DNA from: an uncultured Acidobacteriota bacterium
GTDB lineage: Bacteria; Acidobacteriota; Polarisedimenticolia; J045
DNA length: 54,522 nt
NCBI GenBank assembly: GCA_964582785.1
Contig: CAZOTT010000005.1
Location: 1 to 54,522 of the forward strand
Direction: 5' to 3'
The translations under genes and the position numbers were made by a program. The notes under the pieces are model-generated. The model was not told where the DNA came from. It saw nothing but the letters and a program-made list of their open reading frames with translations, and ran no database searches. Positions 1 through 54,522 of this stretch are shown here, piece after piece (the first letter of the stretch is position 1; each line of letters opens with the position of its first letter).

Positions 1-997
1 CCCCCGGCGTCCCGGTGGTCGCGGCGGTGGACCCGGAGCACCGGGCCGCCGTCCGACGGCACCACACCGCCACCCACCTGCTCCACGCGGCTCTCCGGCG
101 GATCCTCGGGACCCACGTCCGCCAGGCGGGTTCCCTCGTGGCGCCGGACCGGCTGCGCTTCGATTTCAGCCACTACGAGGCGGTCGATGACGGGGTGCGG
201 CGGGAGATCGAGGCGTGGGTCACCGCCCGCATCGTGGAGGACCTGCCGGTGGAGACCGTCGAGGTGCCCCTCGAGGAGGCGCTTTCCTCCGGCGCGATCG
301 CGTTCTTCGGGGACCGGTACGGGGAGCGGGTCCGGGTGGTGCGCATCGGGGACGCCTCCCTGGAACTCTGTGGCGGAACCCACCGCGCACCGGCGAGATC
401 GGGCCGTTCCTGGTCCTCTCGGAAAGAGGGGTGGCTGCCGGCGTGCGGCGGATCGAGGCGGTGGCCGGTCCCGCCGCCCTCGCCCGGGTCCAGCAGTGGA
501 GAGCGTCCCTGGACGAGGCTGCCCGGGCCCTCGGGACCTCGCCCGGGGAGGTTCCCGGGACCGTGGCGCGGCGCCTCGAGGAGGGGAAGCGCCTGGCCCG
601 GGAGGTCGAGTCCCTGCGCCTCGAGCTGGCCCGGGCCCGGGAGGGGGGAGACGAGCCGGAAGAGGTGGGGGGCCTGCGGGTCGTCGCGCGGCGGGTCGAC
701 GGCCTCGGCAAGGGGCCGCGCCGGGAACTGGCCGACCAGGTCCGCCGGAGGGACCCGGCGGCGGTGGTCGTGCTCGGGGCGGCGGACGGGGGAAAGGCCC
801 AGATGCTCGTGGCCCTGGGGGAGAAGGCCCGGGAACGGCTCGACGCCCGGGCCCTCGTCCGGGAACTGGCCGCCCGGATCGGGGGCGGGGGCGGCGGCCG
901 CCCGGACCTGGCGGAGGCGGGCGGCAGGGACCCGGGAGGGCTGGACCGCGCCCTGGCCGAGGCCCCCGAGGTGGTGCGGAACCTGCTCGGGACCTGA
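1..997 (+). CDS. alaS: Alanine--tRNA ligase, 3' part (5' truncated by window), with an apparent frameshift at ~384-385
   Basis: ORF 15..1067 frame gives RRHHTATHLLHAALR, QAGSLVAPDRLRFDF and ELCGGTH (editing domain). It continues in the 215..997 frame as RTGEIG..GVAAGVRRIEA..IGGGGGGRPDLAEAGG (C-Ala/DHHA1). Confidence 0.95.
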
Positions 998-1184
998 AGG
1001 CACGGTGGAACGAACCTTCCGGACGTCGCTGCCGGGACCCCGGCAGGGCCCCGGGCTCCCCGGGTGATGAACGATTCTGAATACGACCGCACGGTTCCGG
1101 AGCCCGGTCCGGGTACCGGGGGGCCACCTGAAAGCTTCGCTCCACCATGGGGGGAGGTGGTCCCGGAGAGTCACGGGATCCAAC

Positions 1185-1757
1185 GTGTTCCCCGTGAGGT
1201 ACCGGTTCGCGGTTGTCCTCCCGGTCGTCCTGGCCCTGGCCGGACCGCCCGCGTCCGCGGCGGTGGGGGGACGGGCGCGGGACCCGGTCGGGCCGCCCTA
1301 CCAGCGCCTGATCGAGCGGGTCGCGGCCCGTCACCGCCTGGACCCGGCCCTCCTGGCGGCCCTCGTGGAGGTGGAGTCGGGGCGGAACCCTGCCGCCCGG
1401 TCCCGCAAGGGGGCGCTCGGCCTCGCCCAGCTGATGCCCGAGACCGCCCGCCGGTTCGGCGCCCGGGACCCGCTGGACGCGGAGGAAAACCTGGAGGCGG
1501 CGGCCCGTTACCTGCGGGCCCTGGTGGAGCGCTACCGGGGCGACCTTCCCCTTGTCCTGGCGGCCTGGAACGCGGGGGAGGGGGCCGTCGAGAAGTTCGG
1601 GGGAGTTCCCCCCTACCTGGAGACGGTCACCTTCGTCCGGAAGGTGCTGGACCGCCTCGCGGCAACCAGGGGGCCGGGCCCGCGGCCGGCCGGGGGGCCG
1701 GGCCGGGTCCGGGTCGAGCGCGATCCCGCCCGGGGGATCGTGGTCACCAACCGCTGA
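1185..1757 (+). CDS. Secreted lytic transglycosylase (SLT domain)
   Basis: Signal peptide; motifs VES-G, SRKGALGLAQLMP, LAAWNAG, PPYLETVTFV. Confidence 0.9.
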   Translation: MFPVRYRFAVVLPVVLALAGPPASAAVGGRARDPVGPPYQRLIERVAARHRLDPALLAALVEVESGRNPAARSRKGALGLAQLMPETARRFGARDPLDAEENLEAAARYLRALVERYRGDLPLVLAAWNAGEGAVEKFGGVPPYLETVTFVRKVLDRLAATRGPGPRPAGGPGRVRVERDPARGIVVTNR

Positions 1758-1860
1758 CCCGGTTTCGCCGGCCGAACATCCGTCCGCCAGGGAGCCTTTC
1801 CGCCGAACCAGGTGGAACCCGGTCGGCCGGTCTGCCGGATTCCCTCGGGCTCTGCCCCCG

Positions 1861-1901
1861 GATCCGCCGAACCCCGCGAAAATCGCGGGGTTCCGGCGAT
1901 C
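1861..1901. terminator. Long near-perfect hairpin (possible terminator or operator)
   Basis: gatccgccgaaccccgcga-aaa-tcgcggggttccggcgatc inverted repeat; T-run at 1912-1918. Confidence 0.5.
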
Positions 1902-1919
1902 GGCCCGGGGATTTTTTTC

Positions 1920-1947
1920 TTGACAGGGGGGGGCTTCAGCGTACTTT
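1920..1947 (+). promoter_or_regulatory. Sigma70-type promoter for the lipoprotein genes
   Basis: TTGACA (1920-1925), 16 nt, TACTTT (1942-1947), with a T-rich UP-like tract upstream; stands out in this GC background. Confidence 0.75.
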
Positions 1948-2104
1948 TCCGCACGAGCCGGGCCCCGGGTGGGCCGGGGCCCGGTGCATGGATCAGAAAC
2001 GAAACCAGAAAGGGGGTCGGTAAGTCGAGAGCCAGGCGCAGAAAGACAGAGTTGGTAGAGAGACGGTAACCGAAACGAAGTACCGACGGAAAAGGAGCCA
2101 TTCA

Positions 2105-2962
2105 ATGAGGAAGCTTGTCTACACCGCGTTCATTGCGGCGGTGGTCCTCTCGCTCGGCTGTGCCATCACGAACTACCCGGTGATCTTCGACACCGCCGGC
2201 CCGGACATGGACCAGGTGATGGATCACGGTTACGAGATGGCCTACATCAAGCCGGACGGCGACGTCGCCCTGCTTTACGACGACGGGTCCGACAACCTCT
2301 ACACCCTGGTCAGCCAGACGTGGGAAGGCGACCAGTGGCTGAAGACCTACAACAACTTCGACGCGTCCGGCGAGCTCAACTTCCTGGACCAGACCTACTG
2401 CGACCCCAACCGCCAGACCGACTGCGCGGTGTGGGTGGCCTGGAACCCGGATCTGCCCGATGCCTACCCGCACGGTGCCTCCGCTGGTTCCGGCAACGTC
2501 GTCGACGATCCGTTCGACGGTGAGTTCAACGAGGACTGCTCCGGTGCCCGCAGCCTCTCGCTGCTGGTCTCCATGACCTCCCGGGTCGGTGAGTGCGGCA
2601 GCGGCCTCTGGGCTGACAAGCAGGCTCTCGCGTTCGAGTTCGCCAACCTGGACACCGTCACCTTCCGTGGCCGCCAGGTCTACGAGCTCCCGGTCGACTC
2701 CTCCGTCGCCTCCTTCGAGGTGGTCGGTGAGGACGGCGCCTCCACCCAGGCCCCGATCTACGGCCGGTTCGTCGGTTACGTGGACAACCAGTTCCGCGTC
2801 GCCGTCCCGGTGACCCCGAACGCGAAGTACCAGCTCCGCTGGGCCAAGAACTGGGTCGAGAACCACGGCAACTTCGCCGAGATCAACCTGACCTACGGCT
2901 CGCTGAACGCGAACTTCAAGGTCAAGGTCACGACCTTCGACGGCGCCCTCGACCGGTTCTGA
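2105..2962 (+). CDS. Lipoprotein of unrecognised family, paralog 1 (285 aa)
   Basis: AAGGAG RBS; lipobox LSLG-C; motifs YCD, AWNP, DCSGARSLSLLV, GECG and TPNA shared with the two downstream genes. Confidence 0.9.
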   Translation: MRKLVYTAFIAAVVLSLGCAITNYPVIFDTAGPDMDQVMDHGYEMAYIKPDGDVALLYDDGSDNLYTLVSQTWEGDQWLKTYNNFDASGELNFLDQTYCDPNRQTDCAVWVAWNPDLPDAYPHGASAGSGNVVDDPFDGEFNEDCSGARSLSLLVSMTSRVGECGSGLWADKQALAFEFANLDTVTFRGRQVYELPVDSSVASFEVVGEDGASTQAPIYGRFVGYVDNQFRVAVPVTPNAKYQLRWAKNWVENHGNFAEINLTYGSLNANFKVKVTTFDGALDRF

Positions 2963-3025
2963 TCCAGCCCGAACTGGAAGCCTGAACTGCTCGCGAACTG
3001 AAGGACAAGAAAGGAGCGAGAACCC

Positions 3026-3823
3026 ATGAGGAAGCTGCTCTATGCCGCGTTCTGCCTGGCCCTGATCGCCTCGCTGGGCTGCGCGATCACCGATTACCCG
3101 ATCATCACCGACACCCGTGGGGACTACAGCGGCATCATCCGCACCGGCCACAAGGCCTACGTGACCGGCACCGCCCAGGTCGCCACGATCTACCCCGACG
3201 GCTCCGACGAGCTGTTCTCCATGGTGTGGCAGAACGCCTACGGCGATCAGCGCCTGTACACCTTCAACAACTTCGACCCGACCGCGACCGCGATCTTCAT
3301 GGACCAGACCTACTGCGACTGGCGGTATGACGGCTGCGAGGTCGTCCGCGCCTGGAATCCTCACCAGAACGACGAGCCGTTCGACTACGAGTTCTTCGAG
3401 GACTGCTCCGGCGCCCGCAGCCTCTCCCTCCTGGTCGCGCAGGGTTCCCGCCTCGGTGAGTGCGGCGACAGCCTCTTCCGGTCCGACCTCCAGGGTCTTG
3501 CCGGTGAGTTCGCCGACCTGGCCACCACCACCTGGCGGGGTGAGACTGCCTACGTGATCCCGGTCAACGCTTCCAACACCACCGTGGCCCTGAACGGCGT
3601 CGCGGTCCCGGTCTACGGCCAGTTCAACGGCTTCGTGACCGAGAAGCTCCAGGTCATGGTTCCCATGACCCCGAACGCCCGCCACGAGCTCAAGTGGCTG
3701 AGCCGCTGGATCGCCGAGAATGGCGACCTGGCCACCGTGACGATCAACTACGACAGCATCTCGGCCGACGTCAACGTGAAGTTCGCCGCCGAGGGCATCC
3801 ACTACAACGCCGATCGTCTCTGA
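3026..3823 (+). CDS. Lipoprotein of unrecognised family, paralog 2 (265 aa)
   Basis: AAGGAG RBS; lipobox ASLG-C; same conserved motifs. Confidence 0.9.
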   Translation: MRKLLYAAFCLALIASLGCAITDYPIITDTRGDYSGIIRTGHKAYVTGTAQVATIYPDGSDELFSMVWQNAYGDQRLYTFNNFDPTATAIFMDQTYCDWRYDGCEVVRAWNPHQNDEPFDYEFFEDCSGARSLSLLVAQGSRLGECGDSLFRSDLQGLAGEFADLATTTWRGETAYVIPVNASNTTVALNGVAVPVYGQFNGFVTEKLQVMVPMTPNARHELKWLSRWIAENGDLATVTINYDSISADVNVKFAAEGIHYNADRL

Positions 3824-3851
3824 TCCACGAACCTGCGCCTGATCTCGACGG

Positions 3852-3884
3852 GGGAGGCGGCCTGCGGGCCGCCTCCCTTTTTTT
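3852..3884 (+). terminator. Rho-independent terminator after paralog 2
   Basis: gggaggcggcc-tgcg-ggccgcctccc followed by T7. Confidence 0.9.
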
Positions 3885-3999
3885 ACCCTTGCGGGACGGC
3901 CGGAACGGCGTACGTTTCGCGCGAGGAGGCTCTCCGGGCCCGGGGATGGATGGTCACGACAGGAGAAAGCCGGGCGGAGAGGGAAAGGAGCCCAGAGAG

Positions 4000-4806
4000 A
4001 TGAAGAAGGTGCTCGGCATGCTGCTGGTGGCGGCGCTGGTTGCCACGGTCGGGGGCTGTGCCCTGACGGACTACCCGGTGATCACGGACGACCGGGGGGA
4101 CTACTCCGGCATCGTCCGGACCGGCCACAAGGCCTACATCACCCAGACGTCCCAGGTGGCGACGATCTGGCCCGACGGCTCGGACGAGCTGTTCTCCATG
4201 GTCTACCAGAACGCCTACGGGGACCAGAGGCTGTACACGTTCAACAACTACGATCCGACCGCCACCGCTCTGTTCCTCGACCAGAACTACGGCTACTGCG
4301 ACTGGAACTACGACGGGTGCGAGATCGTCCGGGCCTGGAACCCCCACCAGAACGACGACCCGCTGGACTACGAGTTCTTCGCGGACTGCTCGGGCGCCCG
4401 CAGCCTGTCGCTGCTCGTGGCCCAGCAGAACCGCCTCGGGGAATGCGGGGACGGTCTCTTCTCCGGGGACATGCAGGGGCTGGCCGGCGAGTTCGCCGAC
4501 CTGGCGACGACCTCCTGGCGGGGTGAGACCGCGTACGTGATCCCGGTGAACGCCGCGAACACCAGCGTCTCCCTCGACGGTGTTTCCGTCCCGCTCTACG
4601 GCCAGTTCAACGGGTTCGTCACGGACAGGCTCCAGGTGATGATCCCGATGACGCCCAACGCCCGGCACGAGCTGAAATGGCTTTCCCGCTGGATCGCGGA
4701 AAATGGCCCGGCTGCCACCGCGACGATCTCCTGGGGCAGCCTGTCCGCCGACGTGCGGGTTCGCTTCGCCGCCGAGGGGATCCACCACAACGCCGACCGG
4801 CTCTGA
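4000..4806 (+). CDS. Lipoprotein of unrecognised family, paralog 3 (268 aa)
   Basis: ATG at 4000 after AAGGAG; lipobox VGG-C; mature part about 80% identical to paralog 2 by manual comparison. Confidence 0.9.
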   Translation: MKKVLGMLLVAALVATVGGCALTDYPVITDDRGDYSGIVRTGHKAYITQTSQVATIWPDGSDELFSMVYQNAYGDQRLYTFNNYDPTATALFLDQNYGYCDWNYDGCEIVRAWNPHQNDDPLDYEFFADCSGARSLSLLVAQQNRLGECGDGLFSGDMQGLAGEFADLATTSWRGETAYVIPVNAANTSVSLDGVSVPLYGQFNGFVTDRLQVMIPMTPNARHELKWLSRWIAENGPAATATISWGSLSADVRVRFAAEGIHHNADRL

Positions 4807-4830
4807 CCGGTTTTCCGGCAGTTCCCCCTC

Positions 4831-4858
4831 CCGCGGGACGGCGGCCGCCGTCCCGCGG
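4831..4858. terminator. Perfect 28-nt palindrome between convergent genes (probable bidirectional terminator)
   Basis: ccgcgggacggcgg/ccgccgtcccgcgg. Confidence 0.6.
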
Positions 4859-4878
4859 TTCGTTTCCCGCCCCGCGAA

Positions 4879-6330
4879 TCAGGGGCCCCCGGCCAGCTCC
4901 CGGGCGCGCGCCACCGCGGCCGCGGGATCCACCAGCCCGTACCCGGACGCCGGGTCGGGTCCGGCGGGGGGAAGGTCCCGGGCCGTCTGCCGCAGCACCT
5001 CCATCACCTGGAGCGGGGTCAGGTCCGGGGCCACCTGGAAGACGAGGGCCGCGACCCCCCCCACCCAGCCGGTCGCGTGGGAGGTGCCCGAGGCCAGGCC
5101 GAGGGAGCGGGGGGTGGGGGGGGCCGGGACGGGGAGCCGGAAGCCGGGGGCGGCCAGGTCCGGGAAGACCCCGGGGCGCCCGCAGGGGGACGGTCCCCGG
5201 GAGGACGGATCGATGACCCGCAGGTGGCGGTCGATCGCGGCCACCGCCAGGGGGCCCCGCCCGGCCGGGAGCGGCAGGTCTGCCGGCGACTGGCAGCTTC
5301 CCGGGTCCGGGCCGTCGTTCCCGGCGGCGAAGACCGGCAGGACACCCGCCGCGAGGAACGCCTCGATCATCGGCAGGTCCCGGTCGTCGCACGAGCCCCT
5401 GCCGTGGCCCCAGGCGCCGAGGACCACGTCCACCCGCCGGGTTTCGAACAGCATCCAGTCCGCCGCCAGGGCCATGTTGACGTTGTTGTAGCTGTTGTAC
5501 CGGTTCGCCAGGGCCGCCACCCAGCGGGCTCCCGGCGCGGCTCCCAGGGCGTGTCCCCGGACCGGCCGCCCCAGGGCGCAGGCGAGAACTTCCGAGCCGT
5601 GGGGCACGGTGTCGAACGGCTCCGGGCGTCCCTCCACCGGGTCGAACCAGGAGGGCCCGTCGGCCCGGGCGTCCCGCAGCGCCTCGTGGTCTCCCATCAC
5701 CCCGCTGTCCAGGGAGCCGATGACCACGCCCCGGCCATCGATCCCCTGCTGCCAGAGGGCGGGAAGTCCCAGCGCCACGACGCCCCAGCTCGGCCCCGGC
5801 GGCACCGGCTCCGCCCGCCGGAGGAAGCTCCCGGCGGTGGACCGGCGGGCGTCCCGCACCGAGTCCACCTCGGGGACCAGGCGGGCGACCGCCGGGTCGG
5901 CGGCGAGTTCCCGCAGCGCCGGGAGCCTGGCGACCACGTGAACCCGGTTCATGTACCGGATCGGTTGCCACCAGTCCACGAGGCCGCGGCGCTCCAGGTC
6001 CTCGAGCAGGGGCCTGAGGTGCGCCACTCCGCGGGCGGACAGCGCGCGCAGTTCCCGCAGCGTGAACTCGCGGAAGGCCGCACGGGGGATCCCTCCCCGG
6101 GCCTCCAGGGCGAGGATCGGGGCCAGGTCCGGCTGCTCCCGGAGATCCACCAGCAGGCGCAGCCAGGCACGGCCATCGGGGCCCGCCAGTTCCCGGAAGC
6201 GGGGCGAGATCCCCGCCTGCCGGGGCAGGAGCCGGACGGGCAGCCGGTCCGGGAGGACCGGCCGGCGGGGAATCTCCGGGGTGCGGCAGGCGAGGAGGAG
6301 AACCAGCAGGGGCAGGATGCGGCGAACCAT
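4879..6330 (-). CDS. S8 (subtilisin-family) serine peptidase, probable lipoprotein with propeptide
   Basis: GGAGG RBS then [15 protein letters not shown]; triad motifs LDSG, HGSEV, GTSHA; oxyanion FAAGN; SSRGP. Confidence 0.88.
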
Positions 6331-6562
6331 CGCGGACACCTCCGGGTTGCGGCAGGGGACGGATGCGTACAATATAGGAATTCGGGCTGCACGGGACCCG
6401 CTCGGAACGTACATTGGCTCGCGTGAGACGCCTTCGCTCACGGGAGGACCCGGTGCAGCCAGTCCCCCTTCGAGCTTCTTCCGTCCATCCGCCGGGGTCG
6501 ACACGACGCCGCTCCCGGCAGTCCAGGGACGACACCGTCCCGGAAACCACTGGAGGTATGCG

Positions 6563-13630
<7,068 letters not shown>

Positions 13631-13657
13631 CGCGCGGGAAACGGTGGGTTCACCACG

Positions 13658-13692
13658 GGACGCCGGCCGCGAGCGGCCGGCGTCCTCCTTTC
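13658..13692 (+). terminator. Hairpin terminator between convergent genes
   Basis: ggacgccggccg-cgag-cggccggcgtcc followed by tccttt. Confidence 0.6.
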
Positions 13693-13705
13693 CGCCCCGG
13701 ACGGA

Positions 13706-14065
13706 TCAGCCGTTGCGGGGCCGGGCGGCCTCCCGCCGGGCCGACCGCATCCTGGTCCCCAGCTCCTGGGAGAGCCGGATCTCCTCGGCGGGGATGTCGG
13801 CGGGAAACAGGGTTCCGCTGATCCGGGCACGGTGGATCGAGGCCCCGTCGAGGAGGGCTTCCGACAGGTCCACGCCGCGCAGGTCCGCGTCCCGGAGGTA
13901 GGCGCCCCGGAGGTCCGCCCGGGAAAGGTCCGCCCGGCGCAGGTCGACCGCCCGGAGGTTCGCGTTCCGGAGGTCGGGCGTCTCCCGCTTCGCCATCTCG
14001 TTGAACTGCGCGAACTTTTCCTCCCGGAGCAGCCGGCAGTGGGGTTTCGTGGCGTCGAGGGGCAT
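13706..14065 (-). CDS. Pentapeptide-repeat protein
   Basis: ANLRAVDLRRADLSRADLRGAYLRDADLRG; AAGGAGG RBS before the ATG at 14065. Confidence 0.9.
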   Translation of the reverse strand: MPLDATKPHCRLLREEKFAQFNEMAKRETPDLRNANLRAVDLRRADLSRADLRGAYLRDADLRGVDLSEALLDGASIHRARISGTLFPADIPAEEIRLSQELGTRMRSARREAARPRNG

Positions 14066-14230
14066 GCTTGTCACCTCCTTCGAGTCTCATCGTCCGGACC
14101 CGACCGGACTTGAGCCGGGAGGGACAGAGACCGCGGCGGGAGCCACCCGTGGTTCGGATCCGGTCGTCCGGGCCCGCGCGGACCCGGGTGGCAGCGGATA
14201 TCCTTGGGGACCGGAGGAAGGAGGCGGACG

Positions 14231-15844
14231 ATGGTGACGGACGACCTGCCCCGGGCGCGGGGGCGTTTCGTGGCGGTGCCCCGCTGCGGGTTCCTGCTGG
14301 ACTTCTCGACCTTCTGGAGGGCGGGGGAGGCCCCGCAGCCCGGGACCACCACCGAGGAAGGGACCCTCCTCCCGGAGATGGATCCCGCCTTCGACGCGAT
14401 GGCCGCCCTCGAGGCGGGGGCCGTGGCGAACCCCGACGAGAACCGCCGCGTCGGTCACTACTGGCTGCGGGCCCCGGAACTGGCCCCGGACCCGGGGCTG
14501 ACCCGGGCGATCGAGGACGCCCGGGACCGGGTGATCGAGTTCGCCGCCCGGGTCCGGGAGGGAACCCTGGGCCCGGCCCCCGGGGCCCGCTTCGAGCAGG
14601 TGCTCCACGTGGGGATCGGGGGCTCGGCCCTGGGTCCCCAGCTCGCCGCCGACGCCCTGCCCGGTTCCGGCGGCCCGGGGATCGAGTTTCTCGACAACAC
14701 CGACCCGGAAGGGTTCGAGCGGGTTCTCGGCCGGATCCGGGATCGCCTCGAGCGGACCCTGGTGGTCGTTGCGAGCAAGAGCGGGGGCACGCCGGAGACC
14801 CGCAACGGGATGGAGGCGGTCCGGGCGGCGCTGCTGGCCCGGGGGCTCGAACCGGCACGGCACCTGGTGGCGATCACCGGGGAGGGGAGCGCCCTCGACG
14901 GGCGGGCCCGGGACGAGGGCTGGCTGGCGACCTTCCCCATGTGGGACTGGGTGGGAGGGCGCACCTCGATCACGTCCGCCGTCGGACTCCTCCCGCTGGC
15001 CCTCCTCGGTCACGACGTGTCCGCGTTCCTCGACGGGGCGCGCCGGATGGACGAGGCCACCCGGGTCCGGGACCCGGTGGCGAACCCGGCCGCCCAGCTC
15101 GCCCTCGCCTGGTACGCGGCGACCGGGGGACGCGCCCGGAGGGCGATGGTGGTGCTCCCCTACCTGGACCACCTGCTCCTCTTCTCCAGGTATCTCCAGC
15201 AGCTCGTCATGGAGTCGCTGGGGAAGGAACGGGACCTCGCGGGCCGCGTCGTGCACCAGGGCCTGACGGTGTACGGGAACAAGGGTTCCACCGACCAGCA
15301 CGCCTATGTCCAGCAGCTCCGGGAGGGCCCCGACGACTTCTTCTGCGTCTTCATCTCCGCGAGGGAGGAGAGGACCACCGCCCCGCCCCTGGAGGTGGAG
15401 CCGGGGGTCACGCCGGGGGACTACCTGCTCGGGTTCCTGCTCGGCACGCGCCGGGCCCTCGCCGAGGCGGGGAGGCGCTCCCTGCTGGTTTCCCTCCCCC
15501 GCCTGGACGAGGGGGCGCTGGGAGCCCTCATCGCCCTCTTCGAGCGGACGGTGGGGTTCTACGCCACGCTGGTCGGGATCAACGCCTACCACCAGCCCGG
15601 CGTGGAGGCGGGGAAGAAGGCCGCCCGCGACGTCCTGGAGGTGCAGCGGGCGCTCCTGCGGGCGATGGAGCGTTCCCCCGGCCGGTTCGCGACCGCGGCG
15701 GAATGGGCCCGGGAGGCGGGGCGGGAAGACCGTGCCGCCGAGGCGTTCTGGGTCCTCGCCCACCTGGCGGCGAACCCCGCCCGGGGGGTGCGCCGGGAAG
15801 GATCCGACGCGGACCCGGCGGCCCTGTTCGGGATCCCGGGCTGA
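14231..15844 (+). CDS. pgi: Glucose-6-phosphate isomerase
   Basis: [48 protein letters not shown]. Confidence 0.95.
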
Positions 15845-15845
15845 G

Positions 15846-16772
15846 TCAGTCCTCCCCGAAGAGGGAGCGATCGAGGGAGGCGAGGTCCGGTGGCAGCGGG
15901 GCCTCGCACAGGACCCGGCGGCCGGACCGGGGATGGACGAACCCGAGCCGGGCCGCGTGGAGGGCGAGCCGCCCGGGCCCGGGGTCGCCGCCGATCCCGT
16001 ACCACCGGTCCCCGAGGAGGGGCCAGCCGGTGGCCGCCGCCTGGACCCGGACCTGGTTGCGCCGCCCGGTCACCAGGCGGAAGCGCACCCGGGCCCGGGG
16101 GGCCGGTTCCCGGCGGGACGCCTCGACCCGGTACTTCAGGACCGCCTCCCGGCCCGTGCTCCCCCCTTCTTCCACGACCAGCACCTCCCGCCCCGGGCGG
16201 GGCTCGGCCAGCAGGTGCCGGAGCGTGCCCTCGTCCCGGTCGGGCCGGCCGGCGGTCCAGCCGAGGTATTCCCGGAGGGGCCGCCGGGCGCGGAACTGGC
16301 CCCGCAGCCGCGCCGCGTCCCGGGCCGTCCGCGCGAAGAGAACGAGCCCGGAGGTTTCCCGGTCGATCCTGTGGACCACGTGCAGTTCCCCCCCCGCGCC
16401 CCGCCCCGCCTCCGCCAGCGCGGCGAGGACCCGCGCCACCAGGGGGAGGTCGCCGGGATCCGGGTCGGTCGTCGGGACCGTGACGATCCCGGGGTCCTTG
16501 TCGACGACCACCAGGGCCGCGTCCAGCAGGAGGACACGGAACCCGGGCCCGGCCAGGACCGGCCGGGAGGGGGGAAGCGGGGCCCGGTCGTGGAGTTCCA
16601 CCCGGGCGCCGGCAGGGGGGCGGGCCGCGGGATCGGTGACCACCCGGCCCTCGACGGTGACGCGCCCGGAGCGGATCCATTCCCGGGCCCGGCGCAGGGA
16701 CGTCCCGACCGCGTCCCGGAGGAACGTGGTCAGGCTCAGGTCGGCGCCGGGAGGAACGCGAAAGCGGGGCAT
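15846..16772 (-). CDS. RluA-family pseudouridine synthase with S4-like N-terminus
   Basis: VVDKDPG, HRIDRETSG, TGRRNQVR, LLGDRWYG, LHAARL in the 3' part of ORF 15846..19109; start MPRFRVP. Confidence 0.9.
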   Translation of the reverse strand: MPRFRVPPGADLSLTTFLRDAVGTSLRRAREWIRSGRVTVEGRVVTDPAARPPAGARVELHDRAPLPPSRPVLAGPGFRVLLLDAALVVVDKDPGIVTVPTTDPDPGDLPLVARVLAALAEAGRGAGGELHVVHRIDRETSGLVLFARTARDAARLRGQFRARRPLREYLGWTAGRPDRDEGTLRHLLAEPRPGREVLVVEEGGSTGREAVLKYRVEASRREPAPRARVRFRLVTGRRNQVRVQAAATGWPLLGDRWYGIGGDPGPGRLALHAARLGFVHPRSGRRVLCEAPLPPDLASLDRSLFGED

Positions 16773-16886
16773 GGGGCCTCCGGGACACGGTTGCGGGGAC
16801 CGCCGGAAAGTGATGAAGTGTCCCCGTCGCTTCCAGCATAGCGCGGGAACCGATCCCGCCCGGGGGGCGACGGAAGGGGTTTTCCG

Positions 16887-19016
16887 ATGTTGCAGGTCTC
16901 CGGCCATCCCGGCTCCTTCGGGGTGGTCCCGCCGGGCACGCCGCCTCCCGCCGGCGTCCGCCGCCTCCACGTCCTCCTGGTCCGGCCCTCCAAGTACGAC
17001 GACGACGGGTACGTCATCCGCTTCGTCCGGGGCGTGCTGCCGTCGAACACCCTGGCGACCCTGCGTGCCCTGACGGAAGAGGTCGCGGCGCGCCGGGAAC
17101 TGGGCGAGGTCGAGGTGGCGGTCCACCTGCTGGACGAGATCGTCGACCGGGTCGACCCGGTGAAGCTCGTCCGGCGTTTCACCCGCCGGCGGGGAGACCG
17201 CCTGGTCGTCGCCCTCGCCGGGGTGCAGTCGAACCAGTTCCCGCGGGCGGCGGACCTGGCGCGGGAATTCCATGCCGCCGGGGCCCCGGTGATGATCGGG
17301 GGGTTCCACGTCTCGGGGGCGATGGCGATGGATCCCCGGGGGGTTCCGCCGGAGATCCGGGAGATGCTCGACCTGGGGGTGACCCTGGTCCGCGGCGAGG
17401 TCGAGGAGCGCTGGGGGGACCTCCTGCGGGACGCGCTCCACGGCCGTCTCCGGTCCCTCTACCGGGTGGATCCCCCGCCGGACCTTTCCCGGGCCAGCGT
17501 CCCGGTGGTCGATCCGCGCCTGATGAAGCGGTTCGCCTACCCGGACATGGGGACGATCGACGCCGGGCGCGGCTGCCCGTTCAACTGCAGCTTCTGCACG
17601 ATCATCAACGTGCAGGGGCGCAGGATGCGCTGGCGGCGGGCGGAGAAGATCATCGAGCGGATCCGCGCCAACCATGCCCTCGGCATCGACTACTACTTCT
17701 TCACCGACGACAACTTCGCCCGCAACCCGGAGTGGGAGCGGATCTTCGACGGGCTGATCCGCCTCCGGGAGGAGGAGAACCTCCCGGTCGAATTCATGAT
17801 GCAGGTGGACACCCGCGCCCACCAGATCCCCGGGTTCACCCGGAAGGCGTCCCGGGCGGGGTGCAGCCAGGTCTTCGTCGGGATGGAGTCCCTCAACGAG
17901 CGGAACCTGGAGGCCGCCGGCAAGCGCCAGAACGACGTCCGCGGTTACCGGGAGATGGTCGAGACCTGGCACGCCCACGACATCGCCGTCCACGTCGGCT
18001 ACATCATCGGTTTCCCGTACGACACCCCGGAAAGCGTCCGCCGGGAAGTGCGGCAGCTCCGGGACGAGGTGGGGGTCGACCAGGCGTCCTTCTTCATGCT
18101 CACCCCGATCCCGGGATCGGCGGACCACCGGGAGATGGTCCTCCGGGGGGAGCCGATCGACGAGGACCTGAACCGGTACGATTCCTTCCAGCCCGCGATG
18201 GAACACCCGCGGATGTCGCGGGAGGAGTGGCTGGGCGCCTACCGGGACGCCTGGCGGGAGTTCTACTCGGTCGAGGGGATGATCCGCATCCTCTCGCGGG
18301 TTCCCGCGCGGGACTACTGGGGGATCTTCAAGAACTTCCTCTGGTACCGCTACGCGGTGGACGTGGAGCGCACCCACCCGATGATCTGTGGTTTCCTCCG
18401 GCTTCGTGACCGGCGCCAGCGGCGGCCGGGGTTCGCGGTCGAGGGCCGGGTGGCCCATGCCCGCCGGCGCGCCCGGGAACTGGCGGCGAACGCCCGGGCG
18501 CTGTTCCGGCTCTACCGGGAGATGCAGGAGGTCTGGCTCGCCACCCGGGGCCGGCCCGCCCTCGAGGAACGGGCGCGGGCCTGGCGCGCCCGCTACGAGG
18601 AGCTGCGCCGCCGGGCGGACGATGCCGTGGTCCGGGCGGGCGGGGCGGGTCGGCGGACCGCCGACAACCTGCGGGCCCGGGCCGAGTCCCTGCGGGCCCG
18701 GGCGGACGAGGCGGTCGCCCGGCTCGCCGGGATGCGCGACCGGGCGATGGCCGGGGTCTCGGCCCGGGTCGGCTCCCTGCGGGACGACGGGGCCCGCCGG
18801 CTCGGCTGGCTCCATCGCCAGGTGGACCGGCTGGTGCACCCGTTCCGGGTTCGCGTCGAGACCCGCCGCGACCTGGATGCCGCCTGGCGAGCGACCTGGG
18901 AAGCCCTGCGCCGCGGCCGGTTCTGGGCCATCCGTCCCGTCCGGCTCCTTGTCACCGCCGCGCGGGACGCCAAGCTGGCGGTCGCCTTTTCCCGGGACGT
19001 GCTGCGGGCCCGCTAG
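16887..19016 (+). CDS. Cobalamin-binding-type radical SAM protein with long C-terminal extension
   Basis: IGGFHVS, RGEVE, RGCPFNCSFC (CxxxCxxC), FTDDNF, GMES, YIIGFPYDT. Confidence 0.85.
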   Translation: MLQVSGHPGSFGVVPPGTPPPAGVRRLHVLLVRPSKYDDDGYVIRFVRGVLPSNTLATLRALTEEVAARRELGEVEVAVHLLDEIVDRVDPVKLVRRFTRRRGDRLVVALAGVQSNQFPRAADLAREFHAAGAPVMIGGFHVSGAMAMDPRGVPPEIREMLDLGVTLVRGEVEERWGDLLRDALHGRLRSLYRVDPPPDLSRASVPVVDPRLMKRFAYPDMGTIDAGRGCPFNCSFCTIINVQGRRMRWRRAEKIIERIRANHALGIDYYFFTDDNFARNPEWERIFDGLIRLREEENLPVEFMMQVDTRAHQIPGFTRKASRAGCSQVFVGMESLNERNLEAAGKRQNDVRGYREMVETWHAHDIAVHVGYIIGFPYDTPESVRREVRQLRDEVGVDQASFFMLTPIPGSADHREMVLRGEPIDEDLNRYDSFQPAMEHPRMSREEWLGAYRDAWREFYSVEGMIRILSRVPARDYWGIFKNFLWYRYAVDVERTHPMICGFLRLRDRRQRRPGFAVEGRVAHARRRARELAANARALFRLYREMQEVWLATRGRPALEERARAWRARYEELRRRADDAVVRAGGAGRRTADNLRARAESLRARADEAVARLAGMRDRAMAGVSARVGSLRDDGARRLGWLHRQVDRLVHPFRVRVETRRDLDAAWRATWEALRRGRFWAIRPVRLLVTAARDAKLAVAFSRDVLRAR

Positions 19017-19076
19017 GGCGCCCGGAACGCGGACCCCCGGCGGGGGGGAATCCGTGTCGCGGTTCCCATGGGGGGA

Positions 19077-19152
19077 TGGTGCGCAGGGGCGGAATCGAAC
19101 CACCGACACCGTGATTTTCAGTCACGTGCTCTACCAACTGAGCTACCTGGGC
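19077..19152 (-). tRNA. tRNA-Phe(GAA) with encoded CCA
   Basis: Reverse complement is gcccaggtagctcagttggtagagcacgtgactgaaaatcacggtgtcggtggttcgattccgcccctgcgcacca; cloverleaf with GAA anticodon. Confidence 0.97.
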
Positions 19153-19169
19153 ACGCCGTGGATGCGAGG

Positions 19170-19198
19170 AATGTAGAGAACGCCGGCGTCGCCGTCAA
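19170..19198 (-). promoter_or_regulatory. Sigma70 promoter of tRNA-Phe
   Basis: TTGACG-N17-TACATT on the minus strand. Confidence 0.75.
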
Positions 19199-19202
19199 GT
19201 CG

Positions 19203-20366
19203 TCACCGGCGTCCCCGGGAGGCGGCGCCGGGGATCTCGACGCCGAGGGCCAGGTAACCGACGAAGTGGTGGAAGTTCGAGGGCGCGGTGAGGCCGAGCC
19301 CCTCCTCCCGGACCTCCCGGGGGACCCGCGGTTCCGCCTCGGTGAGGCTCGTTCCGTAGCGCAGGACCCGGCCGGCGGGGACCGGCAGCCCGAGCCGGGC
19401 GGCCGTCTTCCGCACCAGCTCGAGGCCGAACGGGACGGAGAACCGGCCGCACCAGGGAACCCGGTAGCGGTGGACGTCGGCGGGGTCGACCAGCCGCTCG
19501 AACAGGCCCCGCAGGCGGTCCGCGGACAGGGGCCCGGTGAGATGGTCCCGGGCGAGCTCCAGGTCGCGGGCCACGGCCCGCTCGTGGGCCGCCGCGTCGG
19601 TTCCGAAGGGGGCGTGGTCGAAGTCCGGACCGTAGTGGATCGCGTCCGACGAGATGACGATCGCGACGTCCCGCCCGAGGGTCCACCCGTGGCGGCGGAT
19701 CGCCCCGGCGAGGGCCGCCGAGAGGTCGTCCGCCAGCCCTTCCAGCCGGTCCCACGTGACGTACGGGACGAGCACCGGGACGATCGTCACCTCGGGGCCC
19801 CGGTACCACTGGAGGAACGGTACGATCGCCTCGAGGGAATGTTCCCGGTCGTGCATCCCGTCGTCCACGACGACATCGTCCCGCGGGAGCGCGGCGAGGA
19901 GTTCGTCCCGGAGCGGGTCGACGCGCACCGGGCCCAGGGGGGCGTGCCAGGCCGCGTAGCGGTCGAAGACCAGCCGGCCGGACAGGTTCCACAGCCGCGC
20001 CGCGTGAAAGACGCCCACCAGCAGCAGGCGGGGCGCCCGGAGGCCGGCGATCGCGTGCAGGTAGACGTGCCCCGCGTACAGGTGGTCGTCGTGGGGACAG
20101 ACCGCGGCGACGAAGGGACCGTCGGCGGGGAGCGTGTCCCGCCCGTACTCCTCGCGCACCAGGGCGGGGAAGAGGGCCTCGGCCTGGCGCCGGGACCGCA
20201 CGAAACCGGTCCCGTCCCGCAGCCCGCGAACCAGGTCTCCCTCGGAAGGGATCGCCATCCCCTCCAGGATTTCCCGGCGGGAGGGGGGCGCCTGGCCGGC
20301 GGCGCAGGCGGGATGGCAGGCGGCCAGGGCGGTGGCCAGGAGCACCGGGGTCGCGTGGCGGAACAT
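19203..20366 (-). CDS. MEMO1-family (AmmeMemoRadiSam protein B-like) protein with export signal
   Basis: PHDDHLYAG, GVFH, EHSLE, ISSDAIHYG, WCG, VGY; GGAGG RBS before MFRHATPVLLATALAA-C. Confidence 0.8.
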   Translation of the reverse strand: MFRHATPVLLATALAACHPACAAGQAPPSRREILEGMAIPSEGDLVRGLRDGTGFVRSRRQAEALFPALVREEYGRDTLPADGPFVAAVCPHDDHLYAGHVYLHAIAGLRAPRLLLVGVFHAARLWNLSGRLVFDRYAAWHAPLGPVRVDPLRDELLAALPRDDVVVDDGMHDREHSLEAIVPFLQWYRGPEVTIVPVLVPYVTWDRLEGLADDLSAALAGAIRRHGWTLGRDVAIVISSDAIHYGPDFDHAPFGTDAAAHERAVARDLELARDHLTGPLSADRLRGLFERLVDPADVHRYRVPWCGRFSVPFGLELVRKTAARLGLPVPAGRVLRYGTSLTEAEPRVPREVREEGLGLTAPSNFHHFVGYLALGVEIPGAASRGRR

Positions 20367-20371
20367 GGGGA

Positions 20372-22129
20372 TCACCTCCCGCCCGCGGGGGAACGCCCCG
20401 CGAAGCGCAGCACCAGGAACAGCAGCGCGGCCCCGCCCAGGAGACCGAGCCAGGGGGAAACGCCGAACCCGACGGCCAGGTCGCCGACCGGGAGGGAGAC
20501 GGCGGCCACCAGGAGGGCGTAGGGCATCTGGGTCCGGACGTGGTCCACGTGATCGCAGGCGGCCGCCATCGACGACATCACGGTCGTGTCCGAGAGGGGC
20601 GAGCAGTGGTCGCCAAAGACCGCACCGGTCAGCACGGACCCGGTGGTGGCGACCAGGAGCCGGGCGGCGGCCGGCTCGGCCCAGCCCCCGAGGGTCGCCA
20701 GGCGATCGGCGAGGGGGAGGGCCACCGGCACCAGGACGGCCATCGTGGACCAGGAGGACCCCGTGGCGAAGGAAATCCCGGCGGAGAGGAGGAAGACCGT
20801 GGCGGGGACCAGGCGGGCGGGGAGCCATCCCCCGACCAGGCCGACCGCCGCCCGGGCGGTCCCCAGGTCGGCACAGACCCCGCCGATCATCCAGGCGAGC
20901 ACCAGGATGACCACCGCGAGCAGCATCGACCGCATCCCCTCCAGGAACGCCTCCACGGTTTCCGCCAGGTTCAGCCTTCCCAGGGCGAGGGCCCCGGCCG
21001 CGGCCAGCGCGGCGCCGGCGGCGGAGCCGTAGAGCAGAGCGTCGTAGCAGGATGCCGCCCCGAGGACGGCACCCAGGTGACGGGCCGAGCGGATCACCCG
21101 GAGCAGGGGCAGGGTCCCCGCCGGGTCACCCGCGGCGGCGAGGGACGCCCGCCCCGCGAGCCAGAGGGCGGCGAAGGTGACCCCCACCACCGCGAGGATC
21201 GGCAGGCCGGCCAGCAGGAGCGCCGGCCCCGGTCCCGCCGGGGAGGTCTCCCGGAGCCGGTCGGTCCGGGCGAGGGGAACGGAGCCGGGCCGGAGGACCG
21301 CGCCGCGGGCGGCGCGGCGTTCCGCCGCCGCCATCGGGCCCAGGTCCCGCCCGAGGAACCCGACGAGACCGACGAACGCCAGCATCAGCCACGCGTAGAA
21401 CCGGTAGGGAAGGGAGGCGAGGAAGACGCCGTAGGGGTCGTGCCCGGCGAGGCGGGTGCCCGGCAGGGCCTGGCCGATCAGCCCGACCTCGTACCCGATC
21501 CAGGTGGACACGACGGCCAGGGAGGCCACGGGCGCCGCCGTGGCGTCGACGATGAAGGCCAGCTTTTCCCGGCTGACGCCGAGCCGGTCGGTGAGGGGAC
21601 GGAGGGAGGGCCCGACCACCAGCGTGTTCGCGTAGTCGTCGAAGAACACGGCGAGCCCCGCGAGGAAGGCGGCCAGCTGTCCGCGCTGCCGGGTCCGGGC
21701 CCGGCGGGCGACGAGGGAGACCAGGCCGGCGGCCCCGCCGGAACGGGAGGCGAGGCCCACCATCCCCCCGAGAAGGAGGGTGAAGAGAACGATCTTCAGG
21801 TGGCCGTGGTCGGGGCTGCCCGGTTCGGCCAGGGCGCGGACCAGGTCGTGATCGACCAGGCGCGCCAGGGCGAGGCCGGGATGGAAGCCCTCCCGCACCA
21901 GGGTACCCGCCAGGACCCCGAGGAGCAGGGCGGGGACCACCTGTCGCAGCAGGAGGGCCAGCCCGATGGCCAGCAGGGGGGGGAGGAAGGACAGGAGCCC
22001 TCCTCCCGGAACCGGGAACTTCGCCGGCCCCGGGGCCGCCGCCAGGGCGACCACCGCCGCCGCGAGGACGGGAAGAAGCAGCGGGGGGACCGCCCGCAAC
22101 GGTCCCCCCGGCCGGAAAGAACGGGCCAA
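20372..22129 (-). CDS. NhaC-family Na+/H+ antiporter-like transporter (start uncertain)
   Basis: FFDDYAN, SREKLAFIVDATAAP, SFATGSSW, GAVFGDHCSPLSDTT, HVRTQMPYA. Confidence 0.88.
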   Translation of the reverse strand: MARSFRPGGPLRAVPPLLLPVLAAAVVALAAAPGPAKFPVPGGGLLSFLPPLLAIGLALLLRQVVPALLLGVLAGTLVREGFHPGLALARLVDHDLVRALAEPGSPDHGHLKIVLFTLLLGGMVGLASRSGGAAGLVSLVARRARTRQRGQLAAFLAGLAVFFDDYANTLVVGPSLRPLTDRLGVSREKLAFIVDATAAPVASLAVVSTWIGYEVGLIGQALPGTRLAGHDPYGVFLASLPYRFYAWLMLAFVGLVGFLGRDLGPMAAAERRAARGAVLRPGSVPLARTDRLRETSPAGPGPALLLAGLPILAVVGVTFAALWLAGRASLAAAGDPAGTLPLLRVIRSARHLGAVLGAASCYDALLYGSAAGAALAAAGALALGRLNLAETVEAFLEGMRSMLLAVVILVLAWMIGGVCADLGTARAAVGLVGGWLPARLVPATVFLLSAGISFATGSSWSTMAVLVPVALPLADRLATLGGWAEPAAARLLVATTGSVLTGAVFGDHCSPLSDTTVMSSMAAACDHVDHVRTQMPYALLVAAVSLPVGDLAVGFGVSPWLGLLGGAALLFLVLRFAGRSPAGGR

Positions 22130-22141
22130 CGGCGGCCCCCG

Positions 22142-23290
<1,149 letters not shown>

Positions 23291-23427
23291 CGCTGGGGAT
23301 CCTCCTCGCCGGGCACGGGTGGCGCGGCCACCGCCGGGTGGCCGGGCGGCCGTTCCGGGCGTCGCCGGGAAGTGCCGGAGACCCGCGCCGGGGACGGCGA
23401 AAACCGGCGCCGGCCGGGACGGGAAAC

Positions 23428-23456
23428 AGGGTACGGGGCGGGGCGGGGGAGGTCAA
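23428..23456 (-). promoter_or_regulatory. Sigma70-type promoter of recA
   Basis: TTGACC-N17-TACCCT on the minus strand. Confidence 0.55.
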
Positions 23457-23485
23457 CGGCGGAACCCGCCGGCCGCCCGGGAACG

Positions 23486-23515
23486 TTGACGATCCGGGAG
23501 GACCTCGCCTATATT
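23486..23515 (+). promoter_or_regulatory. Sigma70-type promoter of the mltD-like gene (back-to-back with the recA promoter)
   Basis: TTGACG-N18-TATATT. Confidence 0.6.
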
Positions 23516-23587
23516 GCGCCCCGCCCAGCCCGGGCGGGAGGACCCGCGGCCGGGCAGAGGAGCCAGCCCGCTCCGGGAGCGTTTTCC

Positions 23588-25645
23588 TTGAGGTCGCCAC
23601 CACCCCCCGGGACCCGGTCCCGGTTCCCGGTTCTGCCGACGCTGCTGGTCCTGTCGGTTCTCCTCGCCGGCGGATGCGCGGGCCTCTCGCGCGTTGCGCC
23701 CGGGGGGGCCCCGGCCTCCCCGGGGCAGGGGACGTCCTCCCCCGCCGGACCCGCCGGCCCGGTCTCTCCGCTCCCGGCCGGGGAACGGGAGCGGATCGTC
23801 GCCCGGTCGATCGAGCTGGTCCTGCTGGCGCGGGAACAGGCCCGCCTCGGCCTCGTGGAGGAGGCGGAACGGACCTGGAAACGGGCCTTCGACCTGGTAG
23901 CGCCCCTGGCGACCCGGGACGAGGAGATGAGCCGCCGGCTGCGGGCGCTGCGCATCGAGCGGGACCGGTCCCTCGCCGAGGCCGAAACGCTGGCGGAACT
24001 CGGGAGCGGGGCGGGAGTCTCGGAGGAGAGCCAGCAGATCCTGGCGGGCCCCGAGCCGAGCCTGGACACGGGCCGGGTCGAGGAGGTGGGCGAGGCCGCC
24101 GCAAGCGTCGAGGCCGACTACCCGGTCGTTCGCAACCGGCAGGTCCTCGCCTGGATCGAGCAGTACCAGGGGCCGTGGCGGGCCTTTCTCGCGGGAAGCC
24201 TGCAGCGATCGGGCCGGTGGATCGCGCGCTTCCGGGAGATCTTCGCCGAGGAGGGGGTTCCCCGGGACCTGGTGTACATGGCCCACGTGGAGAGCGGTTT
24301 CAAGACGTCGGCCTACTCCCGGGCCCGGGCCCGGGGCATCTTCCAGTTCATCGCGTCCACCGCCCGGCGTTACGGCCTGGTTGTGGACTGGTGGGTGGAC
24401 GAGCGGGCGGACCCGGAGAAGTCCTGCCGGGCCGCGGCCGCCTACCTCCGGGACCTCTACGACGAGTTCGGGGACTGGTACCTGGCCCTGGCCGCCTACA
24501 ACGCCGGCGAGGGGCGGGTCCGGCGGGCGATCGCCCGGGCCCGGAGCCGGGACTTCTGGGTGCTGTCCCGCCGGCGTTTCCTGCGGCGGGAAACCCGGAA
24601 CTACGTCCCGGCGATCCTCGCCGCCACCCTGATCTCCAAGAACCCGGCCTCGTTCGGGTTCGGGGACGTGGTGCCCGATCCCCCGGAGCGCTACGAGCTG
24701 GTCACCGTGCCGACCCCCACCGACCTCGAGATCCTCGCCCGGTGCGCGGGGACCGACGTGGCGACCCTCCGGCGCCTGAACCCGGCGATCCGGCGCCACC
24801 AGACCCCGCCCCGCTGGCCCGACTTTCCGCTCAAGGTTCCCCCCGGGCACGCCCGCGGGTTCGCCGAGGCGCTGGCGAAGATCCCGCCGGAGAAGCGGAT
24901 CGTCCGGATCGAGTACCGGGTTCGCCGGGGAGACACCCTGTCCCGGATCGCCCGCCACCACGGCACGACGGTCCGGGCGATCCAGCAGGCGAACGGGATG
25001 GGCCGCCGGACCCTGCTGCACCCGGGCCAGGTGCTGGTCATCCCGCGGGGCCCGGCCCCGCCCCCGTCCCGTCGCCGGGCCCGGCCGGGCCGGGACGGGA
25101 CCACGGTGGTCCGCCGGGGAGACACCCTGTCGCGGATCGCCCGCCGGTTCGGGGTGACGGTGCGGGACCTCCAGCGCTGGAACGGCCTGGGCGGGTCCAC
25201 CCGGATCGTCGCCGGCGAGCGGTTGCGGGTGCGGCCCCCGGCGCGGGGCGCCGGGCGGAGGGCGGCGGCCCGGCACCGGGCCCGACCTTCCCGGGCCGGG
25301 CGGGTCCACGTGGTCCGGCGGGGAGACACCCTCTGGTCCATCGCCCGGCGCTACGGGGTGACCCTCGCCGACCTGCGGGAGACGAACGGTTTCCGGCGCC
25401 GCAACCCCCTGCTGCGGCCGGGACAGCGGATCCGGGTTCCTGCCGTTCCCCGGGCGGCGTCCCGGCGCCCGCGGTCCCGGGGACGGGAGGGAACGGGCGG
25501 ACGGGTCCACGTCGTCCGCCGGGGGGAGACCCTTTCCCGGATCGCCCGCCGGTACGGTCTTTCCGTGCGCCAGCTCTGCCGTCTCAACGGGATCGAGCCG
25601 GGAACGGTGATCCATCCCGGCGACCGCCTGGTCGTCGCCCGCTGA
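23588..25645 (+). CDS. mltD: MltD-like membrane-bound lytic transglycosylase with four canonical LysM domains (TTG start inferred)
   Basis: Lipobox LAGG-C; VESGF..ARGIFQF, ALAAYNAGEG, ETRNYVP; four VRRG(D/E)TL..IAR repeats. Confidence 0.88.
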   Translation: MRSPPPPGTRSRFPVLPTLLVLSVLLAGGCAGLSRVAPGGAPASPGQGTSSPAGPAGPVSPLPAGERERIVARSIELVLLAREQARLGLVEEAERTWKRAFDLVAPLATRDEEMSRRLRALRIERDRSLAEAETLAELGSGAGVSEESQQILAGPEPSLDTGRVEEVGEAAASVEADYPVVRNRQVLAWIEQYQGPWRAFLAGSLQRSGRWIARFREIFAEEGVPRDLVYMAHVESGFKTSAYSRARARGIFQFIASTARRYGLVVDWWVDERADPEKSCRAAAAYLRDLYDEFGDWYLALAAYNAGEGRVRRAIARARSRDFWVLSRRRFLRRETRNYVPAILAATLISKNPASFGFGDVVPDPPERYELVTVPTPTDLEILARCAGTDVATLRRLNPAIRRHQTPPRWPDFPLKVPPGHARGFAEALAKIPPEKRIVRIEYRVRRGDTLSRIARHHGTTVRAIQQANGMGRRTLLHPGQVLVIPRGPAPPPSRRRARPGRDGTTVVRRGDTLSRIARRFGVTVRDLQRWNGLGGSTRIVAGERLRVRPPARGAGRRAAARHRARPSRAGRVHVVRRGDTLWSIARRYGVTLADLRETNGFRRRNPLLRPGQRIRVPAVPRAASRRPRSRGREGTGGRVHVVRRGETLSRIARRYGLSVRQLCRLNGIEPGTVIHPGDRLVVAR

Positions 25646-25742
25646 CCCGCCCCGGCGCCGGTGTCCCGCCCCGGGGAGGCGGTGACCCGGCGGGCCTCCC
25701 GCCTTTCTCCTCTCCGGCTACCGTCTCCCGGGGAGGTGACCG

Positions 25743-27305
25743 ATGAGGCGGGTCGTGGTCGCGAAGGCCCACGGGGCGGCCCTGCTCGGCGTGCGGGGGA
25801 TCCTGGTCGAGGTGGAGGCCGCCCGGGTGGGCGGACTGCCCCGGACCGCGATCCTCGGGCAGGCGGCCAGCGAGGTGCGCGAGGGGCGGGAGCGCCTGGG
25901 GGTGGCCCTGCGGGCGGCGGGGCTGTGGACCGGCGAGGAGGCGATCTACCCGGTCATCCTGAACCTGGCCCCCGCGGGGCTGCGGAAGGCGGGCACCGGG
26001 CTCGACCTTCCCATGTGCCTGGCGGTGGCCGCCCTGACCGACCGGGTGCTCGCCGGGGCCCTTCCCGGGGTCGTCGCCTCCGCGGAGGTCGGCCTCGACG
26101 GGAGGCTCCGGCCCGCCCCCGGGACCGTCGCGGCGGCCGCCGCGGCCCGGGAAGCGGGGCTGCGGGGGATCCTCGTCCCCCCGGAAACCGCGCGGGAAGC
26201 CGGCGCGGTGGGCGGGGGGCTCGAGGTGCTGCCGGTGGATCACCTCCGGGCGGCGGTGGCGGTCCTGCGGGGCCGGCGGGAGGCCCTCGCCCCCCTGCCG
26301 CCCGCCCCCCCGCCGGCTCCCGGGCCGGGTCTCGACCTGGCCGACGTGCGGGGACAGCCCCTTGCCCGGCGGGCCCTCGAGGTGGCGGCGGCCGGGGGCC
26401 ACAACCTGCTCCTGGTCGGCCCCCCGGGTTCCGGCAAGACGATGCTGGCCCGCCGCCTTCCCTCCATCCTGCCGCCCCTGTCCCGGGAAGAAGCCCTCGA
26501 GGTGACCCGGATCCACTCCGCCGCCGGCCTGGTGCCGCCGGGGACGGCCCTCCTGGAGCGGCGCCCGTTCCGGGCTCCCCACCATGGGGCTTCCCGCGCC
26601 GGGCTGGTGGGAGGCGGGGTCCCGCCCCGTCCCGGCGAGGTCACCCTGGCCACCCACGGCGTCCTGTTCCTCGACGAGCTGCCGGAGTTCCCCCGGGCCC
26701 TCCTGGAAGCCCTCCGGCAGCCCCTGGAGGACGGGGAGGTGACCGTTGTCCGGGCCGCGGGCCGGGTCACGTTCCCCGCACGCTTCATGCTGGTGGCCGC
26801 GATGAACCCCTGTCCCTGCGGCTGGCTCGGGAGCGGTGTCCGGGCCTGCCGGTGCTCCCCCCGCCTCCGGGAGCGGTACCGGGGCCGCGTCTCGGGCCCG
26901 CTCCTGGACCGGCTGGACCTCCACGTGGAGGTCCCCCCCGTCCGCCCGGAGGAGCTCGAAACCCGGGCTCCCGGCGAGCCGTCCGCCCCGGTCCGCGAAC
27001 GGGTGCTGGCGGCGCGCCGCCGGCAGCTCGCCCGCAACCGCCGGGTCGGGGCCGGGACGAACGCCACCCTCGGCCCGGGGGCCCTGCGCCGCGTGGCCGC
27101 TCCCGGGGCCGGGGCCGCCCGGCTGCTGCGCGAGGCCCTCGGCCGTCTCGGGCTTTCCGCCCGGTCCCGGGACCGGGTGCTCCGGGTGGCGCGGACCCTG
27201 GCCGATCTCGAGGGCAGCGAGCGTGTCGAGGCCCGCCACGTGGCGGAGGCGGTCCGCTACCGGGTCCTCGACCGGGCCCTCGGACCGGACGGGAGAGAAC
27301 GATGA
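25743..27305 (+). CDS. comM: ComM/YifB Mg-chelatase-like AAA+ ATPase
   Basis: NLAPAGLRK, GPPGSGKTMLARR, PFRAPHH, LFLDELPEF, AAMNPCPCG, SGPLLDRLD. Confidence 0.92.
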   Translation: MRRVVVAKAHGAALLGVRGILVEVEAARVGGLPRTAILGQAASEVREGRERLGVALRAAGLWTGEEAIYPVILNLAPAGLRKAGTGLDLPMCLAVAALTDRVLAGALPGVVASAEVGLDGRLRPAPGTVAAAAAAREAGLRGILVPPETAREAGAVGGGLEVLPVDHLRAAVAVLRGRREALAPLPPAPPPAPGPGLDLADVRGQPLARRALEVAAAGGHNLLLVGPPGSGKTMLARRLPSILPPLSREEALEVTRIHSAAGLVPPGTALLERRPFRAPHHGASRAGLVGGGVPPRPGEVTLATHGVLFLDELPEFPRALLEALRQPLEDGEVTVVRAAGRVTFPARFMLVAAMNPCPCGWLGSGVRACRCSPRLRERYRGRVSGPLLDRLDLHVEVPPVRPEELETRAPGEPSAPVRERVLAARRRQLARNRRVGAGTNATLGPGALRRVAAPGAGAARLLREALGRLGLSARSRDRVLRVARTLADLEGSERVEARHVAEAVRYRVLDRALGPDGRER

Positions 27306-27405
27306 CGGGCGGGGGCGAAGCGGGATCCTTGCGGGGGTGCCGGGGTGGTCCTACGCTCTGGACACCGTGGCCGGATCGGTCCACCGGCCCGGGGAGCGAG
27401 GCAAG

Positions 27406-28368
27406 ATGACGACGACGGTGATCCCGGAAGGCGCCCGGAACGGGACCGGGGTCCCGGCCTCCGCCGGCTGGTCCCGCCTGGTGGGGACCCTGGCCGGGAT
27501 CCTGCTGGGCCTGGTTCTTCTCGCGAGCGCCTGGACGAAGGGGGTCGACCCCGCGGGGTTCGCCGAGCACATCGTCCGGCTGGGTCTCCTGCCCCCGGGC
27601 CCGGCGGCCTGGGGCGGGATCCTGGTGGTCGGTCTCGAGGCGGCCCTGGGGCTGGCCCTGGTCGCCGGGCTGCGCCGGTGGCCGGTCCTCGTCGCCGTGA
27701 CCCTGATGATGGCGGGTTTCGTCGGGATCACCGCCTGGGAATTCGTCCATCCCCTCGAGGACTACTCTTCCTGCGGCTGCTTCGGAAACCTCGTCCAGCG
27801 GACGCCGGGACAGGCCCTCCTGGAGGACGTCGGGTTTCTCACCCTCGCCCTGCTGGCCTGGCTCGGCAGGCCCCGGCGCCCGGTCCGCTGGCGGTGGGCG
27901 CTGCTGCCCGCCGGCTTCGCCGCCGGCGTCACCCTCTGCCTCCTCGCTCCCTCGCTGCCCCTCGACGACCTGGCGACCCGGCTGCGTCCCGGCGTGACGG
28001 TCGCCTCCCTGCGGATCGACGAGATCATCCCGGAGCTCCAGGAGGGGACCCACCTGGTCCTCCTGCTCGACCGGGCGGACGAGGCCACCCGGGCGGAGAT
28101 CCCCCGGGTGAACGAGCACCTGGCCCTGCAGGGTGGGCCGGTGGACGTCTTCGGTCTCGCCGAGGAGAACGAGGAACTGGAGGTGGAGTTCCTCTGGACC
28201 GCGGGGCCGGCCTTCGACGTCAGGGGGGCCCCGTGGAGCCTGTTGAAACCGCTCTACCGGAAGCTTCCCCGGAGCTTCCTCGTCCGGGACGGCGTGGTCG
28301 TCCGGGTCTGGAACGGGATCCCTCCGGACGCAGACCTGGATCGCCTCGCCGCCGGGAAGGTGCCGTGA
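27406..28368 (+). CDS. MauE/DoxX-family redox-associated membrane protein with soluble C-terminal domain
   Basis: Several TM segments; SCGCFG motif; start MTTTVIP. Confidence 0.8.
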   Translation: MTTTVIPEGARNGTGVPASAGWSRLVGTLAGILLGLVLLASAWTKGVDPAGFAEHIVRLGLLPPGPAAWGGILVVGLEAALGLALVAGLRRWPVLVAVTLMMAGFVGITAWEFVHPLEDYSSCGCFGNLVQRTPGQALLEDVGFLTLALLAWLGRPRRPVRWRWALLPAGFAAGVTLCLLAPSLPLDDLATRLRPGVTVASLRIDEIIPELQEGTHLVLLLDRADEATRAEIPRVNEHLALQGGPVDVFGLAEENEELEVEFLWTAGPAFDVRGAPWSLLKPLYRKLPRSFLVRDGVVVRVWNGIPPDADLDRLAAGKVP

Positions 28369-29207
28369 TGCTCGACGGAAGAACGGTGCGCGCCCGCGAA
28401 TTGCCGGCCCTCCTGCTCGCCTGCATCGTGTTCTCCGCCCCGGCCTTTCCCGGGGGCGCTCCCCCGGTGAAGGTCCTGCTCACCGGCCATCTCCAGCTGA
28501 CCGTCGGGGACGCGGTGGACCCCGAGGCCCGGATCTACCGCACCGAGGGCGGGGTTCCCCGCGTGCTGGTGGAAAGCGCCCGCCTGCCGGGCCCGGTGCT
28601 GGTGCTGGCGGGCGAGAAGAAGGCCCGGCTCCTCCCCGCGGCGGCCGTCGGCCCCGTCGCCGGCGACCCCGATGCCCGGGCGGTCGACGCCGGAGCCGCG
28701 CCCGTGGAGGAGGCGCCGATCACGGTCCACCGGGGGAAGGTGCGGTTCGTGCTGGGCGGCCTCACCCTGGTCCTGGGGCCCGGCGAGCCGCTGCTGGGGG
28801 ACCAGTCCCCCGCGGCGCTTCTCGCGCGGATGCCCGAGTACCGGCGGAACGCGGCCAGGTACGCTCCCGGGAAGGGAGACCTGGCCCTCCTGCGGCGGGT
28901 CCGGGGACCGGTGGAGGTTCTCGTGCTGTTCGGGACCTGGTGTCCCCACTGCGAGCGGTTCGTTCCGCGCCTGATCCGGGTTGTCCAGGACCTGGGCAAG
29001 GTCCCGGGCCTCACCTTCCGCTTCGTGGGCCTGACGGGAGAGATCGCGAACGACGAGCTGGCCCGGAAGTACGGGGTCGACGGTGTTCCGACGGCGATCG
29101 TCCTGCGGGACGGGAGGGAGATCGGCCGGATCTACGGGGCGGCCTGGGAACACCCGGAGGCCGCCCTGACGGCGATCCTGTTCGGGGACCAGGCGGCGGG
29201 GGCCTGA
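28368..29207 (+). CDS. Exported thioredoxin-family protein
   Basis: TGATG overlap with the upstream gene; signal-like N-terminus; FGTWCPHC and GVPT cis-Pro loop. Confidence 0.85.
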   Translation: MLDGRTVRARELPALLLACIVFSAPAFPGGAPPVKVLLTGHLQLTVGDAVDPEARIYRTEGGVPRVLVESARLPGPVLVLAGEKKARLLPAAAVGPVAGDPDARAVDAGAAPVEEAPITVHRGKVRFVLGGLTLVLGPGEPLLGDQSPAALLARMPEYRRNAARYAPGKGDLALLRRVRGPVEVLVLFGTWCPHCERFVPRLIRVVQDLGKVPGLTFRFVGLTGEIANDELARKYGVDGVPTAIVLRDGREIGRIYGAAWEHPEAALTAILFGDQAAGA

Positions 29208-29211
29208 CGGG

Positions 29212-29649
29212 ATGCCGGGCGGCCTCCTCCTGGTCGAGATCCCGGGCGACATCGCCTGGCTCGACCTGGTCCAGGGGGTCGCCGAGGAAGTGGGTCGGCG
29301 CGCGGGGCTGGACGACGACGGACGGCTGGACCTGGGCCTGGCGGTCCGGGAGGGCACGGTCAACGCGATCGAGCACGGCCACCGGGACCGTCCCGGAGAC
29401 CCGGTCCGGCTCACCTTCCTGCTGCGGTCCGACCGGGTCCGGGTGGAGATCTCCGACCGGGGCCCCGGCTTCGACCCCGCCGCGATCCCGGATCCCACCG
29501 ACCCCGCCAACCTCCTGCGACCCTCCGGCCGCGGTCTGCTGCTGATCCGCAGCCTGGTCGACGCGATCGACTGGCGCATCGGTCCCGGGGGAACGACCCT
29601 GATCCTCGAGAAGTTCCTCGTGGAGGGGGGACCGAAGGAGGGCGGATGA
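29212..29649 (+). CDS. RsbW/SpoIIAB-type anti-sigma factor Ser kinase
   Basis: EGTVNAIEHG, DRGPGFDP, GRGLLLI. Confidence 0.88.
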   Translation: MPGGLLLVEIPGDIAWLDLVQGVAEEVGRRAGLDDDGRLDLGLAVREGTVNAIEHGHRDRPGDPVRLTFLLRSDRVRVEISDRGPGFDPAAIPDPTDPANLLRPSGRGLLLIRSLVDAIDWRIGPGGTTLILEKFLVEGGPKEGG

Positions 29650-29999
29650 CCCCGGTGGACGTGGAAGCGCGCGCGGACGGCGTGATCGTTCTCGCCCCGG
29701 CGGGGCGGCTGACGATCGGTCCCGGCCTCGCGGAGCTGGGGGACGCGGTGGCGTCGGCCTGCCGGCGTCCCCGGCCCCGGGTGGTCGTCGACCTTGCCGC
29801 GGTGACCTACGTCGATTCGGCCGCCCTCGGGGAACTGGTCGCCGCCCGCCGCCGGGTGGCCGCCGCGGGGGGAGCGTTCGCCCTCGCCCGTCCCCGGGGC
29901 AAGGTCCGGGACCTCCTCGACCTGACCCGGCTCCACGAGCTGCTCACCATCCGGGACTCCCTCGGGGAGGCCTCCCGGTCGGTCCTCGCGGCCTCCTGA
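29646..29999 (+). CDS. STAS-domain anti-sigma antagonist (RsbV/SpoIIAA-type)
   Basis: VVDLAAVTYVDSAALG with the phosphorylatable Ser; ATGA overlap. Confidence 0.88.
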   Translation: MTPVDVEARADGVIVLAPAGRLTIGPGLAELGDAVASACRRPRPRVVVDLAAVTYVDSAALGELVAARRRVAAAGGAFALARPRGKVRDLLDLTRLHELLTIRDSLGEASRSVLAAS

Positions 30000-30019
30000 G
30001 CGCGCCCGCGACATCGTCC

Positions 30020-30047
30020 TAAAGACCGCTCCCGTCGGGGCCGATGA
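30020..30047 (+). promoter_or_regulatory. Sigma28 (FliA/SigD)-type promoter of the che operon
   Basis: TAAA(G)-N16-GCCGATGA versus consensus TAAA-N15/16-GCCGAT(A/T)A. Confidence 0.65.
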
Positions 30048-30121
30048 GGCCCCCGAGGGGTCCTGCGCCGCGCCCGGGGTGGGCGCCGGCCCGCGGGTCC
30101 CCGTGCGGAGAGGCCGAGGTG

Positions 30122-33118
30122 GTGAACCAGGAAGATCTCGAGATCCTCGAGGAGCTGATCACCGAGTCCAGGGAACACCTCGCCGCGATCGAGCCCGACC
30201 TCCTGGAGCTGGAACGGGCGGGCGGCCGGGTGCCCACCGAGCTGGTCAACCGGGTGTTCCGGGCGATCCACAGCATCAAGGGGGGTTTCGGCTTCTTCGG
30301 CGTGCGCCCGATCGAGACGCTCACCCACGTGATGGAGAGCGTCCTGATGAAGGTGCGCGACGGGGAACTCGCCGCGGATCCCGCGATGATCGATGCGCTC
30401 CTCACCGGTGTCGACCGGGTCCGGGAGATGCTCGACGACCTGGAGAACGCCGACCGGGTGGACGCCGCGCCGGTCGTCGAGAGCCTGCGGCGGATCCTCG
30501 ATGGTGGCGCTTCCCCTCCCGGCGATGGCGGACCGGGGACGCCGGAGGCCGGCGTCGATCCGGACGGACAGGGAACCGCGGAACCGTCCGCTCCCGCAGC
30601 GGGCCCCGCGGATCCCGCCCGGGAGGCGGAGGACGCCGGCGCGGGTCCGGCCGGGGAGGGAACCGCGGAACCGTCCGCTCCCGCGGCGGGCCCCGCCGAT
30701 CCCGCCCCGGAGGACGGGAGCACCGCGCCCGGGTCGCCGGGGCCGGGGAAGGGGAAGGCGCCCGCCCCCGCGGCGGGGGGACCCGCCTCACCCCCGTCCC
30801 GGGACGGTGTTCCGGCGGGGGGAGGCGCCGGCGGCGGCGGGCGGAAGGTCCACGCGTCGGAGACGCTGCGCGTCAAGGTCGAGCTGCTCGACCGCCTGAT
30901 GAACCTCGCGGGGGAACTCGTCCTCGCCCGGAACCAGATGATGCAGGCCCTCGGGCGGCGGCTCGGGGAGGTCCTCGGGGGCGAGGGGACGGTCAAGGGG
31001 CTCCACGACGCCCTCGGGCACGCACGCGAGCAGGTCGCGCGGGCGGCGGAGCGCGGGACGCTGGACGACAGGAGCCGGGCGGTCCTCGACGGGGAACTGG
31101 AGCAGATCGGCGCCCTCTTCGACCAGGTTTTCAGCCGGCGGATCCACGACATGCCCGGCATCGGGACGTCGATGGGGAACGTCGACACGGTGACGACCGA
31201 GCTCCAGGAAAACATCATGCGCACCCGGATGCAGACCCTGGGAACGGTCTTCGGCAAGTTCCCCCGGGTGATCCGCGAGCTGTGCCGGAAGACGGGCAAG
31301 GAGATCGAGGTCGAGATCGAGGGGAGCGAGGTCGAGCTGGACAAGTCGATCATCGAGGCCCTCGGGGACCCGATGACCCACCTGCTGCGGAACGCGGCCG
31401 ACCACGGGATCGAGCCGCCGGAGGAGCGGGAACGTGCCGGCAAGCCGCGCACCGGCCGCCTGCGGATCGCCGCCTTCCACGAGGGGGGCCAGGTCAACAT
31501 CCTGATCGAGGATGACGGCCGGGGGATCGACGTCGACCGGGTGAAGGCCAAGGCGGTGGAGCGGGGGCTCATCACCCCCGCCCAGGCCCAGGCGATGGAC
31601 GACCGGGAAGCGGTCATGCTGATCTTCGCCCCGGGCTTCTCCACCGCCGAGCAGGTGACCGACGTCTCCGGCCGCGGGGTCGGGATGGACGTGGTCCGCA
31701 ACAACGTCGAATCCCTCGGGGGCCAGATCGAGGTGGAGAGCCGCCCGGGACAGGGAACGACGGTCGTCCTCAAGCTGCCCCTGACCCTCGCCATCATCCC
31801 GTCCCTCGTCGTCACCGCCGGGGGGCGGCGGTTCGCCGTACCCCAGGTCAGCCTGGAGGAACTCGTTCGCCTGCGGGCGGGGGACCCCACCCGGCGGCTC
31901 GAGCAGGTGCACGGGGCGGAGGTGATGCGCCTGCGGGGCCGGCTGCTGCCGATCGTCCGCCTCCGGGAGCAGCTCGGCATGGAGGAGCCCGCCGGGGACG
32001 CCGCGGACGGCGCCGGCCGGGCCGTCCAGGTGCTCGTGCTCAAGGTGGGGGCGCACCGCTACGGCCTCGTCGTCGACGAGGTGCTCGACAGCGAGGAGAT
32101 CGTGGTCAAGCCCCTGCCGGTCTACCTCAAGGACTCCCGCTGCTACGCCGGGGCGACGATCATGGGGGACGGCCGGGTGGCGATGATCCTCGACGTCGCC
32201 GGGATCGCGGAGAAGGCGGGCCTGAAGTTCGGGGAAACCGAGGGGGCCCCGACCGCCCAGGAGGAGCGGAAGGCCCGCCTGGAGCAGACCGAGACCCAGT
32301 CCCTGCTCCTGTTCCGCAACCACCCGGACCAGGTCTTCGCGATCAATCTCGGGCTCGTGGCCCGCATCGAGCGGATCTCCCGGGACGACATCGACCGGGT
32401 GGGCGGCGTCGAGTACCTCCGCTACCCGGATCGATCGCTGCGCCTCGTCCGCCTCCACGACTTCCTGCCCGTCAACGCCCCCGGCGAAGAGCCCGCCGCC
32501 CTGTACGTGATCGTTCCCAAGCTGGTCCGGCACACGATGGGGATCCTCGCCACCGACTTCGAGGACGTGATCCGGGCCCGGGTGGACGTCGACCAGGAAA
32601 CCCTGCGCGGCCCGGGCATCCTCGGCTCCGCCGTGGTCGACGGCCGGATGGTCATCTTCCTCGACATCTACGGCCTGTTCGAACTGGCGGAACCGGAGCT
32701 GTTCGGCGGGGACGCGGGCACCACCGAGCTGCTGTCGGGGAAGAAGGTCCTCCTGGCCGAGGACACCCCCTTCTTCCGGGAAGTGGTGCGCCGCTACCTG
32801 GCGGGTTTCGGGGCCGAGGTCGACGTGGCGAACGACGGGGAAGAGGCCTGGAGCCGGCTCCGGGAACGGTCCTACGACCTGCTGGTCACCGACATCGAGA
32901 TGCCCGGGATGAACGGCTACGAGCTGACGAGCCGGGTGCGGCAGGACCCGGAGCTGCGAAACCTCCCCGTGATCGCGCTGACCGCGCTCGGCGACAACCG
33001 GGCCGCCCGGAAACGGGGCGAGGAAGCGGGCGTCGACGGGTGGGAGACCAAGCTCGACCGGGAGGCGCTGGGGAGGGCGATCCGGGACGTGCTCAGCGGG
33101 AGGATGACCCATGCGTGA
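30122..33118 (+). CDS. cheA: Hybrid CheA: HPT, dimerisation, HATPase, two CheW domains, C-terminal receiver (GTG start at 30119 or 30122)
   Basis: FRAIHSIKG, LDRLMNLAGELV, HLLRNAADHG, DDGRG, SGRGVGMDVV; receiver LLAEDT..VTDIEMP..TK. Confidence 0.93.
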   Translation: MNQEDLEILEELITESREHLAAIEPDLLELERAGGRVPTELVNRVFRAIHSIKGGFGFFGVRPIETLTHVMESVLMKVRDGELAADPAMIDALLTGVDRVREMLDDLENADRVDAAPVVESLRRILDGGASPPGDGGPGTPEAGVDPDGQGTAEPSAPAAGPADPAREAEDAGAGPAGEGTAEPSAPAAGPADPAPEDGSTAPGSPGPGKGKAPAPAAGGPASPPSRDGVPAGGGAGGGGRKVHASETLRVKVELLDRLMNLAGELVLARNQMMQALGRRLGEVLGGEGTVKGLHDALGHAREQVARAAERGTLDDRSRAVLDGELEQIGALFDQVFSRRIHDMPGIGTSMGNVDTVTTELQENIMRTRMQTLGTVFGKFPRVIRELCRKTGKEIEVEIEGSEVELDKSIIEALGDPMTHLLRNAADHGIEPPEERERAGKPRTGRLRIAAFHEGGQVNILIEDDGRGIDVDRVKAKAVERGLITPAQAQAMDDREAVMLIFAPGFSTAEQVTDVSGRGVGMDVVRNNVESLGGQIEVESRPGQGTTVVLKLPLTLAIIPSLVVTAGGRRFAVPQVSLEELVRLRAGDPTRRLEQVHGAEVMRLRGRLLPIVRLREQLGMEEPAGDAADGAGRAVQVLVLKVGAHRYGLVVDEVLDSEEIVVKPLPVYLKDSRCYAGATIMGDGRVAMILDVAGIAEKAGLKFGETEGAPTAQEERKARLEQTETQSLLLFRNHPDQVFAINLGLVARIERISRDDIDRVGGVEYLRYPDRSLRLVRLHDFLPVNAPGEEPAALYVIVPKLVRHTMGILATDFEDVIRARVDVDQETLRGPGILGSAVVDGRMVIFLDIYGLFELAEPELFGGDAGTTELLSGKKVLLAEDTPFFREVVRRYLAGFGAEVDVANDGEEAWSRLRERSYDLLVTDIEMPGMNGYELTSRVRQDPELRNLPVIALTALGDNRAARKRGEEAGVDGWETKLDREALGRAIRDVLSGRMTHA
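30570..30707 (+). repeat. Direct repeat (two 51-nt copies, 87-nt period) in the CheA linker
   Basis: 30570-30620 and 30657-30707 differ at 2 positions; both encode GTAEPSAPAAGPADPA. Confidence 0.85.
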
Positions 33119-33620
33119 GCGGCAGTTCGCCACCTTCCAGGTGGGCCGGGACCTGCTGGGGGTGGAGATCCTGCTGGTGCGGGAGATCATCCGCCAGGTG
33201 GACTTCACGCCCCTCGAGGACGCGCCACCGGGCGTCCGGGGACTCCTCAATCTCCGGGGGCAGATCATCACGGTGCTGGACCTGGCGATGCTCCTGGGCC
33301 TTCCCCCGGCGCGGGTGGGTCCCGGCACCCGGTGCATCATCCTGAAGACCCGCGAGGACGTGGAGGACGCCCTGCGGGAAGGCCTCCTCGAGGACCGCCC
33401 CGGTCCCGACCCGGTCGGGCTGCTCGTCGAACGGATCGGGGACGTCGTCTCCGCCGACGACCGGGCCATCGAGTCCCCGCCGGGGAACGCGGGTGGCGTG
33501 TCGGGAGAGTTCCTGCAGGGGGTCTGCAAGCTGGACGAACGGCTCCTGCTCCTGCTCCGGGTGGAGCGGGTGCTGGAACGGGTGGCGGGTCGCGGCACGG
33601 CGGCCCCGGCGAAGGCCTGA
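33111..33620 (+). CDS. cheW: Chemotaxis scaffold CheW
   Basis: VREII, VRGLLNLRGQIITVLDL, GLLVERIGDV. Confidence 0.92.
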   Translation: MRERQFATFQVGRDLLGVEILLVREIIRQVDFTPLEDAPPGVRGLLNLRGQIITVLDLAMLLGLPPARVGPGTRCIILKTREDVEDALREGLLEDRPGPDPVGLLVERIGDVVSADDRAIESPPGNAGGVSGEFLQGVCKLDERLLLLLRVERVLERVAGRGTAAPAKA

Positions 33621-33641
33621 GGGGCCGCGGGAGAGGCGACG

Positions 33642-35414
33642 ATGGCGCTGAAGCAGATGATGACGATTCGCGCGAAGATCACCGTGCTCGGCATCCTGAT
33701 CCCGACCCTCCTGGTCGGGGTGCTCCTGGTCCTGTACGCGGGGCACGCCCGGGAACAGGCGCAGATGACCGCGGTGGAGAAGGCGCGGGGAATCCTGATG
33801 ACCGGCGAGGGAGCCCGGCAGGAGATGGAGAAGAAGTGGGCCCTCGGGGTCTTCTCCCTGGACCAGCTCCGGGAATGGGCCCGGGCGGGCGAGATGGAGA
33901 AGGTCCTGGCGGCGGTGCCGGTCGTGTCGTCGATGAAGTCCCTCGCGGAGAACGCCCGGGAGGCCGGCTACACCTTCAAGACGCCGAAGTTCTCCCCGCG
34001 CCGCCCGGAGAACGAGCCGGACGAGCTGGAAGCGCGGGTGCTGAAGCAGTTCCAGTCGGGCAACGCCACCGAGTACTGGACGGTCGACCGGGAGAAGAAC
34101 GCCGTCCGCTACTTCCGGCCGGTCCGCCTGTCGAAGACCTGCCTCTACTGCCACGGTGACCCGGCGATGTCCGCCGCCTGGTGGGGCACCCGGGACGGGA
34201 CCGACCCGACCGGCGCCAGGATGGAGAACTGGAAGGAGGGCGAGGTCCACGGGGCGTTCGAGCTGATCCTGTCCCTGGACGAGGCCGACGCGGCGTTCGC
34301 CGCCGCGATGCGGAAGGCGATCGGGGTCGGGGTCGTCGGCATCGTCCTCGGCGCGGCCCTGCTGCTCTGGGCCCTGCAGCGGATGCTCGTGCGGCCCCTG
34401 GCCCGGACCGTGGAGTACGCGGACGCCTTGGCCGCCGGGGACCTGGCGGCCGAGCTGGAGCTGTCCTCTTCCGATGAGCTGGGCCAGCTGGCGGCGGCGC
34501 TGCACCGGATGCGCGATGCCCTGCGCCGGCTGCTGGGGAAGATCCGCGAGGACAGCGGTTTTCTCGCCGGCGCTTCCGAGGAACTCACCGCCCAGGCGGA
34601 CACCCTGGCGCGGGAAGCGACCGCGGTGACGGAGGCGTCGGTCACCGTGGCGGCGGCGGGAGAGGAACTGTCGCAGACCATCTCGGGGATCGCCGGCAAC
34701 GCCACCGACACCTCGGCGATGCTGGACTCGGTGGCGACGGCCGCCGAAGAAATGACCGAGACGATCGGGGAGATCTCCCGCAACTGCCAGCGGGAGTCCG
34801 AGATCGCGGCCCACGCCCAGCGGCAGGCCGGGCAGACCGCCGAGGTGATGGAAAAGCTGCGGGAGGCGTCGCGCCGGATCGGCAAGGTCCTGGACGTGAT
34901 CAACGACATCGCCGACCAGACGAACCTGCTCGCCCTGAACGCGACGATCGAGGCGGCCTCCGCCGGGGAGGCGGGGAAGGGGTTCGCCGTCGTGGCCAAC
35001 GAGGTCAAGGAGCTGGCCCGCCAGACGTCCCAGGCGACCGAGGAGATCAGCCGCCAGATCGAGGAGATGCAGCAGAGCACCAGCACCGCGGCGGAGGCGA
35101 TGGGGGAAATCGCCTCGGTGATCACCGAGGTCTCGGACATCGCCCGGGCGATCGCCTCGGCGGTCGAGGAACAGTCGGCGACGATCTCGGAGATCTCCCA
35201 GTCGGTCCAGGTGGCGAGCCAGGCGTCGGGGGAGATCGCCCGGAACATCTCGGAGGCGGCGTCCGGGACCCAGGAGATCGCCCGCAACATCGACGGGATC
35301 AAGCAGTCGGCGGAGGGGAACAGCGGCCACGCGGCCCAGATCCGGACCAGCGCCGGGGAACTGGAACGCCTGTCCTCCCAGCTGATCGAGGTGGTCGGGA
35401 AGTTCCGGCTGTGA
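33642..35414 (+). CDS. Methyl-accepting chemotaxis protein with periplasmic c-type heme (DUF3365/Tll0287-like) sensor
   Basis: Two TMs flanking [14 protein letters not shown]; HAMP (DELGQLA); [32 protein letters not shown]. Confidence 0.92.
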
Positions 35415-35436
35415 GCCGGGCCGGGGGAGGGGACCG

Positions 35437-36546
35437 ATGGGCCTGAGGATCCTCGTCGTCGATGACAGCCTGATCTACCGGCGCATCCTGGCCGACGTGG
35501 CCCGGAAACTGCCCGACGTGGAGGAGGTCGTCACGGCCACTGACGGCCGGGACGCGCTCCGCAGGCTGGAGGCCCGGCCGTTCGATGCGGCGCTGGTGGA
35601 CCACCACATGCCGGGGATGACCGGCCTCGAGCTGCTGGCCGAGATGAAGAAGCGGTGGCCCGGGGTGGCCGCGATCATGGTCTCGAGCGGCGAGGGAGAG
35701 GGGGCGGACCTGACGGTCCGCGCCCTGGAGGCCGGCGCCCTGGAGTTCGTCCAGAAACCCTCGGGAACCGGCTACGGGGCCTCGGTGCGGGTCCTCCAGG
35801 GGGAGCTGGGCCGGGTCTTCGCCGCGGTCCGCCACCGGCTGCGGCCCGGGTCCCCCGCGCCGCGGGTGCCGGCACCCCCGGCCCCCGACGGGGCCCCGCC
35901 GCGCGCCGTTCCCCGGCGGGCGGCGCCCCGTCCCGGCCTCCGCTCCCGGGAACCGTGGGTCACCGCGATCGGCGTCTCCACCGGGGGGCCGCAGGCCCTC
36001 GCGAAGGTCGTCCCGGCCCTGCCCGGGAACTACCCCCTGCCGATCGTGCTCGTGCAGCACATGCCTCCCGTCTTCACCGCTTCCCTGGCCCGGCGGCTGG
36101 ACGACCTGTCCGAGGTGCGGGTCCGGGAGGCCGGGGCCGGTGACCCGCTGGAGCCGGGGACCGTCCTCGTCGCTCCCGGGGGCCGGCACATGAAGGTCGC
36201 GTGGCGGGAAGGGAGGGCGGTGATCGAGCTCTCGGAGGAACCTCCCGTCAATTCCTGCCGGCCCGCGGTGGACGTTCTCTTCCGCTCGCTGGCCGCCTGC
36301 CCGGAAGAGCGGTCCGTGCTCGCCGTGATCATGACGGGGATGGGCCAGGACGGGCTCGAGGGGGTCCGGGCCCTCAAGGAGGGCGGGTCCTGCTGGTGCA
36401 TCACCCAGTCCGCCGAGACCTGTGTCGTCTACGGCATGCCCCGGGCCGTGGACGAGGCGGGCCTGTCCGACGAGTCCGTCCCCCTCGAGCGGATCGCCGA
36501 GCGTCTCGTGGCGAAGGCCGCACTGGCCGGAGCGGGAGCACGATGA
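35437..36546 (+). CDS. cheB: Chemotaxis methylesterase (receiver + esterase)
   Basis: LVVDDS, GVSTGGPQAL, VQHMP, RPAVDVLF, MTGMGQDG, VVYGMP. Confidence 0.95.
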   Translation: MGLRILVVDDSLIYRRILADVARKLPDVEEVVTATDGRDALRRLEARPFDAALVDHHMPGMTGLELLAEMKKRWPGVAAIMVSSGEGEGADLTVRALEAGALEFVQKPSGTGYGASVRVLQGELGRVFAAVRHRLRPGSPAPRVPAPPAPDGAPPRAVPRRAAPRPGLRSREPWVTAIGVSTGGPQALAKVVPALPGNYPLPIVLVQHMPPVFTASLARRLDDLSEVRVREAGAGDPLEPGTVLVAPGGRHMKVAWREGRAVIELSEEPPVNSCRPAVDVLFRSLAACPEERSVLAVIMTGMGQDGLEGVRALKEGGSCWCITQSAETCVVYGMPRAVDEAGLSDESVPLERIAERLVAKAALAGAGAR

Positions 36547-37619
36547 GCCGGGCCGTCCTGGACGAGCACGAGTTCCGCCTCCTCCGGGAGTACATCCGGG
36601 AGGAGTGCGGTATCAACCTGGGCCCCGACAAGAAGTACCTGGTGGAAAGCCGGCTCGGCGGGCTGCTCGAGGAACTGGACTGCCGGTCGTTCGGTGACCT
36701 GCACCGGGTGGCCGTCGAGGATCGCACCCGGCGGGTGCGGGACCGCATCGTCGACGCGATGACGACGAACGAGACCCTCTGGTTCCGGGACCGGGAGCCG
36801 TTCCGTATCCTCCGGGAACGCCTGTTCCCCCGCTGGTGCGAGGAGATCCGGGCGGGGAAACGGGACCGTGTCCGGATCTGGTGCGCCGCCTGTTCCACGG
36901 GCCAGGAACCGTACTCGATCGCGATCACCTGGCTCGAGTACTGCCGCCATGAGCCGGATGCGCCCCGGGAGGCCCTCGCGATCCTCGCCACCGACATCTC
37001 GGAGAACGCCCTGGCCCGGGCGGAGGAGGGGGTCTACAACGCGGTGGAGATGGACCGGGGCCTCGACCCCGCGGTGCGGGATCGCTGGTTCCGGCGGGAG
37101 GACCGGGGGTGGCGGATCCGGGACGAGGTCCGCGCGTTCGTCACCTTCCGCCGGTTCAACCTGCAGGACAGCCCGGCCGCCCTCGGGCAGTTCGCCGCCG
37201 TGTTCCTCCGCTACGTGGCGATCTACTTCGACGGGGCGTTCAAGCGGAGCCTCTTCGAGCGGGTGTCCCGGGTCCTGGAACCGGGAGGCGTGCTGTTCCT
37301 CGGCGCCTCGGAATCGATGGCGGGGTACGGCGAGGCGTACGAGTCCGTCCAGGACGGCCGGGCCGTCTGGTACGTCCCCCGCGGTGGGGGAGAGGCGGCC
37401 ACCGCTCCCGGGACCGCCGCCGCCGGAACCACCGGGCAGGGAAACCCGCTCCCGGCGGCCGTGCCGCCCCGTCCCGGGACACGCCCCGCCACCGCCCCGC
37501 CCGGGGGGCCGGGGTCCTCCCGCGCCCGCCAGGAGGAACTGCTCCGGAAACTGCGGGAGATGCGGGAACGGACCCTGGCCCGCATCGGCGGCGGAACGAA
37601 GGGCGGCGGCGGACGCTAG
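36543..37619 (+). CDS. cheR: Chemotaxis methyltransferase with C-terminal extension
   Basis: TTNETLWFRD, IWCAACSTGQEPYSIA, ATDIS, RYVAIYFD, LGASES. Confidence 0.95.
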   Translation: MSRAVLDEHEFRLLREYIREECGINLGPDKKYLVESRLGGLLEELDCRSFGDLHRVAVEDRTRRVRDRIVDAMTTNETLWFRDREPFRILRERLFPRWCEEIRAGKRDRVRIWCAACSTGQEPYSIAITWLEYCRHEPDAPREALAILATDISENALARAEEGVYNAVEMDRGLDPAVRDRWFRREDRGWRIRDEVRAFVTFRRFNLQDSPAALGQFAAVFLRYVAIYFDGAFKRSLFERVSRVLEPGGVLFLGASESMAGYGEAYESVQDGRAVWYVPRGGGEAATAPGTAAAGTTGQGNPLPAAVPPRPGTRPATAPPGGPGSSRARQEELLRKLREMRERTLARIGGGTKGGGGR

Positions 37620-40294
37620 GACTTCCCCCGGTCCCGGGCCAGGTTCACCAGCTCGGCGAGGATCGCGAGGGCCTGCCGGGGAGTCGTGTCGTCCGGGTCG
37701 ATCCCCCGCAGGCGGGCGAGGATCTCCTCCGCCGCGGGGTCGGTGCGGGCGGGGGTGAACAGGTCGAGCTGGAGGGGGGTGCCCGGCGCCGGCCGGACCA
37801 GGTCGAGGGCGTCCCCGTGCCCCGTGGCCAGGTGGTCCAGGATTTCCCGGGCCCGGCGGACGACCGGGTCGGGAAGCCCGGCCAGGCGGGCGACGTGGAT
37901 TCCGTACGAGCGGTCCGAGGCTCCCGGTTCCACCCGGTGCAGGCAGACCACGTCGTTCCCGTGTTCCCGGACCGTGATGTGGACGTTGGCCAGGCGGGGC
38001 AGGCGGGTCGCCAGCTCGGTCAGCTCGTGGTAGTGGGTGGCGAAGAGGGTCTTCGGCCGAACCCGCGGGTGGTCGTGGAGGTGTTCCACCACGGCCCAGG
38101 CGATCGCCATTCCGTCCCAGGTGGAAGTGCCCCGCCCGATCTCGTCGAGGACGACGAGGCTGCGGTCCGACGCCCCGTGCAGGATGTTGGCGGTCTCCAC
38201 CATCTCGACCATGAAGGTGGACTCTCCACCGGCCAGGTTGTCCGCGGCGCCCACCCGGCAGAACACCCGGTCGATGACGCCGATCCTCGCCTCGCGGGCG
38301 GGCACGAAGGACCCGACCTGGGCCATGACGGCGAGCAGCGCCACCTGGCGGAGGTAGGTGCTCTTCCCGCCCATGTTCGGACCGGTTACGACGAGGATCC
38401 GCTGCTCGCCGTCCAGGCGGCAGTCGTTGGGGACGAACCGCCCCGCCCCCAGGAGGCGCTCCACCACCGGGTGCCGCCCGTCGGCGATCTCGAGCCGGTC
38501 CCCGGAATCGACCACCGGCCGGACCCAGCCTTCCGCCGCGGCCGCTTCCGCGAGGGAGGCCAGGGCGTCCAGGTCCCCGACCACCTCGGCGGTTTCCCGC
38601 AGGCGCGGACCCCGCCGCGTGACCTCCCGCAGCAGGCCGTCGAACAGCTCCCTTTCCCGGGTCCCGACCCGCTCCTCCGCGGAGAGGATCCGGGCCTCGA
38701 GTTCCTTGAGTTCCGGCGTGACGAATCGCTCCCCCCCCGCCAGGGTCTGGCGGCGCTCGTAGTCCTCCGGGACCCGCGACAGGTTGGCGCGCGTCACCTC
38801 GATGAAGTACCCGAAGACCTTGTTGTACCGGACCTTCAGCGACGGGATCCCGGTGCGCTCGCGCTCCCGCGACTCGATCCCGGCGACCAGCTTCCTGCCG
38901 CCCCGGGCCAGTTCCCGGGCCTCGTCCAGTTCCCCGTCGAACCCCTCCCGGATCACCCGTCCCTCGCCCGGCGCTCCCGCCGGTTCCGCGGCGAGGGCCC
39001 GTTCCAGCAGGTCGCGGAGGTCCTCGAGGCGATCGAGGCGGCCGAGGAGGTCCCGGCCGAGGGGCGCGGCGATCCGCCCGAGGGCGGACCCCAGCGGGCC
39101 GAGGGCGGCGAGGGAACTCCTGAGGGCGACCAGGTCGTGGGGTCCGGCCGTCCCGAGGGCCGCCCGGCCGAGCAGCCGCTCCAGGTCCCGGATCTCCCCG
39201 AGGGGCTCGCGGATCTCGTCCCGCAGACCCGGTTCCTCGACGAGCGCCGCCACCAGCTCCTGGCGCCGGCGGATCGCCTCCACGTCCCGCAGGGGGGCCA
39301 GGAGCCAGGACCGGAGGCGGCGGGCCCCGACCGGGGTGCGGGTCCGGTCGAGGACCTCGAGGAGCGTGTGCCGGCGGGTGCCGTCCCGCAGGTTCCGCAC
39401 CAGCTCCAGGTTCCTCCGGGTCGAAGCGTCGAGCAGGAGGACGTTCCCCTCGTCCTCGACCCGCAGCCGGTCCAGGTGGCGCGGACGGGCGTGCTGGGTT
39501 TCCTCCAGGTGGCGCAGGGCCGCCGCCGCCGCCGGGAGCCCGGGGTGGTCGGGCGGGCACCCGAAGGCCTCGAGGGAGCGGACTCCCAGGTAGTCGAGCA
39601 CGGTGGCGGGCGCCAGGCCGGGGTGGAACCGGTCCGGGGGGGTGCCGGTCACCACCGGCCGGGTGCCGCCCACCTCCGGGAGGAGGGCCCCCACCCGTTC
39701 CCCCTCGCCCTCGGGCACCAGGACTTCCCGTACCTCGTGGCGGGCGAGCAGGTCCGTGACGCCGGCCGGTTCCTTCCGCCGGGCGAGGAGCATCTCTCCC
39801 GTGGAGAGGTCGACGAGGGCGATTCCCCAGGGCCCGTCTCCCGGCCCCGGGGGGGCAAGGGCGGCCAGCCAGAGGCCCCGGTCGGGCGCCAGGCGGTCCG
39901 GATCGGTGAACGTGCCCGGGGAGAGGACCCGGACCACCTCCCGCCGCACCATGCCCCGGGCCCGCCGGGGGTCTTCCACCTGCTCGCAGATCGCCACCCG
40001 GTAGCCCCGCTCCACCAGCCGGGCCACGTAGGTCCCGAGGGCGTGGTGGGGGATGCCGCACATCGGCGCCTCGGTCTTCGTGCCCCTGCCCCGGGCGGTC
40101 AGGGCGATCTCCAGGATCGGCGCGGCGATCCGGGCATCGTCGAAGAACAGCTCGTAGAAGTCCCCCATCCGGAACAGCAGCAGGGCATCCGGGTGCTCGC
40201 GCTTGGCGGCGAGCCACTGGCGGAACATCGGCGTCAGCCGGTCCGCCGGGATCTCCGGGATCCCGGGTCGCGGGGCGCGCGGGGCGGTGGACAT
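37616..40294 (-). CDS. mutS: DNA mismatch repair protein MutS
   Basis: TPMFRQW, FRMGDFYELF, TGPNMGGKSTY, STFMVEM, DEIGRGTST, FATHYHEL; clamp-binding QLDLF. Confidence 0.98.
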   Translation of the reverse strand: MSTAPRAPRPGIPEIPADRLTPMFRQWLAAKREHPDALLLFRMGDFYELFFDDARIAAPILEIALTARGRGTKTEAPMCGIPHHALGTYVARLVERGYRVAICEQVEDPRRARGMVRREVVRVLSPGTFTDPDRLAPDRGLWLAALAPPGPGDGPWGIALVDLSTGEMLLARRKEPAGVTDLLARHEVREVLVPEGEGERVGALLPEVGGTRPVVTGTPPDRFHPGLAPATVLDYLGVRSLEAFGCPPDHPGLPAAAAALRHLEETQHARPRHLDRLRVEDEGNVLLLDASTRRNLELVRNLRDGTRRHTLLEVLDRTRTPVGARRLRSWLLAPLRDVEAIRRRQELVAALVEEPGLRDEIREPLGEIRDLERLLGRAALGTAGPHDLVALRSSLAALGPLGSALGRIAAPLGRDLLGRLDRLEDLRDLLERALAAEPAGAPGEGRVIREGFDGELDEARELARGGRKLVAGIESRERERTGIPSLKVRYNKVFGYFIEVTRANLSRVPEDYERRQTLAGGERFVTPELKELEARILSAEERVGTRERELFDGLLREVTRRGPRLRETAEVVGDLDALASLAEAAAAEGWVRPVVDSGDRLEIADGRHPVVERLLGAGRFVPNDCRLDGEQRILVVTGPNMGGKSTYLRQVALLAVMAQVGSFVPAREARIGVIDRVFCRVGAADNLAGGESTFMVEMVETANILHGASDRSLVVLDEIGRGTSTWDGMAIAWAVVEHLHDHPRVRPKTLFATHYHELTELATRLPRLANVHITVREHGNDVVCLHRVEPGASDRSYGIHVARLAGLPDPVVRRAREILDHLATGHGDALDLVRPAPGTPLQLDLFTPARTDPAAEEILARLRGIDPDDTTPRQALAILAELVNLARDRGKS

Positions 40295-40401
40295 GCGGCC
40301 TCTCCTGGGTCGGCGGGACCGTAGCACGGCGGCGGGAAGGTTGACAATGCACGGGCGTGGCGGCTACAAGGGGCCGCGGGCGACGGCCCCGGGAGGCGAG
40401 G

Positions 40402-40818
40402 ATGGAACCGAACGAACCGGGTGCGGCCACCACCCGAGAGCGGGAGCCCCGGGCTCCGGCGCGGGGCGAAGACGGCGAGGTGCCGGTCACCCTGGCGGAC
40501 GAGGACCGCCTGCAGGTGATCCTGGCCTACGCCGGTCCCCTCTCCCTCGTCCCGCTGCTCGGCTCTTCCGATCCCTTCGTCCGCTGGCACGCCCGCCAGG
40601 GCCTTGCCCTCTGCGTTGCCGGGCTGGTCCTGATGGTCCTGCTCTATCCCTTCGACTGGCTGTTCTCCCTGGTGCCGCTCCTGGGACGGCTGTTCCGGGC
40701 GGTGGAGCTTTCTCTCGTCTTCGCCTGGGTCGCGATCGCCGCGGTTGCCCTGTCCCGGGCCCTGGCCGGTGGCCGGTTCCGGATCCCGTGGCTCGCCGAC
40801 CTGGCGGACCAGGGATGA
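40402..40818 (+). CDS. Small membrane protein (DUF4870-like)
   Basis: LAY..PL..DPFVRWHARQG..G..FRIPWL pattern; GGAGG RBS; TTGACA at 40341. Confidence 0.7.
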   Translation: MEPNEPGAATTREREPRAPARGEDGEVPVTLADEDRLQVILAYAGPLSLVPLLGSSDPFVRWHARQGLALCVAGLVLMVLLYPFDWLFSLVPLLGRLFRAVELSLVFAWVAIAAVALSRALAGGRFRIPWLADLADQG

Positions 40819-41312
40819 GGACGGGGGTCGCGGGCTCCCGCCGGCGGCCGGCGGTCCCGGCCGGGGAAGGCCCGGGGCCCGATCCCGGACCCCGGGAGCG
40901 GGCCTGGCTCGCCGCCTATCCCGACCGCCGGCGCCTGCTCGCGGCCCGCCGCCGGCGCCTGGAGCGGTCCCTCTTCCTGGAGGACGAGCGGGGGCTCGCC
41001 TGGCGGCGGCTGCGGTTGGCCTCCGCGGCGACGGCCGCCGCCGGGGTTCTCCTCGTCGGGAGCGGGCTCCCCTTCCGGGCGGGGATCGCGTTCCTCGGGG
41101 GAGCGCTGCTGTTCGTCCTCGGCGGGCTGGGGCTGGTGACCGAGCGGGTGGGCCGGGCGTCCCGGGACGAGCGCCGCCGCCGGCTCGCCGAACGCCTTTC
41201 CGTCCTCGTCCGGCGGGGCGACGAGATGGACGCCCGGGCCCGCCGCCTGGCCGACGCCCTCGGGGTGGATCCGTGGAGCGGTGTCCCGCGGGCGCGGGCG
41301 CGACGCGGTTGA
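40815..41312 (+). CDS. Hypothetical two-TM membrane protein
   Basis: ATGA overlap with the upstream gene; hydrophobic hairpin flanked by charged helices. Confidence 0.55.
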   Translation: MRTGVAGSRRRPAVPAGEGPGPDPGPRERAWLAAYPDRRRLLAARRRRLERSLFLEDERGLAWRRLRLASAATAAAGVLLVGSGLPFRAGIAFLGGALLFVLGGLGLVTERVGRASRDERRRRLAERLSVLVRRGDEMDARARRLADALGVDPWSGVPRARARRG

Positions 41313-41331
41313 CGAACCCCCTCCGGCGGGG

Positions 41332-42585
41332 TTACCGGCCCGGGTTTCCCCCGGGGGAGGCGGGGGGAGGCGCCCCGGCCCCCGCGCCCGCTTCCCGCGT
41401 CCTCCCGATGACCTGGGGTTCCCGGCTCCGGCGGACCCGCTGGAGGTAGAGCTTTTCCCAGGGATGGAACAGCAGCGGGGCATACCCGTCCCGCACCGCC
41501 GCCCAGGGGCGCAGGTCGACCCCGCGGCGCAGCGCCTCGAGCAGCAGGCCGCACATCCGCGCCTGGACACGGCGGAGGGCCTCCCGGGTCTCGGGGGAGG
41601 GGGCCGGTTTCGTTCCCGGGCGCCGGCGCCGGGGCACCTCCACCGCCGGTCTCTCCATCACCCGGAAGGCCTCCCGCGCCGTGGCCGCCAGGGCGGCCCG
41701 CAGGCCCGCCCCGTCCAGGGACGCGATCTCCCGGCCGTCGGCGGTCGTGGTCGCGGGCCGCATCCCCCAGGAGTCCAGCTCCGCGACCCGGTCGAGGACG
41801 TGGAGGGCGTACCGGGCCTCCATCCCCCGGTCTCCCGGCTGCCGGGCCGCCTCCCGCCAGGCCTGCCGGGCCTCCTCGAGCCGGCCCGCGGCCAGGAGTG
41901 CCCGGGCCCGGGCTGCAAGCCCCCGGGGGGAACGATCGTCCTTGCCGAGGAGCCGGGCCGCCCGCCCGGCCAGGTCCCCGTCCCCCATCGCCGCCGCCGC
42001 TCCCGCGATCCGCTCCAGGTATGCCCGGCGCAGGTTCTTCCCCCGCTCCACCAGGTCGAGGGCCCGGGAAAAGGGTTCCCGGGCGTCCCCGGGCCGCCCG
42101 GCGTCCCGCGCCAGCTTGCCCAGCCGGAACCAGGCCCGGGGATCGTCCCCCGGGACCCGGATCTTTCCCTGCCGGACCAGCTCGAGCGCCCGCCGGGCCG
42201 CTTCCCGGGCCTCGTCCTTCCGGTCCAGGTTGAGCAGGGCGTTGACGAGGTAGAAGTGGACGTCCAGGGCGGCGCCCGGCCGACCCGCCTCCCGGGACAG
42301 CTTTTCCGCCGCCCGCCGGTAGAAGGGCCGGGGGTCGCCCCGGCGCAGCCGGGACGTGCACCAGCCCCTCCGGTACTCGGCGAGGCCGTCCAGGGCGGAC
42401 GGGTCCCGGGCGGCCAGGGGGGCCAGGAGGGAGAGCACCTCGGCGCAGCGCCCCGCCTCGTAGGCCGCCGCCGCCCGGGCGAGGACCTCCCCGGGGGGTG
42501 CGGACGCGGTGGCGGAGCCGGGAAGCGGGGCGACGGCGCAGAGGAGCAGGGTGGCGCACGCGAAGAGGGGGCCGAGGGGTCGCAT
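41332..42585 (-). CDS. Secreted TPR-like helical-repeat protein
   Basis: Signal peptide; AWFRLG..G...A...F..AL and LARARALLAAGRLEEA patterns. Confidence 0.7.
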   Translation of the reverse strand: MRPLGPLFACATLLLCAVAPLPGSATASAPPGEVLARAAAAYEAGRCAEVLSLLAPLAARDPSALDGLAEYRRGWCTSRLRRGDPRPFYRRAAEKLSREAGRPGAALDVHFYLVNALLNLDRKDEAREAARRALELVRQGKIRVPGDDPRAWFRLGKLARDAGRPGDAREPFSRALDLVERGKNLRRAYLERIAGAAAAMGDGDLAGRAARLLGKDDRSPRGLAARARALLAAGRLEEARQAWREAARQPGDRGMEARYALHVLDRVAELDSWGMRPATTTADGREIASLDGAGLRAALAATAREAFRVMERPAVEVPRRRRPGTKPAPSPETREALRRVQARMCGLLLEALRRGVDLRPWAAVRDGYAPLLFHPWEKLYLQRVRRSREPQVIGRTREAGAGAGAPPPASPGGNPGR

Positions 42586-42725
42586 CGGAAACCTCCCGGG
42601 GTCCCGGCGCGGGACCCACCCGCCCATTATGGCCGCGCCCGGGAGCCGCGGGGGCCTTACAATCCCCCGGCGAGGCCGCGTGGCGCGGCGCGGGAGCGGG
42701 GCCGCGGTTCCCGGAAAGGAAGGAC

Positions 42726-43409
42726 ATGGCTCGACGGTGGTGGTGCCTCCTGGCGGCGATCCTGCCGGCCGCCCTGCCCGCGGTCCCGGCGGCCCGGGAC
42801 CTCGATCCCGGTCTCCTGCTCGAGCGGCTGACCGGGCGCTACGGGTCCCTCGCGCCGTTCGCGGTGCGCTTCCGCCAGTCCCTGGTCTCTCCCACCTTCG
42901 GCGAGGAGGAGCAGGCCCGGGGCCGCATCATCGTGGGTCGCGGGGGCCGGCTCGCCTGGATCTACGAGGAGCCGGCCGGGATGCGGGCGGTCTACGACGG
43001 CACGAAGTGGCAGGTGCTGGACCCGGAAGAACGGGAACTGGTGATCCATCGCACCGACCTTCCCGGGCGCGAGGGGGACCGGCTGCTCGCCGACCTCCTG
43101 GCGGGAAGGGCGCGCCTGTCGGACCCGTTCGCCATCCTGCCGGGCGACGACGGCAGCAGCCCCGGGGGCGCGGAGACACGGGGATGGGTCCGGCTGCGGC
43201 TCCTGCCCCGGGAACCCCGGGATGACCTGGAGTGGGTCGGACTGGCGATCGATCCCGGCCCCCCCGACCTGCGGCGGGTCCTCGTGGTGGACCCGCTGGG
43301 CAACCGCCTGCGGATCGACCTGGGCGCCCCGGAACACCTGGCGGGAGGGGTGCCGCCGGGGACCTTCGAGATCAGGGTGCCCGGGGGGTACACTATCAGC
43401 CGCGACTGA
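42726..43409 (+). CDS. lolA: Outer-membrane lipoprotein carrier LolA-family protein
   Basis: AAGGA RBS; signal peptide; FRQ..ARG..GRLAWIYEEP..VYDG..DPLGN..F..P. Confidence 0.75.
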   Translation: MARRWWCLLAAILPAALPAVPAARDLDPGLLLERLTGRYGSLAPFAVRFRQSLVSPTFGEEEQARGRIIVGRGGRLAWIYEEPAGMRAVYDGTKWQVLDPEERELVIHRTDLPGREGDRLLADLLAGRARLSDPFAILPGDDGSSPGGAETRGWVRLRLLPREPRDDLEWVGLAIDPGPPDLRRVLVVDPLGNRLRIDLGAPEHLAGGVPPGTFEIRVPGGYTISRD

Positions 43410-43437
43410 TCGGCATTCGAAGGGAGAACCCGGGGAG

Positions 43438-44100
43438 ATGCGCTGCCGTTCCGGACTCTGGTTCGGGGACCCCCGCCCGGCACGGGTGGGGAGACTGCTG
43501 CCGTGCCTGTTGGTGCTGCTGGCCACCCTGCCCGCCCTGGCCGCGGGGGTGGACGGCCAGGTGTTCGACGGGGAGGGGCAGCCCCTGCGGGGGGTGGTGG
43601 TGCGGATCGTCCAGGCTCCCCCGGCCCCCCTCTTCCCGCGGCGGGACGGGGAGACCCCGCGGGAGGTGGAAATTTCCCGGGCCACGACCGATTCCGGGGG
43701 GTTCTTCCACCTGGACCTCGGGGGCTGGGTGCCCCGGGGACGGATCCTGCTCCGGGTCGGTGACCTCGGGCCGTGGGATGTCCTCCGTTACGCCCGGCCG
43801 GCTCCCCGGGACCTGACGGCGGACATCCGGCGCCGCGGGAGCGCCACGGTGGCGGTGCGGGTGGCCGACGCCCCCGGCTGGCCGGACCTGCGGGCGGCCC
43901 TCGAGCGGGTCGGCGGGGCCGGCACTCCCCTCGGCCGGCTCCTGCGCCGGTACGGCTTTCCCCGGACGATCGTCGCGGACGCGAGCGGACGGCTGGAGTA
44001 CGACTTCGGGACGGTCCACCACGTGGTCCGGGCCGGCGCCGCGGACGGGCGGGGAGACCGTCCCCGGCCCGCCTCCCGGCGCGGGGGCGGGGAACGGTGA
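43438..44100 (+). CDS. Secreted protein with carboxypeptidase-regulatory-like (Cna-B) N-terminal domain (start uncertain)
   Basis: GQVFDGEGQPLRGVVV..TTDSGGFF. Confidence 0.6.
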   Translation: MRCRSGLWFGDPRPARVGRLLPCLLVLLATLPALAAGVDGQVFDGEGQPLRGVVVRIVQAPPAPLFPRRDGETPREVEISRATTDSGGFFHLDLGGWVPRGRILLRVGDLGPWDVLRYARPAPRDLTADIRRRGSATVAVRVADAPGWPDLRAALERVGGAGTPLGRLLRRYGFPRTIVADASGRLEYDFGTVHHVVRAGAADGRGDRPRPASRRGGGER

Positions 44101-45125
44101 GGAACGAGATGGCCCCTTCCCGGGCATCGTCCCGCTTCCGGCCGCCGCCGGCCCTGCTCGCCGCGGTGTGGCCCCTCGTCCGGGGAAAGCTCCGGGAGGT
44201 CGAGGAGGAGATCCGGGCCAACCTGCGCTCCCCGTGGGGGCCGATCGACCGGGCGGGCGCCTACCTGGCGGAAGCCGGGGGGAAGCGGATCCGCCCGATC
44301 CTCGTGCTCCTGGCCGCGGGACTCCTGGGTTACCGGGGCCGGGACGACGTGCTCCTCGGCGCCGTCTTCGAGCTGATCCACACCGCCACCCTGGTCCACG
44401 ACGACATCATCGACGAGGCGGAAACCCGCCGGGGCCGTCCCGCCGCCAACCGGGTGTTCGGCAACGAGTTCACGGTTCTCCTCGGCGACTACCTGTACAT
44501 CCGCTCGATGAACATGGCCCTGCGCGCGGGAAAACTGCGCCTGATCGAGATCCTGGCGGAGGCGACGGAGCGGATGATCGAGGGGGAGATGCTGGCCCAC
44601 GACCTGCGGGGTTCCACGGCGGTCACGGCGGAGCAGCACCTGGCCATCGTGGAGCGGAAGACGGCCTGGCTGTTCTCGGGCTGCTGCCGGGCGGCGGCGG
44701 TCCTGGCCGGGGCCGGCCGGGACGAGGAGGAGGCCCTGGCCCGCTACGGGATGAACCTGGGGATCGCCTTCCAACTGGCCGACGACCTCCTCGACCTCGT
44801 GGCCAGCGAGGAGGCGATCGGCAAGCCGGTGGCGGCCGACCTGCGCGAGGGACGGCTCACCCTGCCGTGGATCGACCTGTGGGAGCGGGGGTCGGACCGG
44901 GACCGGGACGAGATCCGGGCCGTGGTCCGGGACGGGCGGTTCCGGCCGGGGGCCTGGCTGCGGCTGCGGCGCGCGCTGGCGGAGAACGGCTGCCTCGACC
45001 GCTGCCGGGAGCTGGCCCGCCGGCGGGCCCGCGAGGCCCGGGAGATCATCCGGAGTTTCCCGCCGGATCCGTTTCGGGCCGTCCTCGAGGAACTGCCGGC
45101 CACCGCCATCGAACGGGACCGGTGA
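44097..45125 (+). CDS. Polyprenyl diphosphate synthase, IspB-like (start at 44097 GTG or 44109 ATG)
   Basis: GGKRIRP, HTATLVHDDIID..RRG, KTA, AFQLADDLLD, DLREG. Confidence 0.93.
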   Translation: MRNEMAPSRASSRFRPPPALLAAVWPLVRGKLREVEEEIRANLRSPWGPIDRAGAYLAEAGGKRIRPILVLLAAGLLGYRGRDDVLLGAVFELIHTATLVHDDIIDEAETRRGRPAANRVFGNEFTVLLGDYLYIRSMNMALRAGKLRLIEILAEATERMIEGEMLAHDLRGSTAVTAEQHLAIVERKTAWLFSGCCRAAAVLAGAGRDEEEALARYGMNLGIAFQLADDLLDLVASEEAIGKPVAADLREGRLTLPWIDLWERGSDRDRDEIRAVVRDGRFRPGAWLRLRRALAENGCLDRCRELARRRAREAREIIRSFPPDPFRAVLEELPATAIERDR

Positions 45126-45233
45126 ACGGTCCCGGGTGGTACCATGGCGGCGCCCGCGGGGCGCGGGAGAGGGGTCCGGCAGTTCCCGTCCAGGCGGTTT
45201 CCAGCAGGGGTTGAAGAGGAGGAACGGCGCCCG

Positions 45234-48200
45234 ATGCTCCGGCTCGAGCGGATGGAGGTCACCGGCTTCAAGAGCTTCCCGGAGCCGACCGTCGTCGAGT
45301 TCCCGGACGGGGTGACGGCGGTCGTCGGGCCGAACGGGAGCGGGAAGTCCAACATCGCCGACGCGATCAACTGGGTGATCGGGGAACAGTCCGCCCGCGC
45401 CCTGCGGGGCCGGCGGATGGAGGACGTCATCTTCGCCGGCAGCGACGCCCGGGGTCCCGGGGGGATGGCGGAGGTGACCCTGCACCTGGTCAGCCGGGGG
45501 GAACCCCTGCCGGACGGCCGCACCCGCGTTTCCATCACCCGGCGGCTCTTCCGCACCGGGGAAAGCGAGTACCTGGTCGACGGAAAGCGGGTCCGCCTCC
45601 AGGACGTGCGGGCCCTCCTGGAGCAGTCCCGGGTCGGGGCCCGGACGTACGCCGTCATCGACCAGGGCCGGGTGGCCGCCTTCGTCACCGCCCGTCCCCA
45701 GGAGCGACGGCTGTTCATCGAGGAGGCGGCGGGGATCGCCGGGTACAAGCGCCGCCGCCGCCAGGCCGAGCTGAAGCTGGAGGCCACCCGGGCGAACCTT
45801 CTCCGGGTGGACGACATCCTCCGCGAGGTCGAACGCCAGCGCCGGTCCCTCAAGCGACAGGCCGGGGCGGCCCGCCGGGCCCGCCGGCTGGACGAGGAAA
45901 TCCGTGTCCTGCGGGGGGTCTGGATCCGCCGCCGCGTCGACGAGCTCGCCGGCCTGCTCGCCGCTTCGGAGGAGGCCCACGCCGTCGCCCGCCGGGAGGC
46001 GGACCACGTGACCCGGGAGCGGGAGCGGGTCGAGGCGCGCCTGGAGGCGGCCCGCCGGGAACTCGAGGGGGCCCGGTCCCGCCGCGAGGAAGCGTCCGAG
46101 GATCTCCACCGCCTGCGGCTGGAACTGGAACGGACGGAACGGGAGCTGGCGTCCTCCCGGGAACGGGCGGAGGCCCTGCGGGCCGAGGCGGACCGCCGGG
46201 CGGGAGAGGGTCGCCGGCTCGAGGAGGAACGGCGATCCCGGGAACGGGAGCTGGCGGCGATCGAGGCCCGCCTGGAAGCGCTGGCCGGCGAACGCCGGGA
46301 GCGGGCAGAGGCGGTGGCGCAGGCCCGGCAGGCCCTGGAGGCCGCCCGGCGGGAGCTCGAAGCCACCCGCGCCCGGGTGCGCGGTCTCGAGGAGCGTCTC
46401 CACGGGGAGATGCACCGGCGTGCGGACCTGGCGGCCCGGCTGGCGGCCGCCCGGCAGGAGAGCGGCCGCGAGCGGGAACGGCACCGGGAGGCGCTGGCGG
46501 CCCGGGACCGGCTCGCGGCCCGCCGGCGCGAGGTGGAGGGCCGCCTGGCCGGGGGACGGAAGGCCCTGGCCGCCGCCCGGGAGCGGCTGGCGAAGCTGGA
46601 AGAGGAGCTGGAGGCCGCCCGGGCGGCCGAGGACGCCGCGGGGCGGCGGCTCGAGCAGGCGCGGGGCCGGGAGGCGAGAATCGCCGCGGATCTCGCCGCG
46701 CGGAACGGGGAGAAGGCCGCCCTCGATTCCCTCGAGGTGCGCCTGGCCGGCGCGGAGCCGGCCCGGGAGGTGCTGGAACGGGCCCGGGAGGGCCGTCTCG
46801 CCGCCCGGAGCGTCCTGGCCGACCTGCTCGAGGTGGACGGTGACATCGAGGCGGCGGCGGAATCCTTCCTGGGGAAGGCCCTCCCCGCCGTGGTGGTCGA
46901 GAGCGGGGAGGACGTCCTGGCCGGGCTCTCCCTCGGCGTGCGGGGGGACGTCACGTTCCTTCCCCTGGATGCCCCCCCGGCCGGGCCCTGCGAGGGGGAA
47001 CGGCCCCTCCCGCCGGAACTCGCCGCCGACCCCCGCGTGCGGGGGCGGCTGGCGGCCCGCCTCCGGGCCCGGGCGGAACTGGACGGCCGTCTTTCCTGCC
47101 ACCTCGAGGACGCCGTGCTCGTGGAAGACCTGGCCGCCGGTCTCGAGCTCCACCGGCGGTGGCCCGGGTGGAACTACCTGGCCCCGGAAGGCCACGTGGT
47201 TCACCGGAACGGCCTGGTCACCGTGGCCGGGAAGCCGGGCGGGGAGGGTTTCCTCGCCCGGGCCCGCCGCCGGGAGGAACTCGCCCGCCAGGTCGCCCGC
47301 CTCGGGCGCGACCTGGAAGAGGCGTCCGCAGCGGTGGCGGCCGCCCGGGAACTCCTCGACGAGGCCCGCGTGGCGCGCCGGCGCCTCGAGGGTTCCCTCG
47401 CCGAGGCGGGCCGGCGGGCGGAGGAACTCCGGGCCGCCGTCGAGCAGGCGGAGGCGGAGCTGGAGCGCCTCGGGCGGGAAGATGCCTTCGTCGAGGAGGC
47501 CGCCGCCGGGGCGGAGCGCGCGGCCGCCCGGGCCTCGTCCGAGGCGGAGGCCCTCGCCCGGGAACTCGCGTCCGTGGAGGGAAGCGTCACCGAGTCCGGC
47601 CGGCGGCTCGCGGCGGCCCGCCGGGAGCTGGAGGCGGCCGAGGAGTCGGCCCGGCAGGCCGCCGACCGGTTGGCGGACCGGCTGGCGGACGAGCGCGTGC
47701 TCGGGGAGCGGGTCGAGTCGGCCCGCCGGGAGGCGGAGCGGGTCCGCGGGGAGATCCGGCGGCTGGTGCGCCGCACCAGGGAAGGGGCCGACGCCTCCCG
47801 GGAGGCGGCCCGGAAGATCGGGGAACTGACCGCCCGGGCCGGGAAACTGGAGCAGGTCCGGGAGAAGCTCCGGGAGCGGGTGGCCCGGGCGGAGACGGTG
47901 CTGGAAGAGGCGACGGCCCGGCTCCGCGAGGCCAGCGGCGTGACCCACGGCCTCGAGGAACGGCTGGCCGCGCTGCTCGGGGAGCTCGAGGGGATCCGGG
48001 CCCGGCGGGAGCGGTTCGCCCTCGAGGTGGAGCGGTTGCGGTCCGACCTCGCCCACGTGGCGGAAACCTGCCGGGAGGAACTCGGGGTCGAGCCGGGTGA
48101 ACTGCGGGTGGACCCGCCGGTGGACGTCGACCCGGCGGCCCTGGCGGACGAGCGGTGGGTCGCGGCCCGCCTCGAGGGACTGCGGGAGAAGCGGCGCCGG

Positions 48201-48794
48201 ATCGGGGTGGTGAACCCCCTGGCCGAGCAGGAATACGACGAACTCTCGGCCCGGTTCGAGGAGCTGTCGGCCCGCAAGGAAGACCTCGAGGCGACGATCG
48301 CCGAGCTGAACGGTTCCGTGCGGAAGATGGACCGGGAAAGCCGGGACCGCTTCCTCGAGGCCTGGCGGGAGATCCGCCGTCACTTCAAGGAGCAGTTCGC
48401 GATCCTCTTCCGGGGAGGAAAGGCGGACCTCGTCCTCGACGACGAGAAGGAGCCGCTCGAGAGCGGCATCGAGATCGTGTGCCAGCCGCCGGGCAAGAAG
48501 CTCCAGTCGGTGAGCCTGCTCTCGGGAGGAGAAAAGGCCCTGGTGGCGACGGCGATGCTCTTCGCCATCTTCCGCTACCAGCCGCCGCCGTTCTGCCTGC
48601 TCGACGAGGTGGACGCCCCCCTGGACGAGGTGAACGTCAGCCGCTTCGCCGAGGTGCTGCGGGGATTCACCGGCAGGACCCAGTTCATCCTGATCACCCA
48701 CAACAAGCGCACGATGGAGATGGCCGACGTGCTCTACGGGGTGACGATGCCGCAGCCGGGAATCTCCCGCCTCGTCGCCATGTCCCTCGACTGA
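45234..48794 (+). CDS. smc: Chromosome segregation protein SMC
   Basis: GFKSF, GPNGSGKSN, coiled coils with hinge, LSGGEKA, LLDEVDAPLD, ITH. Confidence 0.97.
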   Translation: MLRLERMEVTGFKSFPEPTVVEFPDGVTAVVGPNGSGKSNIADAINWVIGEQSARALRGRRMEDVIFAGSDARGPGGMAEVTLHLVSRGEPLPDGRTRVSITRRLFRTGESEYLVDGKRVRLQDVRALLEQSRVGARTYAVIDQGRVAAFVTARPQERRLFIEEAAGIAGYKRRRRQAELKLEATRANLLRVDDILREVERQRRSLKRQAGAARRARRLDEEIRVLRGVWIRRRVDELAGLLAASEEAHAVARREADHVTRERERVEARLEAARRELEGARSRREEASEDLHRLRLELERTERELASSRERAEALRAEADRRAGEGRRLEEERRSRERELAAIEARLEALAGERRERAEAVAQARQALEAARRELEATRARVRGLEERLHGEMHRRADLAARLAAARQESGRERERHREALAARDRLAARRREVEGRLAGGRKALAAARERLAKLEEELEAARAAEDAAGRRLEQARGREARIAADLAARNGEKAALDSLEVRLAGAEPAREVLERAREGRLAARSVLADLLEVDGDIEAAAESFLGKALPAVVVESGEDVLAGLSLGVRGDVTFLPLDAPPAGPCEGERPLPPELAADPRVRGRLAARLRARAELDGRLSCHLEDAVLVEDLAAGLELHRRWPGWNYLAPEGHVVHRNGLVTVAGKPGGEGFLARARRREELARQVARLGRDLEEASAAVAAARELLDEARVARRRLEGSLAEAGRRAEELRAAVEQAEAELERLGREDAFVEEAAAGAERAAARASSEAEALARELASVEGSVTESGRRLAAARRELEAAEESARQAADRLADRLADERVLGERVESARREAERVRGEIRRLVRRTREGADASREAARKIGELTARAGKLEQVREKLRERVARAETVLEEATARLREASGVTHGLEERLAALLGELEGIRARRERFALEVERLRSDLAHVAETCREELGVEPGELRVDPPVDVDPAALADERWVAARLEGLREKRRRIGVVNPLAEQEYDELSARFEELSARKEDLEATIAELNGSVRKMDRESRDRFLEAWREIRRHFKEQFAILFRGGKADLVLDDEKEPLESGIEIVCQPPGKKLQSVSLLSGGEKALVATAMLFAIFRYQPPPFCLLDEVDAPLDEVNVSRFAEVLRGFTGRTQFILITHNKRTMEMADVLYGVTMPQPGISRLVAMSLD

Positions 48795-48887
48795 CCGGTT
48801 CCTGCCGGATTGCCCGGCCGCGTCCCGGGACCCATCTTCTGCCCCGGCCGGTCCGGCCGCGCGCGGCACCGGCCGGGAGGACCCGCG

Positions 48888-49883
48888 ATGTCCGAGAGGT
48901 CGACCTCGCTGCTGCTCCGGTTGCTGCCGGCCGGCGCCATGGCCGTCGGCGCGTTCGCCGGGGGAACCCTCGGAGGCGGTGGCGCGCTGCTCGCCGGGGC
49001 CCTGGCCCTGGCCGGTTTCACCTTCGGCTGGAGCGTTCTCGCCCCCCCGCGGGAGGAACCGTCCGGGGAGCCCCGGGAAGGGAAGGCCGGTCCCGTCCTG
49101 GAGGCGCGGCTGGCCGCCTACCGGGAGGAATCGCGCTCGCTGCGGGAGGCGATCGCCCGGGAACGGGAGCGGGGCCGCCAGGCGGGCCGGATGCTCGAGG
49201 CGGTCGGCACGCTCGTGCTCCCCGGCCTGTACACCGTGGACGGGATCCTCTCCGGCCTCCTGGGGGAACCGGAACGGGCGATCGATCGCCGGCGGGCCCT
49301 GGGCCCGGCGGTGCGGGAACTGCGGCGGCTCCGGCACCTGGTCGAGGAGCTGCTGGCCCTGGCCCGGGAGGAGGAAGACGGCGGGTCCCTGGCCCCCGCT
49401 CCCCTGGAGCTGCGGCCGTTCCTCGCGGACGTCTGCCGGGAGGAAGGGGCGGGGGAACCGCGGGTGGAGGACCCGGTCCCCGCCCTGGTCCTCGTGGACC
49501 GCACCCGCCTCGAGACCGCCCTCCGGTCCCTCCTGCGGGCCGGGGAACGCCCCGTGGAGGTCACCGTTTCCGGGAGGCCCACGGGGATCGACCTCGTCGA
49601 GCTTTCCTTCCGGCTGCCGGGCCGGGCGGGAATCGTCCGGGAGACCCGGGCGGCCCGGGACGATGGGCGGGTCGCCGCCCACCTGGCGGCGGCCGGGGAG
49701 CCTGCCCTGGCCGCGTTGCTGGGGATCCGGGCGTTCGAACGCCTCGGGGGAGCCCTGGACCTGGACGGGGACGCCGTCACCGCCCGCCTGGTCCTGCCGC
49801 TGGCGGCCGACCGGCGCCGCCGGGGCACCGGCGCGGAGCCGGCGGCCGCCGGGCCGGTGGAGGTCCCCGTCGCGGCCGACTGA
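48888..49883 (+). CDS. Membrane protein resembling a degenerate sensor histidine kinase
   Basis: GGAGG RBS; 2 TMs, coiled coil, RRLRHLVEELLALAR, VLVDRTRLETALRSLL; no clear H, N or G boxes. Confidence 0.55.
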   Translation: MSERSTSLLLRLLPAGAMAVGAFAGGTLGGGGALLAGALALAGFTFGWSVLAPPREEPSGEPREGKAGPVLEARLAAYREESRSLREAIARERERGRQAGRMLEAVGTLVLPGLYTVDGILSGLLGEPERAIDRRRALGPAVRELRRLRHLVEELLALAREEEDGGSLAPAPLELRPFLADVCREEGAGEPRVEDPVPALVLVDRTRLETALRSLLRAGERPVEVTVSGRPTGIDLVELSFRLPGRAGIVRETRAARDDGRVAAHLAAAGEPALAALLGIRAFERLGGALDLDGDAVTARLVLPLAADRRRRGTGAEPAAAGPVEVPVAAD

Positions 49884-49913
49884 GGCCCGGGTTCGCGGTA
49901 TCCTGCCCCCGCG

Positions 49914-51710
49914 ATGAGCGGGCGCGGCGGAAACCGGGACGGCGGGTGGACGGGGCCGGGTGGCCGGCGCCGGGTGGCGCTTCTCCTGGGGCTCTTCCTC
50001 CTGGCCCTCGCGGTGCGGGGGGCCGCGATCCTGGAATCGGCGGGGTCTCCCTACCATCGCCACCTGGTGCTGGACGCGGCCACCTACCACCGGATCGCCG
50101 TCCGGGGAGATCCCCGGGAGCCGTTCTGGCAGCCCCCCCTCTACCCGTGGTTCCTGCGGGCCGTCTACCGGCTGGCGGGGGGGCCCGCTCCCGGGGCCGC
50201 CCGGGCCGTCCAGGCCGTCCTGGGCGCCCTCTCCGCGGTCCTGGCCGCCCTCCTCGCGGCCCGGTTCACGGACCACCGTCTCGCCCTCCTGGCGGGCCTG
50301 CTGGTCGCCCTGTGGGGCCCCCTCGTCTACTTCGACGGTGAGATCCTGCCCGCGTCCCCGGCCGCGTTCCTGGTCCTCGTCCTCCTGCTGCTCGTGACGG
50401 CCTCCCCTCGCCGGGGTTCGCCCCGCTTCACCGTCCTTCCCGTCGTGGCGGGGCTCGTCCTCGGCCTGGGGGGAGTCCTGCTTCCCTCCCTGGCCCTCGC
50501 CGGGGGGCTGCTCCTGCTGTGGGGCTGGCGCACCCGGGGATGGCGCTGGGCCCTCCTCTTCGCCGTGGCGGCCTCCCTGCCGATCGTCCCCGTCGCGCTG
50601 CGGAACGCCCGTTTCGGGGAGGGGTTCGTGCCGGTGTCCTGGAACGGCGGGGTGAACTTCTACATCGGCAACCACCGGGACTACCCGCAGACCGTCGGGA
50701 TCCGGCCCGGGACGCGCTGGGGACACCTGGTCGAGGAACCCCGGTGCCGGGGCGGCGCCCGGACCCGGGCGGAGGAGGACGCCTGGTTCTGGCGGGCCGG
50801 CCTGGCGGAGATCGGTCGGGCCCCGGGGCGGTGGCTGGCGCACCTGCTCGAGAAGGTGGGAGAAACGTGGAACCGCCGGGAGATCGGGCGGAACCGGGAC
50901 ATCTACGATGCCCGGGAAGAATCGCTGGTCCTGCGGCTCCTCCTGCAGCCCTGGGGGGCGCCGTTCCTGCTCCTGGCCGCCCTCGTCCCGGCTTCCCTCG
51001 CCGCCCTCGCCCGCCGGAGAGAGATCCCCTGGCCGGTGTTCCTGGCGGCCCTGGGCATCCTGGCCGTTTCCCTGGTCTTCTTTCCCACCGCCCGCTACCG
51101 GGCACCGGCCCTCCCGCTCCTGGTCGTGCTCGCCGTGGCGGGGCTCCCGCACCTCCGGCCCCGGGACGCGGTGGCGGGCGTGGTGGGCATCGCCGTGGCG
51201 TTCGCCCCCGTCGGCATTCCGCGCATCCCCCGCGCGGAAACGTTCTACGAGATCGCGGTGGACCTGGAGCAGGATGGCCGGGCGGGAGAGGCCCTGCCCT
51301 TCTTCGAGCGGGCGGAGGCGCTCGACCCGGACAACCCGGACCTGCTCCTGTCCCACGGGCTCGCCCTGGTCAGGACCGGCCGGGAGGAGGAGGGAAGGCG
51401 CCTTCTCGAGCGGGCCGTGGCCCTCGACCCCGGGGTCGACCTGGCCTGGCAGGCCCTCGGCGTGTACTGGCGGCGTCACGGCGACCTCGCCCGGGCACGG
51501 GACTGCCTCGAACGGGCGGTCGCCGCCGACCCCTGCAACCGCCGGGCCCACGCGCTGCTGGCCGACCTCTACCTGGACCTGGGCCGCCTGGAGGACGCCC
51601 GGCGGGAACTGGCGGTGGCCCGGCGGGTCCATCCCCGGCCCGACCGCACCGTGCTGCGGGTGTCGCGGCGCCTCGAGGCGGTCATCCGGCGCCTCGGGGG
51701 CGACCGCTGA
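49914..51710 (+). CDS. GT-C (ArnT/PMT-like) membrane glycosyltransferase with C-terminal TPRs
   Basis: LDAATY, PPLYPWFL, multiple TMs, NGGVNFYIGN, RYR; TPRs (EA..FERA..LDP.N). Confidence 0.78.
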   Translation: MSGRGGNRDGGWTGPGGRRRVALLLGLFLLALAVRGAAILESAGSPYHRHLVLDAATYHRIAVRGDPREPFWQPPLYPWFLRAVYRLAGGPAPGAARAVQAVLGALSAVLAALLAARFTDHRLALLAGLLVALWGPLVYFDGEILPASPAAFLVLVLLLLVTASPRRGSPRFTVLPVVAGLVLGLGGVLLPSLALAGGLLLLWGWRTRGWRWALLFAVAASLPIVPVALRNARFGEGFVPVSWNGGVNFYIGNHRDYPQTVGIRPGTRWGHLVEEPRCRGGARTRAEEDAWFWRAGLAEIGRAPGRWLAHLLEKVGETWNRREIGRNRDIYDAREESLVLRLLLQPWGAPFLLLAALVPASLAALARRREIPWPVFLAALGILAVSLVFFPTARYRAPALPLLVVLAVAGLPHLRPRDAVAGVVGIAVAFAPVGIPRIPRAETFYEIAVDLEQDGRAGEALPFFERAEALDPDNPDLLLSHGLALVRTGREEEGRRLLERAVALDPGVDLAWQALGVYWRRHGDLARARDCLERAVAADPCNRRAHALLADLYLDLGRLEDARRELAVARRVHPRPDRTVLRVSRRLEAVIRRLGGDR

Positions 51711-51867
51711 GGAGGAAACCCGGGAGAACCGGGGCGGATCCGGGGTGGCCCGGACGGACCGGGGCATAGAATATGCCGTGGGCGCCGGTCACCGGTCCGC
51801 GGGGTGCGGGCGGGAACCGGCGCCGGGACGAGCCGAGCGTGGCCGGCGGGCCACGGGGAGGTGACAG

Positions 51868-52896
51868 ATGCCCATCACGATCGGACTGATGGGATTCGGC
51901 AGGATCGGCCGGAACATCTTCCGGATCCTGCACCGGAGCGACGAGATCCGGATCGGGGCGATCTCGGACATCGCGGACCACGAGGCGCTGGTCTACCTGC
52001 TGCGCTACGACACGATCCTCGGGAGGTTCCCCGACCAGGTCACCTACCGGGACGGCCACCTCTACACCTGGGGCAGGGAGATCCCGATGCTCTCGGGGCG
52101 CGATCCCGGGGACGTCCGGTGGTCGGACTACGGGGTCGACTACGTGATCGAGGCGACCGGGCGGTCCCGGTCCCGCGCGGAAGCGGAAAGGCACCTCGCG
52201 GCAGGCGCCAGGCGCGTCCTGCTCTGCGTTCCCCCCCGGGAGGAGCCGGACCTGACGGTGATCTGGGGGGTCAACGACGATCGCCTGGGTCCGGACCACC
52301 GGATCGTCTCCAACGGTTCCTGCACCGCCCACTGCGCGGCGCCGATCCTCGCCGTGCTCGACGAGGCCTTCGGCATCGAGCGGGCGCACCTGACCTCGGT
52401 GCACGCCTACACGAGCGCCCAGCGGCTGGCCGACGTGCCCTCCGAGGACCTGCGGCTTTCCCGCGCCGCGGCGGAGAACATCGTGCCGTCGGATACCAAC
52501 GCGGGAACGGTCCTCGAGGGGATCCTCCCGCGCCTCCGGGGCCGGCTGAAGGCCTCCGCCCTGCGGGTGCCCGTGCCGAACGGCTCGATCGTCGACATCT
52601 CGTTCTGGGCGGCGAAGCCGCTCTCCCGCGACGGCATCAACGAGGTCGTCCGCACGGCCGCTTCCGGGCCCTACCGGGGGATCATCGAGTTCATGGAAGA
52701 CCCGATCGTTTCCAGCGACGTGGCGTGCAGCCCCTTCTCGTCCGTGTTCGATTCCCTTGCGACGATGGTCCTGGGGAGCGGCATCGGAAAGGTGATCGCC
52801 TGGTTCGACAACAGCTGGGGTTATTCCCACCGGGCCGTCGACGTGCTGCGACGCTTCGCCGAGCTGGACGGGCTGGCCGAGGAGGTGGAGCGATGA
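51868..52896 (+). CDS. Divergent type I glyceraldehyde-3-phosphate dehydrogenase paralog
   Basis: GFGRIGR, SNGSCTAHC, VHAYT, RVPVPNGS, WFDNSWGYS. Confidence 0.85.
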   Translation: MPITIGLMGFGRIGRNIFRILHRSDEIRIGAISDIADHEALVYLLRYDTILGRFPDQVTYRDGHLYTWGREIPMLSGRDPGDVRWSDYGVDYVIEATGRSRSRAEAERHLAAGARRVLLCVPPREEPDLTVIWGVNDDRLGPDHRIVSNGSCTAHCAAPILAVLDEAFGIERAHLTSVHAYTSAQRLADVPSEDLRLSRAAAENIVPSDTNAGTVLEGILPRLRGRLKASALRVPVPNGSIVDISFWAAKPLSRDGINEVVRTAASGPYRGIIEFMEDPIVSSDVACSPFSSVFDSLATMVLGSGIGKVIAWFDNSWGYSHRAVDVLRRFAELDGLAEEVER

Positions 52897-53897
52897 GCCT
52901 GCGCGTGGCGATCAACGGCTTCGGGCGCATCGGGCGCGCCGTGTTCCGCATCATGAACCAGCGGGACGACCTGGAGGTGGTCGCGATCAACGACCTCTAC
53001 CATCCCCGCCAGCTGGCCTACCTGCTCAAGTACGACACGGTGATGGGCCGCTTCGAGCGGCCGGTGTCCTGGGAGGAGGGGGCGCTGCTGGTGGACGGCC
53101 GGCGGATCCGGCTCACGGCGGAGCGGGACCCCGGCCGCCTCCCGTGGGCCGAGGAACGGGTGGACCTCGTGATCGAGTCGACGGGGGTCTTCCGGCACCG
53201 GGCGAAGATCGAGCCGCACCTGCGGGCGGGGGCAAAGAAGGTGATCCTGACGGTGCCGCCGAAGGACGATGTCGACGCGATCGTCGTGCTCGGGGTCAAC
53301 GACGAGGTGCTGACCCCGGACGCGCGGATCGTCTCCAACGCCTCGTGCACGACGAACTGCCTGGCGCCGGTGGCCAAGGTCCTGCAGGAGTCGTTCGGGA
53401 TCGAGCGCGGGTTCATGACGACCGTCCACGCCTACACCAACGACCAGCGCCTCGCGGACGTGCCGCACCGGGACTTCCGCCGCGCCCGCGCGGCGGCCCA
53501 GAACATCATTCCGACCACGACCGGGGCGGCCAAGGCGGTGGGCAAGGTGCTGCCGGCGCTCGCGGGGAAGCTGGACGGGATGGCGATGCGCGTCCCGGTG
53601 CCGGACGGTTCCGTCGTCGACCTGGTCGTCGAGCTGGGGCGGGAAACGACGGTCGACGAGGTCAACCGCGTGGTGCGGGAGGCCGCCGAGGGCCCGCTGT
53701 CCCGGATCCTCCAGTACACGGAGGAGGCGATCGTGTCCTCGGACGTGATCGGCAACTCCCACAGCTCGATCTTCGACGCGGCGTCGACCCAGATGTTCGG
53801 CCCGCGGCACCTGCGGATCCTGAGCTGGTACGACAACGAGTGGGGTTACTCGAACCGCGTCGTGGACCTGGCGATGCGGCTCGAGCAGTTCCTCTGA
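52893..53897 (+). CDS. gap: Type I glyceraldehyde-3-phosphate dehydrogenase
   Basis: INGFGRIGR, SNASCTTNC, IIPTTTGAAKA, WYDNEWGYS. Confidence 0.97.
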   Translation: MSLRVAINGFGRIGRAVFRIMNQRDDLEVVAINDLYHPRQLAYLLKYDTVMGRFERPVSWEEGALLVDGRRIRLTAERDPGRLPWAEERVDLVIESTGVFRHRAKIEPHLRAGAKKVILTVPPKDDVDAIVVLGVNDEVLTPDARIVSNASCTTNCLAPVAKVLQESFGIERGFMTTVHAYTNDQRLADVPHRDFRRARAAAQNIIPTTTGAAKAVGKVLPALAGKLDGMAMRVPVPDGSVVDLVVELGRETTVDEVNRVVREAAEGPLSRILQYTEEAIVSSDVIGNSHSSIFDAASTQMFGPRHLRILSWYDNEWGYSNRVVDLAMRLEQFL

Positions 53898-53937
53898 GAA
53901 CCGGCCGGGGCCCCCGGCCCCGCGGCGGGAGCGGACG

Positions 53938-54522
53938 ATGGCGCGCAGGATCGGTGTGCTGACCGGCGGGGGCGACGTCCCCGGGCTCAACGTCGTGATC
54001 CGGACCCTCACCTGGCGCATGGAGGACGAGGGCTGGGAGGTTCTCGGTCTCCGGCGGGGGTGGGCGGCGCTGCTCAACGCGGGCACCCAGAGTCCCTTCC
54101 CGCGGGAAGACTGGGTGATCCGTCTCACGCGCCAGAATACCCGCACGATCGACCGGACCGGCGGGACGTGGCTGCATTCCTCCCGCACGAACCCGATGGC
54201 GATGCGGCCGACGGAGATCCCCGATCACCTCCGGGAGGAGGCCCCGGAACCGGGGGAAGGCGGCACGGTCGACATGACCGCGCGGGCGATCCGGACGATC
54301 GAGGAGCTGGGGATCGACGTGCTCGTGGCGATCGGGGGGGACGACACCCTGTCGTTCGCCCGGCGCCTGCACCAGGAGGGCGTGCCGGTCATCGGGATCC
54401 CGAAGACGATGGACAACGATGTCCACGGGACCGACTACTGCATCGGGTTTTCCACCGCGGTGAGCCGCTCGGTCAACATGATCACCGACCTGCGCAGCCC
54501 GGCGGGGTCCCACGAGCGGTTC
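53938..54522 (+). CDS. Family A phosphofructokinase, likely PPi-dependent (3' truncated)
   Basis: Hand translation (not in the ORF track): MARRIGVLTGGGDVPGLN, GGTWLHSSR, IGGDDT, PKTMDND. Confidence 0.92.
   Translation, partial: MARRIGVLTGGGDVPGLNVVIRTLTWRMEDEGWEVLGLRRGWAALLNAGTQSPFPREDWVIRLTRQNTRTIDRTGGTWLHSSRTNPMAMRPTEIPDHLREEAPEPGEGGTVDMTARAIRTIEELGIDVLVAIGGDDTLSFARRLHQEGVPVIGIPKTMDNDVHGTDYCIGFSTAVSRSVNMITDLRSPAGSHERF

Follow-up and report, generated by a model that had tools for sequence, protein, structure and literature searches.

Paired lipoproteins of an Acidobacteriota family are encoded beside a predicted lipid-anchored subtilase and a giant repeat protein

The window (the whole stretch of 54,522 nucleotides under analysis, from an uncultured Acidobacteriota bacterium) harbors three tandem genes, here referred to as A, B, and C, whose sequence features support the prediction that they encode extracytoplasmic lipoproteins with conserved cysteine pairs. 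It is probable that these proteins work together as subunits of one complex in the cell envelope, and less so that they are a conventional enzyme or transporter. By analogy with the lipoproteins PrcA and PrcB of dentilisin, it is possible, and is proposed here tentatively, that a heterodimer of an A-type and a B-type lipoprotein anchors or adapts an S8 protease and a giant adhesin.

Gene A (2105–2962, + strand; 285 aa, lipobox Cys19) encodes an A-type lipoprotein and was defined by its ORF, ribosome-binding site, translation, and alignment; gene B (3026–3823, + strand; 265 aa, lipobox Cys19), defined by its ORF, ribosome-binding site, and an AlphaFold2 model, encodes a B-type one, and gene C (4000–4806, + strand; 268 aa, lipobox Cys20) is a second B-type copy. 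The longest frame of gene C opens at GTG 3694; the real start is ATG 4000, which is preceded by its own AAAGGAG ribosome-binding site, as in A and B. The N-termini begin with MRKL, followed by a hydrophobic core and by the lipobox in which the signal peptides end (LSLGC, ASLGC, and VGGC in A, B, and C, respectively). Directly after the lipobox cysteine comes AITNYPVIFD, AITDYPIITD, or ALTDYPVITD. The three proteins share four further invariant cysteines (in YCD...C, DCSGARSLSLLV, and GECG), the motifs DGSD, T(Y/F)NN(F/Y)D, AWNP, and TPNA, and a DR(F/L)-stop ending; A carries a 15-residue A-specific insert following AWNP, and B one additional cysteine within the signal peptide. The pairwise identity is 48% between A and B, 44% between A and C, and 79% between B and C, and the family HMM scores the three proteins at E-values of 1e-104 to 1e-142, so that a chance likeness is excluded. 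Across 65 B-centred and 68 A-type sequences, the lipobox cysteine is invariant and the glycine preceding it reaches a conservation of 90% or more.

The preliminary description had presented the three genes as tandem paralogous lipoproteins without a flexible tether, acidic and rich in aromatic residues, unlike their neighbours, and it was borne out on each of these points. All the motifs it listed were found in the + strand ORFs; the AITNYPVIFD-type segment abuts the lipobox, and B is modelled as lacking a tether, since the first strand of its AlphaFold2 model spans residues 19–23. The mature proteins have a pI of 4.2–4.4; their aromatic residues account for 12–13% (mean of the genome ORFs, 6.0 ± 2.5), lysine plus arginine for 6% (13.4 ± 3.0), and asparagine for 5.6–6.7% (1.5 ± 0.9). 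The local GC content is low (64%). A foreign origin of the genes was considered and rejected, as their GC3 (0.90–0.92) is like that of the rest of the genome, and the low local GC is thus attributable to the amino acid composition. The three proteins would be exported, lipidated at the invariant cysteine, and stabilised by two disulfides, and they would sit flat against the membrane because the fold starts at the lipid-bearing cysteine. The alanine at position +2 points to an outer-membrane location, according to the sorting rule of E. coli.

No significant match was found for A, B, or C in Pfam, NCBIfam, PHROGs, or PADLOC, and no solute-binding protein or known enzyme was retrieved from these searches or from those of PDB and BFVD. 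In a Pfam scan at E <= 10, DUF7244 (0.19) and Lectin_C_term (0.075) were the sole hits and fell far short of their cut-offs; NCBIfam gave a single weak match, which covered just the signal region of one lipoprotein family, and the best E-value of the PDB profile search was 0.48. The AlphaFold2 model of B (pLDDT 83.3, pTM 0.53), searched as a whole protein, gave nothing at E <= 0.001 when compared by Foldseek with PDB and BFVD. VIA-align of the same model against 48,161 chains gave a best Z of 3.8, a second look at 999 Foldseek candidate chains a best Z of 3.4 (to OspA), and the search with the model of A (pLDDT 67.2) a best Z of 4.0. The suggestion that the family is an unrecognised one therefore held in the Pfam, NCBIfam, PDB sequence, and fold searches, and the models, whose domains were searched within the whole proteins, leave a new fold as a possibility. 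Full-text literature searches, in which papers were judged by title or by the start of the abstract, found no paper on such proteins.

The family is small: a set of 1.84 billion proteins contains 120 clusters of it at 50% identity. Of the 119 genomes examined from one Acidobacteriota class, 40 were found to carry the family, and the 365 other genomes of the phylum yielded no member; the copy number ranges from 2 to 11 per genome, versus one S8 gene, and is exactly three (A, B, and C) in the genome of the window. The most conserved stretch of the family, also in distant relatives of 300–365 aa, is the segment right after the lipid-bearing cysteine. Ten distant relatives (nine of 303–365 aa and one of 1,886 aa) contain no Pfam domain, and a search for fused or longer relatives among proteins of 500–2000 aa found none, a result that weighs little.

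The phylogenetic tree revealed two deep clades, with 29 A-type and 42 B-type sequences, in which B and C are sister genes; gene A scores 499 bits with the HMM of the A clade versus 280 with that of the B clade. Members of the two clades are paired: in the loci examined, a B gene comes next after 23 of the 39 A genes, at a distance of 17–87 bp (of the remaining ones, four are followed by another A gene, seven by neither, and five lie at a contig end), and A–B units have been duplicated together on three or more occasions (L009/L011/L012/L018/L021 as a group, L020, and L013). Many genomes contain extra solo or tandem copies away from the S8 gene, and 13 of 49 B genes have no A or B gene before them. 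In the window, the terminator scan found no terminator within the 63 bp separating A from B, and the two genes are thus probably transcribed together. Gene B is followed by a strong terminator-like hairpin of 13 pairs and a T-run (3850–3879, + strand), and gene C by a GC-rich hairpin of 12 pairs (4831–4858, + strand), which lies within the 72 bp that separate gene C from the convergent S8 gene.

It had also been suggested that the three proteins form hetero-oligomers. The two clades, the adjacency of A and B genes, and their joint duplication make this plausible, and the prediction of the complex lends it slight support. When B (20–265) and A (20–285) were folded together as one 1:1 pair, the ipSAE was 0.42 (0.42, 0.49, and 0.41 in the single runs; best control 0.00), with a partner pLDDT of at least 64 and a contact agreement between runs of at least 58%. 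Of 80 solved complexes, 58 attain the mark used for complexes, as do 2 of 110 mismatched pairs; scores of 0.60 or lower include only 7 of the 80 solved complexes but both of the mismatched pairs that passed, and a score in the range of the A–B one is more often wrong than right unless the pairing is likely beforehand.

Downstream of the three genes, and convergent with them, lies the gene for an S8 (subtilase) peptidase of 483 aa (4879–6330, − strand; Pfam PF00082, E 2e-29), which carries the lipobox LLLAC and about 190 residues between the lipid-bearing cysteine and the catalytic domain; lipobox-like N-termini were seen in 12 S8 orthologues among 24 ORFs examined. Divergent from the S8 gene is that of a giant secreted protein of 2,355 aa (6563–13630, + strand), with Pfam FG-GAP and thrombospondin type 3 (TSP3) repeats, a pI of 4.05, 18% Asp, and 60 Cys. 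The same order, with the lipoprotein genes converging on the S8 gene and the latter diverging from that of the giant protein, is found in the taxonomic families f1 (that of the window), f2, f4, f7, f10, and f102, including one genome with a GC content of 50%. This conserved association with a giant FG-GAP/TSP3 protein and an S8 peptidase that is itself a lipoprotein is the strongest clue, and it was absent from the first reading of the locus.

The occurrence of the three components is nested. An S8 orthologue was found in 48 of the 119 genomes of the class and in 38 of the 40 that contain the lipoproteins, both exceptions being 74–75% complete; the giant protein was found in 29 of the 119, and 28 of these 29 have both the lipoproteins and the S8 peptidase, while 12 genomes with the lipoproteins gave no match to the giant protein at E <= 1e-30. 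Ten genomes have an S8 orthologue without the family (as an example, G264, where the SLT gene abuts the S8 gene), and the protease does not, therefore, need these lipoproteins. In f1, the lipoproteins occur in 21 of the 22 genomes besides G000. The sole exception, G431, is 99% complete; its alaS–SLT pair abuts PGI directly, and no S8 orthologue or giant protein was found in it at E <= 1e-20. It represents a single deletion event. The large family f3 (29 genomes) has no lipoproteins, S8 peptidase, or giant protein. Since most of the positive genomes belong to f1, the co-occurrence is confounded by shared descent.

A possible counterpart is dentilisin of Treponema denticola, which is described in PMC8167434 as an acylated S8 protease, PrtP, with two lineage-specific lipoproteins, PrcA and PrcB; according to the same source, PrtP loses its acylated N-terminal piece, and PrcA/PrcB then hold the mature protease in the outer membrane. 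Like PrcA and PrcB, A and B are lineage-restricted lipoproteins that have no homologues outside their lineage and whose genes adjoin that of a lipid-anchored S8 peptidase, and two different lipoproteins are accompanied by one lipoprotein S8 in both cases. The likeness has its limits. The NCBIfam model of PrtP matches the S8 domain only (36.7 bits versus a cut-off of 300), and the families of NCBIfam and Pfam gave no match to A, B, or C. Unlike the prcB–prcA–prtP operon, the lipoprotein genes are convergent with the S8 gene and lie on the opposite strand, in the related loci as well as in the window; unlike PrcA and PrcB, A and B are paralogous to each other and multi-copy; PrcA and PrcB form a complex with their protease, whereas the association with S8 is here one of gene neighbourhood and co-occurrence; and the host of dentilisin is a spirochaete, rather than an environmental member of Acidobacteriota.

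A second comparison is offered by SphB1 of Bordetella, a lipoprotein subtilase of the cell surface whose role in the maturation of a giant adhesin, the filamentous haemagglutinin, is mentioned in PMC8167434. As in that pair, a lipid-anchored S8 peptidase is associated here with a very large secreted adhesin-like protein; the giant protein consists of FG-GAP/TSP3 repeats, unlike the filamentous haemagglutinin, which is a TpsA beta-helix. SphB1, being an autotransporter, is not known to depend on separate lipoproteins as partners.

On these grounds, the working unit would most likely be a heterodimer of one A-type and one B-type protein produced from a common transcript. It would have no catalytic role of its own and would serve as the membrane anchor or adaptor of an envelope module, to which the lipid-anchored S8 peptidase would also belong, together with the giant Ca-binding, adhesin-like FG-GAP/TSP3 protein in the genomes that have it. 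A subtilase that removed its N-terminal pro-region would lose its own lipid anchor, and would then need lipoprotein partners, to which it or the giant protein would bind, in order to stay on the cell and meet its large substrate. Against such a module stand the convergent orientation of the S8 gene, which places it outside the operon of the lipoprotein genes, the ten genomes with S8 and without the family, the twelve with the family and no match to the giant protein, the solo copies, and the copy number of 2–11.

The lipoproteins might instead act independently of their neighbours, as abundant self-assembling structural proteins forming a surface lattice, a filament, or an outer-membrane scaffold, but this appears rather unlikely. 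Their acidic, aromatic- and Asn-rich, Arg/Lys-poor composition is typical of outer-membrane and extracellular proteins, there are 2–11 copies per genome, and all three genes have strong ribosome-binding sites. The ribosomal-protein-like codon usage (B in the 98.6th percentile, A in the 88th) goes in the same direction, but this signal is weak and mixed, C falling in the 49th percentile and RecA in the 22nd. Evolution is slow, B being 57–69% identical within the taxonomic family versus 47–59% for the C-terminal part of the neighbouring AlaRS, which fits a high expression; however, such an identity, together with the many invariant polar residues, is unusual for lattice proteins. The proteins are also small (about 27 kDa) and would be pressed against the membrane, no SLH-type S-layer or anchoring domain was found in them by the Pfam scan, and the family is absent from 79 of the 119 genomes of the class and is therefore not a general envelope component. 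The support for an A/B heteromer counts equally for this explanation and for the anchoring of S8.

It is less probable still that the lipoproteins are regulators or substrates of proteases, either inhibiting or gating S8 (and a CPBP protease at solo loci), or being cut near Cys-AITDYP and released. A protease is indeed a neighbour in two contexts that are unrelated to each other: at the core locus it is S8, and in six loci it is a CPBP/Rce1-like membrane protease directly downstream of a solo B-type copy. The latter is the only reproducible link among the neighbours of solo copies: eight of ten chosen ORFs had no Pfam match, and many of them are probably shadow frames in the high-GC DNA. Moreover, the most conserved segment of the family directly follows the lipid-bearing cysteine, and the lipoproteins are acidic, versus a basic S8 (pI 8.9). 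On the other hand, nothing resembling the known inhibitors of subtilases emerged from the Pfam and NCBIfam scans, the segment next to the cysteine is a strand integrated into the fold in the AlphaFold model, and the adjacency to a membrane protease may be coincidental.

A role as carriers of the LolA/LprG type, i.e., lipoproteins shuttling envelope lipids or acylated proteins in a hydrophobic cavity, is doubtful. LolA and LppX/LprG are likewise of similar size, beta-rich, and secreted or lipidated, and the nearest clusters in a language-model feature search were LppX_LprAFG, MucB_RseB/DUF1571, LolA, and DUF2092, with a feature score of 0.92 for the whole protein and of 0.86–0.89 for the mature part; the latter, being below 0.9, provides leads only, and the shared features (93–144) are fewer than the 170 typical of true family members. 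The N-domain aligns weakly to the lipocalin-like ToxS/VtrC (Z 3.3–3.5). However, there was no HMM match, in particular to PF07161, PF03548, or PF03888 at E <= 10, and no LolA, LolB, LprG, or RseB chain appeared in the best 50 of the 48,161 aligned chains or among the matches listed from the second look at 999 Foldseek candidates, the best Z to any chain being 3.8–4.0.

More speculative, and improbable as it stands, is the idea that the lipid-Cys-A-I-T-D-Y-P segment is a handle read by proteases, with an A/B dock of new fold that holds the giant adhesin and with the subtilase, or a CPBP/Rce1-type protease, cutting the dock or the adhesin loose; if true, this would be a protease-controlled system of attachment and release made of parts unique to one class of Acidobacteriota.

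A peptidoglycan role coupled to the small secreted SLT-domain lytic transglycosylase (1185–1757, + strand; Pfam PF01464, E 2e-23), e.g., as its inhibitor or scaffold, is very improbable. In the window, as in most f1 loci and in L057–L059, the SLT gene immediately precedes the lipoprotein genes and has the same orientation. However, it adjoins alaS throughout the class, also in genomes without lipoproteins (the pair is kept in 5/5 examined genomes lacking the family; SLT is therefore independent of the family, and the explanation was downgraded for this reason), is separated from gene A by a weaker terminator-like site (1891–1910, + strand), and in f2/f4 relatives is divided from the lipoprotein gene by an intervening gene 'X'.

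The cell envelopes of Acidobacteriota are almost unstudied, although these bacteria abound in soils, sediments, and hot springs. The locus defines a compact uncharacterised protein family with a concrete comparative context, namely A/B lipoproteins, a subtilase, and a repeat protein of 2,355 residues. Even if the lipoproteins act alone, they are a good target for structure determination and may have a new fold. If the anchoring of S8 and of the giant protein by an A/B heterodimer is true, the complex would be a second, independently evolved case of the principle known from dentilisin, where a subtilase is kept at the surface by lipoproteins specific to the lineage, and it would account for the retention and processing of a giant adhesin by these bacteria.

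The three tandem lipoprotein genes of the window are located on the + strand and are referred to as A (2105-2962, 285 aa), B (3026-3823, 265 aa), and C (268 aa; true ATG start at 4000 and end at 4806, the longest frame opening at 3694). The ORF list and our own translation agree with the preliminary description on their existence and positions, and AAAGGAG lies ahead of the start codon of each gene. In all three translations, a signal peptide with a terminal lipobox Cys is immediately followed by A(I/L)T(N/D)YP(V/I)I.D, as had been reported, and the alignment recovers the remaining features listed for these proteins, i.e., four more invariant Cys, the motifs DGSD, T(Y/F)NN(F/Y)D, AWNP, DCSGARSLSLLV, GECG, and TPNA, as well as the terminal DR(F/L). 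Pairwise identity is 79% between B and C, 48% between A and B, and 44% between A and C. The mature proteins are acidic (pI 4.2-4.4) and differ in composition from the genome ORF means, with 12-13% aromatic residues (mean 6.0%), 6% Lys+Arg (13.4%), and 5.6-6.7% Asn (1.5%), in agreement with the acidic and aromatic-rich character, unlike that of the neighbours, previously noticed. The local GC over the three genes is 64% vs. 74%; the dip is confined to codon positions 1 and 2, and since their GC3 (0.90-0.92) equals that of the adjacent genes, A, B, and C are native genes. A terminator-like site (1891-1910) is located 3' of the upstream SLT gene, none was found by the terminator scan in the 63-bp gap between A and B, and hairpins of 13 pairs with a T-run (3850-3879) and of 12 pairs (4831-4858) lie 3' of B and of C, respectively. 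Because such sites flank the A-B pair and none lies inside it, A and B probably belong to one transcript and C to another.

The family had been regarded as unrecognised, and this is what the searches returned: no significant match was obtained in Pfam, NCBIfam, PHROGs, or PADLOC, and a profile of 65 members matched no PDB sequence (best E 0.48). The AlphaFold2 model of B, built on the 65-member alignment, is fairly confident (pLDDT 83.3, pTM 0.53), comprising a beta-rich N-terminal half (approximately residues 19-147), in which the lipid Cys opens the first strand, and a C-terminal half of alpha/beta type; A was modelled less confidently (pLDDT 67.2). Models of the whole proteins, halves taken together, served as queries: Foldseek with B gave nothing at E ≤ 0.001 in PDB or BFVD, and the best Z values were 3.8 (B) and 4.0 (A) with VIA-align against 48,161 representative chains and 3.4 in a second look at 999 Foldseek candidates, all under the level described as common background on the scale of the tool. 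In a language-model atlas, the nearest clusters were lipoproteins of LolA/LprG type (0.86-0.92), although few features were shared; this lead was supported neither by HMMs nor by the fold searches. No paper on the family was found, as judged by titles and abstract starts.

The word-indexed search disclosed 243 relatives of B, whose given source names are all "hypothetical protein" from Acidobacteria/Acidobacteriota metagenome bins; A retrieved 222 further relatives at E ≤ 1e-20, and of 1.84 billion cluster representatives, searched exhaustively with a profile, only 120 matched at E ≤ 0.001. All 46 loci from species-representative genomes belong to Acidobacteriota bins. In a phylum sample of 401 genomes, the family occurs in 16, every one in the class of the window, and in none of the 365 sampled genomes outside it. 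Within the class, it is present in 40 of 119 genomes, G000 counted; besides G000, these comprise 21/22 genomes of the family of the window (f1; 2-11 matches each), 8/13 of f2, 6/16 of f4, and single genomes of f7, f10, f14, and f102, with 0/29 in f3. The window's own genome contains just three copies. No longer fused form was found. Among ten distant relatives, none with a Pfam domain, nine have 303-365 aa, and the lipobox and Cys-AITDY segment are kept in the six that were read (318-365 aa). The tenth, P0239 (1,886 aa), is long and repetitive, its low-complexity linkers being of the SGYSSP type; its four weak matches (E 3.5e-4) fall in the C-terminal portion of the family profile, and it is probably not a true relative. 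In loci L019, L041, and L043, some copies are split into two to four frame-shifted pieces, representing either pseudogenes or assembly indel errors.

Maximum-likelihood analysis of 71 full-length copies separates an A-type clade (29) from a B-type clade (42), C being a second B-type copy. Copies of the 46 loci and the window were typed with clade-specific HMMs, discarding matches below 150 bits. The gene following an A gene (n = 39) is B in 23 cases, with a 17-87 bp gap, another A in 4, and neither in 7, with a contig end in 5; B genes (n = 49) are preceded by A in 23 cases, by B in 5, and by neither in 13, with a contig end in 8. The order is A-B-A-B in six loci (L009, L011, L012, L018, L020, and L021), A-B-A-B-A in L013, and A-B-B in the window and its congener, and according to the tree A was duplicated jointly with B at least three times. 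Copies from class members outside f1 obtain nearly equal scores on both HMMs, so the A/B split is apparently confined to f1. The predicted complex of B(20-265) and A(20-285), each with its alignment, reached an ipSAE of 0.42 (runs 0.42, 0.49, and 0.41) vs. 0.00 in all three controls, with a partner pLDDT of at least 64 and a contact agreement between runs of at least 58%; the tool rates this as "weak support" (its pass mark is reached by 58/80 solved complexes and 2/110 mismatched pairs, but only 7 of those 80, together with both false passes, have an ipSAE ≤ 0.60). Since this score joins with the gene pairing, an A/B heteromer is likely; to this extent the hetero-oligomer previously suggested is retained.

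In the window, alaS is followed, in this order, by a gene for a small secreted lytic transglycosylase of SLT type (SLT, 1185-1757), A, B, C, the S8 peptidase gene (S8, 4879-6330, - strand, convergent with the former three), the gene for a giant protein (6563-13630, 2,355 aa, divergent from S8), a small pentapeptide-repeat protein gene (13709-14086, - strand), and PGI. The frame of alaS (3-1067) shifts near 383, where it has 4 bases fewer than the same-genus locus L005; either the assembly is wrong there or this essential gene is truly frameshifted. The S8 protein has an N-terminal lipobox (LLLAC), and about 190 residues precede its catalytic domain; lipobox-like N-termini were seen in 12 of 24 orthologous ORFs examined, the remaining 12 including truncated ones. 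The giant protein (pI 4.05, Asp 18%) consists of FG-GAP and thrombospondin type 3 repeats, whose nearest NCBIfam model is the Myxococcus cell-cohesion protein MtsC (135 bits vs. a cut-off of 350). Its last ~110 residues, Cys-containing, without repeats, and ending in ACP, have no Pfam or NCBIfam match.

Both the f1 loci and loci of distant families (L056, L057, and L059, ~70% GC; L058, 50%) share the order alaS-SLT-family-S8 (convergent). Genome-search positions place the family, in the same order and orientation, tail-to-tail with S8, itself divergent from the giant gene, in G093, G468, and G469 (f4), G129 (f7), G284 and G163 (f2), G234 (f10), and G477 (f102). SLT is not family-specific, since it adjoins alaS in 5/5 examined class genomes lacking the family; in G264, S8 directly abuts SLT. 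In six f2/f4 loci (L050, L054, L055, L056, L060, and L061), a polytopic membrane protein (497-611 codons stop to stop, no Pfam or NCBIfam match), resembling by eye large membrane glycosyltransferase-like proteins, is encoded between SLT and the lipoprotein gene.

Co-occurrence was tabulated by hand across the identical set of 119 class genomes, and its counts are not independent, relatives sharing history and G431 representing one event. S8 orthologues (E ≤ 1e-40) occur in 48/119 genomes, one copy each, including 38 of the 40 family-positive ones (in one of the 40, G244, the match is only 30 residues long); both exceptions (G428 and G455) have a completeness of 74-75%. The giant protein (first 600 aa as query, E ≤ 1e-30) occurs in 29/119 genomes; in 28 of these it accompanies S8 and the family, and in the remaining one (G304) the match is partial. 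S8 occurs in ten class genomes lacking the family, and in twelve family-positive genomes no giant-protein match was obtained. G431 (99% complete), the sole family-less genome among the 22 of f1 besides G000, had no S8 orthologue and no giant-protein match at E ≤ 1e-20; at its locus L062 (G431:C189:1-5300), alaS-SLT is directly joined to PGI, and the whole block of lipoprotein, S8, giant protein, and pentapeptide genes is absent. The nested presence (S8 > family > giant), together with the constant arrangement across six families, argues for a functional module.

On this basis, we tentatively propose, as the leading reading but a possible rather than a probable one, that the A- and B-type lipoproteins pair as a heterodimer, which would tether to the membrane, or act as adaptor for, the adjacent lipoprotein subtilase S8 and, where its gene occurs, the giant adhesin-like protein. 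The family members might instead be regulators or substrates of proteases, a reading kept alive by a second protease link: in six loci (L023, L024, L028, L031, L041, and L043), a CPBP/Rce1-like intramembrane protease gene (PF02517, E 6.5e-10 at L024) directly follows a solo B-type copy. From the lipid Cys on, the family sequence reads C-A-I-T, and tying this CAAX-box-like segment to that protease is speculative. Within f1, B-type copies are 57-69% and A-type copies 53-66% identical to those of the window (omitting the congener L005 and L006, L016, and L040, where the A or B gene was not recovered), compared with 47-59% (C-terminal part of AlaRS), 53-62% (SLT), 52-60% (S8), and 45-53% (start of the giant protein) among the neighbours; the congener gives 93-95% vs. 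71-89% for the neighbours. A constraint of this degree, unusual for exposed lattice proteins, is in keeping either with high expression or with a large number of binding partners. The surface lattice of the preliminary description is an unlikely reading. By a codon-usage score derived from the ribosomal protein gene cluster, a weak signal, the percentiles are 98.6 for B, 88 for A, 49 for C, and 22 for RecA.

For the anchor or adaptor role there is a published precedent. In the passages of PMC8167434 that concern it, dentilisin of Treponema denticola combines an acylated protease of the S8 family with two lipoproteins "unique to oral spirochetes"; the acylated N-terminal piece is lost from the activated protease, and the lipids of the partners hold the complex. 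The same passages cite SphB1 as a subtilase maturing filamentous haemagglutinin. Lineage-specific lipoproteins lie beside an acylated S8 protease there and beside a predicted lipoprotein S8 here. No sequence relation to dentilisin was found for the genes of the window, whose lipoprotein genes are convergent with S8 rather than operonic, S8 of this type also occurs without the family, and the family has extra copies elsewhere in genomes. The family itself appears to have been undescribed until now, and lineage-specific lipoprotein partners of a surface subtilase are a kind of arrangement already known.
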